A DNA stretch of 32,000 nucleotides. Source: an uncultured archaeon. GTDB taxonomy: Archaea > Asgardarchaeota > Thorarchaeia > Thorarchaeales > Thorarchaeaceae. The stretch spans positions 1 through 32,000 of the forward strand of contig CAZYLT010000020.1 in the NCBI GenBank assembly GCA_964648855.1, given 5' to 3'. The notes below the pieces were generated by a model, which had not been told where the DNA came from, did not search any database, and saw only the letters and a list, made by a program, of their open reading frames with translations. This document shows positions 1 through 32,000 of this stretch, one piece after another. The position numbers and the translations under genes are program-made. Within the stretch, counting starts at the first letter, position 1, and each line of letters starts with the position of its first letter.

Positions 1-179
1 GCCAACCATAAATCGGTTGTATTGATCAAGTTGCTATTTTCTTGACCATGTGAATAGTCAAAGACTATTGTACCTGTACCTGCAGCCGTTACGGGGGCAG
101 GACCAATCAGAAGCGCAGCCATTAGAGCACCTAAGATGCCCAATGTGAAGGCACGTCTTGCTAAAAGCCTATTTGTCAT
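1..179 (-). CDS. 5' part of a secreted/surface protein, possibly with a GldG/IFT52-like (DUF4350-type) domain; runs off the window start
   Basis: Manual translation from ATG at 179: MTNRLLARRAFTLGILGALMAALLIGPAPVTAAGTGTIVFDYSHGQENSNLINTTDLWL. It has a basic N-region, a hydrophobic stretch and an AxA-like site (signal peptide), then a VFDYSHGQ motif. GGAGG SD lies upstream on the - strand (~191-195). Not in the ORF track. Confidence 0.7.
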   Translation of the reverse strand, partial: MTNRLLARRAFTLGILGALMAALLIGPAPVTAAGTGTIVFDYSHGQENSNLINTTDLWL

Positions 180-473
180 CTGATCAGATTCCTCCTTCTC
201 AATAACTTTGAGAAGATACTTCCCAGTCGGTAATGCCATGATAAAACCTTTTCGCGTCATATGACCAAAAGAGGATATAATCGACGAATCAGGATTGAAA
301 AATCGTCAAAAATCGCCTGATTTGTCTATATTCTTATGAAGCGTGCACGCTGTAATCAAACCTTGAATTCTGGAGCGATGCACTACTCCCCGTTTTCTAG
401 TTAGAGTGTATAACAGAAGTGCAAGATTTCTGTCAGATTTTTCCATCGCTATGGTCCTCATGAATTCTGTGGG

Positions 474-484
474 ATATTAAATAG
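474..484 (+). promoter_or_regulatory. TATA-like box upstream of the candidate ncRNA
   Basis: TTAAATA at 477-483 lies about 25 nt upstream of the 5' strand of the putative closing helix (508). Confidence 0.4.
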
Positions 485-504
485 TCCCAATCACATACAA
501 TAGT

Positions 505-940
505 GGACTAGGTAAGTAAGCCAGCAACATCGCGCGGAGCTCACGGCCGAAAGCCCGGAGGAAATCAATTCCCGAAGGGCTGCCCTTACTCTCAACCAAA
601 GGGACTGGATCAGCTCTCAGAGAGTCCGCGGCTTTTAACCGTGCTCTTACGAGCCTTGCTGAGGTCGGTGACGGAGTAAGCAAGAGTGGTCATGAACCCG
701 CCGTGGTTAGAACTGTGGAACGTTTCAGTGTGGCTGAGCGTGATGCCTCAGAACCAACACAGGAGGAACAGACTAGGACCGTGGCAGGGGTCCCATCCCG
801 ATGAGCACGGACAAAGCCCCTGCTGCCTCAGTGGCCTACGGGTACGCTGGGAGTGGTGAGGCTGACAGGAAACGGGCGTAACACAGAAATTTCAGACACG
901 TTATGCTCACTCAATCCGTCAGAAACAGTCTATCTAGATT
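505..940 (+). ncRNA. Candidate large structured non-coding RNA, family unassigned
   Basis: No credible ORF; GC-richer than its flanks. Helices found by eye: 508-514/931-937, 669-682/904-921, 602-606/623-627, 643-646/651-654, 734-738/747-751, 784-790/817-823, 825-830/857-862. Strand inferred from the TATA-like box. Confidence 0.5.
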
Positions 941-1043
941 TGGTAAACCTTAATTACTGGGAGATAGTCACTCTACTTGTTGGATGAAAGATAGAAACTG
1001 AAGCAATCGCTTGCTCCAGTTATTATGAGAGAGGATAACAAAA

Positions 1044-2498
1044 ATGACCGAATTTGAATCAGCTCGGAATACGAGAACGATTCTTCTTGCAGTTGTTGTA
1101 ATCGTTGTTGTCGTTGCTGGTGGAGTTATTGGCTTCCTGTTCTTGGGAGGTCAAGGGCCAACTGACACAACAAATGACACCGAACCTAGCGGTGAGCAAA
1201 TTACTGTTCTTACCAGACATGATGTTGCCATACACAATGTCTTCGAACCCATATTCTTGGAGAGTGAGTTTGCGCAGGAGAATGGAATAACTAATATTCT
1301 ATGGAAGACACCAGCTGCTGAGTTTTGGGACGAGCTTATTGATAGAGGGGAGGTTGATGTTGCTTGGGGTGGAGGACCAACAATATTTGACCAGCTCATG
1401 AGAGATGGTCGACTTGCTACTCTTGATAGCGAACTGATGCAAGAAGTAGCGGACCGTGTACCGGACCAGATTGCTGGCGCAAACATGAAGCGCAATGATA
1501 CTGAAGATAATCTCAAATGGATGGCTGCAGCAATCTCAACATTTGGGTTCACTGTCAATAATCAATTCATGGATGAATACGAATTGCCAATCCCTAAAAA
1601 ATGGACTGACCTAGAAAATGCAACCTACGGTAGCCTGCTTCCAACAATCCCGACTATTGCTATGGGTAATGCACCTGATACGACTTCAAACACTAGAATC
1701 TACGAAATCATCACACAAGGTCTTGGGTGGGATTCTGGTTGGCAAACCATGGCACGAATGGCTGGAAGTGCCAACATCTATGGGGGTTCTGTAGAAACAC
1801 AAGCCGCTTCGGAAAATGGTGATGTAGGAATATCCATGTCAATCGACTTCTATGGCTATCTAACGCAGTATAGAAACCCTGACTGTGAATATATTATTCC
1901 AGAAGGTCAGACGATTGTGAATGGAGATCCTATTGCAATTACTAATAATGCCCCTAACCAGGAATATGCTGAAGGCTTCCTTGACTTTGTCATGTCTTGT
2001 GAAGGTCAAGCTCTTTGGTTGGACCCATCTATCAGACGGATGCCTGTTCTTGAATGTGCTTTCTGGGAGCCAGGTGCTGAGGATGCCCAGGATTTGTATG
2101 CAGTATTTAATCAGACTGTGGATACAGAAGGCATTGACTTCAATGACACTCTATCTTTGCAGATCAATGCGGCATTTACTAAGTATTTCGAGTCCGTCTT
2201 CACAAATGCTCACACCGAGCTTGTGGACACTTGGAGTCTCTTGGTTTCCTCCTATTTGGATGGAGACCTCACAGAGGGCGATTTTGAAACCTATGCCAAC
2301 ATGATGGGCACTCCAGTGACAATTGTGGATCCTGACACTAGTGAAGAGGAGAAGTTCACAACAGAGTATGCCATAGAAATCAATGAGAAGATGATCTATG
2401 ACGCTGATTTCGCCTCTACGGTACAGTCATTATGGACCGCGGCTGCAAAGGCAGCATACCAAGATGTCTACAACCAAGTTTCAGCAATGCTGATGTAA
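1044..2498 (+). CDS. ABC transporter substrate-binding protein, Fe3+/thiamine (AfuA/FbpA-like) class, N-terminally membrane-anchored
   Basis: N-terminal TM helix and Thr-rich linker; DVAWGGG, PKKWTDL, TSNTRIYEII and VNGDPIAI motifs; GAGG SD; first gene of an SBP-permease-ATPase operon. Confidence 0.85.
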   Translation: MTEFESARNTRTILLAVVVIVVVVAGGVIGFLFLGGQGPTDTTNDTEPSGEQITVLTRHDVAIHNVFEPIFLESEFAQENGITNILWKTPAAEFWDELIDRGEVDVAWGGGPTIFDQLMRDGRLATLDSELMQEVADRVPDQIAGANMKRNDTEDNLKWMAAAISTFGFTVNNQFMDEYELPIPKKWTDLENATYGSLLPTIPTIAMGNAPDTTSNTRIYEIITQGLGWDSGWQTMARMAGSANIYGGSVETQAASENGDVGISMSIDFYGYLTQYRNPDCEYIIPEGQTIVNGDPIAITNNAPNQEYAEGFLDFVMSCEGQALWLDPSIRRMPVLECAFWEPGAEDAQDLYAVFNQTVDTEGIDFNDTLSLQINAAFTKYFESVFTNAHTELVDTWSLLVSSYLDGDLTEGDFETYANMMGTPVTIVDPDTSEEEKFTTEYAIEINEKMIYDADFASTVQSLWTAAAKAAYQDVYNQVSAMLM

Positions 2499-2514
2499 TG
2501 GGAGAATTAAGGAA

Positions 2515-4599
2515 TTGCCAGAAGAGAAGCTAGAGGAAGCAGCGGATATTATCCAAGAAGAAGCCGAGTTGGTGCCCGATAAGCCCGTTGATAATATAGT
2601 CAACGCGCTTCGAGGCATCCCTAGAAGAATTGGCTCGCGTCTTGCGAGTCCATTCTATTTTCTAGGAGGGTGGCTTAAGAGACGGGCGTCGGGAGCAAGA
2701 AACTTTCTCTCAGACCCAACCACAAATACAAGAAACCGCATTCAGAAAACCAGTGCTTCCGTGAGAGAGGGCATAGCCAAGCTGAGACATGAGATGGACT
2801 CATTATCGTGGGTTCAGTTGATTGCTGTCTTAGCTGCGTTTGGTTTATTTCTTATTGCCCCTCTTCTTAGTGTTGTTGGATTCTCATTCACTGACCCTCA
2901 AACTGGCCTTCCTTCTCTACACCACTTCATCAATTTGTTTAGTGACAGCAATTTTTGGCCCTGGCAGTATAATCCTGATACTGGTGAATGGCTCTCCTAC
3001 GTCAATCTCGAAACAATACAATTTGGTGGAGACCTCATGGTCATCCGTGGGTGGGATCTTGGTGCAGTACTCAATTCAATCTATGTAGCAATATTCACGA
3101 CCGCCTTTTCGGTGCTCCTAGGGGTCTTCTTAGCATTCATTATTGCAAGATATGACTTCCCAGGAAAGAGTATTGTTAGAACAGTCTTGATATTTCCAAT
3201 CTTGGCGACGCCTTTTGTGGGGGCTATAGGTATCAAGACCTTTATGGGCCGAGCTGGCTTTTTCAATAATCTATTCTACACAGCATTGAATTGGTTACCG
3301 TATAGAATCGAATTGCGTGGCCTAGCAGCAATTATCTTCGTCCAATCTCTCTCTTTGTTCTCTCTAGTTTATTTGAACGCTTACTCTTCCTTCATGTCAA
3401 TCGACCCCTCTCTTGAAGAGCAAGCAGAAAACTTGGGAGCAACAGGATTCAAGTTGTTTAGGTCGGTGACTCTTCCTTTGGCGATGCCTGGTATTCAGGC
3501 GGGAGCTATTCTAACCTTCATTCTCAGTATAGAGGATCTTGGTTCTCCGATAGTCTTCTTCCAACATCAACAAGCTCAGAAGACACTGGCATTTCAGGTC
3601 TTTAATAGCATTGCAACACAATCCGGACAAATTGATCCTGCCGGTCCCGCCATAGGAATAATTTTGCTCATCTTTGCAGTTATCGGATTTCTGACAATAA
3701 GGAAATATGCCGCTCTCCGGTCATATGAATCTGGCACGAAGGGTGGACAGTGGAACCCAAGAACAAGAAAGTTGAGGAAACGAACGTCAGTACTACTCTA
3801 CTTGGTTCTGATTCCCTTGCTATTTCTTGCCCTAATTCCGCAAATCAGTGTCATTATCCTTTCCTTTGCGGGTTCATGGGCAACAAATTCAGTTCTGCCG
3901 GACACCTGGACTTTGAGCAACTACGATGTGCTGTGGGCTTATCCTGATGTGACAACATCTATTACTAACACACTATCATACGGTCTCTTAGCCACTGTAT
4001 TCATTGTATTGTTGGGAACAAGCGCCGCATATATTATTGCAAGAAGAAATATTCCTGGGAAGACTGCACTTGATCTTCTGGTAACCTCTCCAATAGCCTT
4101 ACCCGGAATTGTGATTGCCACAGGCTATTTCACCCTATTCTACGGCACCCCACTATTTCCGTCTGAGGGGCCATGGCTATTGATTACAATATCTTACGCA
4201 ATACGAAAATTCCCATTTACGGTTAGGGCGGCGTATGCTGGCCTATTATCTACGCCAGTGATTTTGGAAGAAGCATCTATGAACATGGGTGCTGATAGGA
4301 ACAAGACCTTTGCCCGAATCACCCTGCCGTTGATTGGAGTGAGCGTGTTGGCGGGTGCATTGTTATCCTTCACCTATTCAGTGAGTGAGGTCAGTACAAG
4401 TCTCATTCTCGGAAGCGTTGGAAGAGAACAGGCGCCAATGACGTTCTGGACGAAGGAGGTTCTGGAAGGAACGGGAGTCTATGGCGGTGCGTTCAGCGCC
4501 GCGACATTAGGAGTCTTGATGATGGTGTTGCAGATGGCCGTCATAACTATCACAAACAGAATACTGGGATCTAGGTCATCAGCTATCACGGGTATCTGA
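2515..4599 (+). CDS. ABC transporter permease with two fused TM modules (FbpB/ThiP-like)
   Basis: Many TM helices; two EAA loops (LEEQAENLGA, LEEASMNMGA); TTG start; ~95-aa soluble N-terminal extension. Confidence 0.9.
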   Translation: MPEEKLEEAADIIQEEAELVPDKPVDNIVNALRGIPRRIGSRLASPFYFLGGWLKRRASGARNFLSDPTTNTRNRIQKTSASVREGIAKLRHEMDSLSWVQLIAVLAAFGLFLIAPLLSVVGFSFTDPQTGLPSLHHFINLFSDSNFWPWQYNPDTGEWLSYVNLETIQFGGDLMVIRGWDLGAVLNSIYVAIFTTAFSVLLGVFLAFIIARYDFPGKSIVRTVLIFPILATPFVGAIGIKTFMGRAGFFNNLFYTALNWLPYRIELRGLAAIIFVQSLSLFSLVYLNAYSSFMSIDPSLEEQAENLGATGFKLFRSVTLPLAMPGIQAGAILTFILSIEDLGSPIVFFQHQQAQKTLAFQVFNSIATQSGQIDPAGPAIGIILLIFAVIGFLTIRKYAALRSYESGTKGGQWNPRTRKLRKRTSVLLYLVLIPLLFLALIPQISVIILSFAGSWATNSVLPDTWTLSNYDVLWAYPDVTTSITNTLSYGLLATVFIVLLGTSAAYIIARRNIPGKTALDLLVTSPIALPGIVIATGYFTLFYGTPLFPSEGPWLLITISYAIRKFPFTVRAAYAGLLSTPVILEEASMNMGADRNKTFARITLPLIGVSVLAGALLSFTYSVSEVSTSLILGSVGREQAPMTFWTKEVLEGTGVYGGAFSAATLGVLMMVLQMAVITITNRILGSRSSAITGI

Positions 4600-4608
4600 G
4601 GTGAAAAC

Positions 4609-5769
4609 ATGGTAGAAATCGAACTTCAAAATCTACGGAAAACATTTGGCGAAGTGGTCGCGACTGATGAAGTAACTATGACACTAAAGGAAGGCGAGCT
4701 ATCAACATTACTCGGCCCATCCGGCTGTGGAAAGACTACACTTTTGCGTCTGATAGCAGGGTTCTATCGTCCTGATCATGGAAAAGTCTACTTTGATGAT
4801 AAAGACATGACTAGAGTTCCGCCACATAAGAGAAATACAGGTATGGTCTTCCAGAATTATGCTCTTTGGCCCCATATGAATGTCTATGACAATATTGCAT
4901 ATGGCCTAAAGATAAAGCGTGTAGATGGCATGAAATACAACAAAGCTGCAATCAACAAGAGGGTTGAAGCGGCTATTGATTTGGTTCACTTGGAGGGTTT
5001 GGGGGAGCGTCATGTACATCAGTTGTCGGGCGGACAACAGCAGAGAGTTTCACTAGCGCGTGCTCTTGTGATTGAGCCAGACGTTCTCCTCCTGGACGAA
5101 CCTCTGTCTAATCTTGATGCAAAACTCCGAACTGAGATGCGTGAGGAAATTATTCGGATTCAAAAGGAGCTATCAATCACAACCGTCTATGTGACTCATG
5201 ACCAACACGAAGCTCTCAGTATATCTGACCGAGTGGCTGTTATGGAGCATGGATATGTACAGCAATTCGGTACTCCTAGGGAGATATACCAACACCCTCA
5301 GACCATCTTTGTAGCAGACTTCATTGGTCAATGTACATTCATTGAAGGTAGCATCAATAGTCTAGGGAAATACATCCAAGTGCAGATACCAGATGGTCAG
5401 GTAATCGCTGGCAAGACGACTATTGAAGAATATCCATTTGAAGAGGGCGAACCTGTGAAGTGTGCCATTAGACCAGAAGATCTACATTTGGAGCGAACTG
5501 ATCCACGAGATAATGAGATTGTGGGAACTGTCAATCGGACCATATACATCGGAAATGCGTTGGAGGTCTATTTCTCAATCGGGGACATCTCAGCTCAATC
5601 GCTTCTCGACCCTGACCTTGAATTTGAATCAGGCGAAGAAATCCATCTCTTTGCTCCCCGACCTGAAGTCATGATACTTCCTCTTGGCGGAGTAGAAGCG
5701 CTCAGAAAGGTTCCTGGTCATCCTCTTGCCGAGGCAGCTGCACTAACTACTGCGGCATCGAGTGCCTAA
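4609..5769 (+). CDS. ABC transporter ATP-binding protein (FbpC/PotA-like) with C-terminal TOBE region
   Basis: Walker A GPSGCGKT, signature LSGGQQQR, Walker B LLLDEP, H-loop VTHDQ; GAGGTG SD. Confidence 0.95.
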   Translation: MVEIELQNLRKTFGEVVATDEVTMTLKEGELSTLLGPSGCGKTTLLRLIAGFYRPDHGKVYFDDKDMTRVPPHKRNTGMVFQNYALWPHMNVYDNIAYGLKIKRVDGMKYNKAAINKRVEAAIDLVHLEGLGERHVHQLSGGQQQRVSLARALVIEPDVLLLDEPLSNLDAKLRTEMREEIIRIQKELSITTVYVTHDQHEALSISDRVAVMEHGYVQQFGTPREIYQHPQTIFVADFIGQCTFIEGSINSLGKYIQVQIPDGQVIAGKTTIEEYPFEEGEPVKCAIRPEDLHLERTDPRDNEIVGTVNRTIYIGNALEVYFSIGDISAQSLLDPDLEFESGEEIHLFAPRPEVMILPLGGVEALRKVPGHPLAEAAALTTAASSA

Positions 5770-7783
5770 TTGTCACAGCCACACCACGGTTGAAGGATAG
5801 CATTTCAAAACCTGAGAGTAGTGTACGTCCAGTGCCAACTATGTTTCGCTCTTCGTCCAGTACTAGGACTTCTTCACCGGCATGCAACTGAGGGTCTACC
5901 TGATGCACGAATTTTGCAAGGGCTGATTTACCTCTTGCGACGAATTCCGATGCCTCTTGGGTCATGACAACCAGATATTCCTCTTCCAATCCCATCTTAG
6001 CTAGTTCAACTCCTCCTTCGTAAGTTGGTGTCAATAACCCCGTAGTAGGAACCAGTGTGAACAGAATTTCGCCACTTTTTCTGATATGACGAATCTTTTC
6101 TGTACTTCTAGAGAACTCAACCTCAATTTCATTTTGTTTAAGAAACTCACTTGGGTCTACCCCCCATTGGTATTTGAAAAGCAGCCGGAGCTTTCTCTTA
6201 GCCCAGTTGATTGAACCTCGGTCGCCCAGCAACTGAATCAATTGGTCTTGCTTCTCAATGGTATCTATTTCATGTTCTCCCTTGATTCTGGTGAGGATTG
6301 AGTTGGTTGGCGTGTTTCTAGTTAGCCACGTGATTTGGCTTGCATCAACTGATGCAAGAAAATTCTCAACACGTGAAGTTGCCATATACAAAGTATCTAG
6401 GTCAAGATGATGGGGGAATATACATTGCTGTACTGGATGGACGTGTTCTAGTTCCCAAGGGACGGCTCCAATAGGCGTTACAAATACCAAGAGGGTCATC
6501 TCCGGCGGTCTTGATGCAACGAGCTCCGCCACTTCTTGTGCAGCGTCAGCAAAGGGACGGTCTCCGTGATGCGGATAGAGGAGTAGATGGTCTGTTTCGA
6601 GCCCTGTGTACGTCGAAACCATCTGCCGGTAGAATTTCTCAATCACTGGATATTTTGTAGTTTCATTTCCACTATAGAGTATGGCACCACTAGTACCTCG
6701 AGCATCCCATCTTTCGAACTCATCATAGCCATTCAGCATCATTGTCAAAGCATCATAAAGGGAGGGATGTCCCCTTGCCCTCCGTGCTACGAGCTCCATC
6801 AGTGTTCCATCGCTGATCGCCTGTCTGACCCGCCTAATCTCTGCTGCGCTGATATACAGATTATGCCTCATCAATTGGAGGCTCTTTTCCTTCTTTTTCA
6901 TATTATTGAGTTCTTTGGCCGAATACTCTGAACAAACAGGGCAACTGCAGGGCAGTTCACGAAGGGTGCCTAAATGAACCGTCCCTTTTGGCAACATCAT
7001 TCGACCCGCATCAGCGAATTTAGCGTAGGATGCTGAATCAAAGAAGTCACAGCCCATCATGGCTGCTTGAGCAAAAAACATGGGATGGCCGCAGCCAAAC
7101 AGATGAATCGGGCGACTTGGTGGAAGATGTCTTTTCGAGGCATAAAGCAGGTTCACAATATCGGCGTATCTGTAGTTCTCCATGAGCGGTACCACGCCTC
7201 CAATCGGATGAATGTCGAAATCCAGCTTTGCCATCTCTTTAGCGGAATATTCCCGCAAATCTTGGTATACGCCACCTTGGACAGTTCCAGCAAGCATCAT
7301 GCCGCCTTTTTCAGGTGCAGATATCTTGGCTCTTTGAAGTGAAGTTTCAACATCTGAACGGACCTGCTCTTTTCCCACATCAGGTGCTGAGAATACATCT
7401 AAGATTGTACCTATATCGGGTTGAATTTTCTTCTGAAAATCCACGATTTCTAAAGGGTCAATCTCTGTTGAAGGAAGACCATGAAAATACATCTGAAAGG
7501 TTCCCGAATCGGTCATTACTGGCCCATCGAAGCCAATCAACTTATGGACGCCTTCAGATACAGCTTTCTCCCTAAAACGATCGTGCGATTTTATGATATA
7601 GGAGTTGGTTATGACCATCTGAAATCCAAAATGATTCCTCAGCTCTTGAGGGGCGATAGCTGTTTTCGCAGGATGAACAACTGGCATTAGGAGGGGAGTG
7701 GAAACAGTACCATGTTCTGTGGTGAATTCCCCTAGTCTCCCCATACCATCTTTTGCACGAATTTCAAAGCTGCCCATCTTCAT
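5747..7783 (-). CDS. tgtA: Archaeosine tRNA-guanine(15) transglycosylase with C-terminal PUA domain
   Basis: TDSGTFQ catalytic motif, GGVVPLME, HLFGCGHPM, FDSASY, Zn site CSCPVC...H; PUA-like C-terminus (GKSALAKFV...GEEVLV...GVAV). Confidence 0.93.
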   Translation of the reverse strand: MKMGSFEIRAKDGMGRLGEFTTEHGTVSTPLLMPVVHPAKTAIAPQELRNHFGFQMVITNSYIIKSHDRFREKAVSEGVHKLIGFDGPVMTDSGTFQMYFHGLPSTEIDPLEIVDFQKKIQPDIGTILDVFSAPDVGKEQVRSDVETSLQRAKISAPEKGGMMLAGTVQGGVYQDLREYSAKEMAKLDFDIHPIGGVVPLMENYRYADIVNLLYASKRHLPPSRPIHLFGCGHPMFFAQAAMMGCDFFDSASYAKFADAGRMMLPKGTVHLGTLRELPCSCPVCSEYSAKELNNMKKKEKSLQLMRHNLYISAAEIRRVRQAISDGTLMELVARRARGHPSLYDALTMMLNGYDEFERWDARGTSGAILYSGNETTKYPVIEKFYRQMVSTYTGLETDHLLLYPHHGDRPFADAAQEVAELVASRPPEMTLLVFVTPIGAVPWELEHVHPVQQCIFPHHLDLDTLYMATSRVENFLASVDASQITWLTRNTPTNSILTRIKGEHEIDTIEKQDQLIQLLGDRGSINWAKRKLRLLFKYQWGVDPSEFLKQNEIEVEFSRSTEKIRHIRKSGEILFTLVPTTGLLTPTYEGGVELAKMGLEEEYLVVMTQEASEFVARGKSALAKFVHQVDPQLHAGEEVLVLDEERNIVGTGRTLLSGFEMLSFNRGVAVTIRHSMPQ

Positions 7784-7888
7784 CAACTACTAGATTCCTG
7801 CATAGGTGTGCCAAGAAGCTTCCGTTATGGCTACATTACATTCGCACATATTAAACTCTATAAGGTCAGTAAACTGGATAAGACCGTG

Positions 7889-9184
7889 ATGCAGCAGCTT
7901 CGTACTCTGCTGGTGCAGCGAAGAAGACATAACGAACCAAACCTATTATCGGAGTTTGAGTCGCTCGCTGCTACAGCCAACTACAATGTCATCGGTACCT
8001 TTGATATAGTTGGTCGACCGAAAGGTAGGTTTGGCATTTCGACTGGCAAAGTTGAGGAAATCAAGACCTGGATCGAGCTCAATCGCCCAGATATTGTGCT
8101 GTTCTCTCCTAGATTGAAGTCTAGCCAGTTATTTCGACTAATGGAGGAATGGGAGCTTGAGGTCAGAGACAGAACACAGCTCATTCTTGAGATATTCGCA
8201 AAACATGCAAGATCTCCTCAAGCAAAGCTCCAGATAGAAAAGGCTCGATTGAATTACGAATTGCCATTTCAGCGTCACCAGTTACGTATTAGACTACAGG
8301 CTGAGCATACCGGTGATAGGCCTACAGCTCACCAAGTAGGCATTGGAGAGGATCTGTTAACTAAGAAATTAACGGAGCTTCGCAAGAGAATTTCTCTTAT
8401 AAACGATAAGTTGGACAAGATTTCAAATGTCCAAGCCCTAAAGAAAAAGAAGCGGCAAGCAGAGGGATTCACCGAAATTGCGTTAGCTGGCTATACAAAT
8501 GCTGGCAAGAGCACCCTGCACAGAACTCTGACTGGTTCTCAGGTGGAAGTTGCTGACCAGCTCTTTACAACCCTCTCTACCAAAACCGCTGAAATTTCCA
8601 TGAGAGGTAGAGAGGCAGTACTGTCCGATTCAGTTGGTTTCATTAGCAATCTTCCCCAGTCGTTATTGGAGGCTTTCAATACCACTTTAATGGAGATAGG
8701 TGATGCCGATCTCATCTTACTCGTTATAGATGGCTCCGATCATCCGACTGAGATGCGTAGAAAAATTCAAACCTGTCTAACCACCTTTGGTGAAATTGGT
8801 GCCAATGGTATTCCAATCATAGGAGTCCTCAACAAGATTGATATTTTAGCACGCTACAATGTTCGTGGGCAACTAGACATAATTGAAGATATGATTGGAT
8901 CTGCAGTTCCTGTTTCAGCAAAGACTGGAGAAAATATTGGTGAATTGACCCAGATCATAGAAGACGCGCTACCTTCTCTGCAACGGTATCGCCTCACCCT
9001 GCCATATGGCAGCGAATCAATGTCCATTGTTTCATGGTTATTCGACTCGGGTTTCGTTGCTGAACGTGAATTTAATGAACACTCAATCAGAGTGGAGGCT
9101 GACCTGACCAAAGAAAAGGCGCAGAAACTCATGAATAGACTCGATGACCAATCAATACGTGAAATTGCTGACGACGACCAATGA
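7889..9184 (+). CDS. hflX: GTPase HflX
   Basis: DRTQLILEIF, AKLQIE, G1 GYTNAGKST, LFTTL, DSVGFI, NKID, SAKTG. Start placed at GTG/ATG 7886/7889 rather than 7808. Confidence 0.92.
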   Translation: MQQLRTLLVQRRRHNEPNLLSEFESLAATANYNVIGTFDIVGRPKGRFGISTGKVEEIKTWIELNRPDIVLFSPRLKSSQLFRLMEEWELEVRDRTQLILEIFAKHARSPQAKLQIEKARLNYELPFQRHQLRIRLQAEHTGDRPTAHQVGIGEDLLTKKLTELRKRISLINDKLDKISNVQALKKKKRQAEGFTEIALAGYTNAGKSTLHRTLTGSQVEVADQLFTTLSTKTAEISMRGREAVLSDSVGFISNLPQSLLEAFNTTLMEIGDADLILLVIDGSDHPTEMRRKIQTCLTTFGEIGANGIPIIGVLNKIDILARYNVRGQLDIIEDMIGSAVPVSAKTGENIGELTQIIEDALPSLQRYRLTLPYGSESMSIVSWLFDSGFVAEREFNEHSIRVEADLTKEKAQKLMNRLDDQSIREIADDDQ

Positions 9185-9248
9185 AGTGGAACCATAACAA
9201 TATGTTTTAGTCCTTACATGAAAACCTCACAAAAGAGATGTAATTCCT

Positions 9249-9905
9249 ATGATAGTTATGGAGCTGAAGCCGCCTGAAGATATACTGGACATGCTAGAGG
9301 GATACACCAAGATTGTGCTTTTTGGTGACTCGGGGTGCGCACAGCTTTGTGATGTGGGTGGCATACTACAACTGGAAGACATGACTGATTTTCTGACGGA
9401 GAATGGAAAAGAGGTATTGGGGTATATCTTTGTTGAGGGGGGAATTTGTGACGTTAATGCTGTCCGTCAAGAGATGGAAGAACATTCGGAGATGATTGAA
9501 GAGGCTGATGCATTCCTCGTTCAGGCATGTGGCGTCGCGACTCAGATAACTACTGAACTAGAGCCTGAAAAGGAATCATTTCCTGCTGTAAACTCCACGT
9601 TTCTCGGAAAGATGCCAGAACGGTTTCAACACGAAGAAACCTGTGCTATGTGTGGCGACTGTATCCTTCATTTGACAGGAGGAATTTGCCCCGTCGCGCG
9701 ATGCTCAAAGGGGATTCTCAATGGTCCCTGCGGCGGATCCATGGATGGTAAATGTGAGCGTGATGATGAGACTGATTGCGTCTGGCAACTAATATACGAC
9801 CGACTCAAGAAACTGGGAAAGCTTGAGAATCTGAAGACAATCTGGGAAATACGGGATTGGAGTTTGTCACAGGGGCCTCGCTCTTTGACTCATGAGGAAG
9901 TCTAG
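9249..9905 (+). CDS. metV: MetV-like Fe-S/Zn subunit of methylene-tetrahydrofolate reductase (MTHFR C-terminal-like domain)
   Basis: Cys pattern CAMCGDC...GICPVARCSKGILNGPCGG...GKCE...DCVW; directly upstream of metF. Confidence 0.85.
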   Translation: MIVMELKPPEDILDMLEGYTKIVLFGDSGCAQLCDVGGILQLEDMTDFLTENGKEVLGYIFVEGGICDVNAVRQEMEEHSEMIEEADAFLVQACGVATQITTELEPEKESFPAVNSTFLGKMPERFQHEETCAMCGDCILHLTGGICPVARCSKGILNGPCGGSMDGKCERDDETDCVWQLIYDRLKKLGKLENLKTIWEIRDWSLSQGPRSLTHEEV

Positions 9906-9980
9906 CCAAAGGGAAGACTAAGGCTAACCCCTCCAAAGACATATGTATATGGTTGGATTTCCGAGGGTAACGAACATCGA

Positions 9981-10928
9981 ATGGAGTTGTCCGAGATAAC
10001 CAAGTCACAGCTTCGTGCTATTCTCAATTCAGGGGATTTTGTTGTTTCAGGGGAGATTACGCCCCCACATGGTAGTGACAAGGATTTGCTATTGGAGCGT
10101 CTGAATGTCGTCAAAGGCTATTGTGATGCAATCAATGTCACTGATAATGTTCGTGGGATTCCTACACTGAGCAGTCTTGTTGCCACGTATCTCATAAAAC
10201 AAACAGGTCAGGAACCAGTGATGCAGATGTCGGCGAGAGACCGCAATCGAATTCTGTTTGAAAGCGAATTATACGGGGCTCATGCTTTGGGAATTCCGAA
10301 TGTGTTGTTCGTCACAGGAGATCACTCTCTCCTTGGCTCCCATCCCCAAACAAAAACAGTCTATGATATCGACTCCATTCAAGCGTTGGCATTGGCTAAG
10401 CATCTCATGTCAGGAAAAGATTTGGCTGATGATGAGTTAGAAGGAACGCCCCAGTTTTTCCTCGGTTCAACCTTCAATCCCTACGCTGACCCTATGGAAT
10501 TGCAGGTACTACGAACCCACAAGAAGCATGACGCGGGTGCGGAGTTTTTCCAGACGCAGGCGATATTTGATCCCAGTCGTTTCCGTGATTTCATGAAACA
10601 ACTTGGAGAGATCGAAGCAAAGATACTAGCTGGGATTATTCCTCTCAAAGGACCTAGGATGGCACGATTCATGAACCGTCGTATTCCTGGTATCAAGATT
10701 CCTGAAAGCATGATTGAACGTCTAGAAGTTGCTGGAAAGGACCTGAAAGGGCGAGAGAGAATCAAGGCTGTTAGGGGCGAGGGTCTCTCCATTGCGCTCG
10801 AAACTATCGAAGCTATTAAGAAGACTAAGGACGTGGATGGAATCCATATCATGGGTATTGGCTGGGAAGAGAGTATTCCAGAGCTGGTCAAGCGGTCCGG
10901 GCTCTATCCGCGGCCGAAAGGAGATTAA
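9981..10928 (+). CDS. metF: Methylenetetrahydrofolate reductase
   Basis: GEITPP, INVTDN, RDRNRI, VTGDH, GAEFFQTQ, GIHIM motifs. Confidence 0.9.
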   Translation: MELSEITKSQLRAILNSGDFVVSGEITPPHGSDKDLLLERLNVVKGYCDAINVTDNVRGIPTLSSLVATYLIKQTGQEPVMQMSARDRNRILFESELYGAHALGIPNVLFVTGDHSLLGSHPQTKTVYDIDSIQALALAKHLMSGKDLADDELEGTPQFFLGSTFNPYADPMELQVLRTHKKHDAGAEFFQTQAIFDPSRFRDFMKQLGEIEAKILAGIIPLKGPRMARFMNRRIPGIKIPESMIERLEVAGKDLKGRERIKAVRGEGLSIALETIEAIKKTKDVDGIHIMGIGWEESIPELVKRSGLYPRPKGD

Positions 10929-10932
10929 CACG

Positions 10933-11850
10933 ATGTTTGTATTCAAGAAAGAACAGAAGACCTTTGACTTCGGAGGAGTGACAATTGGCGGTAATCCTGG
11001 AGAGTTTCCCACAGTGATGATTGGAGGCTTGTTCTTTAAGTCTCAAGAGGTGGTTGAAGACGTCAAGAAGGGTCTGTTCAAGAAGGACTTGGCCAAGGAA
11101 TGGGTAGATCTTGGAATCCATATGAGTGAGGAAACGGGTCATCCACTCATCATTCAAGTGTACGGAAGAACGCCAGAAGCAATGGAACGTCATATTTCTT
11201 GGCTTACAGAAAACTTCGACGGCCCCTTCATGTTTGAATCCACAATTTCTGCGGCACGATTGAGGGGAATAGAATATTGTAGCGAAGCAGGACTAGAGGA
11301 CCGAGCGATATACAATAGTTTGAATCTTTCAACTAAAGATGCCGAAAAGAGCCTTTTGCAAGAAAAATCGATAGACAAGGCTGTTGTTCTGGGATGGTCT
11401 CCGCGAGCAACCAGTTTGAATGACAGAATGGAAACCGTCACAAACATGATTGATGATGCAAAGAAATTGGGAATCACGAAGATGTTGGTTGACCCTGCTA
11501 CTATGCCTGTTGGAGCAGGGTATGGGCTGGACTACCGCACCATTCTCACAATCAAATCTGAATTGGGATTACCAACATGTCTAGGGCCTCATAATGCCCC
11601 TTCGGCTTGGAAGTTTCTAAGACGGCCTGAACTTAATACAAAAAGCACCCATCTAGCAGCAATAGTGGCATCCACTGCCGTGGCTCAGATTCTTGCTACT
11701 GATAGTGTCATGTACGGTTCGATGAAACGAACTAAAGAGGTGTTTGCTGCAACATCATTGATTGCGAATGCAATCGCCTCAGCTGCAGCTGAAGCAAACA
11801 GAAGTCTGGGAAGAGAAGAAGAATTGTTTGAACCCCCCACATTTGAGTAG
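10933..11850 (+). CDS. mtrH: MtrH-family methyl-pterin:corrinoid methyltransferase (copy 1, divergent)
   Basis: MFVFKKEQ...IGGNPGEFPTVMIG N-terminus, IYNS, GPHNAPSAW. True start is ATG 10933, after an AAGGAG SD. Confidence 0.85.
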   Translation: MFVFKKEQKTFDFGGVTIGGNPGEFPTVMIGGLFFKSQEVVEDVKKGLFKKDLAKEWVDLGIHMSEETGHPLIIQVYGRTPEAMERHISWLTENFDGPFMFESTISAARLRGIEYCSEAGLEDRAIYNSLNLSTKDAEKSLLQEKSIDKAVVLGWSPRATSLNDRMETVTNMIDDAKKLGITKMLVDPATMPVGAGYGLDYRTILTIKSELGLPTCLGPHNAPSAWKFLRRPELNTKSTHLAAIVASTAVAQILATDSVMYGSMKRTKEVFAATSLIANAIASAAAEANRSLGREEELFEPPTFE

Positions 11851-11860
11851 GTGCTGCACA

Positions 11861-12556
11861 ATGAGCAATAATGGCAAATCCCAATCATGGCCTCCCGTAC
11901 CCGGTGACTTTGAAGTAGGAAACCCAGAGAAAAGCGTGGCAGTCTGCACACTTGGAAAGAAAATCAAAGTGGACGCAGACTACTGCATAATTGGAACCTG
12001 TAAAACGGAGAATATCGGTATTGAGCGTGTTATAGTTAATGTCATTTCAAATCCAAATATCCGTTCGTTGATACTATGTGGTCCGGAGGTACCTGGACAT
12101 CATACAGGCTCCTCTCTCCGAAGCCTATACCATGATGGGATTGATGAATCGAATAGGAAGATTCTGGGGGCAAAGGGCGCTATTCCCTATATAGAAAACA
12201 TTCCCCTTGAAGCTGTGGAGCGATTCAGGAAACAAATCTCTCTAGTAGATATGATGGATGAATCTGACCCAGGGGAGATTGCTTCTGCAGTGGTTGAAGC
12301 ACAAGGAGGAGACCCCGGCTCGTATGGAGATGGGCCCATGTGGGTTGATTTTGGAATACGCGACAAATCAGAGACTATTACTATATTGTCAGGAGCAGTA
12401 TCATTGATACCCGAATACAATTTTTCATTCGATCCTGCAACGGGGCTAGTAGAAGAGCGCTCAACCCATGCCAAAATAGCACTTCACCCGAGTAGCATTA
12501 TTGTTGACATGAGAAATGATGAGAACGGGACTATTCTTGTAGGAAAGGAGATGTGA
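11861..12556 (+). CDS. mtrA: Soluble MtrA/MtxA-like corrinoid protein with a C-terminal MtrB-like peptide and no TM anchor
   Basis: WPPVPGDF, VAVCTLG, CKTENIGIERVIVNVISNPNIR, EVPGHHTG (cobamide His ligand), GAIPYIEN, DPG..PM. Start at ATG 11861. Confidence 0.88.
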   Translation: MSNNGKSQSWPPVPGDFEVGNPEKSVAVCTLGKKIKVDADYCIIGTCKTENIGIERVIVNVISNPNIRSLILCGPEVPGHHTGSSLRSLYHDGIDESNRKILGAKGAIPYIENIPLEAVERFRKQISLVDMMDESDPGEIASAVVEAQGGDPGSYGDGPMWVDFGIRDKSETITILSGAVSLIPEYNFSFDPATGLVEERSTHAKIALHPSSIIVDMRNDENGTILVGKEM

Positions 12557-12560
12557 GAAC

Positions 12561-13496
12561 ATGTTTGTCTTCGAGAAAGAGCAGTATATCTATAATGTTG
12601 GCAAGATTCGAATTGGTGGAACAAGAGGAGAGAACCCCACTGTCCTTGCAGGAACGATTTTCTATAGCGGGCACAAAATAGTGGAGGACCCCGAGAAAGG
12701 CATTTTTGACCAGAATGAGGCTGAAAGACTAGTCAACATACAAGATGAGATTTCGGATGAAACCGGCATCCCGTCAATAGTGCACATTTTTTCCGAGTCA
12801 GAGAAAGCTATTAGAAAATACATAGATTTCATTGTGGGTATCACAGACGCTCCAATCATTATTGATTCGACAAATGCTTCTGTACGGATAGCAGGACTTG
12901 AGCATGCTCAAGAAGTAGGAATTCAGGACCGTTGCATCTACAACAGCATCAATATTTCAATCACGGATGAGGAATTGCAGAAGCTCAAAGACCTACAGCA
13001 TGATTGTGCAATAATTCTTGCGTTCAATCCACAGGACTCTACGGTGTCAGGAAAACGAGCTGTCCTAGAACGCGGCATTGGTGAACTCGAGCAAGGATTG
13101 CTTAACCTGTCTCAAGAAATCGGGGTGACAAAACCGCTGATAGATACCGCAATCACAGCCATGGGTGCAGGTGCCGGGTCTGCGGCAGCTTTCACGTTCG
13201 TTTCAAAAATCCTCTATGGCCATCCAGTGGGGTCTGGAATTCATAATGGACCCTCATCATGGCCATGGCTCAAGCAATACAGAAAGAAAAGTCGTACAGC
13301 ATACGCGTCATGTGATGTTGCCTCCAGCCTCATTGTTCAGGTTCTGGGTGCTGACTATATTCTTTATGGCCCAATTAGCAGTGCTCCTCAAGTCTTCCCC
13401 ATCGTTGCAATGGGAGAGGTCATTGCTGCAGAAGCGGCAAAACAGGAGTTCGGACTTGAGCCAGTCGCTGGTCATCCTTTCACAAAGCTGTTGTAG
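12561..13496 (+). CDS. mtrH: MtrH-family methyltransferase (copy 2)
   Basis: MFVFEKEQ...IGGTRGENPTVLAGTIFY, IIIDST, IYNSIN, PLIDTA, GSGIHNGPSSW, GADYILYGPI. Confidence 0.9.
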   Translation: MFVFEKEQYIYNVGKIRIGGTRGENPTVLAGTIFYSGHKIVEDPEKGIFDQNEAERLVNIQDEISDETGIPSIVHIFSESEKAIRKYIDFIVGITDAPIIIDSTNASVRIAGLEHAQEVGIQDRCIYNSINISITDEELQKLKDLQHDCAIILAFNPQDSTVSGKRAVLERGIGELEQGLLNLSQEIGVTKPLIDTAITAMGAGAGSAAAFTFVSKILYGHPVGSGIHNGPSSWPWLKQYRKKSRTAYASCDVASSLIVQVLGADYILYGPISSAPQVFPIVAMGEVIAAEAAKQEFGLEPVAGHPFTKLL

Positions 13497-14921
13497 GTGG
13501 GGCTTTTGGCGGCATCCAATTACTATCGAGTCCGGCCGAGGACTCTTGGGATCAGTTCTCTCAGAATGGGTGCATACTTCACCGTGGCTTCGGTAGAGCT
13601 TGGAAATACCACAACAAAATGCATTATTTGCTCCACTAATCTCAAGACAGCTGAAATTTTTGAGATTGCGAAAGAAGTCAGGATGACACGGACAGTAAGG
13701 TCACCAAAGGATGGTGAGAAGGTATTCGGCAAAACTCTCACTGGGGTGTCTCTTACAAGGGAATCTGTCTCTGAACTCATTAAGACAATCCTGCTATCTG
13801 CTATCTCAAAAGCTGGATTAAGAATGGAACGCGACCTACATTTTGTGGTTCGCTCTACAGGTGTTACTGCTGGGTTTGCGGAGCCTCATGAAGTTGATGC
13901 AATGGTAAAAGCTTTGGCTGATGGCTGCATCAAGGCTGGCGTCTCTCCCAATAGAATGACTGCTGCACTCTCCGCTGAGAATCTGCCGCCTGGACTACAG
14001 GAGTATACTTGGTTAAAAAGAGTATATTTCGATGGTGCTGTTGCGAGCTGCCTTCCCCCTCCCACAACCACCCTTGTTGCCAATGAGATGGAGGGCGAAT
14101 TAGTAACAGCAGGAATGAAAGGTGCCGCAAAGAGCACAAAGGCTGATTTCCGAAATCCGGTAATGACTCTGGACTTTGGAACTACTTTGGCTGGTCGAAT
14201 CACTGATAACAAATTCCCTTACTGCAACACTATTGGTTCCTTTGTTGGTCTGGCAGGCGCCATACCCGATGCCATTGCTAGGGGGTCTGGTTTAGTCAAC
14301 CGAAATGAAGGAACGGCGTTAGAGCTGTCCTCGAACAATGAGAAGGATACTGTGGATGAAGGAGTGATAGACCGAATCCACGAAGTAATCACCGTTGAAA
14401 CTCTGACCGGTGACCATTCTAGATATGGATCAGTGCCAGTCAATTTGAAAGCTGGAAGGGAATCCGGTGTGGTGATGATTGGTGTCGATGTCGGGTCGAA
14501 CGGTTCAAAGATATCAGAGCTTGAAGCAATGGGCAAACAGATAACCGAAGAATACGGTCCTGCGTATTTGAAACCCATAATAGACCATGTTCAGGTTCGC
14601 CTAATTCAACGGATTCTTAGTATCGCTGATAAACAAGGCCTGCTCTTCCCACACACAGCTCTTGGGGTTACTGGTCGAGCAATTACTACTGAGAAGAAGC
14701 CGCAGATTCTCTCGAATGGCCTAAAACTAAATGATGGGTCTCTATGGACGGAAGAACATATTCTCTTGGTTGTTGATGATGGCCTCGCTCTAGGCGCAGC
14801 TGTTGCTGCGAGATGCATGAACTCAATGGGTACAAGACACAACCCAATGGGCGGTAGACAAGGTGACAGATGCGTCATGCCAGAACGAGAAGAAATGCAA
14901 CGTAGCAAATCTGATACGTAA
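13497..14921 (+). CDS. Methanogenesis marker 14-like protein (predicted ASKHA/actin-like ATPase fold)
   Basis: VASVELGNTTTKCI, LHFVVRSTGVTAGF, VANEMEGELVTAG, DFRNP..LDFGTTLAGR, DDGLALGAA..ARCMNS.G..NP.GG. Confidence 0.8.
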   Translation: MGLLAASNYYRVRPRTLGISSLRMGAYFTVASVELGNTTTKCIICSTNLKTAEIFEIAKEVRMTRTVRSPKDGEKVFGKTLTGVSLTRESVSELIKTILLSAISKAGLRMERDLHFVVRSTGVTAGFAEPHEVDAMVKALADGCIKAGVSPNRMTAALSAENLPPGLQEYTWLKRVYFDGAVASCLPPPTTTLVANEMEGELVTAGMKGAAKSTKADFRNPVMTLDFGTTLAGRITDNKFPYCNTIGSFVGLAGAIPDAIARGSGLVNRNEGTALELSSNNEKDTVDEGVIDRIHEVITVETLTGDHSRYGSVPVNLKAGRESGVVMIGVDVGSNGSKISELEAMGKQITEEYGPAYLKPIIDHVQVRLIQRILSIADKQGLLFPHTALGVTGRAITTEKKPQILSNGLKLNDGSLWTEEHILLVVDDGLALGAAVAARCMNSMGTRHNPMGGRQGDRCVMPEREEMQRSKSDT

Positions 14922-14967
14922 TTAGGAGCGTTTATGTCCACTTCAAAGATAGGAGGGATGGATTCCT

Positions 14968-15762
14968 ATGATTGTTCAGCCAATTAAGACTCGAACCATA
15001 AATGAAGATGATAACTTTCTTGACGTTCTCTTTGAGGGATTGAAAAAAGCCGGTTTTTCTTTCCAAAACGGGGATATTCTTGGTATAGCTGAAACTCCGT
15101 TGGGAACAACGGAAGGTCGTGTTGTTAGGCTGTCTGACGTTACTCCAACGGCACACGCTCTTGATCTGGCATCAAAGCATGATTTGATACCCGAGGTTGC
15201 TGAGCTAGTCCTGCAGGAGGCTGATGAGATACTGGGTGGAATTCCCCATGTTCTCCTGACTATCAAAAATAACACCCTCATGGCAAATGCTGGCGTCGAC
15301 AAATCTAATGTGCCCCCAGGCTATGCATCACTTCTGCCAGTTGACTCAAAGAGTAGTGCTAATTGCGTCCGTGAAGAGGTCTACAAAAGAACAGGAAAGC
15401 AAATCGGGGTGATCATAATCGATAGCAGGACACAACCATTACGATTGGGCAATATTGGAATGGCACTTGCAGTATCGGGGTTTAATCCGGTTGCAGATGA
15501 GCGAGGTAAGAAGGACCTATTTGGAAACGAAATGAGAATCACAAGGCGCGCAGTGGCCGATAATCTAGCATCTGCCTGTACAGCCGTCATGGGTGAGTCT
15601 AGCGAATCAATTCCTGCAGCTATAATCAGAGGAGCTCTAGTCGAGCTCTCAGAGGAATCGTATGACTCTTCAGTTATGTGGATTAGCCCTCAGGAATGTA
15701 TGTACATGGCAATCTTCGAGCAATGGCGCAGAGATTGCGGGGAAAACCAGAGTATCGAATGA
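14968..15762 (+). CDS. cofE: Coenzyme F420-0:L-glutamate ligase family protein
   Basis: ANAGVDKSN, IIDS...PLRLG, DLFG, AVADNLASA..VMGE motifs. Confidence 0.85.
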   Translation: MIVQPIKTRTINEDDNFLDVLFEGLKKAGFSFQNGDILGIAETPLGTTEGRVVRLSDVTPTAHALDLASKHDLIPEVAELVLQEADEILGGIPHVLLTIKNNTLMANAGVDKSNVPPGYASLLPVDSKSSANCVREEVYKRTGKQIGVIIIDSRTQPLRLGNIGMALAVSGFNPVADERGKKDLFGNEMRITRRAVADNLASACTAVMGESSESIPAAIIRGALVELSEESYDSSVMWISPQECMYMAIFEQWRRDCGENQSIE

Positions 15763-15880
15763 AGGGAAATCTGCTGTACTAGGCATGTCCTGGCTTCTGG
15801 AGTTCGTGCTCGAAAGAAAGAAAAGGGGAACTCATATCTCGATAGATACAGAGCATTTATGAAACGCAGGGATTGATTAT

Positions 15881-17212
15881 TTGAGCGAAAAGGTGGTTCT
15901 GATCGATGCATCGGTTGCAGGAGCATCAGGGGACATGATTCTATCTGCCCTCATAGATATCCTTCAGGACGATGAAGCCATTGTCCCAGTTGCAGCAAGT
16001 CTTCTCATATATGACCCCGCTATTCGCGTCCAAGTCTTGGACAAGAGCTTGGGTGGTCTTTCTGGAAAGCACCTTGAAATTACCAAGGACAAAAGCGTGA
16101 GATTCGACCCACCGTCGCTTCGTGAGATAATCAGTGTTCTCTCAGAAGAATTGGAGCTTTCGCCCAAGGGGAAACAGCTTGCTAGTGAAGCTCTTGAACA
16201 AATCTTCAGAGCCGAATCCAGAGCTCATGATACTCCAATTGATGAATTACATCTTCACGAAACCGGCTCAATTGACACAATCCTTGACATTGCTGGTACA
16301 ATGTATCTTCTGGAGAAAGCAAATCTACTAGAAGATGCTCGCTTTGTATGTACAAGTGTGGCAGTTGGCAGCGGTACCATCGAAACTGAACACGGCGAAC
16401 TCGAAGTACCGGTTCCGGCAGTTGCTGAAATCATTGTAGAATATGAGATGCCCTTTCACAAGGGTGATGCAAAAACCGAAACACTGACTCCTACAGGCGC
16501 TGCAATTTTAGCGACACTCGCTGAAGAATATGTGGAATCAAGAGATGCCTTCGAAGAAGCACAAAAGGGCAATGGATTCGGTAGCCGTGACCTAGGTGAT
16601 GTTCCTAACGTTCTATCGATTTCGATAGGAAAACTGGAGAAAACAAAACCAGTACCCAAGCCTGAGGAAACGGCAAAGAGAAAGAAACCTCAGCCCGAAT
16701 CAAAACCAACTAAGACAGAGGAGATGCCCATGGAATCAGGAAAATGGAATCAGGATGAAGTGATTGTTATTGAGGCGAATGTCGACGATGTTGACGGCGA
16801 AGTCCTTGGTAACATGATCGACACCCTTACATCAGATGGCATGGCACTAGATGTTGTTATAATTCCTGCCTACGGAAAGAAAAACAGACCATGCTATGTT
16901 GTCAAGGTGATCTCTTCAATAAATGGACTAAATGCTATTGCGGAGCTACTGATTAAGAACTTGGGCACATTGGGCATAAGGTATACTACGTGGTCTAGGT
17001 TGAAGGCACAACGTGAAACAATTGTGACTCGGCTTGAGGTTGATGGTGAGCAATATATGGTCAGGGTTAAACTCTCTCGAGGTCCGGATGGTAGCATTGT
17101 CAACATTAAGCCCGAGCTTGATGACATTACCACTGTATCAAAAGCAACGGGAATTCCAATTCGAGAGTTAAAACCAAGAGTAATCCTTCAGGCTCATGCA
17201 GTCACTGAATGA
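15881..17212 (+). CDS. larC: LarC-family nickel insertion protein (single ORF)
   Basis: AGASGDMILSAL, HLHETG..D.I.D, HG..PVPAV, TPTGAAI, EANVDD, GKKNRP, TLGIR, KPELDD. Confidence 0.88.
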   Translation: MSEKVVLIDASVAGASGDMILSALIDILQDDEAIVPVAASLLIYDPAIRVQVLDKSLGGLSGKHLEITKDKSVRFDPPSLREIISVLSEELELSPKGKQLASEALEQIFRAESRAHDTPIDELHLHETGSIDTILDIAGTMYLLEKANLLEDARFVCTSVAVGSGTIETEHGELEVPVPAVAEIIVEYEMPFHKGDAKTETLTPTGAAILATLAEEYVESRDAFEEAQKGNGFGSRDLGDVPNVLSISIGKLEKTKPVPKPEETAKRKKPQPESKPTKTEEMPMESGKWNQDEVIVIEANVDDVDGEVLGNMIDTLTSDGMALDVVIIPAYGKKNRPCYVVKVISSINGLNAIAELLIKNLGTLGIRYTTWSRLKAQRETIVTRLEVDGEQYMVRVKLSRGPDGSIVNIKPELDDITTVSKATGIPIRELKPRVILQAHAVTE

Positions 17213-19478
17213 ATGGTTCTAGGGAAGCAGACCCATCTCCGCCCAAAGACAAATCGCTGAGATATTTTGCAGGCACTAGATTTTCAAACGCCCTCATACA
17301 GAGCTCTTCGTACGCTTTTGGATCATACGTGGCAGAGTCACCAAGTAGTTCTACTGCTCTAACGCGTCGTAAAGGGTTAGGTGATTCCGTGTCGGTCAAG
17401 ATGTACCGTACCTTCTGACCTGCATGTAACTCTCTTCCTGTTTCTACTACTTGTTTTGCTACTATCGCCGCTCTTGATGTTGCCTTATATTCGTGGGGCT
17501 CACGCGTGAGTCGTGAGTGTAGTACAAGGTCTCGGAGGTCAACATCCCCGTCTCGGAGTTTCGCCGAAAACTCTTCACAAACTGAATACGCTTCGGGAAC
17601 CATCTCTAGAAAACCCTCTTTGTCTTTTCCCTTTGCAAGCGTCTTTATCATCTCTAACTGACAGTCTCCCACATAGAGACAGGTATCTCTTCGGCGGGTT
17701 TCTATGCCTCGTGTTTTGATTCCCCCATTCTGATATACACCATAATATCGGTTCAGAGGCGCAATTGAAGGATGAAGCCTTGATGATGGAATTACCATCC
17801 AGCGATATACTCCCTTCAAGGACATATCGATGTCAACTGTTTTACTCACTCTTCTACAGAATTCTTGCACGTGGTCGAATTCAATTTCGCTTTCAGCTTT
17901 CACCCATAGAGAGTCCACAATACCATGGACCGTCTTAAGTCCCATCTCTTGGCCTATCTCCTGGGTCTTGAGTAGCACTTCACGTGCCAGAGCACAGACC
18001 GCGGTGTGCGCCTCAACACGACCAAATTTCGCATTTTTGAATCCAAGGTACCCAAAACAAGAAACAAGCACACCCTTCAGAGTGTTTTGCATCATCGCGT
18101 ATTTCTTGGTATCTTCTCCCTCTGTTATCAACCGTTTGAATTCGTTCCGTTTACGTACTACCAGCTCCAGTGACTTCGCAATCAATCCTCTCTTGCGATT
18201 ACAGAGACGGAAACTAAGTTCGGGGACTTCAATACAATACTTGTAGTCATAGGGGCAGTCTGTCCGCATGCAGATTGTTTCGGGGCTGATATTTCGAGTC
18301 ACCATCAGCGTGGGATACATAGAGGAGAAGTCGACCTCCGCAACATGCTCATAGATATCCGGCTTTGGCTGAAAAATCAATCCTCCCCTGTCAATATTTG
18401 CCAGCTCGTTTATTGACTTGAGAAACTCGGGATTTCTCTTCACCGGCGGAATGAGTACATCCATCTGGTTCGCTGTATGGAACTGAACTGATGCATTGAC
18501 ACTACCAATGGACATCCGTGCGACTCGCTGTGGTGGAGCAAATGCAAGTCGACAACCCTCTATCACGCCCTCAACTCCTGACGGGCCGTGAAACTGATTA
18601 TCACTTCTATCGATGTGAATTCTACCGTTGAACATCACTTGGTTTCCAGACCGATAGACAATCCGATTATACTGCCAGAACGACTGGGGCTCTCGGTGTA
18701 TCACATTCAGAGGAGTTCCATCACGGGAGAAGGTCAGTTCTACCTCATTCAGCTTTGCTCTGAGAGTAAGATACCTGAACACATGGTCGTCCCCACCCCT
18801 AGTGACGATGATGTCTGGGTCGATGGTATCAACAGCTCTCTGAAGTGATAGGAGGGTCTCTCTCTCGGTGCGTCCCCTCAATTGGATTGCCTTGCCCTGA
18901 TTATAGATTTCAATGTAACTTATTGGATCTTCAAGGCGTGGAAATACGCGTCCAGATGCAACGTAGACCTCAATGCCTATCTCTTCAAGGTCTGGAATGT
19001 CATATTCGGCATCTTCTCGGTTATCAAGGCACTTGATTGCTGTAACTTTCTCTCCCTCGGTTTCGAACTCTATTCTTCCGAAAGCGAAGATCTCCTCACT
19101 CAAAAAGAACTGCTGGACTGGACCGATTTCTGCATGATAGACCACAGCATCAGGGAGTCTCTCAAGATCCTTTGCAACTTCCCTCTGTTTTCCGATATCA
19201 GTGAAAACTCGTAAAACACGAGATTTCTCGTCATCATATACACTGGTATATTTGCGGACTACATCCACTCCTGTCACATGAGAATGCTCTCGTATTGTAT
19301 GAAACAATCGTTGGTCTGTCCACTCTTCAATATCTAGAAGGCTGGTATGCACAAAAAGTGCTGGCTTGAATTTGTCATAGACGTACCCCTGCGTCTTTCC
19401 GTTCCTCTTGATCCAGAGAATCAATGCTTCTCTATCATGGTCTACGCTTGCATCGAGGAGCCATCCCTGTTTTTTCAT
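17202..19478 (-). CDS. polB2: Family B DNA polymerase, PolB2 group, with degenerate proofreading exonuclease
   Basis: Motif A DFSSMYP, NISPET, motif B K...VSCFGYLG, motif C as HGIVDSLW, RGIETRRRD; GWLLD N-terminus; ExoI/II acidic motifs degenerate. Confidence 0.85.
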   Translation of the reverse strand: MKKQGWLLDASVDHDREALILWIKRNGKTQGYVYDKFKPALFVHTSLLDIEEWTDQRLFHTIREHSHVTGVDVVRKYTSVYDDEKSRVLRVFTDIGKQREVAKDLERLPDAVVYHAEIGPVQQFFLSEEIFAFGRIEFETEGEKVTAIKCLDNREDAEYDIPDLEEIGIEVYVASGRVFPRLEDPISYIEIYNQGKAIQLRGRTERETLLSLQRAVDTIDPDIIVTRGGDDHVFRYLTLRAKLNEVELTFSRDGTPLNVIHREPQSFWQYNRIVYRSGNQVMFNGRIHIDRSDNQFHGPSGVEGVIEGCRLAFAPPQRVARMSIGSVNASVQFHTANQMDVLIPPVKRNPEFLKSINELANIDRGGLIFQPKPDIYEHVAEVDFSSMYPTLMVTRNISPETICMRTDCPYDYKYCIEVPELSFRLCNRKRGLIAKSLELVVRKRNEFKRLITEGEDTKKYAMMQNTLKGVLVSCFGYLGFKNAKFGRVEAHTAVCALAREVLLKTQEIGQEMGLKTVHGIVDSLWVKAESEIEFDHVQEFCRRVSKTVDIDMSLKGVYRWMVIPSSRLHPSIAPLNRYYGVYQNGGIKTRGIETRRRDTCLYVGDCQLEMIKTLAKGKDKEGFLEMVPEAYSVCEEFSAKLRDGDVDLRDLVLHSRLTREPHEYKATSRAAIVAKQVVETGRELHAGQKVRYILTDTESPNPLRRVRAVELLGDSATYDPKAYEELCMRAFENLVPAKYLSDLSLGGDGSASLEPFIQ

Positions 19479-19481
19479 CTA

Positions 19482-19745
19482 TCACTCCTCTGCGTTTTTC
19501 AGTTCTTCAAGTTGAAGTCGTAGTTCGTCAATCTCTTCAAGTAGTCCGATTATAGAGGCAACAAGAATCACTTCTGTGGTGCGGGGTGTGACCATCATGG
19601 TTCCTGCATCTGCGCAGGCTCTTGCATAGTCAAACATCCGTTGTAGTTGTTCTCTCTGTGAACCTCTCAACGTACGTGAGAATGATTTCCAACGACTTTC
19701 TTCCTTATCTACTGCATCCCGAAAGGTTCTGGCAGTTCTTCCCAT
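19482..19745 (-). CDS. Small helical PolB2-associated protein (arCOG07300-like)
   Basis: MGRTARTFR...W..F.R.L pattern; 87 aa from ATG 19745; 3 nt upstream of polB2. Confidence 0.75.
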   Translation of the reverse strand: MGRTARTFRDAVDKEESRWKSFSRTLRGSQREQLQRMFDYARACADAGTMMVTPRTTEVILVASIIGLLEEIDELRLQLEELKNAEE

Positions 19746-19931
19746 GGTCAACTCATCCGGTATCTTACGTAGGTTGCGTATCGACGTGGAAGAAGTACGG
19801 CATCTCAATAGTTGTTACATTTCTTCCTCCTAGCCTTCTGTTTGGCAGAACGACAAGGTCAGAGGGACTTGACTGAAAGTAAAATCGAATGGGGTTGATT
19901 GCTTTGAAGCTTATAAGCCAATATTGCGAGA

Positions 19932-20681
19932 TTGTGTCTGGTAGGGATAATTTTGAAAAAACACATCCAGATTCTTGCTGTTCTCTCCCTGATATCCATA
20001 ATTGGCCTAGGTGCAGAAATCTTGTTTTTTCCCAGTATTGGAAGGCAATTCGAGTATACCAAAGATACTGCCTACACCCAGTTGACAATGATCGAAGACA
20101 CAAATGGGAGTCTCTCCTCCTTCTATTCCCATTATATTGAGGTTCACGACGACGGTGAATTCAATATTACTCTCCCAGCTTGGACCGACGCTGTGAATAT
20201 TTCCCTCAATAGTACGGCGTATGAAGTTTCGGCTGAAATCATGGTACAAACTGACTTCTTGGGTGTTCGTGAAAGTCTTCTTAATCTTACATGGGGTGCG
20301 AATCTAAACATGATTCATGAAAACGGGAGTGCTACATACGAATTACCGCTACGTAGATATCTGCTGAGTGCAGGCATTGCATATTCGACGAAGCAGTCTG
20401 CAATCCTTAAACTGGACACTACATCTATAGAAAAGTACAATCTTTCATGGGTGGGAATTTCTTTCGAGTCCATGTTTCACGCAGACTGTAATTCTAGTTA
20501 TATGATTCACTATGGAATACTTCTTGATGTCTATGTTACTTATAAGCGGGCTTTCGCACACGATATTTCATTTTTCACTCTCATCTCTCTAGGGGTGGGG
20601 ATTTTTTCAGCGGGAATGCTTGTGGCTGAGGTGCTTCACCTGAACCCTGATGATCAGCTCGAAACCACCTATTACCATTAG
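19932..20681 (+). CDS. Hypothetical membrane protein with N- and C-terminal TM helices and an extracellular domain
   Basis: 249-aa ORF with hydrophobic ends and several N-x-S/T sequons (NGS, NIT, NIS, NST, NLT, NLS); start uncertain. Confidence 0.65.
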   Translation: MCLVGIILKKHIQILAVLSLISIIGLGAEILFFPSIGRQFEYTKDTAYTQLTMIEDTNGSLSSFYSHYIEVHDDGEFNITLPAWTDAVNISLNSTAYEVSAEIMVQTDFLGVRESLLNLTWGANLNMIHENGSATYELPLRRYLLSAGIAYSTKQSAILKLDTTSIEKYNLSWVGISFESMFHADCNSSYMIHYGILLDVYVTYKRAFAHDISFFTLISLGVGIFSAGMLVAEVLHLNPDDQLETTYYH

Positions 20682-20759
20682 TAGGTAATCACCGTGTGCT
20701 CCAAGGATTACCTCTTTTTTCGCACTAATCTGTGGAGTGATATCCACTATCATTTCTTT

Positions 20760-21044
20760 TCAGAATTTATTGTCATGCTTTCTGAGTTCTTCTTGGCGGA
20801 TGTGTACTTTGCCAGCATGCACTGCACAACTCACGCAATAATATGAGGTCATACGTTTCCTCTGAATATAGGCGCCCTGTTGCTGTAATTCTCTTGCCAT
20901 CTGTGGGTCGACCAAAGAGCTGTATTTGGTGTATTTCTTTGCCTTATCTGCGGGGACCAAACGACCACATCTGGAACATTGGACACTCCCCTTTTTACCC
21001 GCGCCACCCTTTGAGCGACCACCGGACTTTCTCTTTTTCGTCAA
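20760..21044 (-). CDS. rps26e: Ribosomal protein S26e (eS26)
   Basis: MTKKRKSGGRSK...VQCSRCGRLVPADKA...YCVSCAVH. Confidence 0.95.
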   Translation of the reverse strand: MTKKRKSGGRSKGGAGKKGSVQCSRCGRLVPADKAKKYTKYSSLVDPQMARELQQQGAYIQRKRMTSYYCVSCAVHAGKVHIRQEELRKHDNKF

Positions 21045-21174
21045 TAGGTTCTATCCTCTCTGCATTTCAAAGAATGCCGCAGAATGCGGAAGTCAAATGC
21101 TTAAATCATTGTGGTTTTGTTCACGGTTCTTCTTTTGTTAGTAGTGGGTGAATTCCTTTGCTCACTTGAGAAGT

Positions 21175-21873
21175 CTAGTTGAACTGCTTGCTAATGTTTT
21201 CAGCAACGGTCTCCTGTGGTAGGACCTCCCGTGATATAGTCTGCAGGGTTTCGTCTTGGAAGATTCCGTTTCGTACCAGCTCTTCCCCTGCCTTCATTGT
21301 GGCTTGAATGACGTCCGTTAGGTCCATCCCCTTCTTCATCAGCATGGGTAGTGCCCAAGCATAGGGTCGCACTACTGCTCCGATATAATCTCGCTGCATA
21401 TTCTTGGCCATGGCTTTCACATGGGCTATCAAGGGATCAAAATTGTCCAGTTCTGCGAACCCGCATACTGAAACAAGGACGATTTTTCCATTGGGGATTG
21501 GATGCCTTTGTGGATGCCTACAATGCCCGTCGATTATCTCAACTTTTCCGCTCATCAAGGGGATGAATCGGTCTAGCATTGTCTTCATGCTACCTGTCAT
21601 GCCATCAACATAAATTGGCGTTCCCAAAACGATGGTCTCGGTATCCTTTACTCGGTTATATAGTGGCCTCATATCATCATCATGAATACACTCACCCGGG
21701 GTGCTTGTCCAGCAGGTGAAGCAACCGGTACAGGGCTCGATATCCAGCTTGTGCACATATATGATATCTACCTCTCCGCCGGCATTCTCCGCTCCCTCCA
21801 AGAAGTACTTCATAAACCCGGCAGTGGCTCCTCGTTCCATATTCGGGCTTCCGTTGAATGCTAGAATCTTCAT
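21175..21873 (-). CDS. Iron-sulfur flavoprotein / NADPH-dependent FMN reductase (flavodoxin-like)
   Basis: FNGSP, PCTGCFTCW....GEC...DDM, LGTPIY, MKTMLDR. Confidence 0.88.
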   Translation of the reverse strand: MKILAFNGSPNMERGATAGFMKYFLEGAENAGGEVDIIYVHKLDIEPCTGCFTCWTSTPGECIHDDDMRPLYNRVKDTETIVLGTPIYVDGMTGSMKTMLDRFIPLMSGKVEIIDGHCRHPQRHPIPNGKIVLVSVCGFAELDNFDPLIAHVKAMAKNMQRDYIGAVVRPYAWALPMLMKKGMDLTDVIQATMKAGEELVRNGIFQDETLQTISREVLPQETVAENISKQFN

Positions 21874-21941
21874 GTATTACCCATGAGAGGCCCAACTCAT
21901 CAAGTTTCCGCCCTAATTAGATAGAGGAGAACTGACGAAGA

Positions 21942-21952
21942 ACTTTAATAAC
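21942..21952 (+). promoter_or_regulatory. TATA-like box upstream of the Rab-like GTPase gene
   Basis: ACTTTAATAA preceded by purine-rich GAAGA; a near-identical AACTTTAATAAA lies at ~24447-24458, upstream of ORF 24534. Confidence 0.45.
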
Positions 21953-22005
21953 TGTGAACAACCCCCAACTTGCTAAGCGCTGCCAATTCATAGGTGGAAA
22001 TACAA

Positions 22006-22572
22006 ATGGTAACAGCCCTGTTCAAGGTGGTACTCATGGGTGATGGAAGTGTTGGAAAGACCAGTCTCCGTCGTTGCTACATGGGTGAAGGATTCAAGGC
22101 TCAGTATATGATCACCATCGGAGCGGATTTTGCAGTCAAGAAGATGCAGTTGGAAGGCGGACATGACGTGAGCATTCAGATTTGGGACTTGGCAGGTCAG
22201 GAGCACTTCAAGAGCGTTAGGTCAACCTTCTACAAGGGGACACAGGGTGCGCTTGCGGTGTATTCCACAGTTGAGAGGCAATCATACGAGAACATCAAGA
22301 AATGGTTGGACGAGTGCTGGACCAATGCCGGGAAGAAGATTCCCATAGTTCTGATTGGCAACAAGATTGACCTTAGACAACAATTCGAGAACAACCCCGC
22401 CATGAAGCAGACCATTGTCACCACTGAAGAGGGACAGCGGCTGGCTGATGATATAGCATCAAACGGCGTGCATACGTCATTCATTGAAACGTCTGCTAAA
22501 ACTGGTGAAAATGTTGAAGCAGCCTTTCTAGAGCTTGCAATAAAGATTCTTGAGGCTGGAGGCTTGGCCTAG
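22006..22572 (+). CDS. Rab-like small GTPase (Ras superfamily)
   Basis: G1 GDGSVGKTS, TIGADF, WDLAGQE, FYKG, NKID, ETSAK. ATG 22006 follows an AGGTGG SD. Confidence 0.92.
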   Translation: MVTALFKVVLMGDGSVGKTSLRRCYMGEGFKAQYMITIGADFAVKKMQLEGGHDVSIQIWDLAGQEHFKSVRSTFYKGTQGALAVYSTVERQSYENIKKWLDECWTNAGKKIPIVLIGNKIDLRQQFENNPAMKQTIVTTEEGQRLADDIASNGVHTSFIETSAKTGENVEAAFLELAIKILEAGGLA

Positions 22573-22663
22573 TCAAGCTTTCAACTTGTTTCTGTCTGTC
22601 TTCATAATGTTTTTAGATGCCCCCAAATCAGTCAATAATAGCATTGATTCTGCGGTGACTTGG

Positions 22664-23791
22664 ATGGACGATAATCAACTCTCATTGTTCCTACAAAGAA
22701 AAACATTGAAACCTGAGGCTGAACATGGTGGCGAGATTACCAGACGATTCTCAATGAACAAAGTTGGCAGGATGTTTGCTGCTGCCATGCAAGATAGAAC
22801 CATCCGCCTCTATGATGCCAAAACCTGCCAAGAGATGCAACGTGTACAGGATGAACATCTAACGACCTCCATTGATTTCAGTCCCCGCGGAGACATTGTT
22901 GCAACAGGAAGCGTAGGTCGCCTAGTCAAACTGTGGGATATCAAATCTGGGAAATTGATGGGCACTCTGGAAGGGCATGAATATCCTGTTCTCTCCCTCT
23001 CATTCTCACCTGATGGTGATAAGTTGGTCTCGGGGAGTGGCGACACTACACTACGAATTTGGGATGTTGATAACCTTCGCTTTATTCGAGAATTGAAAGG
23101 ACACACACTCTATGTTGTCAGTTGTGATTGGGACCCAATACACGACCGGATTGTATCATCATCAATCGATTCAACCATCCGCGAATGGAATGCATCCACT
23201 GGCGAGTTGCTTGCCGAGCATGACGACCATCGAACTGCTGTTCATCAGGTCCTATTTAACAGGGAAGGCTCACTTATGGCATCTGCCTCCTCCGATCACA
23301 GCATAATCCTGTGGAATACGGAAGGCAAACTTGACTCTCAAGAGACCCTCGTGGGACATAATGAGGAAGTTCGTGCCATCTCCTTCAGCAACAATGGAAA
23401 ATATCTGGTTTCAGGGTCTAGTGACAAAGAACTATACGTCTGGTCAATAGAGGATTATGGCATCAAAGGTCAAGCGAGAACTACGGGGGAAATTGATGGC
23501 TTAGAGTGGTATCCAAATGAGCTTGCATTCATAAGTTCTGACGGTACTGGTGCAATCATCCGCTGGGATGTCCGCGAACTGGAAGCTATGCTGAGCCCGT
23601 TTCAGAATCTTCTTGATGAAATCAAGGCAAATGATGATGAGAGCAAGAAGCAGGAATTCATTGAACGGTTCAACGAGATACAGGCTCAATATGATGAAGA
23701 GGCATTACGCGACAAACGGCTGTTCTATATCATGTGGCAATGCAAGCGAGAACTCGGCTTACTAAAAGGGAAGGTTCGAAAAAGAAGATAA
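22664..23791 (+). CDS. WD40-repeat beta-propeller protein with a C-terminal helical/basic tail
   Basis: About seven GH...WD-type repeats (VKLWD, LRIWD, IREWN, IILWN, LYVWS, IIRWD). Start probably ATG 22664. Confidence 0.92.
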   Translation: MDDNQLSLFLQRKTLKPEAEHGGEITRRFSMNKVGRMFAAAMQDRTIRLYDAKTCQEMQRVQDEHLTTSIDFSPRGDIVATGSVGRLVKLWDIKSGKLMGTLEGHEYPVLSLSFSPDGDKLVSGSGDTTLRIWDVDNLRFIRELKGHTLYVVSCDWDPIHDRIVSSSIDSTIREWNASTGELLAEHDDHRTAVHQVLFNREGSLMASASSDHSIILWNTEGKLDSQETLVGHNEEVRAISFSNNGKYLVSGSSDKELYVWSIEDYGIKGQARTTGEIDGLEWYPNELAFISSDGTGAIIRWDVRELEAMLSPFQNLLDEIKANDDESKKQEFIERFNEIQAQYDEEALRDKRLFYIMWQCKRELGLLKGKVRKRR

Positions 23792-23825
23792 AAACATGCG
23801 AATCTCCCCAAATGTTGCTTACCAT

Positions 23826-24359
23826 CTAGTCTGTCTTTACTGAATCTACCATCACTTCACAGAGATTTTTGTAAGCATCCTCTACGTTTTGTCCCGTAAG
23901 AGCACTGGATTCAACGTAGATATGACCGTGTTTTTCTGCCCACTCTTTTCCCTCTTGGGTTGTGACAACCCGGCTCTCTTCAAGGTCTACTTTGTTGGCC
24001 ACAACTATGAGGGGGATCTCCCGACCCAGATTCTTGAAGCATTCGTTTTTCCAATTTTGGATATTAAGAAATGTTCTTCGCCTAGTGACATCGTACACGA
24101 GCAATCCACCTCTGGCTCCTCTGTAGAAACCCTGCCTCACTACTTCAAATCTTGGCTGGCCTGCTAAATCCCATACTTGCAGTACCACATTGGCATCTCT
24201 ATCGGGCATCTCGACTCTTTTGATGGCAAAGTCAGAACCAATAGTCCGCTTGTACTCCGATTGGAAGTGCTGTTGTGTGAATTGAACAGTAAGTGCGGTT
24301 TTTCCGACAGCACCGTCGCCAAGCATGACGATCTTGAAGCGATATTCAGCTGACATCAC
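23826..24359 (-). CDS. Rab-like small GTPase (Ras superfamily)
   Basis: GDGAVGKT, TIGSDF, WDLAGQP, FYRGA, LVYDVT, NKVD, ESSAL. Confidence 0.92.
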   Translation of the reverse strand: MMSAEYRFKIVMLGDGAVGKTALTVQFTQQHFQSEYKRTIGSDFAIKRVEMPDRDANVVLQVWDLAGQPRFEVVRQGFYRGARGGLLVYDVTRRRTFLNIQNWKNECFKNLGREIPLIVVANKVDLEESRVVTTQEGKEWAEKHGHIYVESSALTGQNVEDAYKNLCEVMVDSVKTD

Positions 24360-24533
24360 AAGACACTTCCTGTTGCCTGAGGGTATAGAGAAGACCTATT
24401 AAAATATCGTATGGCAAATGGCGTTCTGAGTAAGAAATCAAGTTGAAACTTTAATAAACTCTAATGACTTTGAAATCCATACTGGACTATTGAAATAACG
24501 ACTAGTGCGGCAAGAAATGGGGGATTTCAAGAA

Positions 24534-25386
24534 ATGGCGGTTGTAGCTCCTAACTATAGTCTATTCACAGCAATTATCCTGTTTCTCATCTTCATCCTTA
24601 ATTTCAATCCATGGAATAGGAAGCTCAGAAATACCCGAAATTCGCTCTTATTGATAATCGTGACAACATCGCTAGCAATACCGCTTCAAGTCTGGTTCAA
24701 CTATGATTTGGCTGCATACAATACAGGCGACACCTATCTATTGAATCTCCACCTAAATGCTTCGCTATTGCCGGGTGAGAAATATGAAATCCACCACGTG
24801 TCAAATTGGTATGCAGAGAGGGGAGCTCTCCTGGAAATATCAAATGAATCCCAAGGCATCGTATTCTACTTAGTCGATGAGAATATGCGGGGTACACGTT
24901 TCAACGAAATTCGCGTGAACGAATCCTGGTTCCGGGTTCTCCAATCCCTATGCTTTGTTTCGATTCAAACTTCCCTATTATCGTACATCCCTGTTTCAAA
25001 TAGCCAACTGGACGGTTTGCTTCACTAATCCACTTACAAATGAAACAATACCTCTAAACGTCCGTGGAATGTGGATGGAGGACTCAGAAGATCTCGCCCG
25101 TTGGAGGGTTTATCTTCCACGTACACAACCTGTTGTTGCACTGTTATGTCTGTGGGTATTCGTTCCATTGATTCTAATGGCGACTGAAAATATCAGTACA
25201 CATCAATTGGCTCAGAATCTACGTTTATTGATTGCAGCCTTGTTTTCGGCTGTGATTCACTTGCTTCTTTCTCTTCCGTTTATCAGTAGTATCATTTTCT
25301 TCGGTTTTTACCTTGTCTTTCCATTACCAATCGTTACTCTGGTTCTATACTACATCATCAAGAAACAAGAAGATACAACCCAGTGA
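24534..25386 (+). pseudogene. Membrane protein gene apparently split by a +1 frameshift (ORFs 24534-25028 and ~24919-25386)
   Basis: Two overlapping same-strand ORFs: the first has N-terminal TM helices, the second has C-terminal TM helices. Frame 2 is open from 24919 and has only a weak TTG start. Confidence 0.5.
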
Positions 25387-25601
25387 ATTAGATTAACGAG
25401 TCGAAGAAGGATTCTTGCTAATCAAAACCACTTGGCAAGAAGGAAATTCAAATGTTTCATCAAGGATTGCCAGGTATTCAGCGATTTAGGCAGCCCTGGG
25501 GACTCGAAGAGTAGTCGTAGTCAAGACCCATTGATTACACTATCATTTAATAGGGATATGGGATTCTTTTCTAATGTTGTACGATTCTGGAGTGTAAGCG
25601 A

Positions 25602-25988
25602 ATGGAACGACCTGATTATAGCACACTTGCCTCGATCCTTGAAGAGATGAACAAGGAGGGCGAATTTACCGCTTCTGTGCTTGCTAGAGATGACGGGCTA
25701 CTCATGGCATCTGCAGCCTCTCCGAAGACAAACCGAGAGGTTGTTGCTGCAATGTCTGGGTTTGTTGCCTCAACTGTGGAGCGCATGCGCGACGAGTTGG
25801 GTCTGGGCCAACTAAGGGATATCTCTGTGCGCTGCTCAATGGGTAAGGCTGTCTTCAAGAAGATTGCATCACAAGGGGAACAAGCACTCCTTATCGCCGC
25901 TATCATGCCAAGGAGCGTACGCTATCATCTTCGACCCATTGGCAAGGCTGCAACCAAGATAAGGTATGTCCTTGGGTATTCTGACTAG
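25602..25988 (+). CDS. Roadblock/LC7 (MglB-like) domain protein
   Basis: 128 aa; SVLARDDGLLMASA...VAAMSG pattern with an alpha-beta-beta-alpha-beta-beta-beta-alpha layout. Confidence 0.85.
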   Translation: MERPDYSTLASILEEMNKEGEFTASVLARDDGLLMASAASPKTNREVVAAMSGFVASTVERMRDELGLGQLRDISVRCSMGKAVFKKIASQGEQALLIAAIMPRSVRYHLRPIGKAATKIRYVLGYSD

Positions 25989-26079
25989 CTGCCACTGCCA
26001 AAGCTCATCCTCGCAAAAGATTCAAGTGATATAGTCACACAGTAATTCTACGCTTATTTCGGTCCAGGAGTGCGCTCTA

Positions 26080-26406
26080 TTGGCAAAAGGGGACAAAAAG
26101 AACTCGGAAGATGACACCAATGCTACCGTTGAGATAGTCTTCTTCAAGTCCAATACGTGTGCTTTCTGTCCGAGAGCCGAAGAAGTGATAACGGATATGA
26201 TGGAGGATTTTGGAGAGTCCGCCCTTGAACTAACGATTATCAACGTATCTGAGAATCCAGGGGCAGCAGAAGAGTATGGAATCTTCGCTTTGCCAACCAC
26301 GATGATTGGCGGGGTATCAGTGACAGGTATTCCAGAGCCAGAAATATTGATGAAGATGATTCTCGGTTGTAAAATCTCCAGCAAGAGAGGTGTATTCAGT
26401 GAGTGA
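26080..26406 (+). CDS. Thioredoxin-fold protein with CxxC and a KaiB-like C-terminal half
   Basis: TCAFCP; INVSENPGAAEEYGIFALPT (cis-Pro loop); TTG start after an AGGAG SD; overlaps the next gene. Confidence 0.85.
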   Translation: MAKGDKKNSEDDTNATVEIVFFKSNTCAFCPRAEEVITDMMEDFGESALELTIINVSENPGAAEEYGIFALPTTMIGGVSVTGIPEPEILMKMILGCKISSKRGVFSE

Positions 26407-27145
26407 ATTCGAAATCGAACGCGTAAAGACAGGTATCACGGGACTAGATGACCTGATTCAAGGAGGATTCCCCCGTGGCGATACCATTCTGATTGCAGGG
26501 AAGGCAGGAACCGGAAAGACAATTTTCGTCAATCAGTTTCTGTATAAGGGTGTTGTGGAATATGGTGAGCCCGGCGTATTAGTCACCCTAGAAGAGCCTT
26601 CCAGAATGATCAAGAGAAACATGATGCAATTCGGAATGAACCTGGATAAAATCATCGGGGAGGAATTACTCAGCATCGTTGACCTCTCTCCCGCCAAAGA
26701 AGTCAAACGTGTTAAAATTGGCGAGTATCCTTCTTTTGACCTCTCAGGATTAGAGGCAATAATTCTCAATCATATGAATAAGATAGATGCACAACGGGTC
26801 GTCATTGATACGCTGTCCATTCTTGCATACAAGTTTAGTAGCAGAGACATCCTTCGTCAGGAGTTCTTTAAACTCGCGGCGAAACTCACAAAGGACGGTG
26901 CCACCCTCCTGTTGACAAGTGAAATCCCTGAGCATAAGGGCGGACTCGGTGTCTTTGACATTGAGGCCTTCTTGGCATCGGGAGTGGTTGTCCTCTATAA
27001 CGAAAAAATTAGTGATACATCTAGGTCCCGTAGCATTGAAATCCTAAAACTGCGTGGTACTCAACACAGCTCTCGAATACATTCGATGCGAATAACCGAT
27101 GAAGGTATTCGAGTCTACCCTGGTGAAATCAGTCCGGGACGATAA
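26399..27145 (+). CDS. Single-domain KaiC/RAD55-family ATPase (CI-like)
   Basis: TGITGLDDLIQGGFP, Walker A GKAGTGKT, VTLEE, Walker B RVVIDT, LTSE, ILKLRGT.H. GTG 26399 follows a GAGGTG SD. Confidence 0.9.
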   Translation: MSEFEIERVKTGITGLDDLIQGGFPRGDTILIAGKAGTGKTIFVNQFLYKGVVEYGEPGVLVTLEEPSRMIKRNMMQFGMNLDKIIGEELLSIVDLSPAKEVKRVKIGEYPSFDLSGLEAIILNHMNKIDAQRVVIDTLSILAYKFSSRDILRQEFFKLAAKLTKDGATLLLTSEIPEHKGGLGVFDIEAFLASGVVVLYNEKISDTSRSRSIEILKLRGTQHSSRIHSMRITDEGIRVYPGEISPGR

Positions 27146-27166
27146 TTCCCCCATGAGGCATGACCA

Positions 27167-27880
27167 ATGAATACATCCGCCCAAGGAAGCGAATCGGAAA
27201 GCCCAGCACGGGTATATCCGATGATTAGCGACTTGGTCGATTTTGGCCAACTCACTCAATTGTCTTTCATGTTGCTAGGGCCTATTGGGTCCGGAAAGAC
27301 AACTTATGCAGAAGCGTTTCTTGCAGAGGGACTCAGACTAGGATTTCCCGCAGTATTTGTTACAACGGATGTATCTCCCCGAGTCATCAGAAATGATATG
27401 AGCCGATATGGTTGGTCAATCGAAGAAGGAGAGGAAACGGGACAGTTTGTCTTCATCGATGGCTACTCCGAACGGATGGGGGCTCCAAAGGCAAAGTCCA
27501 CGCATTCACTTGCCAAGATTGATGACGTAAGCGAGCTGGGAATTGTGCTCTCTGAGGTCCTAGAAGATATGGTTGTCGCTAGGGTGGTCATCGACAGCCT
27601 CTCCACCTTAGTGCTCCACTCGGGACCAACAGCCATGCCTCGGTCGGTCCAGCGGCTAGCGGGGCGGCTGAAGCAAAATTCCCACAGTATCATGTTTGTT
27701 CTTGAGGATGGAGTTCATGACGATAAGACCTATGCAACATTTTCTTATCTTGCTGACTCGGTTCTTCGATTCAGAATTGAACATCAGGGAGATGTGTCGC
27801 GTCATCAAATTCGAATGGAACGAATGCGGGGCAGTGACGCTTCAAGAGACTGGCATGACTTCGTTATTGAGAGACCGTGA
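27167..27880 (+). CDS. Second, divergent single-domain KaiC/RAD55-family ATPase
   Basis: Walker A GPIGSGKT, FIDGYS, RVVIDSLS, FSYLADSV, ERMRG; catalytic EE replaced by TD (VTTDVS). Confidence 0.85.
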   Translation: MNTSAQGSESESPARVYPMISDLVDFGQLTQLSFMLLGPIGSGKTTYAEAFLAEGLRLGFPAVFVTTDVSPRVIRNDMSRYGWSIEEGEETGQFVFIDGYSERMGAPKAKSTHSLAKIDDVSELGIVLSEVLEDMVVARVVIDSLSTLVLHSGPTAMPRSVQRLAGRLKQNSHSIMFVLEDGVHDDKTYATFSYLADSVLRFRIEHQGDVSRHQIRMERMRGSDASRDWHDFVIERP

Positions 27881-27934
27881 AAGCTTAAAACGGAAAGATA
27901 CTGCTTCTGAGTCAACCGTCAGAGGAGAGATACA

Positions 27935-30235
27935 GTGGAGTCGCTACTTAAAGCAGCACTAAGAGAGATACTATGTGCTTCGCTCTCCCTTGATGATGGC
28001 CTCACTACTATTCAGAATCTTGCAGTTGGAAATAAAAGGAACTCGGATTTGTTTTTTGAAGTAGCGAGAGCAATAGAAGAGATACTTCTGCGTCGTCCTG
28101 CTCCTGCCAGTGCCAAACTCACAGAATTGGAGGTACGCCTGTCAACTCGCAAGGACTCAACACTCCGTGATATGATTATGCTTCTTGATACGAGATACAC
28201 CACTGTGCATTGCAGAGCAGAAGCCGAAATTGCTCCTGATATGGATGCAATCCCCCGTCTTCTTGAGATATTGGCTGATCTAGAGCAGGGCATATCAACA
28301 GCAATTAGCCTTAATCTCAGACCTCTGCTTCCTTTCCTTGCTGATGAACTCATAATGACACTTGAGGCTCTTCATACCCGTTCGCATGAGGCATCAATTA
28401 GATTGGCATCATATGAGGCGCATCACACTGCATGGTTATTGTCAGAATCCGGTATTTTCGATTGTGCAGATGCGATTCTGAATCAACTGATGAAAATATC
28501 TGAGCACATGGGATTCGACAATCTCAGTTTTGAATCCACACTCGACGAGGCAGCTGTGCTCACAGAGCTCGGAATGTATGATGAATCAAGGAAATTGCTA
28601 CTCGATTTGCTCAGTCGGGCGGAAGAGGGAAATGATCCTATTCGGTTGGCAATGGTGAAGCTCCAGAAGGCAATAAATGAAACCCGTGATGACTCGATAT
28701 CTCATGACCAAGCTAGAAATACAGCCAATATAGCGGCAAGAATGTTCCAAGATATTCTTGATTACGGGGGTTTCTCAAAGGACGGCCTGGGATTGGTACA
28801 TCTCGTAATCGGCTCTAACATTCTGGCCAGTGGTTGGAGAGAGGCTGTGCCTGAGGCTTTAGATGGACTTGAGAATGCCCTCAATGTCTTTGGGTCTCTT
28901 GAAGAGATGAATGAAACCCAAAGAATACTCCACTTCAGAACCCTTGCTGGACTTGGCTTTTCGTATGGTATGATGGGGAATGACGACAACATAGTCAAGG
29001 GTCTTGAATATCTGGAGAGAGCCAAGATGGTTCTTCAAAAAACCGGGGACCATGATGAGATATTCGATATTGAAATTGCCAGATGTAATCATGCAATCGG
29101 ATGGTTATGTCTCTCTTGTGAAAGCGAAGAACATCTTGACCGGGGAAGAGAAGCATTTGAAAGAGCAATCGAAGCTCGAGAGCAATTCTTGGAACAGGGC
29201 AGAGTATCAGAATTAGTAGTTCTTGGTACAAAACTCGGGAAAACATTGCTTGAATTAAGAAATGATGACGAAAAAGACGCGCAAGGAATTGACCAAATCC
29301 AAGATGTCTTGGTCCGCTATGTCCCTCTCTTTCCAATTGACCCCCGCTCCTTCACCGAAATAGCAATTGCAACATATGACGTAGTATGGATATTATTCAG
29401 ACACGGCTTGACTCCTTCTCAGAGACTATTGCGTTTCTTCGACGATGTAGATAGGATGCTCCGCGATACAAGAGTTGGGGAGGACTCATTATTCATTCAG
29501 GGCGTATCCCTCATCGTTCCTCTGCTTAATGGCTCTTGGTCGCAACTATCTCGGCGAGCAAATGACATATCGAATGAAAAATCAGAGCTATCGGAAGTTG
29601 CGAAAGTGTTGGGCTGTCTTGCACATTCAAGAATCAACTTGGAAGCTACCAATCTAGAGGCTGGTCTAAGTATCCAACCAGAAATAAGTCAAAATGCAAT
29701 CGAATGTGATAGTCTTCTCGGCAACTATTGGATAGGTCAAAGGTCATTAGCAGCTACAGTCAAGTCGTATTATGAGAACAGAGATTATGAAGAATTAGCC
29801 TCTGGCCTATATGGAGCGTCCCAACAGCTAAAGGCAGTAGGTTCTGTTCGAACCAGTTTCGCTGAGTCAAGTGAATTCATCACTGCTACGGCAGTTTCGC
29901 TAGCAGAAGTTTTACTGAATACTGCAAAGGCTCTGTCTTCAACCTACTCGATTGAACTCGACGATGAACAAACAATCGCTACGGAATCCATTAGAGAAGT
30001 AAGAAATGTAGATTTTATTTTGCCTGATGATTGGTTGGGCCTACTTAAGATAACTAATTCTTATGTTAGAATGATAAAAGCCTCCGATGGAACTCACGCC
30101 TTGTCATACTTGAATGCTGTCTTCTCGAATATCTCCAGAGCCCTAAGAATGATGGATAATATTGCACTCATTGACCGTCGAGTCCTATCCCGTTTAGGGG
30201 AGGCAATGAATCGAAGATATTATCTCCGAAAATAG
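27935..30235 (+). CDS. Large alpha-helical (TPR-like) protein of unknown function
   Basis: 766-aa ORF, GTG start after a GAGGAG SD; TPR-like segments (ELGMYDESRKLL, GLEYLERAK, AFERAIEAR). Confidence 0.7.
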   Translation: MESLLKAALREILCASLSLDDGLTTIQNLAVGNKRNSDLFFEVARAIEEILLRRPAPASAKLTELEVRLSTRKDSTLRDMIMLLDTRYTTVHCRAEAEIAPDMDAIPRLLEILADLEQGISTAISLNLRPLLPFLADELIMTLEALHTRSHEASIRLASYEAHHTAWLLSESGIFDCADAILNQLMKISEHMGFDNLSFESTLDEAAVLTELGMYDESRKLLLDLLSRAEEGNDPIRLAMVKLQKAINETRDDSISHDQARNTANIAARMFQDILDYGGFSKDGLGLVHLVIGSNILASGWREAVPEALDGLENALNVFGSLEEMNETQRILHFRTLAGLGFSYGMMGNDDNIVKGLEYLERAKMVLQKTGDHDEIFDIEIARCNHAIGWLCLSCESEEHLDRGREAFERAIEAREQFLEQGRVSELVVLGTKLGKTLLELRNDDEKDAQGIDQIQDVLVRYVPLFPIDPRSFTEIAIATYDVVWILFRHGLTPSQRLLRFFDDVDRMLRDTRVGEDSLFIQGVSLIVPLLNGSWSQLSRRANDISNEKSELSEVAKVLGCLAHSRINLEATNLEAGLSIQPEISQNAIECDSLLGNYWIGQRSLAATVKSYYENRDYEELASGLYGASQQLKAVGSVRTSFAESSEFITATAVSLAEVLLNTAKALSSTYSIELDDEQTIATESIREVRNVDFILPDDWLGLLKITNSYVRMIKASDGTHALSYLNAVFSNISRALRMMDNIALIDRRVLSRLGEAMNRRYYLRK

Positions 30236-30239
30236 CGAA

Positions 30240-32000
30240 CTAGAATTCTTCATAGGGTTTGCTGCCAACAGGTCTATATTGTGTCGGCTTTGCGCCCCAA
30301 GTAACCCAGCCCGAAGTTTCGGTTCTCATTTCATTTGCCAGACCAAATGATTCACGCACTGGGATTTCGGCTTCTATCCTGTATAGTGCCTTTTCCGAAT
30401 CGATTTTCAAGACCTGTCCCTTTCGCCTGGCGAGAATTGATGTCAATATGCCAACGTAGTCCTCTGGGGCAGTTATCTCCAATCTAGTCCACGGCTCCAT
30501 TACAACGGGATCATCCGACATTATACTGTTTCTCAGAGCCTCAACAAGTGGTTGTGTCACATCCCGCCATGATGTTTCTGGGCTCTCAACTTTCAGTTTT
30601 GCCTTCTGAATTGAAGCTAGAAGCATTCTCATTCGCTCCCCTTGGACAGGCCCGTTTCGCGTGACAATTCTGAAGCCTTCTTTCACCCATTCGGCAATGT
30701 CACTATACGGGTCAATAGTACCGGTTGTATCAACCAAGTAACATTGAGCCTGTTCATCCTTCTCTATCACAGTTCCTTTGACATCTTCTAGTGCATCATT
30801 TTCAATGAGATTCGCTTTCACCCAGAACCTGCTTGTGTCCTCTGAACCTCCCTGAGCGGTTTTCGCCCTCGCTGTGAGCTGCTCCTTCAGCACAACCATT
30901 GGAGTACCTAATCGTAAGTGTACTCCCAATCTGGTTAGTTTTTCCACAGCAATCTCAACATGGAGCTCTCCAGCGCCTGAGAGCAGCATCTCCCCTGTTT
31001 CTGGATTCAATTCAAATTCTAACGTTGGGTCTGTACTCACAAACTCCTGAATGGGCTCCTGTATCTCGGAGAGTTCAGCCAATCGTCTAGGTTCAATTGT
31101 GTATGTGACGACTGGCTCAGTAGGATATTGAAGCGCAATCATCGGCTCCAACTCTGCAATATTCGGGCTGACAAGCGTATCACTGATTGAAACGTCTTTT
31201 ATCCCTGTGATGAATGCCAGATTACCGGCGGGTACCTCGTCAAGGGCAACTCGAGTCTTGGACATGTACACTCCAACTTGGAGACTCTTGTCCTTCTTTC
31301 TAGTCCTACGAGTCAGCAATGGCTCCCCTCGCCTGAGGACCCCAGAGAACACTCTAACAGTTGCCACGGTACCAGCGTGTCTGTCAGGTTGCACATCACT
31401 CACCAGCAGGATACACGGACCATTTGGGTCACAATTCATTAGGCTCTTGCCGCTGTCAGATTGAAGGTCGCCATCCCAAAATGCTGGAATTCTGTACTGT
31501 TGAGCATCAATCGGGTTGGGCACTGTCTTAACAACTGAGTCTAGTACAACTTCTGCAATGGGAAACTTCTCTTCAAGTTCTTCTTCCGTTTCATTCCTGT
31601 AGGAGTCTACTACTTCTTCCATCAATTCCATGAATACGTCGGCTAGAGATTCAGCATCTGATTCATCAGCTCGTGCCTTCAAGGTTTCAAGTCCAATTGC
31701 CCACTTGTCAAGCGCCGAACCGATTGAGAGCGAGTTCTTGGGAAAAGAAACCTCCCACTTTTCAAGAATTTCGTCTTCAAGATATTTTCCTAGCATCGCG
31801 TTAAATTCACGGGCTACTTTGTTCACCTCTTCGGCAACTTTCCGAGCCTGTAATCGTCGTTCGGTGACCAATCGGTCAACCTTGTTAATGAACAGAACAG
31901 GTCTAACTCTCTCCGCCATTGCCTGCCTTGTCACAGTCTCTGTCTGAACCATCAGCCCCTCGATGACATCAATGACAACAATTGCCCCATCAGTAAGTCG
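30240..32000 (-). CDS. Elongation factor 2 paralogue (aEF-2p-like); N-terminus lies beyond the window end
   Basis: Frame is open to 32000 (RLTDGAIVVIDVIEGLMVQTETV); INKVDR, RVFSG, GAGELHVEI, EIPVRESFG. The diphthamide H-R-G loop is replaced by ESPETSWRD. Confidence 0.88.
   Translation of the reverse strand, partial: RLTDGAIVVIDVIEGLMVQTETVTRQAMAERVRPVLFINKVDRLVTERRLQARKVAEEVNKVAREFNAMLGKYLEDEILEKWEVSFPKNSLSIGSALDKWAIGLETLKARADESDAESLADVFMELMEEVVDSYRNETEEELEEKFPIAEVVLDSVVKTVPNPIDAQQYRIPAFWDGDLQSDSGKSLMNCDPNGPCILLVSDVQPDRHAGTVATVRVFSGVLRRGEPLLTRRTRKKDKSLQVGVYMSKTRVALDEVPAGNLAFITGIKDVSISDTLVSPNIAELEPMIALQYPTEPVVTYTIEPRRLAELSEIQEPIQEFVSTDPTLEFELNPETGEMLLSGAGELHVEIAVEKLTRLGVHLRLGTPMVVLKEQLTARAKTAQGGSEDTSRFWVKANLIENDALEDVKGTVIEKDEQAQCYLVDTTGTIDPYSDIAEWVKEGFRIVTRNGPVQGERMRMLLASIQKAKLKVESPETSWRDVTQPLVEALRNSIMSDDPVVMEPWTRLEITAPEDYVGILTSILARRKGQVLKIDSEKALYRIEAEIPVRESFGLANEMRTETSGWVTWGAKPTQYRPVGSKPYEEF

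What the first reader, a model, noticed from the sequence alone, without database searches (positions are those of the whole stretch)
9249..14921. Soluble MtrH-MtrA-MtrH module joined to MetVF: candidate methyl shuttle between folate and methanopterin pools
Seen: metV, metF, mtrH1, mtrA, mtrH2 and marker 14 are co-oriented, with gaps of 0-10 nt from metF onward. No mtrCDE, mtrF or mtrG is present, MtrA has no TM helix, and the two MtrH copies are strongly diverged. Known: MetVF makes methyl-H4folate in acetogens; MtrH moves methyl from a methyl-pterin to the MtrA cobamide; MtrE/CDE do the CoM transfer and Na+ pumping. Inference: two MtrH paralogues with different pterin specificity on one corrinoid protein could exchange methyl between CH3-H4F and CH3-H4MPT, linking bacterial- and archaeal-type Wood-Ljungdahl branches without ion pumping. 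Alternatively they form a heterodimer with one structural copy.
Basis: partly seen in the sequence, partly recalled or inferred. Interest (0 to 1): 0.8.

Follow-up and report, generated by a model that had tools for sequence, protein, structure and literature searches.

The report
Soluble MetF-linked MtrH-MtrA-MtrH methyltransferase
This Asgard (Thorarchaeota) archaeon keeps a membrane-free piece of the methanogens' methyl-transfer machine (a vitamin-B12 protein flanked by two unlike copies of its methyl-loading enzyme, next to a methyl-folate-making gene); the cluster is real and found in nearly all relatives searched, but a folate-to-methanopterin shuttle is neither shown nor favoured in this genome.

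Summary
metV, metF, mtrH1 (10933-11850), mtrA (11861-12556), mtrH2 and marker 14 form one tight co-oriented cluster. MtrA keeps its cobalt-ligand histidine and has no membrane helix. No mcrA or mtrE was found in the 94.6%-complete genome. All 22 complete related Thorarchaeota loci have the same order, and a Sifarchaeum contig carries mtrH1-mtrA-mtrH2.

Both MtrH copies lie in the methanogen MtrH/MtxH clade. MtrH2 is canonical. MtrH1 sits on a long branch, is strongly conserved, and differs at two pterin-site positions and one basic loop. The MtrA tail carries an MtrB-like motif, which in methanogens docks the MtrH dimer. Marker 14 models as an ASKHA ATPase fold.

The cluster tracks the folate branch (Fhs 40/41, MtrA 73/81). 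CODH/ACS (18/41), Mer (16/41) and Ftr (27/41) are patchy. This genome has a folate-type DHPS, but no RFAP synthase, Mer, Mtd, Ftr or CdhD was found.

Best reading: a soluble Mtr remnant with an asymmetric MtrH1/MtrH2 pair that moves methyl between MetF's methyl-pterin and the MtrA cobamide. Its final partner is unknown.

Thorarchaeal MtrAH plus marker 14 was already published (Adam 2022). First-stage notes e1-5597814 and e1-5597816 cover this same stretch.

The parts
9249..9905 (+). metV (small subunit of MetFV-type methylene-tetrahydropterin reductase)
   Evidence: Pfam DUF5981 scores 120 bits over residues 111-205. Across the class it was found in 21 of 41 genomes, and wherever I compared its coordinates with MtrA's it lay beside the cluster.
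9981..10928 (+). metF (methylene-tetrahydrofolate reductase family)
   Evidence: Pfam MTHFR scores 117 bits. The best NCBIfam match is the MTHFR half of the bifunctional YitJ-type enzyme. It lies directly upstream of mtrH1 in every related locus that reaches that far.
10933..11850 (+). mtrH1, the derived MtrH paralogue (305 aa)
   Evidence: It scores 250 bits on Pfam MtrH but 244 bits on TIGR01114, below that cut-off of 271. Its clade is limited to Thorarchaeota and Sifarchaeum and sits on a long stem of 0.69. Against M. mazei MtrH it has E102 for D103, G32 for T32, a 3-residue deletion removing K242/K243, and R202 matching R211.
11861..12556 (+). mtrA, soluble corrinoid protein (231 aa)
   Evidence: Pfam MtrA scores 193 bits. 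It aligns to the solved MtrA structures 5LAA, 8Q3V and 5L8X, and the invariant G79-H80 lines up with the 'GH' of the cobalt-ligand histidine. No TM helix was found.
12398..12457 (+). MtrB-like docking motif in the MtrA tail (residues 180-199, VSLIPEYNFSFDPATGLVEE)
   Evidence: The only Pfam hit of the tail is MtrB positions 2-24 (E 0.1; 4 of 20 orthologous tails hit, best E 0.009). The only PDB hit is MtrB 8Q3V_B residues 7-26 (E 0.15-0.5). P184 and E185 are invariant in 20 orthologues. The match is short and weak, so I rate it probable, not proven.
12561..13496 (+). mtrH2, the canonical MtrH paralogue (311 aa)
   Evidence: It scores 395 bits on TIGR01114, above the cut-off, and 271 bits to M. 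mazei MtrH 9QTP. Of the seven pterin-site residues named for M. mazei, six are identical here (Q75 is His in this genus) and all seven match in the Thorarchaeal consensus. The basic patch K239/R242/K243 is kept.
13497..14921 (+). methanogenesis marker 14 (DUF2114), ASKHA-fold protein
   Evidence: Pfam scores 585 bits and TIGR03285 573 bits. The AF2 model has mean pLDDT 76. Foldseek matches are TsaD/Kae1, sugar kinases, RACo (3ZYY, ranks 34 and 38) and benzoyl-CoA reductase-type ATPases. It is conserved right after mtrH2 in all loci that reach it.
7808..9184 (+). hflX GTPase (conserved neighbour, no functional link shown)
   Evidence: Pfam identifies it, and it lies upstream in most related loci.
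14968..17212 (+). cofE (F420 gamma-glutamyl ligase) and larC-like nickel insertion gene (conserved neighbours, no functional link shown)
   Evidence: Pfam identifies both. They are conserved downstream of marker 14 in all related loci that reach that far.

Best explanation
The cluster encodes a soluble, membrane-free descendant of the methanogen Mtr complex.

The parts. MtrA binds a cobamide through His80. In place of a membrane anchor it carries a tail with the MtrB-type strand that docks the MtrH dimer in methanogens. The two MtrH paralogues most likely form an asymmetric pair on that tail. MtrH2 is the canonical methyl-pterin:cob(I)amide methyltransferase. MtrH1 is a derived, strongly conserved partner with a re-shaped pocket. 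Marker 14, an ASKHA-fold ATPase, most likely keeps or returns the cobamide to its active state.

The reaction. MetF (with MetV here) supplies or removes the methyl-pterin, in this genome most likely methyl-tetrahydrofolate. The core reaction is therefore a reversible methyl exchange between MetF's methyl-pterin and protein-bound cobamide, without ion pumping.

The role. The cluster is near-universal in Thorarchaeia, while CODH/ACS, Mer, Mtd and Ftr are patchy. Its role is therefore a general methyl supply or uptake node rather than part of acetyl-CoA synthesis. A biosynthetic outlet such as methionine is my leading guess for the final acceptor.

Shown: gene identities, order, conservation, residue patterns and distribution. 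Inferred: heteromer formation, tail docking, marker 14 as activase, the pterin used, and the final acceptor.
For: Identities and tight spacing.

MtrA. It aligns to the solved structures with the GH histidine invariant and has no TM helix. The sole Pfam hit and the sole PDB hit of its tail are both the N-terminus of MtrB. In M. mazei, MtrB residues 1-23 dock the MtrH homodimer at its dimer interface, and only the proximal protomer is thought to serve MtrA (PMC12774963).

Complementary MtrB-contact residues. MtrH1 keeps the Arg211 equivalent (R202, invariant), which faces the invariant tail Glu185; MtrH2 has Ala there. MtrH2 keeps an acid at position 5, where MtrH1 has an invariant Lys.

Conservation. 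Both paralogues are conserved in every complete related locus, at 57-93% and 55-84% identity to the window's copies. Mean column identity is 79% for MtrH1 and 76% for MtrH2. The duplication predates the Thor/Sif split. MtrH1 is an isolated clade: bit scores drop from 461 to 184 across 1.84 billion representatives.

Marker 14 models as an ASKHA fold. Adam et al. 2022 tie it (their m26) to Mtr by distribution and synteny.

Distribution across the class: MtrA 73/81, Fhs 40/41, Mch 39/41, against CdhD 18/41, Mer 16/41, Mtd 22/41 and Ftr 27/41.

Own genome. Fhs and FolD are adjacent, and a DHPS equivalog lies next to GcvT. No RFAP synthase was found. No MetE-type or MetH-type homocysteine methyltransferase was found in 25 of 25 genomes, which leaves MetF's product without its usual consumer. 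Price et al. 2021 predicted MtrA as the methyl donor for methionine synthesis in methanogens.
Against: No direct evidence of a heteromer: the single complex-prediction job gave no verdict, so it counts neither way.

The MtrB-like match is short (about 20 residues) with E-values of 0.009-0.5.

MtrH1 keeps the catalytic Asn and Asp residues, so it may be a second active site rather than a docking subunit.

No homocysteine-binding enzyme was identified. MesC-type core methionine synthases could not be tested, because PF01717 does not detect them in the M. acetivorans control.

Marker 14 has no recognisable Fe-S domain, and its best fold matches are TsaD/Kae1 and sugar kinases rather than RACo.

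MtrH2 keeps the basic patch proposed to bind the H4MPT tail, and Mch is near-universal. Both argue that a methanopterin-like carrier may still be in use.
Confidence: 0.45

Rival explanations
1. MtrH1 and MtrH2 are both active but prefer different pterins. MtrA swings between them, so methyl moves directly between methyl-H4F (from MetF) and methyl-H4MPT. This would join a bacterial-type and an archaeal-type C1 branch.
For: Both copies keep N129, D196 and H229/N230. They differ at pocket residues T32 and D103 and at the basic loop proposed to hold the H4MPT tail. That loop is present in MtrH2 and in methanogens, and absent from MtrH1 and from the folate enzyme MtgA.

A corrinoid protein between two methyltransferases is the usual layout for a net methyl transfer.

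Many Thorarchaeia carry MetF together with Mer over cut-off (16/41). This suggests two separate methylene/methyl pools. Several genomes have CdhD, Ftr, Mch and Mtd but no Mer (for example G001, G012, G018, G025). In those, a shuttle could feed CODH/ACS.
Against: In this genome nothing found makes or uses methyl-H4MPT. At least 10 sampled genomes keep the cluster without Mer or CdhD.

RFAP synthase passed the cut-off in only 1 of 41 genomes, while the controls ring in four archaea. This genome's DHPS is the folate equivalog, not the methanopterin-type DHPS-like protein.

MtrH1 is not MtgA-like in the tree or in PDB scores. Its E102 and G32 are unique to it rather than folate-type.
Confidence: 0.2
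2. Methylotrophic entry point. The module works in reverse as the pterin-side methyltransferase. It takes methyl groups from methylated substrates into H4F, for oxidation through MetF, FolD and Fhs to formate with ATP gain. In this it resembles MtgA, the O-demethylase MT II enzymes and MtoA.
For: The genome has a bacterial-type module on contig 14: a URO-D family methyltransferase, a B12-binding corrinoid protein and a RACo activase. That module lacks its own pterin methyltransferase. The only MtrH-family genes in the genome are the two in this window. Fhs, FolD and MetF form a complete oxidative folate route. The literature proposes that non-methanogen MtrAH funnels methyl groups into the Wood-Ljungdahl pathway.
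Against: The URO-D/corrinoid/RACo module looks patchy, seen in about 11 of 24 genomes by score class alone, whereas the MtrH-MtrA-MtrH cluster is near-universal. That module has its own corrinoid protein and activase, so it does not explain why MtrA and marker 14 are kept. No substrate-specific MT1 sits in or next to the cluster.
Confidence: 0.2
3. The two MtrH copies are functionally redundant homodimers, or the cluster is a decaying methanogenesis remnant with no specific present role.
For: Adam et al. 2022 describe the Thorarchaeal MtrAH and m26 as remnants of ancestral methanogenesis. H4MPT-branch genes are being lost piecemeal across the class.
Against: All five genes are intact, tightly spaced and conserved in order in every complete locus. 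Both paralogues have 76-79% mean column identity and many invariant residues. MtrH1 diverged early and has been held constant since, which is the reverse of decay.
Confidence: 0.07

Closest known systems
Thorarchaeia 'canonical MtrAH' plus marker m26 (Adam et al. 2022, Sci Adv, PMC9635834)
   Same: This is the same system. That paper reports that Thorarchaeia have canonical MtrA and MtrH without the other Mtr subunits. It also reports that m26 (DUF2114, marker 14) is tied to Mtr by distribution, phylogeny and synteny, including in Thorarchaeia.
   Different: In the text and supplement I could search, several points are not described: two diverged MtrH paralogues flanking mtrA, the fixed linkage to metF, the MtrB-like tail of MtrA, the ASKHA fold of marker 14, and the way the cluster's distribution is uncoupled from CODH/ACS and Mer. 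I could not see their MtrH tree figure.
Methanogen Mtr complex MtrA-H (M. mazei 9QTP/9QTS, PMC12774963; M. marburgensis 8Q3V, PMC10998594)
   Same: MtrA has the histidine-ligated cobamide fold. MtrH is a TIM-barrel methyl-pterin:cobamide methyltransferase that works as a dimer docked on the MtrB N-terminus. Marker 14 co-occurs.
   Different: No MtrE was found, so there is no CoM methylation site and no Na+ pump. MtrA has no membrane anchor. The MtrB-like strand is fused to MtrA. The MtrH dimer is replaced by two unlike paralogues. The genes sit beside metF, and no MCR was found in the genome.
MtxXAH of Methanosarcinales (Harms and Thauer 1997; PMC12978539)
   Same: It is a soluble MtrA paralogue without an anchor, followed directly by an MtrH paralogue. 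I saw this in Methanosarcina locus L118. Its function is still unknown.
   Different: Mtx has a single MtxH and an upstream mtxX. It has no metF, no second MtrH and no adjacent marker 14. In my tree the Thorarchaeal copies are not nested in the MtxH clade; the relationships form an unresolved polytomy.
Three-component corrinoid methyltransferase systems (MtgABC, bacterial O-demethylases, MtoABCD; MtgA structure 6SJ8/6SK4)
   Same: The logic is the same: methyltransferase, corrinoid protein, methyltransferase, plus an ATP-dependent activase. The pterin-side enzyme belongs to the MtrH family.
   Different: Here the corrinoid protein is MtrA, not the B12-binding (PF02310) type. Both methyltransferases are pterin-type. 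The putative activase is DUF2114, not RACo/RamA. No substrate-specific MT1 is in the cluster.
MetH and the predicted MesA-MtrA route to methionine (Price et al. 2021, PMC7857596)
   Same: A pterin-binding barrel, a cobamide carrier and a reactivation function sit next to MetF's product. MtrA has been predicted to donate methyl groups for methionine synthesis in methanogens.
   Different: No homocysteine-binding domain (PF02574) and no MetE/MesA-type domain (PF01717) was found in 25 Thorarchaeia genomes. The acceptor step is therefore missing or unrecognised.
MtrA-like, MtrH and MtrAH fusion proteins of Atabeyarchaeia and Freyarchaeia (PMC11291895)
   Same: These are Asgard archaea without MCR that carry soluble MtrA/MtrH homologues of unknown role.
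   Different: Those are described as divergent or fused forms. The Thorarchaeal set consists of separate genes, one of them a canonical MtrH, arranged as H1-A-H2 with metF and marker 14.

Membership tests
Mtr complex (N5-methyl-H4MPT:CoM methyltransferase, Na+-pumping) | MtrA corrinoid subunit with a histidine cobalt ligand | tested here: met
   Pfam scores 193 bits. The alignment to 5LAA and 8Q3V places the invariant G79-H80 on the 'GH' motif.
Mtr complex (N5-methyl-H4MPT:CoM methyltransferase, Na+-pumping) | MtrA C-terminal membrane anchor | tested here: not met
   The best Kyte-Doolittle 19-residue window scores 1.08, against 2.58 in ANME-1 MtrA. MtrA also falls below the TIGR01111 equivalog cut-off (193 < 249).
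Mtr complex (N5-methyl-H4MPT:CoM methyltransferase, Na+-pumping) | MtrH methyl-pterin methyltransferase with the conserved pterin-site residues | tested here: met
   MtrH2 scores 395 bits, above the TIGR01114 cut-off, and has D, N, D and H/N in place. MtrH1 scores 244 bits, below the cut-off, with the changes D103E and T32G.
Mtr complex (N5-methyl-H4MPT:CoM methyltransferase, Na+-pumping) | Membrane subunits MtrCDE (CoM methylation, Na+ site) | tested here: not met
   PF04206 (MtrE) has no match in the 94.6%-complete genome, while the controls ring in two methanogens. MtrC and MtrD were not searched separately.
Mtr complex (N5-methyl-H4MPT:CoM methyltransferase, Na+-pumping) | Stalk subunit MtrB that docks the MtrH dimer | tested here: inconclusive
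   There is no separate mtrB in the cluster. A 20-residue MtrB-like motif lies in the MtrA tail, with weak E-values of 0.009-0.5, and MtrB is the only hit in both Pfam and PDB.
Mtr complex (N5-methyl-H4MPT:CoM methyltransferase, Na+-pumping) | Coupling to methyl-CoM reductase | tested here: not met
   PF02249 (MCR_alpha) has no match in the genome.
MtxXAH (soluble Mtr paralogues of Methanosarcinales) | Anchor-less MtxA followed by one MtxH, with mtxX upstream | tested here: not met
   The anchor-less A subunit is shared. Here, however, there are two H genes and metF lies upstream instead of mtxX. The tree does not place either Thorarchaeal copy inside the MtxH clade. I did not search the rest of the genome for MtxX.
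Three-component corrinoid methyltransferase systems with RACo/RamA activase | B12-binding (PF02310/PF02607) corrinoid protein, substrate-specific MT1 and an Fe-S ASKHA activase | tested here: not met
   The corrinoid protein is MtrA. No MT1 family gene is in the cluster. Marker 14 has an ASKHA fold but no Fer2 or RACo domains. A true module of this kind lies elsewhere, on contig 14.
MetFV-type methylene-tetrahydrofolate reductase | MetF (PF02219) with the adjacent small subunit MetV (PF12225) | tested here: met
   Both are present in the window. MetV is missing from about half of the relatives, mostly those with CODH/ACS. The pterin and the electron donor cannot be tested with these tools.
Cobalamin-dependent methionine synthase (MetH-like) | Zinc-dependent homocysteine-binding domain | tested here: not met
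   PF02574 and PF01717 were each found in 0 of 25 genomes, this one included. The MesC type cannot be tested with these tools.

The most novel reading that the evidence does not exclude
MtrH1-MtrA-MtrH2 is a self-contained two-site methyltransferase. The tail-anchored cobamide domain would shuttle between a canonical site (MtrH2) and a re-tuned site (MtrH1: E102, G32, loss of the basic loop). That second site would serve a different substrate. It could be a second pterin, giving a direct methyl-H4F/methyl-H4MPT bridge. It could instead be the acceptor half of the methionine-synthase activity that I could not find in Thorarchaeia. Marker 14 would then be a new class of corrinoid activase shared with all methanogens.
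Probability: 0.3. Interest if true: 0.8.

Novelty: new variant of a known kind. Interest (0 to 1): 0.55.

Why it matters
Thorarchaeia are Asgard archaea, and their carbon metabolism feeds into models of the archaeal host of eukaryotes. The cluster was found in 73 of 81 sampled genomes and in 22 of 24 high-quality ones. It is one of their most constant C1 features, more constant than CODH/ACS or the methanopterin branch. Published reconstructions treat it only as 'MtrAH, role unclear'.

Several features make it a tractable soluble model for the first half-reaction of Mtr: an asymmetric MtrH pair, an MtrB-like tether fused to MtrA, fixed wiring to MetF, and an ASKHA-fold marker 14. It could also help assign a function to marker 14, a protein conserved in methanogens whose role I could not find described.

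The survey also raises two questions. These archaea carry Ftr, Mch, Mtd, Mer and MtrH, yet RFAP synthase was not found, so which pterin do they use? And how do they remethylate homocysteine when no MetE or MetH was found?

Tried and rejected
Frame slip. My first coordinates for mtrH1 and mtrA were one base off. therefore gave spurious low identities or stop-codon errors. I corrected them to 10933 and 11861, and one search replaces.

MtrH1 homologue search. The word-indexed search listed only Thorarchaeota-type sequences and gave no outgroup. The exhaustive search and the named loci replaced it.

Complex prediction. The job with MtrH1, MtrH2 and the MtrA tail scored 0.06 against a mark of 0.32. 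The verdict was 'no answer', so I count it neither for nor against binding.

Sequencing-run search.

MtrH1 as an MtgA-like folate enzyme. Rejected by the tree and by PDB scores, where 9QTP scores 186 bits and MtgA 145.

MetF as a simple replacement for Mer, as proposed for ANME-1. This does not hold as a general rule here, because 16 of 41 genomes have a Mer over cut-off as well as the metF cluster.

The universal URO-D family protein (contig 19) as the missing homocysteine methyltransferase. Rejected: it has no His-x-Cys zinc motif, it sits next to a membrane protein and PolX, and it scores far below the MtaA/MtbA cut-offs.

A zinc site in MtrH1 built from H70, E102, C216 and H220. Considered and dropped: by homology, H70 and C216 lie away from the barrel mouth. 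I could not measure distances.

Marker 14 as a specific RACo relative. Foldseek supports only the general ASKHA fold. RACo appears at rank 34, and TM-scores are 0.3-0.55.

Literature. Searches for a marker 14 function and for RFAP synthase in Asgard archaea found nothing usable.

Full report
WHAT IS THERE

Pfam and NCBIfam identify nine co-oriented genes on the plus strand:
- hflX, 7808-9184
- metV, 9249-9905 (DUF5981)
- metF, 9981-10928 (MTHFR)
- mtrH1, 10933-11850
- mtrA, 11861-12556
- mtrH2, 12561-13496
- marker 14/DUF2114, 13497-14921
- cofE, 14968-15762
- a larC-like gene, 15881-17212

From metF onward the gaps are 4, 10, 4 and 0 nt, read. My first start coordinates for mtrH1 and mtrA were one base off. 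They are corrected here, and one search replaces.

MtrA aligns over residues 7-163 to the solved MtrA structures 5LAA, 8Q3V and 5L8X. The invariant G79-H80 lies on the 'GH' of the cobalt-ligand histidine. MtrA has no hydrophobic C-terminal helix: its best 19-residue Kyte-Doolittle window scores 1.08, against 2.58 in an ANME-1 MtrA.

The window lies on contig 20 of a 3.11-Mb Thorarchaeota MAG that is 94.6% complete. In the whole genome I found only these two MtrH and this one MtrA, and no match to MCR_alpha or MtrE.

HOW WIDESPREAD IT IS

Twenty-two related loci from Thorarchaeota (some labelled Promethearchaeota or 'archaeon') share one order: (hflX)-(metV)-metF-mtrH1-mtrA-mtrH2-marker 14-cofE-larC. 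Identities to the window's proteins are 57-93% for MtrH1, 49-84% for MtrA, 55-84% for MtrH2 and 56-84% for marker 14. MtrH1 and MtrH2 are only 33-38% identical to each other.

A locus labelled Hermodarchaeota has the same cluster. A Sifarchaeum contig has mtrH1-mtrA-mtrH2.

In a class-level sample, MtrA was found in 73 of 81 genomes and in 22 of 24 high-quality ones.

In the text I could search I did not find the paralogue pair, the metF linkage or the points below.

THE TWO MtrH COPIES

MtrH2 passes the mtrH equivalog cut-off (395 bits against 271). MtrH1 does not (244 bits). Both score higher against methanogen MtrH (9QTP: 271 and 186 bits) than against the folate enzyme MtgA (6SJ8: 174 and 145 bits).

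An exhaustive HMMER search of 1.84 billion representatives shows MtrH1 as an isolated group. One full-length representative scores 461 bits, and the next best scores 184 bits at 33-36% identity.

I built a maximum-likelihood tree of 117 sequences.
- Thorarchaeal and Sifarchaeal MtrH1 form a clade with 100% support on a long stem of 0.69.
- Thorarchaeal and Sifarchaeal MtrH2 form a clade with 92% support on a short stem of 0.067.
- Both lie inside a 100%-supported clade with Methanosarcina MtrH, Methanosphaera MtrH, ANME-1 MtrH and Methanosarcinales MtxH.
- Bacterial groups (Aminicenantes, Actinomycetota) lie outside (names).

The duplication is therefore old. MtrH1 changed quickly and has been held constant since.

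I mapped residues onto M. mazei MtrH, using the site residues named in PMC12774963.
- Both copies keep N129, D196, H229 and N230.
- MtrH2 also keeps T32, D103, Q75 (His in this genus) and the basic patch at 239, 242 and 243.
- MtrH1 has an invariant Glu for D103 and Gly for T32.
- MtrH1 has a 3-residue deletion that removes K242 and K243, and an 8-residue loop deletion.
- MtgA also lacks the basic insertion, but it has Asp and Ser at the two pocket positions. MtrH1 is therefore unlike both known types.

THE MtrA TAIL

A first-stage note (e1-5597814) suggested that the tail resembles the N-terminus of MtrB, and I tested that.

The only Pfam hit of residues 150-231 is MtrB positions 2-24 (E 0.1). 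The only PDB hit is MtrB 8Q3V_B residues 7-26, with 12 of 20 residues identical. A profile of 20 orthologous tails again finds only MtrB (E 0.15), and four tails hit Pfam MtrB on their own (best E 0.009). P184 and E185 are invariant.

In M. mazei this part of MtrB is the strand on which the MtrH homodimer docks. The stated contacts are Glu9(MtrB)-Arg211(MtrH) and Arg5(MtrB)-Asp5(MtrH). MtrH1 keeps the Arg211 equivalent (R202, invariant), where MtrH2 has Ala. MtrH2 has Glu at position 5, where MtrH1 has an invariant Lys.

This complementary pattern is what an asymmetric heterodimer on one tether would show. It remains an inference. The only complex-prediction job gave no verdict.

MARKER 14

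An AF2 model (mean pLDDT 76, pTM 0.79) has an ASKHA fold. Foldseek matches TsaD/Kae1, sugar kinases, anhydro-sugar kinases, RACo (ranks 34-38) and a benzoyl-CoA reductase ATPase.

I read this as an ATP-using helper of the corrinoid protein. An activase role is plausible but not shown, and no Fe-S domain is recognisable.

C1 CONTEXT

Own genome:
- Fhs and FolD are adjacent on contig 1.
- Mch is present, but it is the most divergent in the class.
- No Mer over cut-off was found (best 189 bits against 349).
- No Mtd, Ftr or CdhD was found.
- A folate-type DHPS equivalog lies next to GcvT.

Class sample:

| Gene | Genomes with a match |
|---|---|
| Fhs | 40/41 |
| Mch | 39/41 |
| Ftr | 27/41 |
| Mtd | 22/41 |
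| MetV | 21/41 |
| CdhD | 18/41 |
| Mer (over cut-off) | 16/41 |
| RFAP synthase (over cut-off) | 1/41 |

The RFAP synthase controls ring in four archaea.

At least ten genomes have the cluster with neither Mer nor CdhD. The cluster therefore follows the folate branch, not acetyl-CoA synthesis or the methanopterin branch.

MetE-type and MetH-type homocysteine methyltransferase domains were found in none of 25 genomes. MesC could not be tested. Price et al. 2021 predicted MtrA as the methyl donor for methionine synthesis in methanogens.

A separate module of a URO-D methyltransferase, a B12-binding corrinoid protein and a RACo activase lies on contig 14. It lacks a pterin methyltransferase.

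READING

Best-supported picture: a soluble Mtr remnant in which MtrA is tethered by its MtrB-like tail to an unequal MtrH1/MtrH2 pair. It exchanges methyl between MetF's methyl-pterin and the cobamide, and marker 14 acts as an ATP-dependent helper. Confidence is 0.45.

The final partner of the methyl-cobamide is open.
- A direct folate/methanopterin shuttle is not excluded, since both sites look active and differ. It is disfavoured here because the genome shows no way to make methanopterin and no enzyme to make or use methyl-H4MPT. Confidence is 0.2.
- Methylotrophic entry is a rival at 0.2.
- A biosynthetic outlet such as methionine is my leading guess within the best explanation.

VERDICT

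The finding is real, and part of it is already published. I rate it a new variant of a known kind, with interest 0.55.

Noticed in passing
class survey of 41 Thorarchaeia genomes; window 9249-9905: MetV and CODH/ACS are nearly mutually exclusive. MetV was found in 20 of 23 genomes without CdhD, but in only 1 of 17 with CdhD. Two within-genus contrasts point the same way: G014 in genus g9 and G035 in genus g13. This suggests that MetF uses a different electron partner in Wood-Ljungdahl-positive lineages.
   Followed up: partly
whole genome G000 and class survey: Many Thorarchaeia carry methanopterin-type enzymes (Mch 39/41, Ftr 27/41, Mtd 22/41, Mer 16/41, MtrH). Yet beta-RFAP synthase (TIGR00144) passed its cut-off in only 1 of 41 genomes. 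This genome's DHPS is the folate equivalog. Which pterin these enzymes use is unexplained.
   Followed up: partly
class survey (25 genomes): No MetE/MesA-type (PF01717) or MetH/BHMT-type (PF02574) homocysteine methyltransferase was found in any genome. How homocysteine is remethylated is open.
   Followed up: partly
G000 contig 14, 16827-20255 (L051:4827-8255): A bacterial-type corrinoid module is encoded here: a B12-binding corrinoid protein, a divergently transcribed URO-D/MtaA-like methyltransferase, and a RACo activase with a 2Fe-2S domain. It has no pterin methyltransferase of its own. By score class it appears in about 11 of 24 relatives.
   Followed up: partly
G000 contig 4, 209494-210414: This genome's Mch is the most divergent of the class, at 264 bits against 328-431 in the others. 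Lineages without Ftr also tend to score lower. This may reflect relaxed or shifted function after loss of the rest of the methanopterin branch.
   Followed up: no
window 14968-17212 and loci L004-L025: cofE (F420 gamma-glutamyl ligase) and a larC-like nickel-insertion gene follow marker 14 in every related locus that reaches that far, and hflX precedes the cluster in most. I could not tell whether this is functional linkage or only conserved gene order.
   Followed up: no
G000 contigs 13, 14, 58, 6 and 1: Seven luciferase-like (Mer-family) paralogues fall below the Mer cut-off. Three of them are full-length, at 160-189 bits. One could be a divergent methylene-pterin reductase.
   Followed up: no
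L118 (Methanosarcina sp.) 2432-4933: The pattern search for MtrH relatives mainly returned mtxX-mtxA-mtxH operons from Methanosarcinales and ANME-2, not the true mtr operon. MtxA there is 197 aa and has no anchor.
   Followed up: yes

Follow-up and report, generated by a model that had tools for sequence, protein, structure and literature searches.

Archaeal KaiC-family ATPases are, to our knowledge, thought to be major signalling hubs, with input and output known for almost none of them. Among the archaeal KaiC-like genes there are reportedly "signal transduction hub" modules that include inactivated KaiC (iKaiC) domains (Makarova, Galperin & Koonin 2017, mBio 8:e01959-17, as cited in PMC5847659). 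The operon considered here shares with these modules a single-domain KaiC ATPase that is accompanied by a paralogue deprived of catalytic residues, a surrounding of putative input and output genes, and lineage specificity. It differs from them in its partners, namely a CxxC redox-type thioredoxin joined through a stop/start overlap and an adjoining Roadblock gene and Rab-like GTPase gene.

A second comparison is offered by the cyanobacterial clock, in which KaiB or the N-terminal domain of SasA binds the CI domain of KaiC (PDB 5JWO, 5JWR, 6X61). There, as in the operon, a small thioredoxin-fold gene lies directly 5' of a KaiC-family gene; the modelled thioredoxin (Trx) superposes on CI-bound KaiB, and the first ATPase (A1) superposes on CI and has a B-loop region of CI length. 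Unlike in the clock, the KaiC proteins of the operon are single-domain, and neither KaiA nor KaiB was found in the genome. The CxxC of the operon Trx is moreover invariant, whereas 65 of 67 presumed KaiB ORFs 5' of kaiC lack one. KaiB is described as accompanying full-length KaiC only (Schmelling et al., PMC5520375).

The GTPase end of the locus recalls MglA-MglB and the Asgard Rab/Rag-Roadblock pairs, in which a small GTPase gene likewise adjoins a Roadblock gene; the difference is that here GTPase and Roadblock are joined to a Trx-KaiC module. A study of the Asgard GTPase/Roadblock pairs, which mentions neither KaiC nor thioredoxin, notes that GTPase-regulator pairs are hard to deduce from genome layout and that the regulators of Thor-Rab are not known (PMC10933270). 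The locus described below is a real, conserved signalling operon, and it contains neither a clock protein in two halves nor a KaiB. We lean towards reading it as a lineage-specific archaeal KaiC-like signalling module, a redox-input hub that is neither a clock nor a split KaiC.

The operon and its conservation

Within the window (the whole 32,000-nucleotide stretch of DNA that was analysed), a co-directional block on the plus strand opens with the gene of a Roadblock/LC7 protein (25602..25988; PF03259, 27.2 bits; PDB 7F8M Robl_LC7, E 2e-5). It continues with the 108-aa Trx (26080..26406), the predicted active-type, single-domain KaiC-like ATPase A1 (26390..27145), its 237-aa KaiC-like paralogue A2 (27167..27880) and a 766-aa protein (27935..30235), which has no Pfam or NCBIfam match and shows 44-57% identity across 56 loci. 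The features of this last protein in the Atlas are closest to TPR clusters (0.94, a lead only), and it is probably a TPR-like helical repeat scaffold. On the minus strand, opposite to the operon, lies a Rab-like small GTPase (23826..24359; Pfam Ras, 177 bits), which is present in 44 loci and orthologous to the "Thorarchaeota Rab" whose crystal structure is known (PDB 7EZB, E 3e-84).

The ORF coordinates agree with the first-pass annotation in that the Trx gene overlaps the first ATPase and the second follows after 21 nt. Two GTG codons could open A1: the one at 26390 would give 251 aa, the one at 26399 the 248 aa of the public gene calls. Both lie ahead of the Trx stop codon (TGA, 26404-26406), so that the two ORFs overlap in either case, and an overlap between the Trx stop and the earliest possible start of A1 is seen in 56 of 63 loci.

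The order Roadblock-Trx-A1-A2-766-aa is collinear in 19/19 and in about 50/50 informative Thorarchaeota loci, that is, loci with sufficient flanking sequence, an arrangement far beyond chance. In relatives, then, Trx and the two ATPases stay together and tightly coupled, as the earlier reading had required of them. Roadblock stands 5' of Trx in 50 loci, and the 766-aa gene is conserved downstream of A2 within the Thorarchaeota family. The sister-family locus L075 carries a minimal core, Rab-Roadblock-Trx-A1-A2, entirely on one strand, so that Rab there is co-directional with the operon; the 766-aa gene is absent from it. Synteny in Thorarchaeota spans about 10 kb and includes an EF-2 paralogue, and part of the conservation is thus plain relatedness. 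What is conserved next to the Thor-Rab GTPase is a block of four translationally coupled genes, those of Roadblock, Trx, A1 and A2.

The thioredoxin and its partners

Trx has the active site CAFC and a cis-Pro within ALPT, and both the CxxC and the cis-Pro are kept in 63/63 orthologues. It is assigned to Thioredoxin_3 (PF13192) with 33.3 bits against a cut-off of 24.8. Its top sequence match is to the MJ0307-type small archaeal thioredoxins (PDB 1FO5, 1NHO; E 4e-12 for 1FO5), with which it shares the minimal beta-alpha-beta-alpha-beta-beta-alpha fold, the CxxC and the cis-Pro. It is unlike this type in scoring below the TIGR00411 (MJ0307 family) equivalog level (53.9 bits, cut-off 92.75), in its unusual CAFC dipeptide and in its dedication to a KaiC operon. 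The same genome encodes other thioredoxins with higher scores, one of which adjoins a TrxR-like gene, and two TrxR-like genes in all, which marks the operon Trx as a dedicated paralogue.

The first-pass annotation had credited Trx with KaiB-like features and pointed to a segment resembling the part of KaiB and SasA that binds KaiC. The likeness is real but not specific, since ordinary thioredoxins are equally alike: in hhalign the operon Trx scores 62.0 and a housekeeping thioredoxin 60.3 against KaiB, and the two score 159 against each other. Structure comparison gives the same picture. The AF2 model (pLDDT 81) finds thioredoxins without exception among its best 50 Foldseek matches, and on CI-bound, fold-switched KaiB it superposes with Z 12.4 (5JWR_D) and 12.3 (5JWO_B), at 1.8-1.9 Å and 22% identity; as this is about level with the best true thioredoxins (Z 13.1), the fold test has no power to discriminate. 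Against the KaiB family (PF07689) Trx reaches 23.2-23.4 bits, below the cut-off of 27; this is the top match in the genome, which is 94.6% complete, and control genomes that lack true KaiB also yield sub-threshold matches. In a tree the KaiB clade (100/100) stands apart from every CxxC thioredoxin. Judged by its sequence, the operon protein is a true CxxC thioredoxin, not nearer to KaiB than ordinary Asgard thioredoxins are, and the attribution of KaiB-like features is not supported.

In the redox-input hub that we favour, A1 and A2 would assemble into a mixed RecA-type ring, to which A1 would contribute catalysis and A2 nucleotide binding, an arginine finger and possibly the phospho-acceptor S193. 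Redox information would enter through Trx: the cellular thioredoxin reductase system would determine whether Trx is in the dithiol or the disulfide form, the form would alter its non-covalent binding to A1, and this binding may gate the ATPase or autokinase state. Parallels for such binding are KaiB and SasA on the B-loop of KaiC CI and the reduced thioredoxin of E. coli, a CxxC protein that binds a loop of T7 DNA polymerase (PDB 1T7P) non-covalently and does not reduce it. Chain B of 1T7P is among the fold matches of the Trx model; the parallel is an analogy only, with neither a sequence nor a genomic link to the operon Trx. Roadblock and Rab would receive the output, as would the TPR-like scaffold in Thorarchaeota.

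A rather less probable account, although one to be taken seriously, assigns Trx to classical thioredoxin chemistry. Trx would then reduce a regulatory, probably intermolecular, disulfide of Roadblock C78, Thor-Rab C167 or C14/C392 of the 766-aa protein, while the KaiC pair would provide a scaffold or energy, and Trx would not dock on A1 in the way of KaiB. The invariance of both Trx cysteines argues for redox cycling under selection, and single cysteines are 84-98% conserved across the three proteins (98% each for the only cysteine of Roadblock, C78, and for Rab C167). Roadblock proteins are dimers, and an intersubunit disulfide is therefore conceivable. The partners vary, however: the Roadblock protein of L075 does not have this cysteine, the 766-aa gene is missing there, and loci of other lineages carry other neighbours. 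Furthermore, the closest coupling, the stop/start overlap, is that of Trx with A1, which has no conserved cysteine; none was found among the orthologues of A1 or A2, so that neither ATPase is likely to be a disulfide substrate of Trx.

These other loci belong to Atabeyarchaeia and Heimdallarchaeota. In two genomes of the former, Trx lies directly 5' of an A1-like KaiC that is followed by a RagA/Gtr1-like GTPase; in one MAG of the latter it occupies the same position, and a second, DUF7504-type KaiC-like gene is present. The Trx and KaiC ORFs overlap or abut in both lineages and the surroundings otherwise differ. Across the three Asgard lineages in which the pair occurs, the active KaiC-like ATPase is the one gene that always stays with Trx. 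At about 78 further loci of single-domain KaiC genes in archaea, no adjacent Trx was found.

It is conceivable, though we think it improbable, that the trx-kaiC pair of Asgard archaea is related to the ancestor of kaiB-kaiC and has survived, or that it re-invented this ancestor independently. A single-domain KaiC would then offer its CI-type B-loop as the docking site for a CxxC thioredoxin, KaiB would have arisen from such a partner by cysteine loss, and the Thorarchaeota version would be a redox-gated switch or hourglass in which A1 phosphorylates S193 of A2 and Rab is controlled via Roadblock. The Trx-linked KaiC proteins of the three lineages do not form one clade and the tree of the linked thioredoxins lacks resolution, hence a single origin of the pair is not demonstrated. 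In the careful tree, which includes CII and canonical KaiC sequences, only the Heimdall KaiC pairs with a CI domain (93/89).

Several further candidates were discarded or lost their support. A sister relationship of the Trx-linked KaiC proteins to CI, with an SH-aLRT of 88 in a quick tree, appeared in 0% of bootstraps of the careful tree. A CI-type B-loop does not set these proteins apart, with 41-42 residues against 42-53 in unlinked Asgard KaiC-like proteins. The top outgroup Trx match, a 308-aa frame of G033, consists of a Trx extended at its C-terminus by unrelated sequence, with no KaiC nearby, and a 152-aa upstream ORF in Atabeyarchaeia proved to have no similarity to Roadblock by BLASTP or Pfam. 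Neither the longer relatives of Trx nor the 120 best-matching relatives of A1, each 244-256 aa long, include a natural Trx-KaiC fusion, both being weak negatives. As a separate observation, an FD.L motif occurs in the Trx-linked KaiC proteins, a weak, post hoc hint.

The two KaiC-family ATPases

A1 and A2 score 234 and 108 bits against PF06745, both above the gathering threshold of 26.6 bits, and Walker A and Walker B are conserved in both. A1 carries Walker A as GKAGTGKT, the catalytic LEE within VTLEE, Walker B as VVIDT and the arginine of LRG; the motifs VTLEE, IEAFLASG and LKLRG, which the first-pass annotation had quoted, are present and conserved across orthologues. The protein is strongly CI-like. 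It reaches 165-182 bits against CI but 63-67 bits against CII, and superposes on the CI structure with Z 31.4 (1.8 Å rmsd over 221 residues, 41% identity).

A2 keeps Walker A, Walker B and the arginine of RMRG, and the segment TYATFSY is conserved. In 76/76 orthologues TTDV replaces LEE, which bears out the previously noticed loss of the EE pair. With a KaiC-family fold, catalytic carboxylates lost and 38 bits against DUF7504, A2 belongs with the iKaiC proteins, although its Walker A is intact, unlike that of several iKaiC-type paralogues in the comparison set. These motifs identify it as a predicted ATP-binding but hydrolysis-dead KaiC-like paralogue. The serine that had been noticed at the place of the CII phosphosites is also borne out by alignment: S193, a candidate phospho-acceptor, is invariant and falls in the column of the CII phosphosites (S431/T432 in KaiC), where S/T is found in 20/32 CII domains, E/D in 26/32 CI domains and Ala in A1. 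Identification of the ATPases with the archaellum protein ArlH/FlaH was rejected, as they score 51 and 68 bits against NF052589 and PRK06067, for which the cut-offs are 215 and 194; an ORF and Pfam survey of the window found no archaellum genes near the operon.

The first-pass annotation had taken A1 for the CI half and A2 for the CII half of a split or pre-fusion KaiC, stacked as a double ring and regulated by a redox-active KaiB analogue in a proto-KaiBC timer. We regard this as very unlikely, and as to descent it is largely refuted. The strong CI-likeness of A1, the A2 serine in a phosphosite column that holds Glu in CI, and a gene order (Trx-fold gene, then KaiC gene) identical to that of kaiB-kaiC all speak for it, and in a first phylogeny without A2 paralogues, where the A2 branch was 2.69 long, an AU test did not reject A2 with CII (p 0.67). 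That value was a sampling artefact, since the grouping was rejected once 12 Asgard paralogues had joined the tree (delta lnL 54, p 0.0001), and A2 clusters instead with EE-less single-domain Asgard paralogues (97/82). All 76 A2 orthologues score higher against CI than against CII, A2 itself does the same against PDB KaiC and P0002, and the B-loop region of A2 counts 44 residues as opposed to 27-34 in CII. A2 is thus not a CII domain by descent.

The arrangement of the pair points the same way. Circadian KaiC is a single protein some 500 aa long with two tandem RecA-like domains, whereas A1 and A2 are separate genes, each of which aligns only to the CI half of the circadian models TIGR02655 and PRK09302 (A1 with 207 bits, cut-off 408, and 174 bits, cut-off 546, respectively). 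An AlphaFold model of tethered A1-A2 (pTM 0.54) deviates by 12.8 Å rmsd from the CI/CII arrangement and has no CI/CII-type stacking, which argues against a stacked pair equal to one KaiC; at this pTM the A1-A2 contact itself is without confident prediction. A1 and A2 are in frame in the window, with two stops between them, and in 27 of 68 loci, which is about the chance rate, while all three stop codons occur. This speaks against a junction poised for fusion and likewise against programmed stop-codon readthrough from A1 into A2. The position of Trx outside the KaiB clade and the failure of the genome search to find KaiB add to the case, and KaiA (PF07688) had no match in the genome at its 94.6% completeness, in keeping with the absence of KaiA noted at the outset.

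A chance neighbourhood, in which a conserved region holds a housekeeping thioredoxin 5' of KaiC-like genes of a generic kind, is more doubtful still. Synteny in Thorarchaeota is far wider than the operon and KaiC-like genes are abundant (9 PF06745 matches in the genome), but such a coincidence accords poorly with a Trx-KaiC adjacency that recurs amid differing genes in Atabeyarchaeia and a Heimdallarchaeote, with the better-scoring thioredoxins elsewhere in the genome and with the frequency of the stop/start overlap. Lastly, the idea that the ATPases are recombination mediators of the RadA/RadB/Rad55 type, with Trx unrelated, is barely credible and, as to family assignment, already refuted: the RecA-superfamily fold is common to both groups and there are weak NCBIfam RadA/RadB matches (E 4e-4 to 7e-3), but these span only the N-terminal P-loop region (about 40-80 residues), KaiC models match with E 1e-61 (A1) and 1e-18 to 1e-22 (A2), the top structural matches of the A1-A2 model are all KaiC or the KaiC-like PH0186 and PH0284, and DNA-repair genes are absent from the neighbourhood.

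Redox state, KaiC-type switches and small GTPases

For an archaeal KaiC-type system, the genome layout suggests both an input, a dedicated redox-type Trx coupled to an active ATPase, and an output, Roadblock together with the crystallised Thor-Rab. Taken with the Atabeyarchaeia loci, where a Trx-KaiC pair adjoins a Rag-like GTPase, this suggests that a connection of redox state with KaiC-type switches and eukaryote-like small GTPases recurs among the archaeal relatives of eukaryotes. The operon also provides a testable system for the question of how KaiC rings originally came under the control of thioredoxin-fold proteins, and in this way bears on the origin of KaiB.

Organization and conservation of the operon

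In the window, a Roadblock/LC7 gene (25602-25988), a 108-aa thioredoxin gene (Trx, 26080-26406, CAFC), two KaiC-like genes (A1, 26390-27145; A2, 27167-27880, 21 nt past the A1 stop) and a 766-aa ORF (27935-30235) are co-directional. These coordinates agree with the first-pass annotation, in which a thioredoxin gene overlapped one ATPase and a second followed 21 nt on. A1 starts at GTG 26390 or GTG 26399, the latter giving a 248-aa protein, the length found in public gene calls, and from either start it overlaps the Trx stop (TGA, 26404-26406). Trx matches Thioredoxin_3 in Pfam (33.3 bits, cut-off 24.8) and the MJ0307 family in NCBIfam (53.9 bits); A1 (234 bits) and A2 (108 bits) match the Pfam KaiC domain, and A2 also matches DUF7504. 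A further Thioredoxin_3 match (29 bits) lies on the same contig at G000:C20:34919-35155, about 3 kb past the window end and, counted from the operon, about 5 kb downstream.

Upstream of the block, a gene on the minus strand (23826-24359) encodes a Rab-like GTPase orthologous to the Thorarchaeota Rab whose crystal structure is 7EZB (E 3e-84). Also upstream, at 21994-23791, are a second Rab-like GTPase and a WD40 propeller gene, with an overlap at the WD40 start (22550-22572); this pair is kept in 35-44 Thorarchaeota loci and is absent from L075, a sister-family locus. Two overlapping hydrophobic ORFs (164 and 143 aa, 24534-25386) between the Rab and Roadblock genes matched nothing in Pfam or in tblastn of about 59 related loci. 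The Rab-Roadblock gap is 1243 nt, against about 650 nt in related loci, and the ORFs are either inserted in this lineage or spurious. On the downstream side an EF-2 paralogue (30240-32000, minus strand), which continues past the window end, is kept as neighbour in 47 loci, with identities of 57-64% among family members and of 43% for L075.

Gene order, proposed earlier as a check, proved to be conserved: in 19/19 loci, which cover 16 genera of the family, and in all of about 50 named Thorarchaeota loci having enough flank, Roadblock, Trx, A1, A2 and the 766-aa gene are collinear. The wider block, from Rab-WD40-Rab to the EF-2 paralogue, is likewise syntenic, so that part of this conservation comes simply from relatedness. 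L075 (A2 identity 52%) is more informative than any other locus: there Rab, Roadblock, Trx (CAFC), A1 and A2 are tightly packed on a single strand and the 766-aa gene is missing. In 56 of 63 loci the stop codon of Trx overlaps the earliest start that A1 could use, and 42 of these have a 4-nt ATGA-type overlap. G001, a 90% complete genome of the window's genus, yielded no A2 orthologue, and another Thorarchaeota genome (G018, 88% complete) yielded neither an A1 nor an A2 orthologue and, for Trx, a paralogue only (63.6 bits); this reflects either loss or incompleteness.

Two ATPases and the split-KaiC reading

A1 orthologues keep Walker A, the LEE catalytic pair, Walker B and LRG. A2 orthologues keep Walker A (GP[LI]GSGKT), Walker B and RMRG, and all 76 carry TTDV in place of LEE, which bears out the loss of the EE pair noted at first pass. 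This pattern argues that A2 is a stable, ATP-binding, probably hydrolysis-dead subunit rather than a decaying gene.

The first-pass annotation had taken A1 and A2 as separate equivalents of the N- and C-terminal KaiC domains, CI and CII. It rightly placed a Ser of A2 at the CII phosphosite position: S193 is invariant, and its column holds S/T in 20/32 CII sequences, E/D in 26/32 CI sequences, E in 14/20 single-domain proteins and Ala in A1; the second KaiC-like gene of the Heimdallarchaeota locus lacks a hydroxyl residue there. A2 and CII thus share this hydroxyl through convergence, not descent. A2 scores higher against CI than against CII of PDB KaiC (50 and 26 bits), and likewise against the N than the C half of the double-domain metagenome protein P0002 (68.6 and 37.4 bits). 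With HMMs built from 32 CI, 32 CII and 20 single-domain sequences, CI outscored CII in 76/76 orthologues, the means being 89 (single-domain), 85 (CI) and 68 (CII). The segment from the beta-strand Asp to the Walker B Asp spans 44 residues in A2, compared with 27-34 in CII and medians of 38 in CI and 44.5 in single-domain proteins. In a first tree the branch to A2 had a length of 2.69, and A2+CII could not be rejected (AU p 0.67). Adding the 12 nearest Asgard paralogues, many also without the EE pair, cut the stem to 0.74; A2 then grouped with four paralogues that lack EE (UFBoot 97 / SH-aLRT 82), a placement subject to the caveat that fast-evolving inactive paralogues may attract one another, and A2+CII was rejected (delta lnL 54.3, p-AU 0.0001). 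The HMM scores, the 44-residue segment and the AU test thus reject A2 as a CII domain.

A1 and A2 share a reading frame in the window, with two stops in between; they are in frame in 27/68 loci, about the chance rate, and all three stop codons occur. In an AlphaFold2 model of the stop-readthrough chain both domains fold (mean pLDDT 78.7, pTM 0.54). Full-length KaiC aligns to it with Z 31.5 (12.8 A rmsd, about 430 residues), not above CI alone (Z 31.4; 1.8 A over 221 residues, 41% identity), and therefore no CI-on-CII stacking is predicted, a weak negative, since the model is of a monomeric chain. The suggestion that the two ATPases stack as one KaiC is accordingly not favored, and our verdict is against a split KaiC.

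Thioredoxin, KaiB and cysteines

The AlphaFold2 model of Trx (pLDDT 81) returned thioredoxins as all of the top 50 Foldseek hits. In VIA-align it matches CI-bound, fold-switched KaiB (5JWR_D, Z 12.4; 5JWO_B, Z 12.3) in a tie with the best thioredoxins (Z 13.1), and among 80 bacterial kaiC genes about 70 are preceded by a presumed kaiB ORF that an operon-Trx HMM matches weakly (14-26 bits). The KaiB likeness claimed at first pass thus holds for the fold but not for specificity or descent: profile-profile scores against KaiB are 62.0 for operon Trx and 60.3 for housekeeping Asgard Trx (operon against housekeeping, 159), and the KaiB sequences, set off by a very long branch, form a 100/100 clade separate from all CxxC thioredoxins. 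With the Pfam KaiB model, Trx scores 23.4 bits, short of the cut-off of 27. The modelled KaiB-like fold is that of any small thioredoxin, and our verdict is against KaiB as the identity of Trx. KaiB was reported only together with full-length KaiC (Schmelling et al., PMC5520375). Neither KaiB nor KaiA was found in the window's genome, and the first-pass annotation had already noted that KaiA is absent from the window; the genome encodes several further thioredoxins, as well as two genes resembling TrxR.

The two cysteines of CxxC and the cis-Pro are kept in 63/63 Trx orthologues. The median number of cysteines is 0 in A2 and 1 in A1, and no conserved Cys was found in orthologues of either, so that, on sequence grounds, Trx cannot work on A1 or A2 through disulfide exchange. 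Single conserved cysteines are C78 of Roadblock and C167 of Rab, at 98% each, and C14 and C392 of the 766-aa protein; the L075 Roadblock has no Cys matching C78.

Thioredoxin-KaiC pairs across the phylum

Across 151 genomes of the phylum, only the Thor order has orthologues of A1 and Trx. Two closed Atabeyarchaeia genomes also have a Trx that immediately precedes an A1-like KaiC and overlaps it. The conserved block there (L081, 3102-5414; L082, 3274-5639) consists of three small ORFs without Pfam match, followed by Trx (CGFC), a KaiC-like gene whose catalytic pair reads FEQ, and a RagA/Gtr1-like GTPase; in L081 a 434-aa TPR protein adjoins it. The adjacency recurs in one Heimdallarchaeota MAG (L097), whose block comprises a CxxS Trx-like ORF, Trx (CAFC), KaiC and a DUF7504-type KaiC-like gene. 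The CxxC Trx is overlapped at its start by the 117-aa Trx-like ORF (5074-5427, minus strand; CSRS, monothiol), an arrangement that places redox-impaired and redox-competent Trx folds in tandem beside KaiC. About 78 further loci of single-domain KaiC in archaea, most of them from DPANN, showed no adjacent Trx. The Trx-linked KaiCs of the three lineages do not form one clade, and the tree gives their thioredoxins no resolved grouping. The 497-aa P0002 (JGI/Logan) has halves unusually close to A1 (41% and 34%), and the Trx-linked KaiC of the Heimdall locus pairs with its CI half (93/89). A recurrent Trx-fusion family, with frames of about 490-670 aa and a Trx domain scoring 45-63 bits against the operon-Trx profile, occurs in several Asgard genomes (e.g., G075:C4:582489-582710, G039:C36:29395-29622).

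The structural paper on Thor-Rab/Roadblock mentions neither KaiC nor thioredoxin (PMC10933270). Altogether, the operon is real, conserved, Asgard-specific and for signalling. In our reading it is a KaiC-like hub that includes an inactive paralogue, takes its input from a dedicated redox-type thioredoxin and is linked to the Roadblock/Rab pair.
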